Origin: Centroscyllium fabricii
Taxonomy: Eukaryota
DNA: 64,000 bases
Assembly (NCBI GenBank): GCA_051313645.2
Contig: JBNRSN020000001.1
Span: 397,048,001 to 397,112,000 of the forward strand
Reading direction: 5' to 3'
Part shown: positions 1-64,000 of the stretch, piece by piece
How positions within the stretch are numbered: position 1 is the stretch's first letter
How the letters are laid out: each line of letters begins with the position of its first letter
Made by a program: the position numbers and the translations under genes
The notes under the pieces: model-generated
The model's database searches: none
What the model was told of the DNA's origin: nothing
What the model saw: the letters and a program-made list of their open reading frames with translations, nothing else

Positions 1-535
1 CGAACTGATTTTATCCCTCAGAATTTTTTCCATTACTTTCCCCACTACAGATGTAAGACTGATTGGCCTGTAGTTGCCCGGTTTGTCCCTACTACCCTTT
101 TTAAACAAGGGTACTACATTAGCCGTTCTCCAGTCCTCAGGCACATCCCCTGACGCGAGAGAGGTCCTGAAGATTTGGGACAGGGGGCCCGCAAGCTCCT
201 CCCTGGCCTCGAACAGCAGCCTGGGGAACATTGCGTCCGGCCCTGGTGATTTGTCCACCTTTAAGCCTCCCAAGATTTCTAGAACTTCTTCCCTTGTAAT
301 GGTAATATCCTCAATTACCCCCCCTACATTCTGTCCGATTTCGATGTCGGTATCGTCCCTCTCTCTTGTGAATACTGAAGAGAAGAATTCATTTAGTACC
401 TCCCCCACCTCCTCAGGCTCGACGCACAGCTTTCCGCTATCGTCTTTAATGGGCCCCACCCTTTCCCTCGTGATCCTTTTGTTTTTTATATAACTATAAA
501 ATGCCTTAGGGTTATCCTTGATTTTACCGGCCATT
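1..535 (-). mobile_element. CR1-clade LINE ORF2 (reverse transcriptase) fragment, running off the window edge
   Basis: Minus strand of 1-125 reads ANVVPLFKKGSRDKPGNYRPISLTSVVGKVMEKILRDKI, the CR1 pre-RT motif. The listed + ORF 74-493 is its antisense. Confidence 0.9.
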
Positions 536-1351
536 GTAATCTCATGACCTCTCTGGCTACCCTGGCTACCATCATGTGGTAGCCAGGGTGTACAGCGTCA
601 AGTGAAGTAAATCTGGCCATGGTGATGCCATCGCTGGTATCCAGGCAGCAGTGTTGTTGGGTGCTGATGCCCTGTGTCCTCTGCAGCATCAGGTGATTGC
701 AGAGAAGGTTGGTGTTGTTGTTGGTGTGCCTGGTGATGTTGGTGTTGGAACTGATCATGGAGTGAATCAGATCACCAAGGTGAGATTTTTTTCAAGGGCA
801 CTGATTTTGCTGGAATAGATGGCAGCTGAAGTTGCAATGAGAGAAGCGATCTGTCAATGGTGAGAGAGCTTGATCCAAGGAGGTGACATTGGATAGAGAA
901 TTTACTCCAAACACTTCCAAACTGCATACAGCTCAAAAGCATCTTCCAAGTCCTGAAGACTCAAGCTTCTGCCATTGGAAAGTGACCAGCTGTGAAATGG
1001 TAGCTTTCACACCACTTTTGCAGCTGTCACCTATTCACAGCAATGGGGAGACATAAAGAACCCGACCGACTTACCTGATGTGATCTCCGAATGACATGAA
1101 CCCCATTAAAAAAGTGGTAAAATAGAAATAGGCTGGCAAAATAGTTAACAAGCACTTAACACACATTTAACAATCTTAAATGCTTCCCCTACTGTTTGGT
1201 GTCAGGTCGGTTCTGAAATCACAGACACGACACTTTGGAAACTTACATGGAGGTGGGTTCGGAGCGGGTTCCCAACCTGCTGTCAATCATTTCGATTTGA
1301 TAGCGGACCGGCCTCCAAACCCGCACTTTGAGCACCAGCAAAATTCAGCCC
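536..1351 (-). mobile_element. Decayed non-autonomous PIF/Harbinger deletion derivative (one end)
   Basis: Ends in a Harbinger-like terminus (caaaattcagccc, about 1339-1351). It is homologous in inverted orientation to ~41040-41700; ORFs 486-758(-) and 41310-41657(+) share the peptide NNNTNLL.N.LML.RTQGIST. Confidence 0.65.
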
Positions 1352-2111
1352 ACTGTGTGCAATGTTACAGAAGATTCACTAGTTTACATAAAAATGAGTC
1401 TGATGCAGCTTTTTTATTCCATTTGTTTCTTCATATACACACACACACTGCAATGATGTTAACTGTATTGAAATGCATCATTGTATCACTGAGAGTGTTG
1501 TTACTGTGACAAAAAATGAATAAAAGATTTATCCAGCAGTTTTTTTTGTATGAAGACAGCAGTGCTTTAAAAGCTTAGACACAAAAAATATTTTTATAGT
1601 TCTTCTTCCCTCAAGTCTTAATTGTTTTCACAAGTTTTTTTGGTAACAGGACATGATCTGAGGTTATTGTTAAATACAAATGTAAAGGCCCTGTCACACC
1701 TTGACGTTTTAGCCAGCCTATGCAAATGAGGCTAAAACGCTGAACTTTCGACACTTTGTTCAATTTTTGTTGTATAGTAGCGTATTGGACATATACATAA
1801 CGTATGCGTAACGTATTAGTAACGTACATGGAACGTATCGCGATCTTCATTGAAAATTGTACCAACGTGTTCTTAGCGTATTGGACGTATGCATAACGTA
1901 TGCCTAACGATAGTCTGACGTACTGGACGTATGCATAACGTATGCATAGCAGGCGCCAGCATATCGCAGACGATCAGGTGGGGTAGCCTACTCAAAGGCT
2001 ATCATTGGACGATTCAAATCATACCACTAGACTTTATAGTGCAGCTCCACACTCATTCCAGTTCTACATGAAAATCTGCTTTGAGAAGTCTGTTCTGACA
2101 AGTCTGTACAA

Positions 2112-3474
2112 ATGCCTAGGAAAAGTTCCAGGAATGCTGCCAGGAAGTTTCGTGGCCGTGGGCGTGGATGCATGGAGGATCCAGCACCCACACCCTTCCC
2201 ATCACGCTCACCCTCTGACGGAGAGGATGCTGCTTCCAACGCCTCTCGGGCATCGTCTGTGGCTGCGTCCGTGGCCTCCACATCCTCTCAGCCAACCGTT
2301 GCGAAGAAGAGGGCCAAGAAGACACAGTATTGTCTTGCTGTTGAGGAGGAGCGGCAGATGTTGGATTTCCTCTCAGATAACGCCATCCTCTGGGACATTA
2401 AAAAGACGGACTATCGGAGGGTGGACAAGAAGGCAAAGCTCTGGGAGGATCAGGCAAAGGACATGGGGAAGACTGTGGATCACCTTCAAGGGTGGTTCAA
2501 GTCCCTGCGAGACACCCACACCCGTCTCCACAAGAAGAAAAGCGGTGATGGCGCCCAGGAACTGACAGAGAGGGAGCAGTGGGTGAAGGCAAAGTTCGGC
2601 TTCCTCACGACTGTGGTCCGCCATCGTCCTGAGCCCATCCACAGTGTAAGTATAAACACATATTAATATCCATAATAATATTTATTTATATTACTTTTAC
2701 TGTACTTTGCCTCGTATTTTTGCTTTGTATTTTACTAATCATTTGTCATAATTGCAGGTAAAGGAAACCATTGCAGCACACAGCGGGGACCTCGAGGCTG
2801 GCGAGGCTGCCTGTGCAGATATGGTGTTGGACAGCACACCCTCCCCTGTCCCCAGGGGGAAGCGTGCACTGGAGGATGAGCAGCTGCACTCAAGGGTGCA
2901 GGAGACTGGGGAGATCCTCAGAAATCTGACGCAGCCTCAGCCCATCACAATCACCTCAGCCTTCGCCAACTACGTGCGTGACACCCTGGTCAGCATGCCC
3001 ACAGACCAATTCCAGGAGGCAAGGTTGCGCATCAGCAACATCTTCCATGAGATGCTGGTGGAGACCCCCATCTCCGTGCGATCAGCTTCAGCACCAGCTA
3101 CCTACACCCCCACGGCGTCGCGGATGTTCCAGCAAGATACCCACAGGTGCAGACACACGGCACCAGCTGCGTCAGTCTGTGGACCGTACATGCAACAGCC
3201 GCAGTACCAGCAGATGATGCCACAGTACAATATGATGCCTCCTGCCCCTCAGCATGTGTTCCAGTATCCTCCTCCTCCTCTGATGACGCAGCAGCCAAGC
3301 CCCGCCTCTTCATCTGCTGCTATAGGGTCGGCTGACCAGGTACAGAGCAAGAGCCAAAGCACCTTTGACAGTACTGAGGTGTTTAATATGTCAGGATTCA
3401 GCTTTTCCAGCGGTCCTAATGCTACAAGCAGCCCGTCTAAGGAGCTGAACACACTTCCACCATCAGAGGACTGA
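2112..3474 (+). CDS. Two-exon MADF (Myb/SANT-like) DNA-binding protein with C-terminal BESS-like motif, 416 aa; join(2112..2645,2758..3474)
   Basis: Exon 1 has a MADF pattern (MLDFLSDNAILWDIKKTDY...LWEDQAKDMGKTVDHLQGWFKSLRDTHTRL) and a basic NLS-like KKRAKK. The phase-0 intron 2646-2757 has GTAAGT, a branch-like tactaat and ttgcag. Exon 2 is in frame and contains SAFANYVRDTLVSMPTDQFQEARLRISNIFHEM (BESS-like) plus a P/Q-rich tail. AATAAA signals follow. Confidence 0.85.
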
Positions 3475-3482
3475 AAGGTGAT

Positions 3483-3892
3483 ATTGTTTTTGACATGTTT
3501 GTGCAATTTTGTATATAGTTTTGATTTTTCGATTGTTTTTGCCATGTTTGTGCAATTTTGTATATAGGTTTGATGTTTCAGAGAAGTTGAGATTGTTTTT
3601 GCCATGTTTGTGCCATTTTGTCTGTACGTTTTTAGACCATTGTTATCATGTTAAATTATTTAATAAAAGTTGAGCAAACTCTTGATGTTTGTTCCTGTTA
3701 TGTTAAGTTATTTAATAAAAGTTGAGCAAACTCTTGATGTTTGTTCCTGTTATCATGTTAAGTTATTTAATAAAAGTTGAGCAAACTCTTGATGTTTGTT
3801 CCTGTTATCATGTTAAGTTATTTAATAAAAGTTGATTCCTGTTATCATGTTAAGTTATTTAATAAAAGTTGAGCAAACTCTTGATGTTTGTA
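3483..3892 (+). repeat. Tandem repeats in the MADF gene 3' UTR: three ~50-60 bp T/G-rich units, then ~5 units of 37-55 bp each with AATAAA
   Basis: AATAAA at 3662, 3714, 3769, 3824 and 3861 within the unit gttatcatgttaagttatttaataaaagttgagcaaactcttgatgtttgttcct. Confidence 0.9.
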
Positions 3893-4010
3893 TTGTTTTA
3901 ATATTTAAATCATAAACAATAATTAACAATAATAAATTCATACACTTTGGAAAAGGTACAATAATATAATGGGGAGAGAGAGAGAGAGGGTGAATGAGTG
4001 GGGAGAGACC

Positions 4011-4044
<34 letters not shown>

Positions 4045-5696
4045 GTGGGGAGAAAAGGCTTTTTAAGATGTTCCTCAGGAGCTGTAAGTTAGAAACACGG
4101 TCAGTAAGTTCTGTGGTCGTCCGGAAGACGTCAAATACGTTGGAGTTACGTTACACATAAGTTCAACGCACGTTACGCATAGGTTAGACATAAGTTCCTG
4201 GAACGCTAGTCATTATCTCGACGTCTTTTGACGTATGACTAACGTGTGCCACCGATCGCCTAACGTGCCTGCAACGTATGGCCAGCGTATGTGGAACGCA
4301 TAAATTGCAACATTGATACGTCGTGATTTTTTGTGCATGCACAAAAAATCACAACTTATACGACGTATACAACTTATGGCCAGCGTATGCCAAAGTGCTC
4401 TTAACGTATGCATAACGTACCCATCACGTATCCGACGTAAACCGGCATATCAGCCAAATTTGCATACGCTGGCTAAAACGTCAAGGTGTGACAGGGCCTT
4501 AACACTGCTGTTACTTCAGGGGTTGTGGACTGGATATTCAGGACACACACGCTCCTTCGGTCTTGTTGCTTGCCACTTTAGTTTGAAGATGTTTAACCTT
4601 TTACCGCCATAAATGTTTACAGTCGTGCAGCAGAAGTGTGTCAGAGACCTCGGCAATGTTTTCAAAATGTCCTCAAGGGATGCAAATTGCTTAAGTCAAC
4701 ACCCACACATGTGCATATCTCTCCACTCTAGCCTCCCCTCCTCCCTGACCACCAGCTTTGACAAAAGTTATGGCGGTGTATCAACCAGCGCATAGGACCA
4801 GTGTTGTGTTCAATATTTTTCAAATGGATAATTTAGGCCTTTTTTTTGGTCTCCAGAAAGAAAATGGTCCCGTTTAAAAACAGCAGAGGAGAATAATGTA
4901 AACCACCCAAGGACTTGTTCCAGGAGTTGTAAACAGATGATAAATAAATTAAAGATCAGCATTTTCGCTGCGGTGATTTGATTTATGTTGCTGCATGTCA
5001 AAACCAAGACTCTGGTCAATAATGGCCTGATAGAATGTGCACAGCTAAGGAGGCAGAGGATTTTTAACTGGGAGAGCTGATTCATCATTAAGCTAGCTCA
5101 GTGAAAATGTTTCTGGGCAGCCGAATGGAGATCAATTAACTGCTAAGTCCATGGGAAAAAAATTAGCAACCTGCTGCACTCCATTTGCCGAGAGGTCAAG
5201 CACTAAGAGAGAGATAATTGCTGCGAGCAAGCAGAATGAATCGGGGATGAGCAGAAAGTGATGATGTATGTTCAGTGACAAGATACGTGACAGAGATTTA
5301 CGCCTGGGCCTATGACTGCTCGACTCGGCAAGGACACAAGGACAAGGGAAGGAGACCTGTGAAAAACAATTAGTGCTTCCACCGAGCGAGCAGTTCGTAA
5401 TTAGCCATGGCGTGTCAGCAACAGACAATTAGTGTTCTCAATTTTTAAAAAATATTTGGCCATCAATTATAATGCAGCAGTGAAAATATTTGACAGGAAG
5501 TGCCTATTTCGCAATCGCTACTCGTGCAGCAGACAGAAACGAAATACAGCAGTTTAAAAATGTTAGAAGATGGCAGATTCGGTAATCCTTTGTTGTATTG
5601 TCACTGAGGATAGTAATTCATCTCTTAATTGATATAAAGAGTAGAGAATTCACACCTAACTCGATCTGCAATTTTAAGAGATGTGGATCATTGATA

Positions 5697-6751
5697 CAGG
5701 TTGAGCACCGTTAATCCGGCACGCTCAGGACCAGGCTGGTGCCGGACCACTGAAAGTTCACTGAAGGTTCGGGGGGAGCGCGCGGTAGAACACTCCCTGG
5801 GGCCCGGAGTGCACGGTAGAACACTCCCCGGGGCCCATAGTGCACGGAAGAACACTCCCCAGGGCCCGGAGCGCGCGGGTAGAACACTCCCCAGGGCCCG
5901 GAGCGTGCGGTAGAACACTCCCCAGGGCCCAGAGTGTGCGGTAGAACACTCCCCGGGGCCTGGAGCGCACAGTAGAACACTCCCCGGGGCCCGGAACATG
6001 CAGGTAGAACATTCCCCGGGGCCCGGAGCGCGTGGTAGAACACTGCCCGGGGCCCGGAGCGCGCGGTAGAACACTGCCCGGGGCCCGGAGCGCGCGGTAG
6101 AACACTCCCCGGAGCCCGGAGCGCGCGGTAGAACACTCCCCGGAGCGCGCGGGTAGAACACTCCCCAGGGCCCAGAGCGCGCGGTAGAACACTGCCCGGG
6201 GCCCGGAGCGCGCGGGTAGAACACTCCCCAGGGCCCAGAGCACGCAGGTAGAACACTCCCCGGGGCCCAGAGCGCACAGTAGAACACTCCCCGGGGCCCG
6301 GAACATGCAGGTAGAACACTCCCCGGGGCCCGGAGCGCACAGTAGAACACTCCCCGGGGCCCGGAACATGCAGGTAGAACACTCCCCGGGGCCCGGAGCG
6401 CACAGTAGAACACTCCCCGGGGCCTGTAAAATGCAGGTAGAACACTCCCCGGGGCCCAGAGCGCACAGTAGAACACTCCCCGGGGCCCGGAACGTGCGGT
6501 AGAACACACCCCGGGTCCCGGAGCGCACGGGTAGAACACTCCCCAGGAGGGAGCCCGGGGATAGAACACTTACAAAACCTAAAAAAACAGAAACCCAAAC
6601 GCCCGACGCCTTCGGCGCTTGCTCGCCCTTCCCGGGAAACGGTGGCGCCGCTGAGCGGCTGCTCCGCAAAATGAAGAGTGCCGGTTTCCCATTGTGCCGG
6701 ACCACTGAAGGTGCCGGACCATCGGGTGCCGGATTATCGGTGCTCAACCTG
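5697..6751. mobile_element. pogo/Tigger-like MITE with expanded internal minisatellite
   Basis: 26-bp TIRs caggttgagcaccgWtaatccggcac; TA TSD at 5695-5696 and 6752-6753. Same family as 36878-37194. Confidence 0.9.
5779..6570. repeat. GC-rich minisatellite, ~25 units of 31-32 bp
   Basis: Unit gtagaacactccccggggcccggagcgcgcg. It explains the repetitive overlapping ORFs at 5688-6747. Confidence 0.95.
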
Positions 6752-8217
6752 TATTAATAGCCTCAACAACAATGCCACTTAATGCAGGGATACACAACCA
6801 TGACTTGGGGTTGCAGGGGGGCGGAGCTGGCTACCAAGAGTTAAGGAATAGCCTGTCTAAGGTCCACAGCCACTCCACATTCCAACATCACTTGTCATGA
6901 TGCTATCTTTAAACGTATTGCTTAAACACGGCTCTTCATCCAACTCAGTAGGTGAAACAAAGGATTCATTTGTGGTGTTTCCTTATGATTAAGACACTGT
7001 CAGGTTAGTGTATCAAAATAAATGGGCAACGTGAAATTAAGTCTGTGTTCAACTCCCTTATTACCTTTGAAGGTCTGGAAAAAAACTATACTGAAGGTGC
7101 AAAATAGGACCCCAATACACCATTGTGGGCACCTCTGAACTTCAATACTAATGGGGGTAAAATGCCTCTCGATAATTTTAGTAAAGGCTGAGTGCAAACC
7201 AGGAAATCCCATTTTGCTACAAACATTATTGACGAGAGAAATTATTGATGGGAGAAATTTCATCCCCCGAATGTTGCCGTGTAGTAAGATGGGAGAATTA
7301 GTCTCTTAATTGGTTGATGGTCCCAGGACGGTGACATTTTGTGACTTCATGTAAAACTAGCTGCTAAACAATGCAACTAGATTAGTCACAACAGATATGC
7401 TTGTGTACAGGGAGCGACCTGAAGCGCATGACATGCTTTAACCTCAAAGAAACAATGTGGTGGGTCCCTGTAAACTCAATCTCAGACAACAGAACTCCTC
7501 ATCATGAATCTTTTTATTTTGTGTGCTCCAATCATGGTTTCCATCATTATCTTTAACACTGGCTGCTGCTTACACGTCCGATGACTGCTGTCCTTTAATT
7601 ATACCGTGTAGAACAAAAAGATGAAGCAGAAAGCAAAAATCGAGGAGAGAAAGGATTAAAAAATAATAATGAATGTCTCCGGTTCAATGAAGTGCCAGGC
7701 TGAGACTCTGGTGAGATATTAACTCATCCCTCAGAGCAAGTGTCCGAGTCCCACTCAAGTCTCATTTTCTCAAAGCTGGGGAGGAAGTGATTGAATGCTT
7801 TTTAATTGCAGTGCCCTACTGACCTAGCTCTGCCTTATTTCCTGACTGGATGTGTAGTTTGTGTGTAAGTTTATGTGTGTGTATGCATGTTCAACCCAAT
7901 CTCATTTTTACTACTTCCGCTTATTTTCCCTACACTTGAGAACACGATAGGGGACATTTTCCTGGGGCTGTGCCCAGGTGATCCAGTGCACCTGGGCACA
8001 GCAAATACCAGATAGGTCAGAGCCCATGCCCTCACAGTGTCAGCTGTGGCTCAGTTGGCAGCACCCTCGCCTCTGAGTCAGAAGGTTGTGCGTTCAAGTC
8101 CCACTCCAGAAACTTGAGTCTAGGCTGATGCTCCAGTGCAGTGCTGAAGGAGTGCTGCACTGTTGGAGGTAAACTCAGGTGAACATAAAAGATTCCATGG
8201 CACTATTTCGAAGACAA

Positions 8218-8580
8218 GGGCGGCACGGTGCCATAGTGGTTAGCACTGTTGCCTTACAGCACTTGAGCCCCGGGTACTATCTGTGTGGAGTTTGCACATT
8301 CTCCCCGTGTCTGCGTGGGTTTTCTCCGGGTGCTCCGGTTTCCTCCCAAAGACCAAAGATGTGCGGGTTAGGTTGATTGGCCATGATAAAATTTACCCTT
8401 AGTGTTAGGGGGATTGAATATGTGGGGTTACGAGGATAGGGTGGGATATGTGGGGTTACGGGGATAGGATGGGTTATGTGGGGTTACGGGGATAGGGTGG
8501 GTTATGTGTCGGTGCAGGTTCGATGGGCCGAAATGGCCTCTATCTGCACTGTAGGGATTCTATGATTTTATGATTCTATG
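8218..8580 (+). mobile_element. HE1-like V-SINE (elasmobranch)
   Basis: Head gggcggcacggtg...tagtggttagcactg; V-domain ctgtgtggagtttgcacattctccccgtg; (gattctat)n tail; apparent TSD (g)acaag. Confidence 0.88.
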
Positions 8581-8772
8581 ACAAGCAGGGGGAGTTATCC
8601 CCAGTGTCCTGGCCAATATTTATCCCTCAGCCAACATAACTAAAAACAGATCATCACATTGCTGTTTGTGGGTACTTGCTGAGCGCAAATTGGCTGCCAC
8701 GTTTCCCACATCACAACAGTGACCACACTTCAAAAAAGTACGTCTGCAAAGCCGTTTGGGACGACCGGTGGT

Positions 8773-9103
8773 CATAGAATCATAGAATCCCTACAGTGCA
8801 GATAGAGGCCATTTCGGCCCATCGAGCCTGCACCGACACATATCCCACCAACCCCACATATTTAATCCCACCAACCCCACATATTTAATCCCCCTAACAC
8901 TAAGGGTCAATTTTATCACGGCCAATCAACCTAACCCGCACATCTTTGGACTGTGGGAGGAAACCGGAGCACCCGGAGGAAACCCACGCAGACACGGGGA
9001 GAATGTGCAAACTCCACACAGACAGTCACCCGAGGCCGGAGTTGAACCCGGACCCCTGGCGCTGTGAGGCAACAGTGCTAACCACTATGCCACCGTGCCG
9101 CCC
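8773..9103 (-). mobile_element. HE1-like V-SINE, full length
   Basis: Reverse complement of the family at 8218-8580, with intact A/B boxes and an atagaatc tail. Confidence 0.9.
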
Positions 9104-9139
9104 CTAATAATGAAAGGCGCTTTCAAAGGAAGATCTCTG

Positions 9140-10239
9140 GGGGCTAAATTTGTCAGTGCACGATTTCTGGTGCTAAAATGGGCGCAGCACTAAAATTAGC
9201 ACCGGCGCTAAATTAGCGCCGAAGCACCCGATATTGGTGTTAGCGCCGGCCTTGCAGATTTCGGCACTAATTCAGGTGTTGCACGACTTCCGGGTGGCCA
9301 ATTTTTTGCCGCTAATTGCCGTCCCCGGGCACAGCGCTCCCTAACCAACTGCTTGCTTCCCCAGGACCTCTGGAGCCGAATAGGTCTTAAAGGGGTAGGG
9401 GAAGCAGAGCAGCATGTTTTGGTCCTCCCTGCCGCATCATCTCCCCGATCTCGGGCCGCCTGACCCCCCTCGCCGCTCCCTCATCGTCTCCCCGATCTCG
9501 GGCCGCCCGACCCCCCTCCCCGCTCCCTCATCAACAGCTCGATCTCGGGCCGCCTGACCCCCCTCCCCGCTCTCTCATCAACTGCTCGATCTCGGGCCGC
9601 CCAACCCCCCTCCCCGCTCACTCATCAACTGGCCGATCTGGGGCCGCCCGACCCCCTCCTGGGTCCCTTAGCAACTGCTCAATCTCGGGCTGAGGAAGGA
9701 GTGTCGCCCTTTTAGCAGCGCTGCAGCGGCCACTCAAAGCCGCAGCAGCGCTTGCCAAAGCTGGCGCTGGCAGCGCAGGGCGAGGTGGTGTGGTAATCGT
9801 GTAATATACCACTGTAAATAGTTGCTGGTTCGCCTGTACTGTATTGTAGGCCAGGTCAGCCACACCCCTAACTCCTCCCCTCAGGTCGGAGCATACAGGT
9901 GAGTGCTGGCCTGCCCCCGCTCATCAGGAGACCAGCTCCATTCTTAGTTAATAAAAGCCTGTAGTTTAGGTAACTACTCGTCTTTGTGTATTAATTGACG
10001 AGACGTCAGGTGGACCGGCACAAAAGCTAATTTCAGGCGAATCCCGGCGGGCAGGCGTTGCACACGCATTTTAACGAGGATTGCTGATCGCTAATTAGCA
10101 CGCGCTAACATTTAGCACCGGCGCTGGGCGGGTGGCGAATTTAGCGATTGCCGCTATTTTTGACGCTAATTCGGCGCCGGACCATTAGCGCCCATTTTTG
10201 GCGCTACTGGGCCAGCGCTATGTGTTTAAATTTAAGACC
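9140..10239. mobile_element. Non-autonomous Harbinger-like element with internal 47-bp tandem repeat
   Basis: Imperfect termini (ggggctaaattt / aaatttaagacc), inverted subterminal blocks (aaaatgggcgc / gcgcccatttt) and many ttagcgcc/gcgctaa motifs. A 47-bp unit repeats ~5.5 times at 9430-9690. Confidence 0.6.
9789..10008 (+). mobile_element. Solo LTR, 220 bp
   Basis: TG...CA ends; 5-bp TSD GGTGG at 9784-9788 and 10009-10013; AATAAA at 9950. Confidence 0.82.
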
Positions 10240-10489
10240 TTGTTGGTATTAGTTGTCCAATAGTAATAAGTTACCTTAAAGAGGTGTCGCTGCCCTGTAA
10301 AATCACAGGAAAGCAATTGTCAGACACACACATAATTAAATCATGCACAATCAGATTACATCATTACTTTGCAGAAAGAAAGAAAGACTTGCATTTATAT
10401 AGTGCCTTTCACAACCTCACAATGTTCCAAAGAGCTTTATAGCCATTGAAGTACTTTTGAAGTGTAGCCACTGTTGTAATGTAGGAAAG

Positions 10490-11374
10490 GTCTGATATAC
10501 CGTTCTGGATGGGCAAATATTTTCTCCAACTAAATATTGGGAAGACCGACGCCAGTGTTTTCGGTCCCCGCCACAAACTCCGTTCCCTAGCCACAGACTC
10601 CATCCCTCTTCCTAGCATCTGTCTGAGGCTGAACCACACTGTTCACAACCTTGGTGTCATATTTGACCCTGAAATGAGCTTCTGACCACATATCCGTGAC
10701 ATAACTAAGATCGCCTATTTCCACCTCTGTAACATCGCCCGTCTCCGTCCTTGCCTCCGCTCTTCCACTGCTGAAACCCTCATCCGTGCCTTTGTTACCT
10801 CTAGACTTGACTATTCCAACGCACTCCTGGCTGACCTCACACATTCTACCCTACATGAACTTGAGGTCATCCAAAACTCAGCTGCCCATGTCCTAACTCA
10901 CACCAAGTATCGTTCGTCCATCTCCCCTGTGCTCGCTGGCCTACATTGGCTCCTGGTTAAGCAGTGACTTGACTTCAAAATTCTCATCCTTATTTTCAAA
11001 TCCCTCAATGGCCTCGCCCATCCCTATCTCTGTAATCTCATTTAGCCCCACAACCCCACAAGATATCTGCGCTCCTCTAATTCTGCCCTCTTGAGCATCC
11101 CTGATTATAATTGTTCAACCTTTGGTGGCCGTGCCTTCTGTTGCCTGGGCCCTAAGCTCTGGAACTTCCTGCCTAAACCTCTCTGCCTCGCTACCTCTCT
11201 TTCCTCCTTTAAGACGCTCCTTAAAACCTACCTCTTTGACCAAGCTTTTGGTCATCTGCCCTAATTTATCATTATGTGGCTCGGTGTTAAATTTTTTGTC
11301 TTATAACACTCCTGTGCAGCACCTTGGGCTGTTTTACTACATTAAAGGCGCTATATAAATACAAGTTGTTGTTG
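10490..11374 (+). mobile_element. L2-clade LINE 3' fragment
   Basis: Decayed RT C-terminus (FLQLNIGKT, AETLIRAFVTSRLDYSNALLA, LHWL) and tail ggcgctatataaatacaagttgttgttg. Confidence 0.88.
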
Positions 11375-11587
11375 AATTGTGGCAACCAGTTTGCGCACAG
11401 CAAGCTCTCACAAACAGAAATTAAATAAATGATTCGATCATCTGTTTTAGGTGTTCATTGAGAGAAATATTAGCCAGGACACCGGGGAGAGTTCCTCTGC
11501 CCTTCTTCGAATAGTGCTTTGCCATCTTTTACATCCATCTTGACTGGGCGGACGGGGCCTTGTTTTAATGTCACATTTGAAGGACGG

Positions 11588-11783
11588 TGTAATGTTATTT
11601 AAAGATCAGATGGGAGGCCAACATTAAGTTTCAATGGAGCTTCTTTAATCAGGTCTTGTACACTGCCACTCCAAGCCTCAACTACTGCATGGCTCAGATG
11701 GCGTCGGCTCCCGCCACTCGGGCGTGACGTCAGATGTAAGTCAAGCCTGTGCAGTCAGTACGCCAGTCACAGCTATCCTTACA
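11588..11783 (-). mobile_element. Solo LTR, 196 bp
   Basis: tgtaa...ttaca ends; 5-bp TSD gacgg/gatgg (one CpG-type transition). It interrupts the SINE body gacggcacctcc. ATTAAA on the minus strand. Confidence 0.72.
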
Positions 11784-12444
11784 GATGGCACCTCCGACAG
11801 TGCAGGACTCTCTCAGTACTGCACTGGAAAGACAGTCTAGATTATGTGCTCAAGTCTTTGGAGTGGGGCTTGATCCCACAACCTTCTGACTAAGAGGCGT
11901 GAGTGCTGCCACTGAGCCTAGGCTAACACACTACAGCATTGCAGTTTTCATTTTGATGATATAGGGTAAGGCTCAACAACAAAGCTGAGCTGCTACTGCA
12001 GTGTTGCAGGAGTAATTACAATTTACACCTTGAAATATCCTTTAACATTGAAAATTGCTCTGTGACATTAACATGCATCAGTTATTTGCTGCATCATTGT
12101 TTCTGGCTTCAAATTTGAAAGGTTATAAAGCACACTGGCTGCTAGAAATTCAAATCCTACACTTTTTCTTTACTTTGGTTTCAAACATGGCACTTGACAA
12201 GAAGAATTAGTCTGACATAATTACATGCAAGGAAAAAAAATTGACCCAAAATATAATCAAAACCAGTTTGAGTGCATTAGTGCCAGACAGATTTATCACT
12301 GTGTCATGACATCTCCCAAGTGGCTTGTGCTCAAAGACAGAGGGACTTGCATGAGGAATGCATTGTGTGTGTGAGTGTGCCTGTGTGAGTGTGTGCCTGT
12401 GTGAGAGAGTGTGTATGTCTGCGCGTGAGTGTCTGCAAGTGAGA

Positions 12445-12481
<37 letters not shown>

Positions 12482-12500
12482 TCTGCGTGTGAGTGTGTGT

Positions 12501-13329
12501 GGGGGGGATTTTCATGTCCCCGTGAGGCGGGATTTTTGGCGGCCCGGCCGGCAAAATAGCAGAACCGGCAGGTCCCGTCCCTCCCCACCGTATCCCCGCT
12601 GCTTTCTCATTTTCGCCCACCCAGATTCCCCGCCCCGAAACCTTCCCGCCGGCGGGGATGGGTTGTCACCTCGTTAAGGGCCCTTAATTGGCATCTTTAA
12701 TGACATTTTAAGGGCCCTCAGCCATTTTGCCCTGTTTCCCGCCCTAACCCCGCCACGCTAAATCCCGCTGCGTTTCACGTAGCGGGAGCACAGCGCTGGT
12801 TATTACTGTTGGATTATAACCTGGTGTTGTGTGACTTCTTGCATTTATAACTTTCTCCTTCAAGGTGTGAAGGACATGCTGCCATATGCTTGGCATGCCT
12901 CCAGCACCTTAGAGGAATAAGTTACTCCGTTCTGGCTGCAGCAGCAGCTGTGAGCAGAAACTGAGAAATCTCAGTTCTGCACAGCTCCTGACAGCCGCTG
13001 CGAGTTGTGAGGGATTCTGAGCCCGCCCGCCCACCTGTCAGTCACCAGCACTTGGCCTTTCCCATTGGCTGCACTCCACTGTGATGTCACAGTGGAGTGT
13101 TTCCATTAGAACTGACAACAACCAGTGCTGGAACTGTCAATCAAACTGCCGCAGCCCCGCTGCAGCCCAACTCAATTGACCTAATTACCACCCGCTGCCG
13201 CCGACGGAGCTTTAACAACCTAATTAAACTAAAATTGCGTGGCCTTCCCAGCTGTTTGGGCGGGCGGGGCCGGAGGCGGCCCAGACCAATCCCCGCCAGG
13301 TTCCCGCCCTTCCGGAAAAATCCCCCCCC
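12501..13329. mobile_element. Non-autonomous Harbinger-like element (~0.8 kb), copy 1
   Basis: Termini gggggggatttt / aaaaatcccccccc flanked by TGT. Near-colinear inverted copy at 48189-48980. Confidence 0.8.
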
Positions 13330-13354
13330 TGTGTGTGTGCGTGTGAGAGAGAGT

Positions 13355-13510
13355 GAACTCTAAAAAGAAACTCCGGTACCTGCACGCCTGATAATGTACT
13401 TTACTGTATGCAATTTGCATGTAATTTATTTGCACTACTCTCGGGAGAGTCGAGTCTTCGTCTCGTTGTATTGTGCTAGTACTCTGCAATGACAATAAAA
13501 CTTGAATTGA
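13355..13510 (+). mobile_element. Rex1/Babar-like LINE 3' UTR (heavily 5'-truncated)
   Basis: Nearly identical to 49719-49896; ends in aataaaac(ttgaa)n. Confidence 0.8.
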
Positions 13511-16094
13511 AGTGAGTCTGCGGGTGAGAGTGTGTGTGTGTGTGAGAGAGTGCGCGTGTGAGAGTGCGCCTGTGTGTGTGTGCGCATGTGAGAGTGTACA
13601 TCTGTGTGGGAGTGTATGGGAGTGTGCGTGTGAGAGAGTGTTTGTGCACGAGAGAGTGTGGGCGTGTGTGCACGCGAGAGTGTGTATGTGTGAGAATGTG
13701 CGTATGTGTGTTTTCTTTCGGGGAGAAATTCATTATAGCTCTGTTTGTGGCGCTAAAACTTTGGAAGTGGAAAAATTATCAGCAGGCGCTAATGATGAGA
13801 GGCTCCTGCTAAATTCATTGGTTCAATTGTTATCATAATAACATTGTCACCAGAGTTCTTACCAAGATGATAACAGAAGGAGAGTTCCTTGCAATTGTCA
13901 CAGTAATGGTGCTTCTGAAGTGTTTCAAAGTTGTGATATTTTGAAAGCTTTTGTGTTAAGACCCAACTGTTAAAGGTCTTCAGGAAAAATGATATTGTTA
14001 AAAAAGATGTATTCACATTTAGTTGTCATCTGGAACTGTCCAAATCTGGACATTTGTTATAAAGAAAAATCCCAGATCTTTATCAGAGTACACCTTTGAC
14101 ATGTACATAGATTGCACCTTTTAAAGCAAAATAAAAATCAGTTTGAATAGTATGTGTAGGCTATCTGCAATTTCTGGGGGTTTTCCTGAGGGAATACCTC
14201 ATATTTGGGATGCAACCTATATGCAGGGGTGACCTACATGCATTAATCAGTACTTAGTAGCAAATACCTACTAGAATCCATTAGTGAGACACGTAGGTCA
14301 TCTGGAAGTTGAAAAAAAGTTAGGAGTACCGAGTACAATCACTGCAAGTGATACAAGTTCAGTATTTCAAGAAAAAAGTACCGTATATTAGGTTGAGCAG
14401 GGCAGAGGTTTGGGTTATGGAGCATACTAATGAAATGGAGTCCTGTGGTATGCATAAAGATCTGAAAAAACTTCCACACATCTGGCATTAAACTAAATAA
14501 GGCACCGTCACTACACTGAAAGTCTGCACACATGAAAATAAAATTGCCTTATTTGAAAAAGAATCCTGACAGTTACATGAGGATCAGACACTGACTGATG
14601 ACCATTTCGTAGTCCGAGATTTTTTGAAACCTCTCTTTTTTTACATGTGCTTTGTTGAAGGTCAGGTTCTGTATTTCATTACTGTTACATTTAAAGTTCA
14701 TTCCTCACTTTTTGAAACCATTTTTTCTGTCACCTGAAAGGATATTGTTCCTCAGAATTCTGAATTTTCCATTGAGATTTCAATTGAAAACTAATCGGGA
14801 TGTCTTTAAAAGGTAGAGGAGGTAACATGACATTATAAAGCTCCTTGCAATTTGGGCTTTGTTTTTATTGATTTAAATACAAGTAGGGCTAATTGTGCCA
14901 TTGTTTAAATAATTATTAAACACCTTTTAATTGTACAGGAACGCTTATGCAGATAGTAATTAAGCTGATGTTTCATTAATAAGTACCCCGTATTAAAGTT
15001 AAAAATAGTTCACATGACAATTTTTTTTACATTCTTTATAAGCCACTTCAGGCATTCAGGTATAACATTAGTATTAAACAATTCTACAGTTTATATTGCT
15101 CATTTACATATTTATTTAATAGTACATGGAACTTATTTTATTTATGTAGGTGCTTTAAACTGACTTCTTATAATGCATATCATTGTCTTAATCTTTCTAA
15201 AGTCCACACATTAACCTTTGCTTCTCTCACCGCACACTTCAATAAATTAGGTATTATTTTGACAGTGTTTAAAACAATGAATGCATCAACATTTTTGTAA
15301 CGAGGCCAAACAAATTTCCAGAATCCTCAATCTGTTAGTCCTCAAAAGGTTTCAGGAACTTGAACCTCAGCCTTGCCAAATTCCCCCATCCTCCCGATAG
15401 ACTTTGCTCGCAAAACTGTAAAAAAACAAAGACCATGTTTCACAATTAGTTCACATTTATTTCCTTGATCATTTGCATTATTGCAATATTGCAGCATGTT
15501 TGGTGATTGAGTAATGACATGGATATTTTTGTTACAGAACAAACAAAGATATAACGTTGATGTAAATGTGGTTTTCCCAATACAGGGTATATAGGAATTC
15601 CTACTGTAAACTGCTATGTTGAGGGTTTTAGGCGCTGCACTGGGTTTGCCCACTTTCCTTTCAAATCAGTGTTCTGGGTTCAAATCTAGGGCTGACGTTC
15701 AGGATGAAAGTATCATCTCTCTGTTGGCTATAAGCATCCAATATAACATGAGATTGGGCAGTTTCAACCCAATTTCTCGTTGGCACAGTTCCACACAGCA
15801 CAACATTGACCTGAATTTGGCACGGTTGACTCAAACTGTGTTAATTCCATGTGTTCTATCTTTAGTACACCTATAAATGTGTCTGCTTTAAAATAGCATG
15901 GCCAGGAATTTATGCAAATGTCTCATTGGATGCACTAAAAATAGTGCACTAAGGGAATTAAACCCAAAAAGTGGAAAACTTGCTGAGAGACCACAAGATG
16001 GCTAGTGTGAGAGATAGCACATTCCGAACAGTGCAACGAGGGATGTGTGTGGAGCGGAAGCACATTGTTAATTAAGGCAGAGCAGAGGAAGGTT

Positions 16095-16585
16095 AAATTT
16101 ATCCAAAACTCGGCTGCCTGTAGCCTAACTCACACCAAGTCCCGTTCACCCATCACCCCTGTGCTCGCTGACCTACATTGGCTCCTGGTTTGGCAATGCC
16201 TCAATTTTAAAACTCTCATCCTTGCTTCCAAATCCCTGCATGGCCTGGCCTCTCCCTATCTCTGTAACCTCCTCCAGCCCTATAACCCTCCAAAATCTCT
16301 GCACTCCTTCAATTCTGGTCTTTTGCACATCCCTGATTTTAATTGCACCACCGTGATGGCTGTGCTTTCAGCTGTCTGGGCCTTAGCTCTGCAATTCCAT
16401 TCCTGAGTCTTTCTGCCTCTCCACTTCTCTCTCCTCCTTTAAGATGCACCTTAAAACTGATCTCTCACCTGTTCTATTATCTCCTTATTTAGCTCTGTGT
16501 TAAATTTTGTTTGATAACGCTTCTGTAAAGTGCCTTGCGATGTTTTACTATGTTATATAGGCGCTATACAAATGCAAGTTGTTGT
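16095..16585 (+). mobile_element. L2-clade LINE 3' fragment
   Basis: IQNSAA...HTKSRSPITPVLADLHWL motif and the same tail as 10490-11374. Confidence 0.85.
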
Positions 16586-17074
16586 GTTCACCATACACAT
16601 GGCCATCTTATTCTTGGCCATGGAAGGCTTAATTCTGATGCTTAGTGGAAAAAGTAGAGGGATGTTCCACTCTCTGAGGTATCTCATCTAATGGGCTCAA
16701 CCTCATATTCCACCCACGCCGATCCATCTCAAAACATTAATCAGCAAGTGGCAGATCTGATAGTTAGAGATGGATTGCACTGCTACAACACTCAGGTCTG
16801 ATTAAATCCTTTTCTTTCATAGTCTGATGTTTCATCTTGTGGCCTTACTATGGCACACATTATTTTGGCGGTGACAGGGTGAACAGGCAAGTCGGTGACC
16901 AGCTAACTTGCCTCTGCCAATCCTCCTCTGTAATGAGGACCACCCAGGGTAACTCTCAACTTCTGACTTTCCCTCTCTTCCTTAGCGGAGTGAAAGTTTC
17001 CAGACACAGTTTAATAACTTCCCGTGATGGCACTATTTAGCTCAGGAGCTGTGAGGAATCACGTGCATGAACCT

Positions 17075-17197
17075 GCATCTGCTGGAGTATTGTGTTCAAT
17101 TCTCACAGTACTCCACACTTTAGGAAAGATGTCAGGGCCTTAGAGAGGGTGCAGAAGAGATTTACTAGAATGGTACCAGGAATGAGGGACTTCAGTT
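17075..17197 (+). mobile_element. Short CR1 RT fragment
   Basis: Encodes HLLEYCVQF...LRKDVRALERVQKRFTRMVPGMR. Confidence 0.75.
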
Positions 17198-18880
17198 TGA
17201 TATTGGTTACTGAATGGTAATCCCACGGTGGCTGCATATTGGTCAGGGAATGTCCATCCCACTCAGCATGCTGTATATTGGTCTGTGAATGGCAGTTTCT
17301 GCAACAGAATGTGAGCGTATATAGTTCTTGTCATTTAGTGGCAATCAAATCAATGGGAACTCTTGATAAAATGACTTGTGGAGTTCATATTACAGATCAT
17401 AAATTACACTGAGTACATCTGTTCTTTTGAAATAAACTCCTCAAACTGTTTACTGCATCATTATCCATGTTTACCATTGTTGCTAACATCAATTATTACA
17501 TATCTATGCATAAGTCAGTGTGTATTTGTCACACTTTGTTGCATATCCAAAATAATCTTTGAAAAAAATAGAAATGAATCAGTTATTTCATGACGATTTT
17601 CTGACCTGGAGCCAGAAATGTACAAACGGTTACAATTACCCTCTGATTGTGTAACACACCACTACATTTACCTTTATTACTTACATTTCCCAATTCAGAT
17701 CACTTCCCCTCTGGGAGTACTTAAAAGGACAGACCGTGCTAGTATTTAAACATCACAACTGTTTTTCAGACCACAGTATACATGAGAGCAATGCTATGAG
17801 AGACCCACTAGTATCATAATCGATTAACTTAATTGATTACGTTTGAAACACGGAGGCTGAGTTGGTGCAAGAACCTGGCAACACATTTCCGTTGGTACCT
17901 GGAATGGCTTCAGTCAGCTCAATGTATACTTTATCTTACATCAGACTTTTGAAATCCAAGAATCTAGTAACATGTCTGTGTTGGCTGTAAAGAGCTTTGG
18001 GACGTCCTGAGGTCATGAAAGGCACTATATAAATGCAAGACTTTCAGTGGTGCCTGCAGTTGCTCCTTTACCCTTACTTGTCAGATACCTGTACCAGTTT
18101 AAGGTGCTCAGGATTTTGCACTTGGACCTTTGATGTTCAATGATGTAGATTCATATCAAGAACCCCAGTTGAAGTCCTCAAACTGGCCTTCTCCTGATGC
18201 CTGGAAACACAGAAGCTAAAGATTCAGTTTGGTGTGGGACCAGACCCCAGTTTGAATTGTGCTGGCACCAGTCAGAATACCCTTGGTGAGAGAGAGCTGC
18301 AGTTTATTTCTCCATTGTATCGTTTACTTATGTGGGGAGTCCAGTTTGGACCTGGTACTGTGACTCGGGTGTAAGCTATGTGTGTGAAGGAATGCTCTTT
18401 GTGGAGCTGAGTTCCGTTCGGTCAGAAAAATAACCACTTCAGGCAAGACAAAAAAGGATAATCTTACTCAAACATTGAGCCATTCCAGCAAAAGGGATAT
18501 TGTCTCTTTAATCTCTGAGCATTATTCACTGGGGAGCTGAAATCGTATTAATTTATCACTCCTATTTTGATGGACACAGTTGCAGTAATAGCACTAAATG
18601 GTGTCGAATGATCCAGTAATCTAGAGCCCCATGGCTGACCGCTTCCGCTCCTGCTCACCTCTTTCCAAAGCAAAGTCTTTGACGGCTTTTCTGCAAACAT
18701 TTATTTTAGTAGTTTTACATTACCCTATCCTTTCCCTCTGCTCTTAAAATACGATTCAGTGAAGTAATTTGATGAGCACTGGCCAGCATAATTCAATTCA
18801 ACAGCTGCGGAAACTACCACGCTCTCACGAGGGAAAGGCCTGCCTGGGTTAACCCGTAGCTTTTTTTTTTAAACGGTTTT

Positions 18881-18906
18881 TGATTTATCTGTCACCTGAT
18901 CCATCA
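18881..18906. promoter_or_regulatory. Candidate Pbx-Hox / Meis composite element in unique sequence
   Basis: TGATTTAT (18881-18888), CTGTCA (18889-18894) and ATCCATCA, the reverse complement of TGATGGAT (18899-18906). Confidence 0.35.
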
Positions 18907-19275
18907 GCAATGAATAATTTTCATGGAAGGTGCACTTTAATTACTTTCCCATTTAACTTGCATTATCATTCCCTATCTTGGTAATTAATCTCCCCTAGTA
19001 TCCAATTTCGGCCTTTATTGCTGGCAGACGGGCCCCCTGAATCGTGTGTGCTTGAGCGGGTGCTCGAGAGTTATTTGACGGAGAGGTTTCCAAACAAGTT
19101 TTCAGTTCATTAAAGTGCTCAGATTGCCGTATCTCCAGATTGTCGGGGTGACAGCTCTCCGGCATCTCCAAAAGTACACAGATGACTGACACTGTGTGGT
19201 GACTTTTGAGCATCGTTCCTGACATTCAAGGCTCTTTTCAGAGGGTTAAGGTGCTTAATAGTATCACTAATGTTT

Positions 19276-19643
19276 CACACAGAAACACAGGAGCAGGAGT
19301 AGGCCATTCGGCCCTTCGAGCCTGCTCTGCCATTTTGATGAGATCATGGCTGATCATCCAAACCCAGCACCTCCCTCATACCCTCTCCCCATATCCCCCC
19401 CGACACCCCTAACTCTAAGAACTATATCTCACACACATACACATGGGCAATTTTTAGTATCTCCAATTCACCTAACCTGCATGTCTTTGGGTGGTGGAAG
19501 GAAACCGGAGTACCCGGAGGAAACCCACACGAACACGGGGAGAACATGCAAACTCTACGCAGAGAGGTCCCGGGCCAAGCACGATTCGAACCCAGGAGCT
19601 CCTTATTGCGAGGCAGCAGTGCTAACCACTGCGCCACCGTGTT
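19276..19643 (-). mobile_element. V-SINE subfamily B (tRNA head, V-domain, CR1-derived tail)
   Basis: Reverse complement of 20683-21350. Tail ggagcaggagtaggccattcggcccttcgagcc matches the CR1 3' UTR. Confidence 0.85.
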
Positions 19644-20172
19644 GTCCCTTATGTTTCCTTATAACACTGCCAGGCGACCACCCTGTGTGTCAGCTCTAGA
19701 TTTCTAATCAGTTTCGCACAACTGCTGCGAGTGCTCTAATCATTGCAATTTGTCATTATTTGGATTCAAAGTACAAATTGACTGAAGCATTTTTTTAAAT
19801 GTTTATCAGTAAAGTCTTTTTTAACACCGGGTACGTTGTAAGCCAGGTTAGAATTGTTACCCTCTATGCTTGCCGTGCCTGATTTTGTTGATAAACAGCA
19901 GAGATGAGTCGACTGGTCTGACTTGGGATTTTGGTTCTGTTCAGTTTGATTTGGTTCAGCTCAGTTTGAATGAATACCCACCTAATTAAAGCTTAGGCCA
20001 GAAAGATGATCGCCGTATACAGTCTATAGTACATCAGAAAACTTGGCTTAATACTGAGGGCTCAGTGTTCACAAATACAGTTGTGCTTGCGAAGTGTCTC
20101 ACTGGTGATTCGCCTGCAAATCCTGTGTTTTCAGTGCCCCTCCATTGCTTTGTGCAGTAGCACAATTGTGTG

Positions 20173-20420
20173 AAAGAAAGACTTTCATTTATATAGCGCC
20201 TTTCACAACCCCAGGACGTCCTAAAGCGCTTTACAGCCAATGAAGTACTTTTTGAAGCATAGTCACTGTTGCAATGTAGGAAATGTGGCAGCTAAAATGC
20301 ACACAGCAAGCTCCCACAAACAGCAATGTCTCACAAACAGCAATGTGATGATGACCAGATAATATGTTTTAGTGATGCTAGTTGAGGGATAAACATTGCC
20401 CAGGACACCGGGGGAGAACT
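20173..20420 (-). mobile_element. SacSINE1/Deu-like SINE 3' half
   Basis: Matches 10373-10488 and 11378-11500. Confidence 0.75.
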
Positions 20421-20682
20421 CTGGTGCCTGAATAATACACACATCGAGAGAAAAACAAGGGTTTGCTTTATCTAGTGGTCACTAGTCAAAATGGGCCAAA
20501 GCAGATTGGCAGCAGGTGGTCACCCGCACAACTAGCTGGTATCGGAAAGTGGCTTGAGTTCTGCGCTGATCCGTGCGCCTTTGCCGAAAGGCAGGGCAGC
20601 ATGGAAGCTTTTGTAGACACGAATGCTTTCAAAATGTTACGATAGAATGGAAAGACTCTTGTGCGGGAAAGGTGAGCACAAA

Positions 20683-21350
20683 TGACACGGTGGCGCAGTG
20701 GTTAGCACTGCTGCCTCGCAATAAGGAGCTCCTGGGTTCGAATCCTGCTTGGCCCGGGACCTCTCTGCGTGGGGTTTGCATGTTCTCCCCGTGTTCGTGT
20801 GGGTGTCCTCCGGGTACTCCGGTTTCCTCCCACCACCCAAAGACATGCAAGTTAGGTGAATTGGAGATACTAAAAATAAAATTGTCCATGAGTATGTGTT
20901 TGAGATATAGTTCTTAGCAGTTAAGGTGTCGGGGGATATGGGGAGAGGGTGAGAGCTGGGTGTGGATGATCAGCCATGATCTTGTAGTGTAACTACTACA
21001 GAGACTCATCCGATGTCTCTAGGACCTAGAATCCACCTTTACTTGAGTGGACCTGCCCCCGTTCCCCCATTGGTCGGTTGGGGCAATGGGTGCCGCTCCT
21101 GATTGGTCCGTGGGGCTGTCACTCAACAGCTCCCACAATGCTTTGCGTTTTCACACCGTTTCTCTCAGTTGTGCATTGATAGTGTTTGAATAAACAAGTG
21201 TTTTACTCTGCTCCCCTGCTTCCTCCGTTTATTAAGTATTTTAAGGTGGAAAACTTAGGTTTCCCACAATCTCATCAAAAATGGCGGAGCAGGCTCGAAG
21301 GGCCGAATGGCCTACTCCTGGTCCTATCTTCTGTGTTTCTGTGTGTTTCT
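20683..21350 (+). mobile_element. V-SINE subfamily B interrupted by a solo LTR
   Basis: A box tggcgcagtgg, B box ggttcgaatcc, V-domain, and a CR1-type tail split at gatct|...|atctcat. Confidence 0.85.
20983..21268 (+). mobile_element. Solo LTR, 286 bp
   Basis: TGT...ACA ends; 4-bp TSD ATCT at 20979-20982 and 21269-21272; ATTGG boxes; AATAAA at 21189. Confidence 0.85.
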
Positions 21351-22747
21351 GCTCGACAGCGGGTTTTTTACAAAATGGTATCCAGGCCCAGGTTGCTTCT
21401 CAGCTGGGTCTCGGGTACCTTACTACAGAACAATCTTGTCAGCTTCCCTGAATTTCAAACTTGCGAGCCAGCTCCCTCAAAGCAGCCAGAATCGGGTGGC
21501 TTTGACTTTGCCCAGCAGTGTGGTCACACCGAGCAGGTGGGTCGTGTGGGCAAGTATTCCCAGCGGGGGAGGGGCACACAAATAAGCAGTCAAATGCTGC
21601 GCAGATCATTCAAGCTGGTTTCGGTCAGAAGCAAGCATTTTATATTTTTATCAACTACATCCTCTGAATGCCATAGGAGAGGAATCAAAGTGGAAATAAT
21701 AATTATATATGTGTATCATTAGACAAAAAAATAGATCACCTGGAGCAAAATGAACTGATTTGTCAGATGGATACATATATTTATGAATTATAGATGTTAG
21801 GTAAATGGGTAGAATGACAAGACAGTTATAACACTGTGACATGCAATGAAATAAGCTCACACATTACTTTAGTTCAAATTATCATTCAATCCTGGAGCCA
21901 GCCATCCATTTGAAAGACCCTTATTTCCCCTATGGGTTTAGGGGGTAACTTTTATCATTTAGTCCATTAATTTTAATGGATGAGAAATTGCAGGCTGCAC
22001 GTCAGGCTTGCTGACCATACTGGTGATTGATATGTGCTCCGATCACATCTCTGTCCCAAATCATGAAATTTACCGCAGTGAATATCGTAAAATGGCAAGA
22101 AGCAGTTAATTATGTACTGTAAAGAATAACACCTGTAGAAATGTGCTTCTGTGATATTACACACCTGCGAGTTCAAATTACTTTCATTGAATTGCTTGAT
22201 CTTGGTTCTTGTCACACTCCTCAATGTCACTATTATGATGAGCTAACACACGCGCCAAGTGTGTGTTAAGATTTACTAAGTTGTTATGTTAACAGTAACA
22301 GAACTTTTGCTAATCTTTTGCCGATGCTCTTAAAATTTCTCTGTGGATTAATCTGATTTAAAACTAGAAATAACCTTTCACCCTCGAGCATTACTCCAGA
22401 GCTTTTTCTGAAGAAAGGACCGGGCATGGGCCTGCAGCGACTTGAGAGCTACCAATTTATTCCTGTATATCTGCCTGCATACCCCTTCTGGAAGCTGATT
22501 CCTGACTTCAGACATTGATATCCTAAGAACAGGCCTCTGAATCCTTGACTCAGGGTTCTTGGGAATTTGTCTTCAGTGTATTGAGGCCGCTTTGGATTTT
22601 GGCATCCCAAGGCTCATCTGTATCAGTGGGAGGGTTATCAGAGGCAGTTCAGCTGTGCTCACTGCTTTAGAGGCAATCTGCAAAGCAGAGAATGCTCGCT
22701 GCACTACAAGGCCCAACTATGTAGCAAGTGTCTGCATTGGAGCCAAT

Positions 22748-23718
22748 GAGGGAGAAATCTGGTATCGCCCCGTTTGGGGCGCAATTATCGGCTGGGCACA
22801 AAGTTTAGCACCTGCTGCTAATAGAAACATAGGAACATAGAAGATAGGAGCAGGAGTAGGCCATTCGGCCCTTCGAGCCTGCTCCGCCATTCAATGAGAT
22901 CATGGCTGATCATCCAAACCCAGCACCCCGCCCCTGCCCTCCGACTGCAAACTTGGCTTCTATCGCCCCTGGAGGTGATCGGAGCACTAAATTAGGTGCT
23001 ACACACCTCTCTTAAGCTGCTAACGCCGAGGAGCGAGGCGCTACCTCAGACCGCTGGCGAAGCTCATGTGATGTCAGTCAGTCCGCAATGGAACACAGAC
23101 ACACTGGCACCGGCCAATTCTTAAAGGGGAGGGTCGATCTTGCTCTCGATCCATGCCTTGCTCATTGCAGCCTTGAATCTCGGCCTGGAGAGACCTGTAC
23201 ATCAAATCTGCTGGAAAGAACAATGGAGAGACCCAGGGAAAGAGCTCAGAGTGCAGCCCCCATAGTCTCTTCTAAATTGTTGCAAGGAAGATCAAATCAA
23301 AATGAACCTGAAAAGTGCTGCTCAGTACCCAAAACTCCTTCACACCGCGTTGAATATCTCTAGAAGTCTCTCTCTCACTCAGAATGCGTGGTGCACAAAT
23401 GTCGCCGAATAAAAAGGCAGGAACCGGTCGCCTTTAAACAGCGCTCCGCCAGTACCTTCCCAACTGCAAAACGCTCCCCTCAACCTGTCAATGCTAGCGG
23501 CAGGCGGTAAGGCAGGGGGCGCCACTCAATATCTGGTCCGGGGCATTGCATGCTCGACTGACATCACGATCTGTGGACGCAGGAGATCGTGGCGATAGTG
23601 TTTAGCGTCGCTGCAAAATGTCTGGTCAATTTAGCACCCGGGCGCTAGTTGCTTTGTGCCCCATTAACGCCCTCATAAGGCGCTAACGGGAGGCGCGAAG
23701 CAACTGAATTTTTCCCCC
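22748..23718. mobile_element. Non-autonomous Harbinger-like element containing a short CR1-tail insertion (~22820-22940)
   Basis: Termini gagggagaaat / atttttccccc, AAT on both flanks, and gcgctaa/ttagcgc-type motifs. Confidence 0.7.
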
Positions 23719-24600
23719 AATGAGACAAGTGACTGGTTAACTCGTTTCTGCTCCTTAATGTATCCTTTGTTTTCTAGCTAGCCCATGCGGTTGGAATAGG
23801 GACCATGATGGGACCTTCTCCTCGGTGATCTGCAACCAAAGCTAAAGAGCACCAAACACCCATTGGATGCAAGTACCCCCACTCAATCTCAATCCCGTAT
23901 TCCCAGCTGGTGCGCCAGTCTCCGGTTGTCGGGACTGTCTGCAATGGGGCCAAACCTAACCCTTCTGACTCAAGTGACTGAGTTAGTGGTCACTCTGTCC
24001 AGATGTGAGTACTCCGCTGGATATCAACTCTATGTTTAGAGGCCATATTCTAGTCTCCACTCGCCGAGGTTCTCTGGAGTGAGGGGCGAACCCTTCACTT
24101 TCTGACTCGGAGGCGAGAATTCTGCCACTAAGCCAAAAGCTCGCTCCTGTCAATTGTATACCACCCCTCCCCTAAAATGGAAGAAAGCAGACCATGGTAT
24201 ATGTGAACGCACACATGGGCTGGATTTTGATACTGGGGCGGGCTGGGGTCGTGTAATCTGCAGTTCGTATTAGCCACCCGATTCTAAATCGATGTGGGAG
24301 AATGATGCAGTTTAACTTAATTGACTAATTGAGTTCCAACGTGTGGGAACCCATAGCCAATGAGTTTTTCCAGTCTGAAAGTCGCCTCTGATGACATCAT
24401 CATTCCTGCTGCATTTAAGGTCTGCAACAAGCCTTGCTTCTTCTGCAGACTGCCAACCTTTTGGCCTTTGCAGTGAGAGGCACCTGCAGGCAGAATGGCC
24501 AGCCAGAGAACTAGGTCTGCACCCCGCTTCGATGATGCTGCCCTGCAGGCTTTAGTAGAGGGAGCAAGAGAACATAAAGAGGTGCTCTTCCCTTCTTCAG

Positions 24601-24839
24601 GGACAAATGCAAGAAGTCACACAACACCAGATTATAGGCCAACGGTTTTATTTTAAATCACAAGCTTTCGGAGCGCTGCTCCTTCGTCAAGGTGAACAGA
24701 GAGAGACTGTTCACCTTGACGAAGGAGCAGCGCTCCGAAAGCTTGTGATTTAAAATAAAACCGTTAGACTATAATCTGGTGTTGTGTGACTTCTTGCATT
24801 TGTCCACCCCAGTCCAACACCGGCACCTCCACATTATGA
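24601..24839. mobile_element. Penelope-like element remnant forming an inverted pseudo-LTR hairpin
   Basis: 99-bp arms (24601-24699 and 24707-24805, two mismatches) with a 7-nt loop. TSD cttcttcaggga at 24592-24603 and 24840-24851. Confidence 0.82.
24711..24748 (+). ncRNA. Minimal type-I hammerhead ribozyme-like motif (mirror copy on - strand at 24658-24695)
   Basis: TCAC-CTTGACGA-A-GGAGC agc GCTCC-GAAA-GCTT-GTGA. Stem I TCAC/GTGA, stem II GGAGC/GCTCC, palindromic AAGCTT in place of stem III. The core has an extra U relative to CUGANGA. Confidence 0.62.
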
Positions 24840-26859
24840 CTTCTTCAGGGAGGAAGAAGCCTCCCCAGCAGACCAAGGCTGTGTGGATCCAGGTGGCTGA
24901 GGAGGTCAACTCCTTGTCAGCAACCCACAGAACCTGGCTTCAGTGCAGGAAGAGATTTCATGACCTTCTGCGTACTGGATAAGTGAATATGAATTTCCCA
25001 TCACCCTCAATCTGATCCCCATTGCCTCTCCTCACCAGCACTCAGCTTTAGCAATCTCTTCCTCCACATCCCACTTGACACTGACATCCATGCACCCTTA
25101 CCCATTCCCTCTCTCACTATGGTCACATTCACCTAACTATTCGAATATGCAGTCCTCACACTCCCTATCACTGTGATGCAATTACAACTTACAACACACA
25201 GGGAGGGCCCTTGGTCTAGCCATCTCACTCCATCTTTGTCTCCTTCTAAGCATCTATGCTATGGATTCTCTACACTCACTCCTTCATTCTCACTCAAACT
25301 CCACTTGTCTCCCTCATTGCAGGAAAAGAAAGCTCACAATAAGAGGGAAAAGAACGAGGACAGGAGGAGGGCCACCCTCAGTAGCCCAGCTCACCACCTG
25401 GGAGGAGGCGGTCGTGGGGATCGTGCGAGTGGAGGAGGATGCGCAAGTGAGGGACGGACAGACGGGGGCATCACAGCAAACTGGTGACAGAATAATTTCC
25501 CATCTCTCTCATTGACATTGCATGAGTCGCTGATAATGATTCTACCAGGTGGACTTATGATCATCTGCAATATGCAATGTGCATGTAACCTTGGCCTCAC
25601 ATCTCTGACTCTTTCCTTTACTCCCTCATAGGACCATCGCAAGCACCCGTCCCCACTAGCCAGGAGGAAGAGGCTGAGCATCCAGACTCCTCAGAGGAAG
25701 CTGCAACCTCTGAGGGCGCAACATCACCAGAATTCAGCGCACCCAGCACCAGCGCAGACTCTCACAGCTTGGTGGGACCATTGCGAGATAGAGTAGTGTT
25801 GTCACCTAGTGTATCACAGCTCATAAGTGAGCATCAGCAGATTGTGGAGACAGGGACAGCAGTGGAGAGTCCTAGTTGGAGGGCGCAGGACTCTGCCTGC
25901 TCGGCTCAGCTGCATGTCGACCCTCTTCCTCTGGGTCCATCCATAAGATCAGCGGTGCTGGATCTCCAGGAATAGATGCAGGAGTCTCTGGCAGGTTTTG
26001 TCTCCAAAGTTGCTGCAAGTGTGGAGCGAATGGAGCAGTCCATTGTGAACATGAGCAGAGCCTTTGTGGAGTCATTGGCGCATGAACGCATCACCAGGGA
26101 AAGGATGGCAACCTCCATGGAGGTGATAAGTCACCAGAGTGGAGAAAACATGGTGAGTGTTCAGAATAGAATGACATCTCTGGAGAAGCAATGGTCATCT
26201 ATTGAACAGAGAAACCAGACCTTCATGGAGGTCCTTCTGAGTAGGACTGCTAGTGCAGATACGGGTCCCCATGGCTCTCAAGCCACTTGCAAGCGCCGCG
26301 GGTGACCTGACCCATGAGAGGGAAGTAGGTGGCAGACATCAAGGAAGTGGGGGCTCCTCTCCAAGGGCTCACACTTCCATGCCACTGCAGAGCCCTCGGT
26401 CAGAGCCCCAATAGAGTCCACACCCAACTGAGATCAGCGTCTCAACCCCTGCACAGCCGCAGGAGCAGCAGACTGTTGACGAACCCTTGCAGGTTCACAA
26501 CCCCAGAGGACGCCCGCCAAAATTGTCGAGACAGGAGCAGCAAGAAAGTGAGCAATGGGCCTCCACATCTGCTGAAGCCACAGGGGAAGCAACACGTAGG
26601 AGCACATGTAAGAGAAAGATACTGCACAAATAGTCACAAGGGTAGTCACTTGGGTGAAATTTGATGTTTTATGTTAAAAATTCATCAGATGATTACAGCA
26701 AATAATAAATCTGATGGCTACTGCTGTAGTTGTAGTGTGTGTCATTTCACGAATGGGTCTTTCACATTGAGGGCTTAGGATTACTTGCAATTGTCAGTAT
26801 GGTGGTGAAATTGCTAGGGATCAGCTGGTTCTTGGCCATTGTCGATGCTCAGTTAAGAA

Positions 26860-28045
26860 GCTGCGAGGCACAAATGCTTGATTGGCTAGGCCAGGATTAG
26901 TGTATTCCTTGCATCCTGGGCAGCAATATTCTCACGTACTGCTGCCGCTGGTTGATGGGCCTCTGCAAGATGTTCGTTTTCTCTCTCCTCCTCGTCTGAG
27001 GAGGATATGTGACGAGCCATTTGATCCTCAGGAATCTGCAAGCCACGACGCTGTGCCACGTTGTGAAGTGCACTGCAAACCACGACGATTCTGGAGACCC
27101 TAGCTGCTGAGTACTGCAGAGCTCCACCTGATCTATCCAGGCATCTGAAGCGCATCTTTAGCAAACCGATGGTTTGCTCGATTATGGCTCGGGTGGACAT
27201 GTGGCTGGAGTTGTAGCGCTCCTCAGCTTCGTTGGATGGGCTCCTCAACGGCATAATTCGCTACATCTTCAGGGGATAGCCCTTGTCTCCAAGTAGCCAT
27301 CCGTTAAGTTGGTCTGGTGTACTGAATAGCGGAGGCACACTACACTGGTGCAGTATGAAGGAGTCATGGCAACTGCCAGGGTACTTGGCACAAACGAGCA
27401 ACATTTCCTTCTTGTGGTCACACACCAGCTGAATGTTCAGGGAGTGGAAGCACTTGTAGTTGACATGTGTGCAGTCAACGACACCCTGCACCCTTGGAAA
27501 GCATGCCAGATTAGCTAATCCAACCGCACGCACCGTGACACTTGCTTGATCCTCGGTGAAATGGATGTGATTGTGCACGATGGCAAAGAGGACATCGGTT
27601 ACTTTCGTGATGCAAGTGTGTGCGGCCGCCTGGGAGATGCCGCTGATGTTTGCTGCTGATCCCTGGAATGAGCCTGAGGCAAAAAAGTTGAGTGCAGTGG
27701 TGACTTTGACGGCCACTGGTAAGGGTTATCCACTTGGTCCTCTGGGCAGCAGGTCTTGCTGCAGCATTCCGCAGATGTCACCCACTACCTCTCGCGAAAG
27801 TCGGAGCTGCCTTTGGCACTGCTGCTCAGACATGTTTAGGTAGCTGACCCTGTGTCTCCTGCGCCGATGGGTTTCCATGCGCTGGCCCCAGGTGTGGCTT
27901 CAGGTGGGTGAGCAGCAGCTTGGCGCTACTGTTGTTGCTGCTGCTGCTGTTGGTGCTGCTGCTGTTGGTGACGGTGGCGAGAAGGGTTTCCCAGGAGGTC
28001 ACACTGGAGATGGGTGTCAGGCTCCAAACTTCCACAGCTATGGTT
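26860..28045 (-). pseudogene. Harbinger/HARBI1-like DDE transposase, disrupted
   Basis: [78 protein letters not shown]. In-frame stops (for example at 27261) and a deletion after DCTHV. Confidence 0.92.
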
Positions 28046-30012
28046 ATGCCTGCTAAAGTTCCCACAGACCTGAGACAACTAACTCCTGCCACCTGCAAAT
28101 GATGACTGATCAAACCTCCTATTTAATGTTGAGCTGCAGCTGATAGTCAGCAATTCAATTGTGCTCCCGCCAGGTTTCACCATCGTGTTTCAGAACAGGT
28201 GTGCAACATGTCTGAAAAGGGTTAAACTCAGATATAAAAATGGCATTATAGAGGCAATGTAGTGCTTGTTAAGGGCCTTAACGGCCTATCCTGCCTCTTG
28301 GAGGCGGGACGGAGACGGGACCAGTAGACACAATGTTTTTGAAAATTGGTTGGAGGCGGGATGGAGGTGGGGTTGGGCCCGCCCGCCAATTTCTGCAATT
28401 TTAACCCCCCACACGCCTCCAGTCCCACCTCAACGGCCCAATGAAAATCCAGCCCACGGTCACTGTACTCGAGTATCTGACGTCCAGCCGCTGCTGAAAT
28501 TACGAATGTTAGTCAAGAACTGACTGTCCTGTCTGCGACTTTACTAATATTAAGAACATAAAGGTGGAATTAGTCAGTTTAAAAAGTTGACTCTGCATCC
28601 ATTGTAGTTATGCTACAACCAGTGAAGCTGAAGGAGTGGGAGAGTAATCCTCGAGATACTCAACCTCAAACCTCAACAGAGCACACTTTGGCTTCTATTA
28701 TCAGACCTATCTAGTCTCAGTCATTCGGAGTGATCATTCTCAATCCCAGCAAGAAACAGAGCTCCGTACTTTTAAATGATTTTGTGATATGTTTGCTTTT
28801 ATTTATTACAATTAAAATGCTGATAAGTGTGTGCAAAGCAAACTTTGCAGGGCTCTGGGGAAAGAGCAGAGGATCGGCACTTAATAGATCGCTCTTTGAA
28901 AGAGCTGGCACAGGCAAATGGGTCGAATGGCTTCTTTACTGCATGAATCTGTAATAAGCAAAATAAAAAGACAGCAGTTACATGTCATGCAGCAAATCGA
29001 ATGTTTTCCTTTTCACCTTGATCATAATCCCTCACTCCTAATATTCCCCTGATGTTGACAGCTCTGTCACTTATACTGCAAATTTTGCATGGGTTTGGTG
29101 TGATGTTTATCGCAAGATAATTTGGTCTGCATAAATTGCTGAACTAACCACTGCCTGTATCACTATAGTATCTCTTATACTGGTGTTGTTTAGTTTTGAT
29201 TCAAGGAGACTAGTGTCTATGAACCGGCTCCCAATATTTATTCTGCTAAATTCAGTTCCCCAATCCCGGCAGCAGATGTGTCGAGCCATAAAAACTCGAT
29301 CTACAGTACTGGTCTACTGCTGGGATTAGGGGATCTGTGTTCAGCAACAAAAACAATGCGATATGACTCACTGACCCCAGTCTGCCTGAATCTGAACTGA
29401 AATGGCACCAATGTTAATACAGTCTTTGCGTCACCGATATGTATGCATTCTCATTGTCCCGGAATTCACGGTGAGACTTTTTTGTGTTTGTTTTGCTGTG
29501 AATGAGTGTGCACTGTTTCAACAAAATCACTTTGAAGATGTTGAGAGCTGTTGAAGGAAGACATCTGCACTCTGGCTAAGTGCCATTTTAAGCGGTGTGT
29601 GTGTGTGAAAATGTTTGGTTTCATTTGTTACAGTGAAAATGCTGATAATTGTGCGCAAATCAAAACAAATCGACAACAGACAATTATATGCCTTATACCA
29701 AATGTAACATTTTTGCTTTCAGACTCCCACGCTTAGAATAAAGTTTTTCACTTTGGGAGAAACATTACAAGGTTGTTTGTGTTCGAGCAATCGTATTACT
29801 TATCTGCAGCATTTGTGTCTGAGCTGGGCGCACGCGGTACTGATCAGCCCTTCTGGAAAGACCCTGATATTTCACATTTTTCAGATATAATGGGGGTGAA
29901 ATTGGTCTACACAGGAGTGCGAAACGGGCTCGTTGTGAATCAGCAGACCATTTTACACTATGCCCAATTTTATTTTCCATTGGTTGATTTGCTACGAGCC
30001 CCTTTTTGGCTA

Positions 30013-30405
30013 CTGTGTCAACTGTCGCTCAGTGGGTACCTCTCTCACCTCTTGAGTCAAACGGTTGTGGGTTCAAGTCCCACTCCAGAGACTTAAGCAC
30101 AAAAATCTAGGCTGACACTCCAGTGCAGTGCTGAGGGAGTGCTGCACTGTCAGAGGTGCTGTCTTTCGCATGAGACATTAAACTGATGCTCTGCCTTGTC
30201 AGGTGGACATAAAAGATCCCATGGCACAATCAACGTCACTAAAACAGCTTATCTGGTCATTATCACATTTCTGTTTGTGGGAGCTTGCTGTGTGCAAATT
30301 GGCTGCCATGTTTCCTACATTACTACAGTTAAAAAAAAGCACTTAATTGGTTGTAAACCATTTTGGGACATCCTGAGGTCGTGAAAGGCACTACATAAGT
30401 GCAAG
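30013..30405 (+). mobile_element. SacSINE1/Deu-like SINE
   Basis: tRNA head (gctcagtgg...ggttcaagtcc), same body as 8037, L2-like tail tgaaaggcactacataagtgcaag. Confidence 0.8.
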
Positions 30406-30779
30406 ATATTTCTTTTTTCTTTACTGGTAAAGACCAATTTCAGCTGGCAAACACTGGTATTTAGTCATTTGGGAGGCGGTTGTTTAGCCTCCCTATTTTA
30501 AAATGAGACAATCTTGTCTGAGGCGAGTCCCCTCTCACTCTGGATGCAACATCAACCTTTCACATTGATAGAGCCTATGCCATTAGGGAACATCAAAACA
30601 CACTTGATATATGTTTCCCAAAAAATGTGACATCCACTCTCACTCTGTTAAATGGATAGTGTTGTCGTGGAAACAAGTTTTGCAAGATACTTTACAAAGA
30701 ACATGATTATATGATCAGCAAAACAATGCAGTTGAGTGACAGATTACATCCTGTGCTAACTCTTTGACATTTTTTCTCA

Positions 30780-31145
30780 CTATTTCTTTATTCCCTCCCC
30801 TCCTTTTCCTGAAGGATTTGACTTTTTTCTATGGTACAGTTTTACTGGTGCTGGTCAGTCTGCAGTACCTCACCCATGTAGCCATAATTCATGTGTGACA
30901 CTTGACAGTGGGTATTAGTGACCTATCCAACCATGGCGAGATCACAATCAAGATCAATCTAAAATTTTATCCAACCATCGCATGTGCAGAGACTTTTGGA
31001 TTGCGATCAAGAGCATGAACCCTAGCCAATGTTTTACCTCTATTGAAGCACGACTCCCACTGTGGCAGGCGACATCAGCTAACTCGGCACAGGCTTGCGA
31101 TTGAATCTGGGATATTTCTGCAATGTATGGCTCAGCTACTCACTG
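30780..31145 (-). mobile_element. Old LF-SINE-like element (decayed)
   Basis: gatcaagagcatgaaccctagcc...catcagctaactcggcacaggc resembles the LF-SINE core as recalled; similar to copies at 44-46 kb. Confidence 0.5.
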
Positions 31146-31164
31146 GAAACTATAGGAGTAATTT

Positions 31165-31420
31165 AAACATAGAAACAAAGAAACTAGGAGCAGGAGTAGG
31201 CCATTCGGCCCTTCGAGCTTGCTCTGCCATTCAATGAGATCATGGCTGATCATCCAAACTCAGTACCCAATCCCTGCCTTCTTCCCATATCCCTCGATCC
31301 CTATCGAGCCTGCACCGACACACATCCCACCCTATCCCCGTAACCCCACATATTCAATCCCCCTAACACTAAGGGTCAATTTATCCTGGCCAATCAACCT
31401 AACCCGCACATCTTTGGACT
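31165..31420 (-). mobile_element. HE1-derived SINE with swapped CR1 tail, 5'-truncated
   Basis: HE1 3' body joined after gcaggctcga to the 3' UTR of the young CR1 family. Confidence 0.82.
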
Positions 31421-31717
31421 CACTCGGTGCGAAAGTGAAGGGATCGAATCGGCCGCCCATTGTACACCCTGCCCGATTTTACATTCCATCGCAGACACAA
31501 TTTGTACCAGGCGGTGAACGGCCTAAGCAGTAGTCTTAAAATGGACTGCAGCTGGCCACTCAAGAAAAGACCTAGAATACTTTGGGGAGGAATTTTATGG
31601 GGCCAGGAGAAGCCAGCTGGCTGATTTCCTGCCTTCTCACAAACAGGCAAATTGCAGCGAAGAGCGCCTGTTTGGCGGCCGCAGCTCATTGATGGTATTC
31701 AAATGAGACCCAAACCC

Positions 31718-32108
31718 GGTGGCACAGTGGTTAGCATTGTTGCCTCACAGCACTGGAGACCCGGGTTCAAATCCAGCCTCGGGTACTATCTGTGTGGAGT
31801 TTGCACATTCGCCCCGTGTCTGCGTGGGTTTCCTCCGGGTGCTCCGGTTTCCTCCCACTGTCCAAAGATGTGCGGGTTAGGTTGATTGGCCAGGATAAAT
31901 TGACCCTTAGTGTTAGGGGGATTGAATATGTGGGGTTACGGGGATAGGGTGGGATATGTGTCGATGCAGGCTCGAGAGGGATTTGGGGAGAGGGCAGGGG
32001 TGGGATACTGGGTTTGGATGATCAGCCATGATCTCATTGAATGGCGGAGCAGGCTCGAAGGGCCGAATGGCCTACTCCTGCTCCTAGTTTCTATGTTTCT
32101 ATGTTTCC
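31718..32108 (+). mobile_element. HE1-derived SINE with swapped CR1 tail, full length
   Basis: HE1 head and V-domain, then gcaggctcga|gagggatttggggagag...gatcagccatgatctcattgaatggcggagc...(tttctatg)n. Confidence 0.85.
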
Positions 32109-33052
32109 TGACACCGCTTTTGGGTGGAAACCACCCCCCCCCCCCCCCCAACATCTATGATAGCACCGTGGCAGTCAGCCTGGTGGTCCTGCCATAGAGC
32201 TGTGAAGGCAGGTGACACCCAGAAGCTCCCTAGCAGGGCAACAATGTATGTTTTGAAAAAAAAAGAGGGATGGTTCCGAGTCTGTCTTTTTGATCCAGCA
32301 GTTGGTGATTCCGAAGATGCGCACAGAGCAAAATGGAATTGGCCCTGTGGCCTGGTAGAAAAATACATTGCAGGCCCAGAATTTTAATCTGATCACTCAC
32401 CCCCTGCCGGCTCCCCCACCCCCCGCCTCCCCATAAACATTTCAGACATTTCAAATCCCCGACCATATACTTCAAAACAAGCTACATATTGTATAACCTG
32501 AGGAGTTAATTGACTTTTAGAAGTGCAGGAGTAGAACCTCCCAATGGCACCATGTTGGTGAGTGAAACTTGAGACCTGAGCTGCCATTCATTTTAATAGT
32601 GTCTGGATAATCGGCCCAAAAATTCTTCCAAGAAATGAAATTCCAAACCAGTATTTTATGTACTTACATTTCTCGTATTGGCTTAATGAGATATTATAAT
32701 TCCTTCAGAACTTAAGTCTCTTCTAGTTTTCTCAAATGAATCAGTAGAGTGCCCCCCTCAACAACAGCTGTCTGGCTGGCAGGAACTGGATCGCTTTACA
32801 TTTTCTATGTATGAGGATTAGGTCCATTATGTACAGGTTAACACATAGCCGGGAGTGTGTAACAAAGCTGCAACACATCAAGCTGTTCAGATGTCGCTGT
32901 ACTCTACAAGAACAAAACAACAGAGCTCGAATAGTTTATCAAAGTCATCTGAATCCAGAGATAGGTTGCTGCCTGGAATGACATTCCTCTTGTATTACTC
33001 TACACAATGCCTATAGAGGTACTCACAGTTTTACAAGGTTAGTAGTTAATGT

Positions 33053-33365
33053 GGGCGGCACAGTGGCATAGTGGTTAGCACTGTTGCCTCACAGCGCCAG
33101 GGAGCCAGGTTCAAATCCGGCCTCGGGTGACTGTGTGGAGTTTGCACATTCTCCCCGTGTCTGCGTGGGTTTCCTTCGGGTGCTCCGGTTTCCTCCCACA
33201 GTCCAAAGATGTGCGGGTTAGGTTGATTGGCCATGATAATTTGATCCTTAGTGTTAGGGGGATTAAATATGTGGGGTTACGGGGATAGCGTGAGATATGT
33301 GTCGGTGCAGGCTCGATGGGCCGAAATGGCCTCTATCTGCACTGTAGAGATTCTATGATTCTATG
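33053..33365 (+). mobile_element. HE1-like V-SINE, full length
   Basis: Same family as 8218-8580, with gattctat tail. Confidence 0.9.
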
Positions 33366-33372
33366 ACACAAT

Positions 33373-34284
33373 GGGCGGCTATTTTCAGAGGGCCGTGAGT
33401 GCGGGTTTCTGGCGGGGCGGGGGTAAAATCGCAATTCCGGCGGGCGGGAAGCCACCCCACCAGATCCCCGCCCATTTGCGATTTTTCTCGGGCGGGTTTT
33501 GCCACCCCGAATGTTTCCCGCCAGCCGGCAGCGGCGATGCAGATTGAGGCCGTTGAGGGCCCTTAATTGGATGGGTAATCCTATTTTAAGGGCCCTCAGC
33601 TATTTTAGCCCTCTTCCCACCCAAAACCCGCCTGGTGAAAACCCCGCTGGTGAAAGGTGGTTGGCACCCAGTCGGCTGGTTGTCTGCCACCTTCAAGGCA
33701 TGGGCACAGCACCCACACAGCAGCTTGCTAGCCTCCACCATGCTGGAGGTGCAGCTGCCACCTAAGGGTGGGAATCTTCAGAGCCCCAAAACATAGAAAT
33801 CACTCACCTTTAAATCCTGCTGTTCATATAGAGATCGGTGTGCTGCGCTGTCTGTGAGCCAAGCTGTCAATCACCCAGGGGATCAGTTTCTGTTTACATT
33901 CCATTGAAACCACAAACAAACAGTGACTCACTTCAACTGTTTGTTTTGTGCTTTTAGTGTTCCCTTTCAGACTCTGACATTTCAAAGGCTGTGTCAACAT
34001 GGAAACAAAGGAACCACTTGAGCACTGTCAATCAAGCTTAGTGGTTTCTTACTACTCAGGCTATTCAGGCCTGTCAATCAACAGCCCACCCCACTCAAAC
34101 TGTGAATGAAAAGGCCTGAGTTCCCACCCAATAGTGTGTATTGGAAGCCCAGCAGACCGGCAGGGATTTAATTGGCCACTTGAGCCAAAATCGTTCGGGC
34201 CTCCTAGGTCCTTAGGCAGGTGGGACAGAAAGCTGACCCACCCAAAACCCGACAGCTTTACACACCTTTTTAAAAATTGCCCCC
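33373..34284. mobile_element. Non-autonomous Harbinger-like element
   Basis: Termini gggcggctatttt / aaaaattgccccc with AAT on both flanks. Shares the agggcccttaattgg motif with 12501-13329. Confidence 0.7.
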
Positions 34285-34410
34285 AATGTTTCTTGATGGT
34301 AGGCACATGCAAATATATAGCTGACTAAAACTGTAGTAATCACTATCTCAAACTGCTGTGACTCAAAATTCAATGGCATTATTCCACATTGAGTGCAGGT
34401 GCCGTGATAT

Positions 34411-35550
34411 TGTACCAAATCATTCAAAGTGCTGTGATATTATACTGCGTGAATTTGATTGTGGTGATATTATACTGCATGAATCTGATTGTGGCGATAT
34501 TATGCTGCAGGAATCTGATTGTGGTGATATTTGTACCACATGAATCTGATTGTGGTGATATTATACTGCATGAATCTGATTGTGGTGATATTTGTACCAC
34601 ATGAATCTGATTGTGGTGATATTATACTGCATGAATCTGATTGTGGTGATATTTGTACCGCATGAATCTGATTGTGGTGATATTATACTGCATGAATCTG
34701 ATTGTGGTGATATTTGTACCATATGAATCTGATTGTGGTGATATTATACTGCATGAATCTGATTGTGGTTAAAATATACTGCGTGAATCTGATTGTGGTG
34801 ATATTATACTGCGTGAAACTGATTGTGGTAATACTATACTGCGTGAATCTGATTGTGGTGATATTTGTACCGCGTGAATCTGATTGTGGTGATGTTTGTA
34901 CCGCGTGAATCTGATTATGGTGATATTATACTGCCTGAATCTGATTGTGGTGATATTATACTACGTGAATCTGATTGTGGTGATATTATACTGCGTGAAT
35001 CTGATTGTGGTGATATTATTATGCGTGAAACTGATTGTGGTGATATTACACTGTGTGAATCTGATTGTGGTGATATTATACTGCGTGAATCTGATTGTGG
35101 TGATATTATTATGCGTGAAACTGATTGTGGTGATATTACACTGTGTGAATCTGATTGTGGTGATATTATACTGCATGAATCTGATTGTGGTGATATTATA
35201 CTGCGTGAATCTGTGGTGATATTATACTGCGTGAATCTGACACTGGTGATATTTGTACCGCGTGAATCTGATGGTGGTGATATTTTATGATATGAATCAG
35301 ATTGCAGTAATATCGTACCAGATCACTCAGAATGCAATAATATTGCACTATGCCAGTTAGATTACAGTGATGTATTCGGGCAATCAGATTGTGGTGATAT
35401 TATACCTCCTGACTCATGGTTGTGATATTGTACTACCTCAGTCAGATTGCAGTGGTGATGCACCTTGTGAATGAGAATTATGTGATATTGTGCTCATTAG
35501 TCAGATTGTGGTGATATTGTATTATTTGAGTCAGATTGGGATGATATTCT
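34411..35550. repeat. 30-31 bp AT-rich minisatellite (about 28 clean units plus decayed flanks)
   Basis: Unit gaatctgattgtggtgatattatactgcRt, alternating with a ...atttgtaccRcRt variant. Confidence 0.95.
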
Positions 35551-36499
35551 GGAGAATATTGAGTAGTGCAAGCCCGACACCTGACCCACTCATCAGTGAA
35601 TAATTTCAGAAAGAGATCCTTTAATGGTTGTTAGACTCCTTGAATATGTAAATTTAAGGCCTAACGCCTGTTTTAGGCATCCACCCGGTCATCTAAAAAA
35701 TGGCCCATGAATTTGGCAATGGGACCAATGCCTGCGCAGATTGAGGGTCGGCCCCACTGCTATATTGGTTTGCTTTGCGCCCATTTACGCCTGAGAAACA
35801 AGCACAACATATACCAATTTCTACCCCAATTGTACTCTAAGACAACAATATAGACATGAATGTACATACCTTCTCTAAAAAAATAGCAATTATTTTCAGG
35901 AAACTATAAAACTTTATCATTTGACCTCTGAGCAACTAGTGCTCAATCAATCTTGACTTCAAGAACATAACTCAGTACATGCACTCTTCAGGTGTGACTA
36001 ATTCTCCATCAAATCATTGGCCTGTGTGTGTATGCACGTGCATGCACTTTGCTTCTGAACATATGTTGTAAGTTTGAAAGAGACTTATTTTATGGAGCAT
36101 TTGATCAGGTTGAAGCAGTCACAGCATTTTAAGTGTTTCATTTCCTGTAAAGAAGCATAAGAGAGTGACAATGGAAATTAAATTCTGATGTGTTTTGATC
36201 TCATACAGTATTTCATTACAGCATAACCTAGATTAATGGTTAGTTGTACCATGTACTCACCAGTCATAAATGACATAAATTTCCTCTGTCTGGCTCCTAT
36301 TTCTGAAGTCTGAATTGCCCTGTATATCGGCCAACACCAGCTAGTTAAAAAAAAATCACTGAAGATTGGAGTTTGGAACAAGATGAGCTTGTGATTTTTT
36401 TTTTTTTTTGCTGCTGGCACAGACCAATTTTTGTTATCCATTACTGGTGTCAATGTGGTTTGCAAGGTATAAACAAATGCAAGCTAGCACAATTGAACA

Positions 36500-37396
36500 A
36501 AATGCAATACAAAGGGGAGGAAGCTATGCCTCAGTTGTACAGAGCCATGGTCAGATTGCATCTGGAGTTCTGCGTTCAGTTTTGGGCACTGCACCTCAGG
36601 ATGGATTGATTGACCTTGGAGGGGGTGCAGCGCAGTTTCACCAAAATTATACCAGGATTTAGAGGGTTAAATTAACCACGACAAGTTGCAAAAGCTTGGC
36701 TTGTATTCCTTTGAGTACAGAAGATTGAGGGGTGCTCAGAATTTTAAAAAAGGTTGGATTGGGTAGATATGGCAAAACTATTTCATCTGGTAGGGAAATC
36801 AAGAACAAGGGGATATAATCTTAAAATTAGAGCGAGGCCATTCAGGAGTAGAATCAGAAAGCACTGACTTGTGAGTACAGGTTGAGCACCGTTAATCCGG
36901 CACCCTCAGGACCAGGCCAGTGCCGGATTACTGAAAATTCCGGACCACTGAAGGTTCGGGGGGAAGCGCGCGGTAGAACACGCCCAGGGGTGCGCGGTAG
37001 AATACTCCCCGGGAGGGAGCCCGGCGATAGAACACTGTCCAGCAGCAACCCAAATGCCCGACGCTCACCCACCCTTCGCGGGAACCTGCGGCACCGCCGA
37101 GCGGCTGCTCCACAAACTGAAGGCCGCCGGTTCCGATTCGTGCCGAACCACTGAAGTTGCCGGACCATCGGGTGCCGTGGCGGTGCTCAACCTGTACATG
37201 GTAGAAATCTCAAACTCTCTTACTGCACAGGACTGTGGATGCTGGGACAGTTGAAGGTTTCAACCATATCAAGGGATATGGAGCAAAGGCGAGTCAATGG
37301 TGTCGAGGTGCAGATCAGCTATAATCTACTTACATGGCAGAGCAGGTGTGAGGGGCTGAATGGTCTACTCCTGTTCCTAATCTTCCTATGTTCCTA
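36500..37396 (+). mobile_element. Decayed CR1 3' fragment interrupted by a MITE
   Basis: LYRAMVRLHLEFCVQFWA motif; CR1 3' UTR ending in ttcctatgttccta. Confidence 0.85.
36878..37194. mobile_element. pogo/Tigger-like MITE, unexpanded 317-bp copy
   Basis: caggttgagcaccg TIRs; TA TSD at 36876-36877 and 37195-37196; only 3 tagaaYac motifs inside. Confidence 0.9.
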
Positions 37397-37916
37397 ACAT
37401 GTTGCTGCTTCTTCACTGACATTTGCTACAGTTTCTAAACTTAAATTGGTGCTGATTATTTTGAAGGAAAACAAGTTCCAAAAATCAAAAAAAAAACCTT
37501 GCTCTTATATTTAAGTATTTCAGTAATATATGTGACGCGCTCCCTAGCTTCTCGGCACAGTTTCTTCTTGGCACAGCTTCTGCCCATTGTTGCCTGATGC
37601 TGCTGTATGATTGGCCACTACGTTATCAGTTGATTGAAATATTTAAATTGCAGTGGGTAACATCATTGCACAAGTCAATCTAAAAACTAAAAATGACATT
37701 TGTCTTAAAATTACACTGTGACTATTTTAAATAGGTTAACGCCTTTGTTAGAGCATTTTGAGCACAAGGTAATATTTGAATATTTGATTCTGGAGTACTA
37801 GATAAGAGCAATTAAAAAAAAATGCACCCATGATTTTCTGATAAGCCACCTGCTGCGTGCAAGGCCCTGCTGATGGTTCTGGATCTTGACTTCTTTCATG
37901 TTGATGAATAGACAAT

Positions 37917-38783
37917 GGGCCAGAATTTCGGGTTTGCCGGTTGGTGCGGAACTAGGACCCTGCGGACACCTTTCAAACCGTACCAACATCGCACATTTTT
38001 TACTCCCAGCATTTCGGCTCGGCTCCGCCCCCTTCCTGCGCAACGTGGCAGTCCAGCCACACTAGGAGCTCAGTTGATGCGCTGCCGTCGTGCGTGGGCA
38101 ACAGTGATGCCCCGCCCACAGATCACAAATTTAAATTAAAAAACGCCCACAGATCACCAATTTAAATTAAAAAACGCCCACAGATTCCCGAGTCGGACCT
38201 TTTAGAGAGCAGGGACGTGAGGCACTGCACTCACAGACTCGGCAGTGAGCAGCGCGGCCAGACCAGCTTTTCACCGAAGGTAAGTCAACGATTTTTTCTC
38301 TTAGTTTTTTAACTTAACTAAATTAGTTAAAAATTTCAGAACTTTAAATTTAAAAATTAGCAATTTGGAATAGGTATAGCAATTGAAAATCGGATTTGTA
38401 AATTTTTAAAAAAAACGTTAACATCCAAATTTAATGATACCGATCTGGCCACATTACTCCCCAAAACTGTTAAAACTTAAAATTAAAGTAATAAAGTAAC
38501 TTACCTTGTTTAAGAACGTTTTTCTCTCCCTCACGCACGAGTTACTACAGCTTTTCTGACGTGCATCTCAAGGCTCCGTTGCCCACAGAATCATGCAGCA
38601 AATTGACCCTTTTCCACCCGAATTCTTGGGTGCAACTCACTCCTGCGTGCGATGCTGAGGGCCCTTCTCCCTCGGCATCGGAAATCTCGGATCCGTGGGC
38701 ATCTCCCGTGCGTTCATCGCACGGGGCATTTTGGACCCGTTCGTGCGTGGGCATCTGGTGCGAGGCACCCGAAATTCTGGCCC
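37917..38783. mobile_element. Young non-autonomous Harbinger-like element
   Basis: Perfect 17-bp TIRs gggccagaatttcgggt; AAT TSD at 37914-37916 and 38784-38786; CpG-rich ends and AT-rich centre. Confidence 0.88.
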
Positions 38784-39039
38784 AATAAAAATAAATCATC
38801 CAAACTATACATTTAATAGGAGGCAGGAGGAAGCGCTGCAAAATCATCATCTACAGAGCGTGCAAACATGGGTGTATTTGTTTTGCCATTGGTTAATTTT
38901 AAGTAAAAAGTAGACACAGTATAACATGGGTTTCTTCACTTTATATTAAAATGAATAGGTGGAAAATCGCAGCTTGGAGTGCACAGAAGCAGAAAATCAC
39001 ATGCAATCACATTTTTTACAGAATCAATGCCGTCTTGAT

Positions 39040-39245
39040 AAGAAACTGAAGATGCCGAAAGTACACAACAGGTCAGTCAGTAAAGAGAAGAGATAAGAGA
39101 GGTTAACATTGAGGGGTCACCCGCTCAGCACCACTGTGATGAAGATTTACACACCTGAAATGTTAACTTACCTTTTCTCTTTTCAGATGCTGGCTGACCT
39201 ACTGTGCATTTTCAGTTTTTATTGCACATCCCCAGCATTTGCAAT
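39040..39245. mobile_element. Old Penelope-like inverted remnant with degenerate hammerhead core
   Basis: Imperfect inverted ends (aggtcagtcag / ctggctgacct); tgatgaag...cctgaaatgttaac at ~39137-39167. Confidence 0.5.
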
Positions 39246-39340
39246 TATTTTTTATATTAGCTTTTCTAAATTATTGGTTTTAAAATTTTGTTGGTCAGTT
39301 TGCTTGTACTGCTCCATTAAGAACACAAACCAATAATTAT

Positions 39341-39700
39341 ATTGGAATTTAGAAGAATGAGAGGTGATCTTATTGAAACATATAAGATACGGAGGGGGCT
39401 CGACAGGGTAGATGCAGAGAGGATGTTTCCCCTCGTGGGGAAATCTAGAACTCGGGGGCACAGTTTCAGCCCTGTTAGAACTGAGATGAGGAGGAATGTC
39501 TTCTCTCGGAGGGTCGTAACTCTGTGGAATTCTCTGCCCTAGAGAGCTGTGGAGGCTGGGTCATTAAATACATTTAAGGTGGAGATAGACAGATTTTTGC
39601 AAGATACGGGACGAAGGGTTATGGGGAGCGGGCGGGGAAATGGCTTTGAGCCCAAGATCAGCCATGATCTTATTGAATGGCGGAGCAGGCTCGAGGGGCC
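39341..39700 (+). mobile_element. CR1 3' fragment
   Basis: EFRRMRGDLIETYKI...SRTRGH...VVTLWNSLP. Confidence 0.9.
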
Positions 39701-39924
39701 GTATTGTGCAAACAGCTAACATATTTGTATCAAGTTCCTCTCTCTACTACCTTAGTAGGGCTGGTAACCTGTTTATTTTTAATGAGTTAACACCTCCATT
39801 AAATAATGGAGACGGGCTTTGATACAAAGACGTTACTGTAACATAATTCACGGCCATTTCCAGGTTCATATGTAGAGCATCTCCTTAAGCAATTATTATT
39901 TGTTTTTATTTTCTTTTGCATTTT

Positions 39925-40055
39925 TCTCCTTTGTGGCCCTGTGCTTATCAATCGAAAACTGTGGAGGAAGTTCCTGCAACAGGAAGTTCCTGGCCACAGG
40001 AAATAATTGCAGCAGGAAATCACTGTCCACAATTGCATTACTTAATCAATTAGCC
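39925..40055. promoter_or_regulatory. Candidate ETS/GATA/SOX enhancer cluster
   Basis: Six GGAA cores within 39964-40020 (GAGGAAGT, CAGGAAGT, two CAGGAAAT, two reverse CAGGAA), plus CTTATC (39944) and CCTTTGT (39928). Confidence 0.4.
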
Positions 40056-40859
40056 CTTCTGATGGCAGCCCTGTTTCTAGCACTCCCTGAGTGAGTGGAG
40101 AACACTAGCGGTCGATTTGCTTTAAATTTATGAAATTGACCCCAATTGAAACTTTTTTTAAGCTATGCTGAAGCTTTAAATCTTCCTCATGTTGGTCATA
40201 GAAAAGGGGCAGTGTTAAAATGAAAACATGTGTTTTTCTGACCCGTTCAGAAATGTGTTGTGTTTTGATTCTTTGGGTGAGTTTCTTGCTCCGCATTGCT
40301 TGCAGAGATACAATCCTATAGACTGTATTCCCTCATTTTAATGACTAGGAAACAAAATGGAAAGACTTTTAAGTACAAGCAGGTGTGCCAGACAATCCCT
40401 CTATCTGCTTCTGTTACACTCACTGCAGCAATATTGCTTCTGAAATGACATTAAAAAAAAAAAAGGCCATTTACAGTTGAGACTTTTAACATTTCATATC
40501 ACTAAACTCAACATCTAAACCCATTTCTGTTACTATGACGATGGAAATGGGTCTGTCTGCTCCAGCAGATGACACCTGGAGCACGATTTTTAGAAGATTG
40601 AATCTGAAAGGATAGCATTATAGGACGAGATTTTCCGATAGTATGTGCACACAAGGAAAGGGCATGGACATTCCCAGAAGGAGGCTTTGTGTCCAGTGTG
40701 TACTGGAATAACATTGCTGGATGACCCTAGTTTCACAGGAGGTTCATATTGTTGGAATGTGCAAGGCTCATTAAGGTTAAAATAATGTTAATGATGGTAG
40801 GACTACCCTGCATTTTGGGTGAATTTGCCCCAGATAGTACTTTTCTGTGTGTGTACATC

Positions 40860-42650
40860 TGTGACCATGGAAGGAAGTGGACTGCCAATTTCTCACTCTT
40901 GCATTTGGAGTGTGCTGTTGGAGGAGAGGGTTAGATCGGCAAGGTGAGAAAAATTGAAGAATACGTGCAGAAAGCCAACATTCCTAAAAAGAGATGGAAC
41001 CCATTGTCAGCATGCTGCCATGCTAGTTTCCCAGATGTCAGGTCTGTCATCGCTGAACAGACCCGACACCAAGTGGCAGGAGAGGCAATTTAGCTGATTA
41101 AGAGCTTGTTAACAGTCACTTCAAAACTATTTTGAGCTCACCGTTAAATTTTATGAGCTCACCCATGTGGTCCACTCTGCTTGGGATCGCATCAGGTCAG
41201 CAGGTCAGGAGTTGTGTCACCATGGAATCATCTCTTTACTTGAAAGCTGCAAATGTGCTAGAAAAGCTCCCATCTCACAGCTGTACACTTTCCAAGCTCA
41301 GAAGACAGATTGAGTTTTATGCAGGTTGCAAGTGTTTGGAGTAAACTCTGTGTACAGTGTCACCTCATTGGGAAAACCACTCTCACCATTGACAGATCAC
41401 TTCTGTCATTTCAAGTTCACCTGCCATCTATTCTATCAGCATCGGTGCCCTTGACACTATCTCACCTTGGTGCTAATAATCCTACCATGATCAGCTGCAA
41501 CACCAGCAGCACCAGGCACACCAGCAGCACCAACAACAACACCAACCTTCTCCGCAATCAACTGATGCTGCACAGGACACAGGGCATCAGCACCCGAGCA
41601 CATTGCTATCCAGGAGGCCAAGGATGGCCTCACCATGGCCAGATTTACTTCACTTGATGCTGTACACCCTGACTGACACATGATGCACCACCCCACACCA
41701 ACACCATAAAGTATCCCTACAATGCCCAAGCCATTCCTTTCACACTCATCGCCATTGCAGGGGATACCGTTATGTCTTCTTATTCACTGCAACTCACTGA
41801 GCCACTTCCAAAGGTGCACACACATCTGGCCAAGAACACAAAGTGTTGAAAAGAAAGATTTCAATGTTTGACAGCACATTAACAGAAATTTCACATGAAC
41901 ATTGGCTAAAACACACAAGTTGTGTTAGTTGGTTTGCTTGGACTAGGATAAGGGTGAGTGTGAGGGATGGCTAGTAAGATGTAGAAGTGATAATGCAGAT
42001 AGAGAGGGATGGGTGGAGGTGCAAAGTAAGTTGGTGTGAGTAAGGATGTGCAGGAGTAGGGTAGGGAAGGCAGAGTGATGGGGATGTGATGAGTGGCACA
42101 GCAGGATGAGGTTGAGTGTGGCTTTGCAGTAATGTTTCATGATCTACTGAGATCATTGAAAAGGTTTGTACCACTGCAGCCTGGTCGTCCTGACCACATC
42201 CCTGCTTGTGCCCTCCTGTGCAATGTGCAACCAGGCTGCGTTGATCTCCTGGGGAGGTCTCTTCTACCCATTGGAAGGGAAGAGGACCTCCCTGCGTGCT
42301 GTGACTCATGGGAGAGCCATGGGAGAGCCTGGGTGCAGCCAAGCACTCTTGCGCAGTGCTTGTCAGTGTTTGCAGCAACTCAATGCTGTAGAACACTGAC
42401 AGCACAACTGTCAAAATCAATTTGCGCATGGTCCCTTTAAGGAAACAGGCTGATGACACGTCATCAAATGACGTCATCAGACCTGCTTCCTTCAATTGAC
42501 TGGCAAACGCACTGGGTGAGCTTAACGAGCCCATTCAGCGTAAGATCACTATGGACAGCGGGCTGGAGGCAGCAGCAGGGTCACACCCCGGTACCCACTT
42601 CGGCACCAACCCTGGCCGCACCGGACCGCTGAGGTTAGAGAAATAGCAGC
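40860..42650 (+). mobile_element. Decayed Harbinger deletion derivative (transposase ends on +, Myb remnant on -)
   Basis: Homologous to 536-1351. Minus strand ~42100-42350 retains Myb-exon-like sequence (...cagtggtacaaaccttttcaatgatctcag...). Confidence 0.6.
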
Positions 42651-43989
42651 CAAAGTAACAACAGAAAATAAAATGGAAAGTGGGAGTGAGAATAGAAGAG
42701 AAATAAAAATATTAATGAAAGAAACTCGTAGCAAAGTGGAGAAATACTTAAGATGTAATTCAGTTAACCACGGAATAATCAATACTTCTTTATTCTTGTG
42801 ATCACACTGACTTGGAAGCCAGACCATTAGCTTTCAATGAGTACTCCCAGACCAGTAACTCAGTAGCATTCATTTCTGACCCCGGGAAAAAAGTGCCAAG
42901 ATCAGCTCTTCGCTGTAAACGTTCTGATGTCCCCAGAATGCACTCTGAGTGCAGAGCTACATGTTTTAGATGTATGTCTTAAACTTCTCATGAATCATTT
43001 TGAAAGTATCATAAATCATTATAAATAAATGATAAACTTCTTGAAAAGCATTATAAACATTAATGAGGTTGTTTTGTAAAAGCCTTTTCCCTTTGATGAC
43101 ATATGACAAAAGCCAGCAGAAAGTATAGCATGCTGGGTACTTCAGAGTGTAGGCTGCCAATAGTATCTGTCAAGGAGAAGTTTCCACACAGGGATAAAGA
43201 TGGAAAGTGATGTGATTATTTACATACCTTGTGATTGTGCAAAGTGCCCTGCCTATTCTGTGAGTGCCATGATGTCCAGTGTGAAGGAACCACCTACTCT
43301 CAAGGCAAGATTTTCATCATGTTACCATTCGATTTTGGGGTATTATTCTGTTAGCCGGTATCAGAAGATGCGTGGAAGTTCTGCCCCGACGTAAATGTAC
43401 TGAGTTTATGGTACATTTTCCAATGGAAAGGACCTGAGGTGGTAGATGTATTTTCCCACTGTTTTTGTATGCAGTTGTCAAACATAAAAAATGACCATTT
43501 GAAATGGGCATCTTGGGTTTCTAGGTGGCAGTAAGTGTCCTGGAGACTTTGTTGGCAGTTCCCTCAGTACTGCTCCGAAGCATCAGCCCGATTAAGCGCT
43601 TAAGTTCTACTGTGGGCTTGAATCCACAACTTTCTGGCTCAGAGGTGAGATTGCTAACACTGAGCCAAGGCTGACATTTGGTACTAATGTGCTGACCAGG
43701 AAAATTGGGTGCAAACAGCACACTTCCTTCCATTTCACCCTGTCCGAAACCTGCCATTTGGCAGGTCTATGGGTCAGCCTCTGGTATCTATCTGGCTGTT
43801 GTTCACGTGTCGGCTGTGAGAGTGAGTACCATATCTTAGGATGTAGGGAGAAAGCAGGAGGCTGAACATATTGCTTGCCATATTGTCAATGTATTTGTTT
43901 TTGGACACTACTGGCTGTTTGAAAATAGAAATTGGGATCAGCAGCACGCTCAAACAGACCAGAAGTTTGTGTAACTTAATGTCTTGTCT

Positions 43990-45900
43990 TAACCCTCTCT
44001 CTTAGAATTGGATGTTGATAGGATATTTGACTATAGGTTCATCACAACCAAGCCAAGTCATGTCCTCACCCAAAGTCCACATGTGCATTTCCAGCAGAGG
44101 AGGGTGATCAGAAACTAGAACCCTGGAGGTTTTTTCTCTCCTTAACCCAGGGAGTTTAGGCCAATTGTGGTGCTTCCAATTCTGCCCAAGCTGAGATCAG
44201 TCAATTCAGTATAGTAGGGGATCAAAGTGGGGGCTTTCCCGGTGGATTAGCTATTCACCAAATAAGCTGGAGCCAGTGGGGGAACCTCCACAACAGGTTG
44301 GATACACAGCAAAGTAGCTGAGTTCAAAGAAGAGGGAGTTCAAGATTGGTAATGATGCAGCATGTTGTACCCAAGTTCCGTAATATGAACCCTCTGGAGA
44401 GTTGGGCTGTTTCTCAGTGAGATTTAAGAGAGTTTTATAATGCATATAAATCCCTTGTCTCAGCACCAAGAAAATGTTTTCAGGGAAGCCGGTTGGTAAC
44501 CTGAGTGAAACATTCTAATCGGGTCATTTTTCATGCCATGCAATACATGCAATCAGCCCAAAAGAGAATTATGTTTTGATTCCTGCGAACATTTTTCTTA
44601 CTAATTTCTCCCCCTGCCCTGAAAGTGTTGAACCGCTGCTGCGGTACAATTTTGCAGTCGCCCTCCAGTGCCTTGCCCAAATGATTGTTTCTTGCCCATA
44701 AACAGTGAGTGTCAGCAGGTTATTGAAGGTGGGGCCATCACAACTGAGTTTGCTAACTTGGTATCCATTCTTCCACCAGTAGTTGCCGAATATAAATCAG
44801 GGAAGTGAGAATCCTCTTTGAGTTTTCCCCCTTCCCAACCCAGAGGCGTGAATGCCAATTGTAAAAGCCCTAACGTCGCCCCAGAAAAGATCAATTAAAT
44901 CAGCACAGACCAGGGCTTGGAACCTGGGACCCTCCTGTTTGTAATGCTCAGCTATTGACAGGATAAACTCACTGAGTCAATTCAAAAGCCAAGATACTGG
45001 CATCATGAAAATGTGATTTGCAAACCTTTTACAGTGCTTGTTGAACATTTGCATGCAGTAATCCAAGTTACATCAGAACACAACTTTTCAAGCTAGTCTT
45101 GCTTCTCCAAGAACAACCCAAGAGGTAGAAATTCCTTTGATCGTTAATGCTAGTGAAAACGTCAACATTAATATTAAGCCAGTTTCCCTGCTGTATACTC
45201 ATAGCAGATTCCAGGCACTGCAGTGAAGAATTGTAATGGATTTATTTCACAGAAGAAGGCGCTCTTGTATAATTCTGGCCAGCTGAAATTGGACCACAGA
45301 CATAAAAACTGGCCACTCACAATGACCCAGTTTCCATTCATTTGATGAAAACCTACTTGACAATGGATTGAAAGTAGGGCAGCATTTGACAACAAGAGGG
45401 GACAGCAACTCATATAAGATTGGTCAATAAAATATTAGTTCCTGTATTCAGTATATAACATATCAGATAAAACAATGGCAATTATTGTACATTGGTACAA
45501 ATATGGATTAGCTCAGTGGGTAAATGAACTTCTATGTTAGGGTGAGGTGTGATACTCAACCATACAGACCAGAAATGTTCTAGGTTCAATTACACATCTG
45601 TACTAAATTAGCCAATATCGGCAGACAAATGCAAGAAGTCACACCACACCAGGTTATAGTCCAACAGTTTTATTTGAAATCACAAGCTTTCGGAGCGCGG
45701 CTCCTCCACAATATCTGCAGAGGCAGCAATGGAGCGTTGCAACTGGTGTCAATGCCTGTCAGCTAGGGAGGAGAAAAACATCCAGGGTTCCTGCATCATG
45801 GTTTTAACTTTTCTTGTGCTAATCTCCTCTGAGATCAGTTGCATAAGTCTTGCCATATGGCTTGACAATGCATTTCTGTCAAAACCCACAATGCAATCTC
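43990..45900. mobile_element. Cluster of three old LF-SINE-like copies (~43990-44275 -, ~44590-44980 -, ~45505-45900 +)
   Basis: Shared core such as ggttcaat...tctgtRct.aatt..agctga..tcagc and gggaggagaaaaacatccagggttcctg. Confidence 0.5.
45626..45708 (-). mobile_element. Penelope-like fragment (same family as 24601) with half of the hammerhead motif
   Basis: caaatgcaagaagtcacaccacaccaggttatagtccaac...aagctttcggagcgc; flanked by caatatc[g/t]gcaga direct repeats. Confidence 0.78.
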
Positions 45901-46736
45901 TCCCTAGCTCCTGCTGTGCCGTTGGGGTAGTGGGAGAGTAGCCTGCTCAGCGGGGGACGTCTTGCAGAGAGGGCAAAAAATGCATCAACAACAACTTGCA
46001 TTTATATAGCACCTTTAATGTAGTAAAATATCCCCTGGTGTTTCACAGGAGCGTGATCAGACACTGCGCCACATAGCGAGATAAATACAATAGCAAACAA
46101 TAGAAGCATTGACGAATCTTTAGAAACCGAGCAGAGCTGATAACCAGTCACAGCCACAGAGTTGCCAGTTACCAATTAGTTGAGATTTGAATTAGTTGGC
46201 AGTTAATAGCTGAAAAATCAGCTGTTCAGAAAAGACTTCATATACCCAATGCTGAAATGTGATTGACTGACTTTGGACGATTAATAGATCATGCCATAAA
46301 ACACTCATTCAAAATCTTTAATAATCTCATGCAATCCTCCCGTCACCCATCAAACTGTGCGCTAACATAATTTGTTACCACACCTAATATAAACGATTAG
46401 GAACTATGCAGTTTATTGTGCAGACATTGCTTTTTGACTGTACTTCAGACAGTTGAAGCATATGCAAAATGATAATCTTCACAGGCATAGTTTTACCATC
46501 AATGTCAATCGATGATTGAGAAGCATTATTCATACATACTTTGAAGTAATAAGAATGCCAAGTTCAATTGTAAAAGATTACTTCAAAGACATGCAGTTAT
46601 GACTTTCACAGGTTTTCATGTGTAAACTGCTTTCTTTAGTTTAGCTAGAACAGAGAAAAACAAGTTATACCAATATCTTTTACACCTAGATTCTTAAGTC
46701 TTATTTACTTAAAAAAAGGTTACTTCATTACAGCTA

Positions 46737-47272
46737 CAGGAAACTCTTTATTATCTGGCACCGATGGGACCGGCGTGTTGCCAGTTTATCAACATTTCCA
46801 GATAACGGAGAGGGTTGTCTACTGAGGCTTTTTTTAACAAAGAAAAATTTAAAAAATCAAGAAATGTGCAGCATACAGTAATTGGGTACTCGCCTACAGA
46901 ATGTTGTGTTAAATGGATGGTGGAAGATGCTTGTTTAACTCCAGTACTGCCACTTGAGGGTAATGCAATGTAATAACTACCAGCAGCGTGAGAGACACAC
47001 AGTACTCCTGTAAAATGGCGGATCAGAAGAAGCTACCGGCAGCATGGGAGAGTCAGGCTTCTGTTGCAGGGTTTTTGAGGTCTTCAGACAGCGCCAAGAA
47101 TCCGAGCAGTAGCAGTTTGGAGAACTACCCCGATTGACTCGGGCACCGCGGGAGACTCGGTCTCGGACTCGGCAACATTGCCGGTTATTGAGGTGTTGTT
47201 TTTGGAGCGAGAATTTTGCCGGTTAGTAGAGAATTCTGGATATTTAGGTGCCGGATAATAAAGAGTTTTCTG
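46737..47272. mobile_element. pogo/Tigger-like MITE
   Basis: 26-bp TIRs cagRaaactctttattatcYggcacc; TA TSD at 46735-46736 and 47273-47274. Confidence 0.87.
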
Positions 47273-48188
47273 TAGTTTGTTCTAAGATTGAAGGGCAAAG
47301 ACAGTGGAACTCTTCCATTTTCTATCTATGTATTTTTTAACATTCCCTTAGAAACAGCAAGGGATAGGAATTTACAGCGTTTTTGTGTAGACTAAGTTCT
47401 AGGAGGCTGGCATTCCACAGGATTCCATCAGTCTCCCATCATAACTCGACTGGCGGAACACCATGGAATTTCAGCAACAAAGATTTCAGATTGCCATCTC
47501 CATACCTCTCTCACTTAAAATTTTCTAGAGGTACTTGACTCATCCATAAGCGTTTATAAGGATTGCCCTCACCCTTTTCAGTCAATTATGGAGATTATCA
47601 GAGCTCTTTCCCAGAAACACTTGATTCCTTTGGGAAAAAGAAGGTGGAGAGGAAACATGTTTCAGGTCTGTAAATTGAGGCATTGATAAAATATATTTAA
47701 GGACATTATTTATTTCACTTGTAATATAGGACTAAAGGACAATGTTACAGAATCAACAACAAGGCTAGAGATTAGGAATATTTTAATTATTCCACCACAG
47801 TGCATTGTTTATATGAAATAGAGTCTGAGCAAAAGCAGTCAATACTGTCTTGAGTAACACTTGGGTAAAAAAAAACCTGGATAAATATGTGTTTAAGAGC
47901 AGGATAAAAGTTATAATAGACACATCATCAAAGATTCTATAAGGTAGATTTTATAAATCTGGGCTCCTGGCATGGAGCAGGGAATCATGCAGGGTTCACT
48001 TGGCACAGCCCCCAGATTACTAATACACATCCCGGCACACAAAGTTCATCACTAGAAACACACATTTGTAAAGTCTACCCTTCTGGGTATCTGGAACAAG
48101 TTAAGTTGTTTCATTTGTAAAGACAGATCAATAAGGGTGATTCCACCATCAGGTGCTCCCTACAGAAAGTTGAGTTTGCAGCAAGTAT

Positions 48189-48980
48189 GGGGGGGATTTT
48201 GCCGGAAGGGCGGGAACCTGGTGGGGATTGGTCTGGGCGGCTTCCGGTCCCGCCCACCCAAACAGCTGGGAAGGCCACGCAATTTTAGTTTAATTAGGTT
48301 GGTAAATCCCCGTCGGCGGCAGCGGGAGGTAATTAGGTCAATCGAGTCGGGCTGCAGCGGGGCTGCGAGCAGTTTGATTGACAGTTCCAGCACTGGTTTT
48401 TGTCAGTTCCCATGGAAACACTCCACTGTGACATCACAGTGGAGTGGAGCCAATGGGAAAGGCCAAGTGCTGGTGACTGACAGGTGGGCGGGTGTGCTCA
48501 GAATCCCTCACAGCTCGCAACGGCTGTGAGGACATATTCAGAGCTGAGATTGCTCAGTTTCTGCTCAGAGCTGCTGCTGCAGCCAGAACGTAGTTACTTC
48601 ATCCTCTAAGGTGCTGGAAGCATGCCAAGCATTTGGCAGCATGTCCTTCACACCTTGAAGGAGAAAGAAATAAATGCAAGAAGTCACACAACACCAGGTT
48701 ATCGTCCAACAGTAATACCCAGCGGGGTTTAGGGTGGCGGGGTTAGGGTGGGAAACAGGGCAAAATGGCTGAGGGCCCTTAAAATGGCATTAAAGATGCC
48801 AATTAAGGGCCCTTAATGAGGTGACAACCCATCCCCGCCAGTCGGCGTCGGGAAGGTTTTGGGGCGGGGAATCTGGGCGGGCGAAAATGAGAACGTGGCG
48901 GGGATACGGCGGGGAGGGGCCGCTATTTTGCCGGCCGGGCCGCCCAAAACCCCGCCTCACGGGGACTTGAAAACCCCCCC
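48189..48980. mobile_element. Non-autonomous Harbinger-like element (~0.8 kb), copy 2, inverted relative to 12501-13329
   Basis: Termini gggggggatttt / aaaaccccccc; TAT TSD at 48186-48188 and 48981-48983. Confidence 0.85.
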
Positions 48981-49477
48981 TATATCTCAGAAAGTTGTGG
49001 GTGTGCAGTTTTTGCTATTCTATAGTTTTGCTCGTAAAGATTTAGGGATGAGGAACCTTCATAGAGCTTTACATTGTTGAAGGCTACTTGCAGGTAGCTG
49101 ATTGCTTTCTGAGGAGATTGAGTGGGTTGGACAGGCTCATGATGGGGCCGATTGTACATGGAGAGACAATGGAGAGAACTAGAGCAAGTGACCATTTCTT
49201 TTCATGCTTTATGTTCAGGTAGGGAACTTGTGCTAATTTTCAAAATATTTGCAGGTCACCTTTCTTTTTGTAGATAAGCTTTGCATCATTTCTCAAAAGA
49301 GCTGATTTCCAAAGGAAGGTACCATTTTAGGGTTGGGGTCAGGAATGCACCAAATCCACTCATTTATTTCCAGCCCTTCAAAGGCATTAGAAATGGGAAC
49401 ATTTACATCCTCTAAAACTACTGACAACTATTCCTAAGGATCTTACATGTGGATAACCATTTAATTAAAAATTATTG

Positions 49478-49896
49478 AAGTGTGATCGGAAGAGCGGGTA
49501 GTCAAAACTGCCCAACGAATTACCGGTACACAGCTACCGTCAGTGGAAAGCATCTACCTCAAACGCTGCTTACGGAGGTCTATGAACATTATAAAAGACC
49601 CCACACACCCCAGCCACAGTCTGTTCGCCCCTCTGCCCTCCGGGAGACGCTACAGAGCAATTTGCACCCGCACGACTAGATTTCAGAACAGCTTCTTCCC
49701 CAGGGCTGTCAGCCTCCTGAACTCTAAAAAGAAACTCCGGTACCTGCACGCCTGATAATGAACTTTACTGTATGCAATTTATTTATGTAATTTATTTATT
49801 TTGTTTACACTACTCTCGGGAGAGTCGAGTCTTCGTCTCGTTGTATTGTACTAGTACTCTGCAATGACAATAAAACTTGAATTGAATTGAATTGAA
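49478..49896 (+). mobile_element. Rex1/Babar-like LINE 3' fragment
   Basis: IIKDPTHPSHSLFAPLPSGRRYRAICTRTTRFQNSFFPRAVSLLN C-terminal motif; (ttgaa)n tail. Confidence 0.85.
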
Positions 49897-51050
49897 TAAT
49901 CATCCTGATTGGCCTCGTAAGGGATCTTTTTTTACAGTAATATTTACAGTTCATGATTTGTACTAACTTTGGACACTGCCATTTTTCACAGCAGCAGAAA
50001 AAAAAGGAGGCAATGTCATGAATGTTGCCTCAGTCAGAGTTGTGGTTAGTGTGGGAAATTGTATTCCCCGTGCAGATTTATTTAGTACAATCGCCAATGT
50101 CCTGAAAATAGCAAACTTGGGACTTTTTGAGGGTGGGGCAGGGGAGTAATTGAGAGTTGCACTTCTGATGTGACTATTCAGGGTACAGTACTTGCAAGAA
50201 AAGTACCCACCTTTTCTGCAGAGTTTGTTCTCTTGGATAATTTATGTTGCTAATCATTGCCCTCAATTGGAAGGGAGAGGGCTGCAGTTTAAAATGCAGT
50301 TCATGAATAACAGCAAAAATATAGAAATTAAAGGAGAGGCTCATCCTTATTGTCAGCATCTTTCTTTATATTTATTATTTACAAAAGAACAATATTGGAG
50401 ATCAAGGTACTGTATTTTGAATAAAAGTAGTGTCAATGAAAGGAAATCTCAGACAGTAGCGCTTGGGCCTGCAGAAATCAATTGCTACCTTCATTTGCAG
50501 ATGCATAAATATTCTGTTTTGGTATGCAGAGTGAAGTTGCAAAGAAAATGCATTAAACTATTCATGACTAAGCTGAAATATTTATGTGCCTTGTGGAGTC
50601 TGTTTGTTGTTGTTGATATCTATTAATAGAGTTTTGGTTTAGACCTCTCTATTTGCTTTCTGACACAATTGACTAGGTTGTTCTGCTCGGCCAACATTCT
50701 TCATGGAAAATGACTAAGCACAATTCATGCCTGTCTAGTGGGTCATAGGCAGGCCTTATTACAGTGTCTGAGGTCAGTCTGATTACATAATGGGCCATGT
50801 TTTCCTGTGCTCCAGAAGAGCTGCACCCCCACGAAGGGGGGTCAGAAATGCCTCGTGTGGGTGCAGCTCGGGTGATTACCAGAAACGTGAATTTCCTGTG
50901 CTGATGGGCAAGGGGCTTCAGCTTCCTCCCCAGGAAGACCTTGCACTGATGATTTCCTGTAGGCAGCTGCTCAATATACGGGTGTATCACGTGGGGAAGT
51001 CTCTCTTTTGCTGCACATGTAGAAAGCAGTCTTAAGAGGCTGCAGGCAGC

Positions 51051-51367
51051 TTTGAGAAGTGAAATAAACAGGTTTAAAGTTAATTTTTTTTTGATTCCTT
51101 TGGAGATATTTGTCTGTGGTCTTTCAGCTTGTGAATGGGTAGGTTTTTATATTTTTTAGTGAAAGTGAAAAAAAATCGGGATTTCAACGCGATGTCAGCA
51201 GTTGAGAGCCTCAGAGCGGCTGACATCGCGTTGAAATCCCGATTTTTTTTCACTTTCACTAAAAAATATAAAAACCTACCCATTCACAAGCTGAAAGACC
51301 ACAGACAAATATCTCCAAAGGAATCAATTTTTTTTTAACTTTAAACCTGTTTTTTTCACTTCTCAAA
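51051..51367. repeat. Long palindrome: 149-bp arms, 19-bp spacer
   Basis: 51051-51199 is the reverse complement of 51219-51367 except for one substitution and a 7-nt T/A tract. This produces the mirror ORFs 51080-51283 and 51135-51338. Confidence 0.95.
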
Positions 51368-51999
51368 AAAAAAACCCTAACATCAGAAAAGGAAGAAACT
51401 TTAAAAAACCAGCTTCCTAGAAACTGAAAAAAAACTAAAAAAAGGTGCTTCCCTACCTGATATTCTTCATCCCGTTGGCCGAATCTGTGCTTCGTTCGGG
51501 GGTAAAGCCGACCTCAGTGGGCGTGGCTTGCACCCCGGACAAAAAAAAAGACGTCCCCTCCGAACGAAAAAAAAAACCGGCATTTCCCACAGGGAATTGC
51601 CGTCGGAAAAAAAAAAAAATCACGTGCGGGTGCTCGGGAGTGCGCACCAGCGGCAAACGGGCCACAGGAAAACATGGCCCATTGTTGAGCAAGTCCTGGT
51701 GTTATTAGCAGCAGTTATTGCAAGCTTGTGATTTGGGGCGAGAGACCAGCGCGCTGCTGCAGAATTTAAAAGCTGTTGTAGCTTAAAGGGGCCGCGCAAC
51801 CTAGAGCCCCCTGGTTCATAGTTGAAGTAGTGGAAGTGCTTCTACATCAAGTCAGGCAGAGAAGGGAGGCACCATTTGGCATGGAATGATGCAGGCCCAC
51901 AGGGAAGCAGGATGTGTTCAGGGCAGTGAGTGCCAATACAACCACCCACAAATGTCAACTCAATACCAGAAAAGATTGAATGGCCTTCGCAGGGATGGC

Positions 52000-52392
52000 A
52001 ATGTCCACCACGGACGCACCGTGGCTGCAGTGTGTACCATCTATAAGATGCACTGCAGCAACTCACCAAGGCTTCTTCGGCAGCACCTCCCAAACCCGCG
52101 ACCTCTACCACCTAGAAGGACAAGGGCAGCAGGCGCATGGGAACACCACCACCTGCAAATTTCCCTCCAAGTGACACACCATCCTGACTTGGAAGTACAT
52201 CGCCGATCCTTCATCGTCGCTGGGCCAAAATCCTGGAACTCCCTCCCTAGTAGCACTGTGGGAGTACCTTCACCACAAAGACTGCAGCGGTTTAAGGAGG
52301 TGGCTCACCGCCACCTTCTCAAGAGCAATTAGGGATGGGCAATAAATGCTGGCCTTGCCAGTGACGCCCACATCCCAGGAGCTAATAAAAAA
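52000..52392 (+). mobile_element. LINE 3' fragment (CR1/L2/Jockey-group, distinct family)
   Basis: HHGRTVAAVCTIYKMH...RRSFIVAGPKSWNSLP...LQRFK, then gcaataaatgctggcc and an A-rich end. Confidence 0.75.
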
Positions 52393-52998
52393 TGTGTTAA
52401 AGGGCTTGAATTGCTTATCATCAATGCTCATGAGGCAGCATAGTGCTCTTCACATCAACAGCCTTCACCTGGAAGTGTTCTGTCATTCGCAACCTTACAG
52501 GGAATGACCCCACTAAAAGCGTCAATGAAGTATAATTGCTTAGTGTTTGCACATGTTATCACACCCAATTAGGGCTGCGTGATGACAGCTGGGTTTTCCT
52601 GCAACTCAAGGTAACCAAAGACAAATCTCACTTTTTGAATTATTTTTAATGAAGAAGACAGCCCATAATACTGGAAAGAAAATAACAATCCCGAAGCTCT
52701 ACCCTCTTACTCTCTACGAAGAGGAAACGCTGAAGATCCCGGGTAGGGCGGGCGATAGAGACGGGGAAGTAGGAGGACAAGTGACAGCTGCAGGTTGGTG
52801 AAGACATCATGCTTCTCTTCCTTCTATCCTGTTATACCCACATTGATTTTGTGCCTCAGCAATCGAATTCCAACTTCCCTTTCTCTTCTGGCACATCTAG
52901 AGGAAGAAGAAGAATCCAGGCCCGACTGCATCCAACCCTGCAAGCACTTCAGAACACACATACTCACTCTACTCCAGGACTCACAGGTCCTGCATTTA

Positions 52999-53807
52999 AA
53001 GTTCAAGTTCAAGTTTATTGTCACATGTACAGGTACACAATCCCTTATCCGCAACTCCAAAAACCGAAAAGCTCCAAAAACCGAAGTCCAGGGTTGCGGC
53101 AACATAATCATTTTTTTCTTAAATAAATTGAAGCTGCAGCAGAAAAAACACGTTCCTACCCCAATCTCGTGCTGTTGGTGCCGTGCTGAGGAAAAAAACA
53201 GCCGATCCCCCGCTCCAAACGGCCGATCTCCTCCTCCAAACGGCCAATCTCCCCCTGCAAATGGCCGATCTCCCCCTGCAAACGGCCGATCTCCCCCTGC
53301 AAACGGCCGATCTCCCCCTGCAAATGGCAATCTCCCCTGCAAATGGCCAATATGCTGTTCCCCGACTGCGAGCTGTGCAGGGCCACCTGCCACAAACACA
53401 GAAATGCACATGCGATCTGCGCATGCGCACTAGGGCCAACTCTACAAACCGTATTTATCCGAAAACCGAGACCCGCCCGCTCCCGAGGTTTTCGGATAAA
53501 GGGTTGTGTACCTGTACTAAATACAATCTAGACAGTGAAATGCTTATTGTGATCCGAACGCACTGCGCAACAAGGACATTAAGCTGCCCGGCATGCACGG
53601 AGCCCGCAAGACGTCAGCCATTCTCTGGCGCCATCATCGTGTGCGCCGTTCCTGCTCCGGCTACTCAGTTCGATGTTTTCATTCTCTGCCACTCTGTTTA
53701 CTTTGCTCCGCCGCTGCCTCTACCGTTGTTTCTCGTCGCAGATGTGAAGCGGTGTCCGAAGGCCCAGGAGGCTGCCTCTCGGCCCGACACCATACCGGCT
53801 CCCCCGA
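52999..53807 (-). mobile_element. Probable LINE 3' UTR (Rex1-like tail) interrupted by a MITE
   Basis: Minus strand ends tgacaataaa(cttgaa)n, resembling the Rex1 tails at 13495 and 49866. The distal boundary is uncertain. Confidence 0.5.
53030..53514. mobile_element. pogo/Tigger-like MITE with internal 21-bp tandem repeat
   Basis: TIRs caggtacacaaYccYttatccg; TA TSD at 53028-53029 and 53515-53516; unit ggccgatctccccctgcaaac repeated ~7 times at 53200-53350. Confidence 0.87.
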
Positions 53808-54590
53808 TAATAGATTGGGAGATGGGGAAGTGCAGAGAGACCTGGGTGTTCTTGTGCACCAGTCACTGAAGGCGAGCATGCAGGTGCAACAGGCGGTTAA
53901 GAAGGCAAATGGTATGTTGGCCTTCATATCAAGAGGGTTCGAGTATAGGAATAAGGATAACTTACTACAGCTGTACAAGGCACTGGTGAGACCACACCTT
54001 GAGCATTGTGTACAGTTTTGGTCGCCTCATCTGAGGAAGGATGTTCTTGCCATGGAAGGAGTGCAGCGGCGATTCACCAGGCTGATACCTGGAATGGCAG
54101 GAATGACCTACGAGGAGAGATTGTGTAGTTTGTACTCGCTGGAGTTTAGAAGATTGAGAGGGGATCTCATCGAAACATATAAAATTCTGACAGGCCTGGA
54201 CAGGTTAGATTCAGAAAGAATGTTTCCAATGGCGGGGAGTCCAGAACCAGGGGCCACAGTCTAAGGATAAGGGGTAAACCATTTAGGACAGATATGAGGA
54301 AGAATTTCTTCACCCAGAGAGTGGTGAGCCTGTGGAATTCCTTGCCACAGAGGGCAGTGGAGGCCAGTTCATTAAATATATTTAAGAGGGAATTGGATAT
54401 ATTTCTTCAGGCTAAGGGGATTAGGGGTTACGGAGAAAGGGCGGGGACGGGCTACTGAACTTGAAAGATCAGCCATGATCTCAGCCAAAGATCAGCCATG
54501 ATCTCATTGAATGGCGGAGCAGGCTCGAAGGGCCGAATGGCCTACTCCTGCTCCTGACTTCTATGTTTCTATGTTTCTTCTATGTTTCTA
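53808..54590 (+). mobile_element. CR1 3' fragment (young family)
   Basis: VQRDLGVLV...LYKALVRPHLEHCVQFWSP...RLRGDLIETYKIL; (tttctatg)n tail. Confidence 0.93.
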
Positions 54591-57581
54591 TTTCTCCATC
54601 CCCATATGGCCTTGCTGTAATTAAGCAGAGAAGTTCCGTTTGCATCGTTTTTGGTATTATGATTCCTGATCCAGCGAGGAGAACACCATCCTCCACCGAG
54701 ATGCCGTCTCTGATTGTCCAGTATTGTCGGATTTGGTTTTGGACCTGCTAGATCCTCTCCGGCCATCCCTGTATTACCTGTTGCATGAGTAGTTGTAACT
54801 CCTCATCTTTACCAGTCTCCTCTTAGATTTGGCTAAGCTTTGTGGGGGTGACATTTACGAGGTGGTGTATTTTTACTGTCAGGCCCTTCAGCTTGTGTTT
54901 TTCGTGTGCTGATAATCGAGACAATGTATCTGCCAGAACCATTTCTTTTCCTGGCCGATATTTTAACGCGAGGTCGTAACTTTGGAGTCTTAGCAGTAAC
55001 CTTTGCTGTCTTGCTGGGGCCTTGCTTAGATTTTTCTTGTAAATTTGTTCGAGTGGACGATGGTCACTGTCTACCTCAAATTTTCTTCTGTATAAGTAGG
55101 TGTGGAACTTTTCGCATCCGTATACTACTGCCAATAGCTCTCTTTCGATGTTTGCATATCTTGTCTCTGCTGATGTCAATGCCTTCGATGCGAAAGCTAT
55201 TGGTTTTCCTTCCTGTACGAGAGCTGCCCCTAGCCCTCTGGTAGAGGCATCTACCTGTAGGATGACAGGTTTTTTTCTATCGTAATAAGACAGGCTGGTT
55301 TCTTTACATAATAGTTCCTTTAGGTGTTTGAAGTTCCTCTCATGGGATTCTGACCATTGGTATTCAGTGTCTTCTTTTAGTAGTACTCTTAGGTTCGCTG
55401 TGTAGTCTGACATGTTCGGGATGGAAGAGCTCATATACTGGACCAATCCGAGGTAGCTTCTCAGCTCCTTCTTGTCGTTTGGAAGTTTCATCTCTGCTAT
55501 CGCTTCGACCTTTTCGGGATTAGGCTAGATACCCTCTGGTGTGTAGATCATGCCAAAACATTTGCACTTCGTACTTTTAACAATGCACTTCTCGGCGTTT
55601 AGCTTGTTGCCAGCCGTTCTGGTGCGCTCCATGGCCTTGTGTAAGTGTATGTCATGGTCTCTTTCATTTGTTCCGTAAACTTGGATGTCGTCAGCGATTC
55701 CAATGGCTCCTTCACAGCCTCTGTATGCTTCATCGATCTTTTGTTGGAAGATGTCTTGGCTGACTTTCAACCCGAATGGCAGCTGCAGGAATTAATAACG
55801 CCCCAATGGTGTGTTAAAAGTCGTCGGGTTAGTTGATTCTTCGTCCAGTTTTGCGTTCCAGTATCTGTTTCTGGCATCCAGTTTGGAGAAGACTTCGGCT
55901 CTTGCCAGTGCTGGTGTGTGATTTCTTCTAATGTTGGTGTGGGGTAGTGGTCCCGCTTTATTGCCTGGTTTAAGTCCTTGGGGTCCAGACAGATTCTGAG
56001 CCGTCCGTTCTGCTTTTCCCGTACCACAATCGAGTTTACCCAGTCTGTGGGGTCATTGACCTTTGCGATTATCTCTTTCTCTTCCATTTCTTTGAGTTCT
56101 GTGTATAATTTTTCCTTTAGCTCGATGGGTATTTTTCTTGGGGCATGGATGACGGGCTTTACCTCTGGATCTATTGTTATATGGTACTTGAACTCCCCGA
56201 AGCATCCTACTGTGTCGTCAAAACACTCTGGATACATGTCCATCACATGTTTCATGTCCTTGATTTGTGGACGTTTTTCCATTGGGGTGTTGCTGTCGAC
56301 TTTCTGTGATGTTTTTGTTAGTTCGTGGTTTATCGAGATTAACCCCAGCTACACGCAGCTGTTTAATCCCAGGATCGCCGGTCCCTCGGTGTCGGTCACA
56401 TAGAACATGCAGGTGATGTTTCTGCTTTTGTGTGTTCCTTTTAAATAGGTTATTCCGAGTTGTCTGATCTCGCTCCCCCCATACACTGTCAGCGTGATGT
56501 TGTTTGCTTTTAGACATCCTCTTTTCAGGTATCTATCTTTGCCCAAGTTTTCAGGGAAGATGCTCTGGTATATCCTCAGTGGAAGGATGTTGCTCTGAGC
56601 TCCTGTGTCCAACTTTACTTTTAGATTGACAGTTGTGGGCTGTCCTTCGATCCTCTTTCTAATCTGGATGGTAGTGTGCCATTCTTTCCTTGGGGTACTT
56701 GTTTCATGTGAGAGAACCTTTATTATTTCAATGTTCATAGTTTTGTCATACCCGCAGTCTTCATCATCTTGCTCACCCATGGTATGGATTTTGTTTTTCT
56801 TTTGTTGGTTTTGCTGTCCGCCTCTGCTTTTGGTGTGTCGCCCCTCTCTTTTAGCTCTGCACATCTTTTGCCAGTGGTTTGCTTTATCACACGTGTTGCA
56901 TCTTATACCATAAGCTGGGCATTTTCTTCTGTCTGTGTAGTCATGTTGTCTTCCGCAGTTCCTACACGTATTTTTCCCGCTGTCATATACTTGTCTTTTT
57001 GTGTTCTTTTCGCGCACTGCATCTACTCTGTGATCAGGTTCGGGAGTTGTCCGCATGCCAGCTGTATGAGTATTCAGCCTTTTCATCTGTTGTTTTGTGG
57101 CCTCGTGAGCCCTCGCTGCATTTAAAGCTTCTGTTATTCCGAGCTTTTCTTTCCCTATTAGTTCTTTCTGCACTCCTGCATGCGCTGATCCCCATATTAA
57201 TTTGTCTACCAGTCTTTCTTCTAGTTCCGTAAACTTGCATTTGCTTGCTTCGTTTTTTAGTCTCATCAGGAAATCTTCGGCCATTTCATATGGTTCCTGT
57301 CTTATGCTTTGGAATTTATACTTGTGTATGCGGTAATTTGATTTAGGCTCGAGATGGTTACTGAACCTTTCATAAATTTTCATAGGGTTCGTTTTATCCT
57401 CTTCAGATAAACTCCAGCTGTTATAGAGATCTAAGCCTTTTTCTCCCACCCACAGTAGAATGTAGCTGACTTTTTCTTCATCGGCAGAGCTTTTTAAAAA
57501 GCTTTTAAAAGTAAGTTCATATTTTTGCTTAAATTTCCAGAAAGCTTCCACAACATCGGCGGCTTCCCAGTTCATAATGGG
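54591..57581 (-). mobile_element. Ty3/Gypsy (Mag-like) retrotransposon internal fragment: gag-protease-RT-RNaseH-start of integrase; frameshifted, no LTRs
   Basis: Double CCHC knuckle CRNCGRQH...C and CNTCDKANHWQKMC; protease KLDTGAQSN; RT WVNSIVV...LRICLDPKDLN and IADDIQVYG; RNase H VDASTRGLGAAL, YANIERELLAVVYG, DHRPL. Confidence 0.93.
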
Positions 57582-58266
57582 GAGCATGCAGGTGCAGCGG
57601 GCGGTTAAGAAGGCAAATGGTATGTTGGCCTTCATAGCAAAAGGGTTTGAGTACAGGAACAGGGAGGTCTTGCTGCAGTTGTACAGGGCCTTGGTGAGAT
57701 CACAGCCCTGTACTGTGTGCAGTTTTGGTCTCCTTATCTAAGGAAGGACGTTCTTGCCATGGAGGGAGTGCAGAGAAGATTCACCAGGCTGATACCTGGG
57801 ATGGCAGGATTGATGTATGAGGAGAGACTGGGTAGACTGGGTTTGTACTCTCTGGAGTTTAGAAGATTGAGAGGGGATCTCATCGAAGTGTATAAAATTC
57901 TAACTGGTCTGGACAAACTTGATGCAGGAAGAATGGTCCCGATGGTCGGAGAGTCCAGAACCAGGGGTCATAGTCTAAGGTCCATAACTCATTTAGGACA
58001 GAGATGAGGAGGAATTTCTTCACCCAGAGAGTGGTGAACCTGTGGAATTCTCTACCACAGAGGGCGGTGGAGGCTAGTTCATTGAATATATTCAAGAAGG
58101 AGCTGGATGTATTTCTTAAGGCTAGAGCGATCAAGGGATACGGGGAGAAGGCAGGGACAGGGTACTGAGTTTGGATGATCAGCCATGATCTCATTGAATG
58201 GCAGAGCAGGCTCGAGGGGCCAAATGGCCTACTCCTGCTCCTATCTTCTATGTTTCTATGTTTCTA
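57582..58266 (+). mobile_element. CR1 3' fragment (young family)
   Basis: QFWSPYLRKDVLAMEGVQRRFTRLIPGM...SRTRGHSL; (tttctatg)n tail. Confidence 0.93.
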
Positions 58267-58559
58267 TATTCGCGGTAATCAGTACCATTTCAGCCATTGT
58301 AGCTGCCCGTACGATTTGTGGTTAGAACACTGCAGAGATTACTTTTAAATATCTTCACTCTGAGATCATTTTGTTTTGCGTATGTTTTACTCACTTATAC
58401 CACTGCCACCATGTTGTGTCTCCAAGCGCTCATAGTGCTTTGTAAAGATAACTCTGGACTCAGTAGTTTGATTTTGTTATCTTGCTACTTATTACAAATT
58501 GCTGCTGCCTCATGGTGCGGGGTGATACATCCCTTGCCTGTGAGACGGCTGCAGCACTT

Positions 58560-59480
58560 TTTTTCCAGCACGATAGTGCTGCTGTTTGATTTAGGTGTTA
58601 GTACACTTGTATAAAGTAATCCCACAAATAAGTGTGTAACAGATTTCATTCTTGGGGGTCTCCATGTTTGGCAACATTTTACAGCATGTAACGCACCGCC
58701 ACGATCCTTGTGATCCTCATTGAACTGTGCTGTAGAAGATCTCCAGATTGATGTAGGCACCTGAAGTGCGGTTTGCTCTATGGTGACTTTGCTGGATGAA
58801 TGGATCGCGTTGTACTGCTGCTCAGCTGGGGTCCTAGGAGAGCACACTGAGATGGCTTTGGTCTTTGAGATGCCATCCAAAAACTTGCCTTTCTGTTGGT
58901 AAAGAGCAGGTGCACTGCGAACTGCCTTAAAATAAAGCCACGGTGGCAGCTTCAGGGAAGTGCGCGTTCATTTGAATGATAGTGTTGTGATACTCACAAA
59001 GAAGCCGTGTATTGAGAGGGTGGTATCCTTTTCTATTGATATCTCTGGCCATTGATGTAGAGAGCTATGGGCATATTAATGCAGTCTATGACTTCTTGGC
59101 CATTAGGGAATCCTGCCATTCAAAATAATTGCAGTGTCCTGTCATTTTTGTGCTGGTTGCCCTGGGGAAGCTGATGAAATTGTCCTGGAGAACACCACAT
59201 CTGTGACTTGCTTGGTGCAATTGTGCAAAGCTATTCAGCTCACTTACAGATGTCCCAGTGGCAGTTTCGAATCACTCTGTGGCATAGAAGTAAAAGGAAG
59301 TTACAACCTGAACACCTTGTGATGTGCTCCTTTGGAAAGCTAAGCCATCACTGGCACCGCTGTTTGGGCAAATATAGATGGGGCAGCTCTGCTGGTGTAA
59401 CTTGGTGTGGTGTTATTGACAGGTTTGGTGTCATGTGCCTACAATGCAATCTTATTAGGCTGACAACCCTCATTGTGCTG
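58560..59480 (-). pseudogene. Heavily decayed Harbinger transposase
   Basis: PRTPAEQQYNAIHSSSKVTIEQT corresponds to PSNEAEERYNSSHMSTRAIIEQT of the 26.9-28.0 kb copy; other fragments are frameshifted. Confidence 0.62.
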
Positions 59481-59552
59481 CCTCTTCATCTTTAAAAAGA
59501 AAAAAATGGCAAGCCATTGTGCCTTGACTGTAAAGAAATGGGGAGTTGCTGA

Positions 59553-60925
59553 GTCCATTCAATAAGATCTTCGACCTCAACTCCATTTTCCCTCCCGATC
59601 CCCATATCCCTCGATTCCCCTAGAGTCCAAAAATCTATCTCCGCCTTGAATATATTCCATGACGCAGCATCCACATCCTTTTGGGGTAGAGAATTCCAAA
59701 GATTCACAACCTTCTGAGTGAAGAAATTCCTCCTCATCTTGGTCTTACATGGCCGATTCCTTATCTTGAAGCTATGCCCCCTAGTTCTGGACTCTCCAGC
59801 CAGGGGAAATAACCCCTCAGCATCTACCCTGTCTATTCCCCTAAGAATCTTATATGTTTCAATGAGATCACCTCTCATTCTTCAAACTCCAGAGAGTATA
59901 GGCCCAACCTACTCAATCTCTCCTCATAGGATAATCGTCTCATCCCAGGGATCAAGCTGGTGAACCTTTGTTGCACCGCCTCGAAAGCACGTATGTCCTT
60001 TCTCAGCTAAGGACATACAAACTGTGCACAATACTTCAATATCTCAATATCTCACCAAAGCCCTGTACAATTGTAGTAAGACTTCCTTACTCTTGTACTT
60101 AAACCCCCTTGCAATAAATGCCAACATGCCATTTGCCTTCCTAATTGCCTGCTAACTTTTTGTGTTTCCTGTGCGAGGACACCTAAATCTCTCTGACCAC
60201 CAACATTTAAAAGTTTCTCACCATTTAAAAAATATTCTGTTTTCTATTCTTCCTACCAAAGTGAATAACCTCACATTTCCCCACATTATACTCCATCTGC
60301 CAACTTATTGCCCATTCACTTATTCTGTCTGTATCCCTATGCATGCTCTTTGTGTCCTCCTCACAACTTACTTTCCCACCTAACTTTGTATCGTCAGCAA
60401 ACGTGGATAAATTGCACTCGGTCCCTTTATCTAAGTCATTAATATAGATTGTAAATAACTTGAGGCCCCAACACAGATCCTTGCAACACCCCACCAGGTT
60501 ACAGCCTGCCAACTGGATAATGATCCGTTTATCCCTACTCTTCTGTCCGTTAACCAATCCTCTATCCATGTTAATACATTACCTCCAGCCTCAGTGTAAT
60601 AACCTTTTATGTGGCACCTTATCGAATGCCTTTTGGAAATCCAAATATACTGTATCTGCTGGTTTCCCTTTATCTACCCTGCTAGTTACATCCTCAAAAA
60701 ACTCTAATAAATTTGTTGAACACAGTTTCCCCTTCATAAAACCATGTTGACTCTGCCTAATTATATTATGACTTTCTAAGCGTGCTGTTACCACTTCCTT
60801 CATAATGAATTCCAGCATTTTCCCGACGACTGATGTCAGGCTAACTGGCCTGTAGTTCCCTGTTTTCTCTCTCCCTCCTTTCTTGAATAGCTGTGTTACA
60901 TTTACTACCTTCCAATCCACTGAGA
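59553..60925 (-). mobile_element. CR1 RT and 3' fragment
   Basis: LFKKGGREKTGNYRPVSLTSVVGK, YLDFQKAFDKVPH, FADDTKLGG, RGDLIETYKIL. Confidence 0.93.
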
Positions 60926-60929
60926 CCAT

Positions 60930-61053
60930 GATCTGCCCGAATATCTCCTTAACTGGCTCGGCATCAAATTATGTTTGGTATCACTCCTATGAAGTGCCTT
61001 GGGACATTTTACTATGTTAAAAGCGCAATATAAATACAAGTTGTTGTTGTTGT
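60930..61053 (+). mobile_element. L2 3' tail fragment
   Basis: tataaatacaag(ttg)n, as at 11355-11374. Confidence 0.7.
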
Positions 61054-62935
61054 CTTTCTTTGGAAGGCAGCTCAACCTCCACTCTATACTTAGCTTGTCA
61101 ATTCTTTTGAGGGTTAAGGATTTGATTGGATTTAACTTTTGTGCCGGATATTCTGTGAGCCCAGCCAAAATAAGCATGGCCTCATTGGGAAAGATTAACT
61201 AAACCTTCAACACTGCACTGGTGGTCTGCAGTGCCCATCAGATCAGTACTGACTGCCACTTATAAGAAAAGTTTACAAAGTCCTAAAACGAGTCTCTACT
61301 AAATGCACACCCATTCATTATTTTTTTTTCGAAACCAAGGATGCAGATTAGTAACAATTCAGCTCATTCAACCTCACACAAAACAAGCCAAGGTAGAACG
61401 GATATGGGATGTTCTGTCTTTTTAATATGTAATTGCATATTTGGATTAATGCCACTTGCACAAGTCAGACTTTAGAGGACAAAATTAAACCTCATTCAGA
61501 GCATTGACTGGAGATTAGTTCCACACACAGGCTGAAGAGCTGCTCGCCAGCAAAGGCCAAGCAACACTCATGCACTTGGCAGAGACTGCACACATTATTT
61601 TCTTTCAGCTACCAAAAAGTAAATAAAAATAAATAAAAACATCAGCTTTCTGTTTGTAGTGAATTGACAAAAAAGGTACTGATTTGGGAAACTTTCTGCA
61701 TAGTTGGCAAGGCTCCAAGATTTAATCAGTATTCTCCACCTTCAAAGGCCTCATCCAGACTCCCAAATCAGTTTTTATATCTGTAACCTTTTCCATTCTC
61801 TTCACCAAATAAAGTCATTTTGTGAAAGGGAGTATGTAACAGGATTATTTTTGTGCGTTCAAGGTCTGGGTGATTCATTTTTCTTCCATGTATCCTATAA
61901 AGTGGCGTTAAGTCACTTCAATTAATTTTACTTCTGGAGTCCCCAGATTGCTTTGATCTAAGGTAAGTAATCATGCATGTGCAAATAGGCCAAAGGTCAG
62001 AGTGGCCATTATAAATTACAATTCTGTTTGGGAGAAAGTTTTTTTTTAAAAAGCATTTCCTTAACAAAATATCTGTTACATGATCGCTCACTCATAAAAC
62101 CTTTATAGAACCGATTAGACTTGTTGGGTGAATTGGAGGGGGTTGGGGTTGAAGACACAGTGGGTGCCAACTTGCCAGTTGTAAAATGTTTCTCCGTTAT
62201 CTTTTAAATGCAGCAAAAGGAGTGAGGAATGAATTGTACTGAATGTTACATTCAGAAAGCCTGTCTTTGCTATAGTTGCAATCATTAGAGAGGTAAAGTT
62301 TTCTGTAGAAATTTCAGAAGCACAAGCTGCAGCCAATTGAAAATTCGCTTTGTGATTGGCCAACGTCGTTACCTGGCAACAACAGTCCATTCAGTCTTTA
62401 ATGAATGAGAAGGTGCATATTAGTGGCAAATAAAATGCCAGTATTCATTTGGGCACCAGATGAGGCGCAGTGGATAAGCTGAGTTGTGTTAGTGACGTTA
62501 TATTGTCACAGTAACAGGGTATGCTATTCTCTTGTAACATGCATTCAAATGAAAGTCAATATCTGTAATTTAAATCATGTGGTTCAGAAGCAGTTTCAGA
62601 TCATGTGATAAAAGAGCTGTTGTCCTCTGCTATCTGCCACACCAATCACTGGCAAGACTAGAAATAAAATTTCACTGCAAATGGATTTGAACCTGTGGTG
62701 CAAACTCTAGTTGTGTTTATTATTTTAAAAAACAACAAAGGTTGGTATGTATCAAGGATGTAACACATCTCAGTTTAGACAGCATTATTTGCCCTTTTGG
62801 CATGTTGCTGTCCTATAATATTTGTATTTTCTCTGACTTTGTTATTTTTGTATTTGTTTTCAGGATGTGATTGATACTGGCAAGGCCAGATTTATTGCCT
62901 GTTCTTAGTTATCCTGAGAATTTGGTGGACCATCT

Positions 62936-63060
62936 TAGAATCATAGAATGATACAGCACAGAAGGAGGCCTTCGGCCCATCGTGCCTGTACCGGCTCTAG
63001 AACAATCTATACAATTAGTTCGACTTCCCTGCTCTTTCCCCATAGCCCTGCAAATGGTTC
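62936..63060 (-). mobile_element. CR1 tail fragment
   Basis: tagaatcatagaatgatacagcacagaaggaggccttcggcccatcg. Confidence 0.7.
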
Positions 63061-63649
63061 CCCCATATCAATATTTTAAAGGCGCAAATTTAGACAGTTC
63101 TACAATATCACTTTTCTGAACCGTGAGATTGTCTCAAGCATCCATAGATAGAGTGACGCATATTCAATTTGATTATGTTCCCCATACATACGCATGCAAA
63201 CAGCATAACTTCACATTATAGGAGACTTTAGTAGTGACATGAAATATAAAGATGGTAGCTCAAGAGCAAAGCTGTATATAACGAATAACATACCAGATAA
63301 TTGAGTTGATGAGAAATGTCATAGTTCTCCGGTGTCATTATTCCAGAATGCAAAGGAACAAAAGAGAAACAATAAATGATTATCACATTATTGAATAATA
63401 TGTGGCGTCTCCCCCAACTAAAAAACACTGTAAAAGACAGAATGCTACAGCTCAGAGGATATTACACATTTTGTGCTGATGTGACAGTTTCAGTTTCACA
63501 TCAAAGCAAACTGCAGTGTAACTTGGGAATTAAGTCACCAGAATTGAATTCCAGTAAGATTTGTCAGTTACAACTGGTGAATGTGACCTTTGTAAATTTG
63601 GACCACCTGGTAACTTTGTAAACTTCATACTTTAACTGTTTAGTGTCAG

Positions 63650-63915
63650 TAATGTACCTCTGTAACCTGCCCCTGCTCTACAAACCCTCCGCCCAAAATC
63701 ACTCCTCCCCTTGTACATCCACACCTCCTTTCACCCCACCAGCCATATAAGCCCCACATCCTCACCCCTCTCCTTGAAAATCCTGCTTGAAACCCACCTC
63801 TTTGACCAAGTTTATGGTCACCCTTCCCAATATTTCCTTTGACCTGACAGCCACTTTTATTTCTGTTTATGCCTCTGTGCAGTGCCTTGGGGTGTTATTT
63901 TACTTTAAAAGTGTT
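63650..63915 (+). mobile_element. Decayed L2 3' fragment
   Basis: Similar to 11020-11350 (aaaacccacctctttgaccaag). Confidence 0.65.
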
Positions 63916-63926
63916 ACTTACGTTAA

Positions 63927-64000
63927 TCCAGAGATGTGCGGGTTAGGTTGATTGGCTAGGATAAATTGACCCTTAGTGTTAGGGGGATTGAATAGGTGGG
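63927..64000 (+). mobile_element. HE1-like SINE fragment at window edge
   Basis: gatgtgcgggttaggttgattggc...aaattgacccttagtgttaggggg. Confidence 0.8.

Follow-up and report, generated by a model that had tools for sequence, protein, structure and literature searches.

Because the proteins of eukaryotic transposons work in trans, no advantage is expected for a non-autonomous copy that retains a gene of its own. The locus described here, at 1686-4499 of the window (the whole 64-kb stretch of DNA that was analyzed), raises the question of why an element without a transposase carries an intact, spliced Myb/MADF gene. The element probably inserted recently and belongs to the Myb-only half of a PIF/Harbinger family. 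That family has split into two lineages with common ends, one Myb-only and the other transposase-only, each likely supplying in trans the protein that the other lacks.

The element is bounded by 42-bp terminal inverted repeats (TIRs) at 1686-1727 on the forward strand and 4458-4499 on the reverse strand, with one mismatch at position 33; when the pairing was extended past 42 bp, it mismatched at positions 43-44. All other features are given on the forward strand. The target-site duplication (TSD) TAA lies at 1683-1685 and again at 4500-4502. Contigs from four of four public sequencing runs (two samples of one study, the kind of run being unrecorded) joined 1682 to 4500 and dropped 2817 bases, that is, the element plus one TAA; these runs could stem from a close relative, or the empty site may reflect precise excision. 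The terminal branch of the window copy in the tree of Myb-only copies was 0.004, and the insertion is recent.

The gene starts with an ATG at 2112 and consists of coding exon 1 (2112-2645, 178 codons), a 112-bp intron (2646-2757, GT donor at 2646 and AG acceptor at 2757) and coding exon 2 (2758-3474, 238 codons plus the stop at 3472-3474), which together encode 416 aa without internal stops. Gene models of relatives share the exon junction, e.g., P0001 '...PVNSVKETIAAHSGDL...'. The 3' untranslated region is built of ~55-bp tandem repeats (3641-3936) and holds AATAAA at 3662, 3714, 3769, 3824, 3861, and 3931. Comparison with L071 and L106, two transposase-bearing relatives with the same TIRs, placed a deletion junction between 4080 and 4081 (4066-4090), where the whole transposase gene is missing, from its 3' region through upstream of its TATA-like box. 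Not one base of the family's transposase gene aligned to 1686-4499, so the element is not an autonomous two-gene Harbinger. The TIRs, the TSD, the two-exon frame, the poly(A) signals and the absence of transposase had all been read in this way in the first-pass annotation, and these readings stand. Inside the TIRs, an array of ACGTA(TG) motifs with a period of ~11 bp (1778-1951) and the ACGT(A) motif arrays of the right subterminal region (4081-4457), which has variants common to transposase-only copies, are putative binding sites for the Myb/MADF protein by analogy with known Harbingers (PMC2836001, seen in part).

The 416-aa protein matched Pfam MADF_DNA_bdg (PF10545) with an E-value of 1.8e-7 (31.9 bits, cut-off 22) at ~2373-2582 in exon 1. 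A BESS domain had also been claimed. Pfam BESS gave no match to the protein even at E 10, and BESS was absent from the 25 Pfam families, out of 35, that were listed for 58 relatives. The top ESM Atlas match of the protein was a BESS cluster (0.93, 190/256 features), with Pfam BESS on 32% of cluster members, and two helices were predicted (pLDDT 72-85) in the corresponding segment of exon 2 (~2860-3069), which is followed by a P/Q/S-rich tail; the MADF part of the claim is thus confirmed and the BESS part becomes a BESS-like helical segment. Adf-1 and Dip3 are insect MADF-BESS factors, fixed host genes without mobile ends, and the likeness of the window protein to them is architectural only (MADF domain and BESS-like helical segment). 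A complex predicted without alignments between exon 1 of the L071 transposase and the BESS-like segment scored 0.03, which weighs neither way. The gene had further been called the only intact one in the 64 kb; in a loose check, no other stop-free frame of at least 170 aa in the window resembled a whole gene, and a gag-like frame of 462 aa was present at 56352-57737. A LINE flanking the element in the window had its best named matches in stingray and sawfish (57-59%).

Copies in the 7.2-Gb genome were counted with exact-match probes, whose counts are lower bounds biased to young copies; control probes yielded 0 matches. The first 32 bp of the TIR gave 6,777 matches, the Myb probe 2,377, the transposase probe 1,007, the Myb-only deletion junction 1,683, the main transposase-only junction 602, and the junction of the two-gene lineage 348, its own deletion derivatives included. 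Sixty unselected TIR-anchored loci, sampled as elsewhere mostly from two contigs, comprised 19 Myb-only, 5 transposase-only, and 1 two-gene copy, 2 with Myb and a transposase remnant, and 33 without either gene, which were MITE-sized wherever both ends were resolved. Genome-wide, about 2,000 Myb-only, ~890 transposase-only, and ~110 two-gene copies and many MITEs share these TIRs. Each class-defining deletion takes out one complete transcription unit. Sibling copies number in the thousands; they are dispersed and near-identical, and each has a target duplication of its own. Of 57 unselected Myb-only copies, 48 (84%) were intact, so the intactness of the window copy is not special. A single deletion junction is common to Myb-only subfamilies up to 14% apart; the deletion is therefore old within the family, which lends no support to the earlier suggestion of a very recent deletion derivative, recent as the insertion itself is.

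The transposase of same-TIR relatives (L071, L106) matched Pfam DDE_Tnp_4 with an E-value of 2.6e-30, and its nearest proteins carry the names HARBI1/ALP1-like. It shared 89-91% identity with a protein of the shrimp Palaemon, and the family likely reached its host, likely a cartilaginous fish, via horizontal transfer. The 100 transposase-probe matches listed (66 read, 34 assigned via a junction within 1.5 kb) comprised 88 transposase-only copies, 11 two-gene copies (~11%), and 1 internally deleted copy. A full-length spliced transposase of 426-430 aa was present in 44 of the 58 transposase-only copies read, and 23 of the first 38 kept all three catalytic motifs. The proposal that the window element is one half of a pair with a transposase-bearing partner gains support from these hundreds of copies with the same TIRs, most of them full-length. 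Both frames were open in two of seven two-gene copies checked, one of which had all catalytic motifs, so complementation between the halves is not obligate. An intergenic stretch of ~175 bp kept by both halves was missing from eight of eight two-gene copies read; these copies are therefore not the parents of the halves. A Pfam PF13359 family search, with 150 of 72,583 candidates scored, turned up far larger Harbinger families of the genome whose proteins were only 25-33% alike to the family transposase; being unrelated, they were rejected as the partner.

The Myb frame was compared in 86 Myb-only copies, with the variable C-terminal tail excluded and L169 omitted because of a 1-kb insertion in its intron; apparent stops at codon 3 of L162 and L189 were trimming artefacts, and both frames are intact. 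Shared indels were in frame in 25 of 25 cases compared to 8 of 15 private indels (p 3e-4), and stops made up 0 of 356 shared substitutions compared to 7 of 187 private ones (p 5e-4). Private stops and frameshifts do occur in single copies. The subfamily ladder spans ~0.12-0.15 substitutions per site. We infer that no subfamily was founded by a copy whose Myb gene was broken and, hence, that selection acting on the element lineage, not on the host locus, preserved the helper gene. Whole-gene dN/dS between subfamilies was 0.73-1.20 (kappa 1) or 0.91-1.48 (kappa 3). It was lower in the MADF region, at 0.32-0.70 (kappa 1) or 0.43-0.92 (kappa 3), but MADF singleton variants were low as well (0.38-0.49), so the reduction need not reflect purifying selection on residues; these are pairwise and column-wise counts of changes that are not orientable, and singletons serve only imperfectly as a neutral control. 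For the transposase, dN/dS was 0.83-1.27 at a divergence depth of only 0.01-0.03, which is too shallow to reveal selection.

The ends of the halves were also compared. In both end trees, transposase-only ends interleave with Myb-only subfamilies, and the right-end tree has one such split with a bootstrap of 100. Seven substitutions are diagnostic for the ends of young Myb-only copies, and 6 of 17 transposase-only copies have 6-7 of them; two-gene copies branch early, grouping with the oldest Myb-only ends. Since transposase-only copies bear the end variants of successive Myb-only subfamilies, the halves have exchanged ends. Exchange also occurred between Myb-only subfamilies: the window element is closest to L006 except in a mosaic patch of the L188 type (3336-3635, limits set by 150-bp windows), with 4 differences to L188 and 13 to L006 over 3336-3485.

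Three other explanations were weighed against a family of complementing halves. Myb-only copies might be ordinary non-autonomous deletion derivatives moved by the proteins of two-gene copies, with a gene intact only through youth. The very short tips of the tree (0.000-0.012), dN/dS near 1 across the whole gene, the open-frame two-gene copies, and the MITEs, which show that a gene in cis is unnecessary, all agree with this. Youth accounts for the tips, but not for shared change of 0.12-0.15 substitutions per site with every shared indel in frame and no shared stop; moreover, two-gene copies branch at the base and are missing sequence that is retained in both halves, and no two-gene copy of the long-intergenic type was found among the 100 listed transposase matches. 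This explanation is already weakened, and we consider it unlikely. Signs that the first-pass annotation had named as counting against a helper element were found in part, namely the whole-gene dN/dS near 1 and the lack of a BESS HMM match; a single copy and a missing MADF match were not.

Slightly less probable still is that the main role of the Myb-only protein is to titrate or tune the family, not to pair with the transposase-only lineage. It would either repress the family by occupying ends or raise the supply of a subunit that limits two-gene copies. Myb genes exceed transposase genes by ~2.4 to 1 by probe, and between subfamilies the intron has changed less than any other part of the element (0.06 shared variants per site vs. 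0.20-0.55 elsewhere, p 5e-5), with a normal rate of private variants; its retention would end the protein right after the MADF region, possibly giving a repressor form. A repressor, however, would not be expected to be favored along an amplifying element lineage, and transposase-only copies require a source of Myb protein and acquired the ends of young Myb-only subfamilies. The least probable explanation is the incipient domestication raised in the first-pass annotation, by which the window locus is being retained as a host MADF-BESS transcription factor. The gene is spliced and intact with poly(A) signals, and Harbinger Myb genes have been domesticated repeatedly in vertebrates (PMC9392472, seen in part), but the TIRs and TSD are intact, at least 1,683 siblings exist, unselected siblings are just as intact, and the terminal branch is short. 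The window gene is not a single fixed locus without mobile ends, and the empty allele at exactly that site makes its domestication very unlikely.

The preferred reading, two halves that complement each other, would work as follows, by analogy with zebrafish Harbinger3_DR and rice Ping/Pong. The spliced 416-aa protein would bind the subterminal ACGTA arrays; it would also take transposase encoded by a transposase-only copy into the nucleus and recruit it to the element ends. Together the two proteins would cut out any element that has such ends, whether one of the halves, a two-gene copy, or a MITE, and paste it into a TNA site. Trans action alone does not explain why the Myb frame is kept in cis, because MITEs spread without any gene. 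We tentatively suggest, as a bolder and less secure reading, that this vertebrate DNA transposon now replicates cooperatively as a bipartite system. Its Myb-only and transposase-only lineages would amplify together, the Myb protein and its recognized ends would drift as a matched pair, and the transposase half would repeatedly acquire its partner's newest ends, leaving the two-gene form behind; a trans-acting gene would then be under selection because each helper favors its own ends.

The TIRs, the 3-bp T-N/W-A target duplication, the Myb/SANT (MADF) gene, and the DDE_Tnp_4 transposase of same-TIR relatives place the family in PIF/Harbinger (PHIS). The sources compared here were each seen in part. 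In Harbingers, both the Myb-like protein and the transposase are required, and separate vectors suffice (PMC2836001). Harbinger3_DR and Ping/Pong with mPing likewise have a Myb-like protein, a DDE transposase, a 3-bp TSD, a precise empty site, and MITE derivatives; however, both genes lie on one element, whereas most coding copies of the present family carry a single gene (PMC2836001). NAIF1 and MSANTD share the Myb/SANT-MADF domain, but as fixed host genes they lack mobile ends, unlike this dispersed, polymorphic, end-bearing repeat (PMC9392472). The available part of a teleost survey, in the context of autonomous single-ORF types, records no single-ORF Harbinger (PMC9179366), and that of a Pleurodeles paper reports Myb or Harbi transcripts and no split elements.

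The only split Harbinger found elsewhere in the literature searched was Harbinger-1M_cIno of Caenorhabditis inopinata (PMC13668399); Repbase, subscription journals, and supplements were outside the search and may record Myb-only Harbingers. It comprises 258 copies, among which 15 MADF genes and a single DDE gene are intact; expression was shown, trans complementation was proposed and not demonstrated, and its authors regard the configuration as previously unreported for the superfamily. In both families, MADF-only, DDE-only, two-gene, and MITE copies occur side by side and have common ends and TWA-type TSDs. Expansion in the nematode was confined to the MADF half, whereas both halves expanded here (~2,000 and ~890). 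The present family resides in a probable vertebrate and adds a frame-selection test and evidence of end exchange. As in C. inopinata, single-gene copies of both kinds have shared ends, intact frames, and recent mobility; two-gene copies with both frames open, however, persist here. A helper-only lineage has held its frame open through ~14% change, and a cutter-only lineage sharing its ends has expanded alongside it. The trans-complementation model, proposed in one nematode, is thereby extended to a family in which both halves have expanded, and it becomes testable on natural material, namely thousands of copies and matched variants of protein and ends.

The NuwaII group of PHIS elements resembles the family in a TNA duplication, DDE and Myb/SANT genes, a TIR within 13-46 bp, and a ~4.1-kb two-gene form (PMC4482050, seen in part). 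In NuwaII the duplication is preceded by C and followed by G; this flank preference is only partial in the present family (C in 75/127, 59%; G in 62/127, 49%), whose TIR begins with AGG, not GG. No mismatched Harbinger target duplications were found in the literature searched. In this family, 30 of 128 target duplications differed solely at the middle base; such mismatches are possibly an in vivo trace of how Harbinger elements are cut and joined, or they may have arisen by recombination between copies.

The PIF/Harbinger element at 1686–4499 was bounded by 42-bp TIRs with a single mismatch at TIR position 33, and the target-site duplication TAA was present on both flanks. Its Myb/MADF gene started with the ATG at 2112, contained a 112-bp GT-AG intron (2646–2757), and ended with a stop codon at 3472–3474, yielding a spliced product of 416 aa, with six AATAAA signals 3' of the stop; the TIRs, duplication, two-exon ORF, and poly(A) signals described in the first-pass annotation were all re-found. 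Predicted gene models of hagfish, teleost, and priapulid relatives had an exon junction identical to that of the window gene, and unspliced predicted models of relatives read on into the intron as "VSIN". Of the MADF-BESS architecture claimed initially, MADF was recovered in exon 1 by Pfam (E 1.8e-7), but Pfam BESS was not detected at E 10 in exon 2 of the window gene or in 12 relatives, and BESS was not one of the 25 families (of 35) that were listed for 58 aligned relatives. The top ESM Atlas match for the exon 2 segment was a BESS cluster (0.93, 190 features), 32% of whose members carry Pfam BESS, and a single-sequence model predicted two helices in the segment, which is called BESS-like here.

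A genome-wide TIR search with sorting by gene content, as proposed in the first-pass annotation, recovered Myb-only, transposase-only, and two-gene copies in the 7.2-Gb genome. The 30 best matches to the window element were 2.7–2.9 kb long (one was adjoined by a MITE) and 94–100% identical; every copy had TNA flanks of its own, and the frame was intact in 24. In exact searches of the genome, the outermost 32 bp of the TIR matched at least 6,777 times, the Myb probe at least 2,377 times, and the transposase probe at least 1,007 times. Loci were fetched from the first listed TIR matches (60), the transposase probe (40), the Myb probe (40), and further transposase matches (21). The 60 TIR-anchored loci comprised 19 Myb-only, five transposase-only, one two-gene, two with Myb plus a transposase remnant, and 33 with neither gene. 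Among 100 listed transposase matches (66 read, 34 assigned by a junction match ≤1.5 kb away), 88 were transposase-only, 11 two-gene, and one internally deleted, which extrapolates to about 890 transposase-only and 110 two-gene copies as lower bounds. In the two-gene form (L106, 4,089 bp), the genes were arranged tail to tail, with a plus-strand Myb gene and a minus-strand, spliced DDE transposase gene encoding 429 aa. MITEs of ~545–775 bp, made of left and right ends, formed about half of the TIR sample (L063–L119); some had an internal partial end and were nested in each other or adjoined coding copies (L003, L069, L112).

A single junction (window 4080/4081), matched in 86 of 87 Myb-only copies and at least 1,683 times exactly in the genome, deleted the transposase gene from the 3' region to upstream of a TATA-like box. 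Two junctions were found among transposase-only copies, both deleting the Myb gene up to the poly(A) signal; the commoner had at least 602 genome matches. An intergenic stretch of ~175 bp was missing in all eight two-gene copies read and present in both half-element classes. The two-gene-lineage junction had at least 348 matches, about half of which on contig 1 were further deletion derivatives. The frame was intact in 48/57 unselected Myb-only copies, and the transposase was full length in 44/58 transposase-only copies read. The two-gene lineage also had its own independent Myb-retaining derivatives with the transposase mostly deleted (L065, L099, L178, L181, L158; L099 is two Myb elements in tandem), a second route to Myb-only elements.

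The midpoint-rooted Myb tree was a ladder of subfamilies with a depth of ~0.12–0.15 substitutions per site and tips of 0.000–0.012, and two-gene copies attached to the most distant Myb-only branch. Among 86 Myb-only copies, indels were in frame in 25/25 shared (≥2 copies) versus 8/15 private cases (p = 3e-4), and stops made up 0/356 shared versus 7/187 private substitutions (p = 5e-4). The dN/dS among Myb-only copies, a measure named in the first-pass annotation, was about 1 for the whole gene at kappa 1 (0.73–1.20), with 0.32–0.70 in the MADF region and 0.93–1.48 in the rest, and was higher throughout at kappa 3; MADF-region singleton variants gave values as low as shared variants. The protein thus changes fast, with frame and splice sites preserved. 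The data suggest that the element lineage retained its helper Myb gene and that residue-level selection on the protein is weak. Transposase dN/dS was near 1 at shallow divergence. In the Myb-only lineage, shared change was at least 10-fold deeper than tip lengths, and transversions made up 196/356 shared versus 84/187 private substitutions; either the mutation rate seems to be much higher in active than in resting copies, or the subfamilies split before amplification.

The AT-rich intron was the least changed part, with 0.06 shared variants per site versus 0.20–0.55 elsewhere (p = 5e-5 against the coding region), a normal private rate, and 3–9 times less change between subfamilies than any other region. 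The read-through tail of the metagenomic relative P0002 resembled the intron translation, though its exon was only 68% identical. Intron retention would cut the protein short after the MADF region, and regulated splicing or a cis element is possible.

In left- and right-end trees, transposase-only copies were scattered among successive Myb-only subfamilies, and two-gene copies clustered with the oldest Myb-only ends. Six of 17 transposase-only copies carried 6–7 of the seven substitutions that mark the right ends of young Myb-only copies, without the adjacent inner 12-bp deletion, a mosaic pattern; in the transposase tree, with mixed support, the same six also ranked with the most derived copies. 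In the window copy, a patch at ~3336–3635 came from another Myb-only subfamily. From these patterns, the two halves evolved together, and the exchange between them may have run in either direction.

Both the Myb-like protein and the transposase are needed for transposition and function when expressed separately; the former binds both the element ends and the transposase, which it also imports (PMC2836001, PMC9392472). The binding subunit would come from Myb-only copies and the catalytic one from transposase-only copies, and the two subunits together would move every class into TNA sites. The complementary partner that the helper-half idea called for was found in the transposase-only copies, and complementation in trans between the halves is probable. 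Myb-only copies might otherwise be passengers moved by two-gene copies, of which two of seven checked had both frames open; we consider this unlikely, and a regulatory role, in which the Myb-only protein tunes the family, slightly more so. For trans complementation, our favoured guess is that an own-end preference of the Myb protein keeps the trans-acting gene selected.

Incipient domestication, with the window locus under way to a host gene, had also been raised. Contigs of four out of four public runs (two samples from one study, run kind unrecorded) ran directly from 1682 into 4500 and lacked the element together with one TAA, at a depth equal to that of the single-copy flank, and the terminal branch of the window copy was 0.004. 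The window insertion is recent. Domestication is very unlikely because of the empty site, this short branch, and the thousands of siblings.

TNA targets were preceded by C in 75/127 and followed by G in 62/127, partly resembling the C/G-flanked TNA target of the NuwaII group of the PHIS superfamily (PMC4482050). Among 128 elements with both ends (family-wide, loci L001–L200), 30 had flanks differing at the middle base only, most commonly TAA left and TTA right (n = 14); outer-position differences numbered only four, two of them in one aberrant copy. A staggered cut spanning the duplication has been proposed (PMC4561436), from which an excised element would bring donor overhangs to the new site. 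The middle-base mismatches fit such carry-over, which would be piggyBac-like, and recombination between copies is a rival source of mismatched flanks.

The transposase was 89–91% identical to a shrimp protein and 73–85% identical to other marine-invertebrate and metagenome proteins near the top of the list, and the Myb exon was 70% identical to a hagfish protein; the family likely arrived by horizontal transfer. Complementing partial elements occur in other groups (CACTA, BARE-2, HeT-A). A 2026 study of C. inopinata described a split Harbinger, which its authors termed unreported for the superfamily; in that nematode the MADF half alone expanded, and a single DDE gene was intact (PMC13668399). 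No further case was found in the literature searched, with Repbase, subscription journals, and supplements outside its scope. In the present family, by contrast, both halves expanded, the host is probably a vertebrate, and there is evidence that the frame was selected for and that ends were exchanged.

Other elements were present in the window. A LINE reverse-transcriptase-region fragment flanked the element (1–597, minus strand), its best named matches being from two rays, which makes a cartilaginous fish the probable host. A transposase broken by two stops lay at 26910–27851 (minus strand) and belonged to another Harbinger family, one much more abundant than the present family; PF13359 gave 72,583 first-look candidates in the genome. 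At 5690–6758, inverted ends of 33 bp enclosed a GC-rich tandem array of a 31–32-bp unit, and this element is probably a further non-autonomous DNA transposon. Fragmented gag and pol frames (462, 193, and 233 aa; 54826–57737, minus strand) appear LTR-retrotransposon-like from their motifs.
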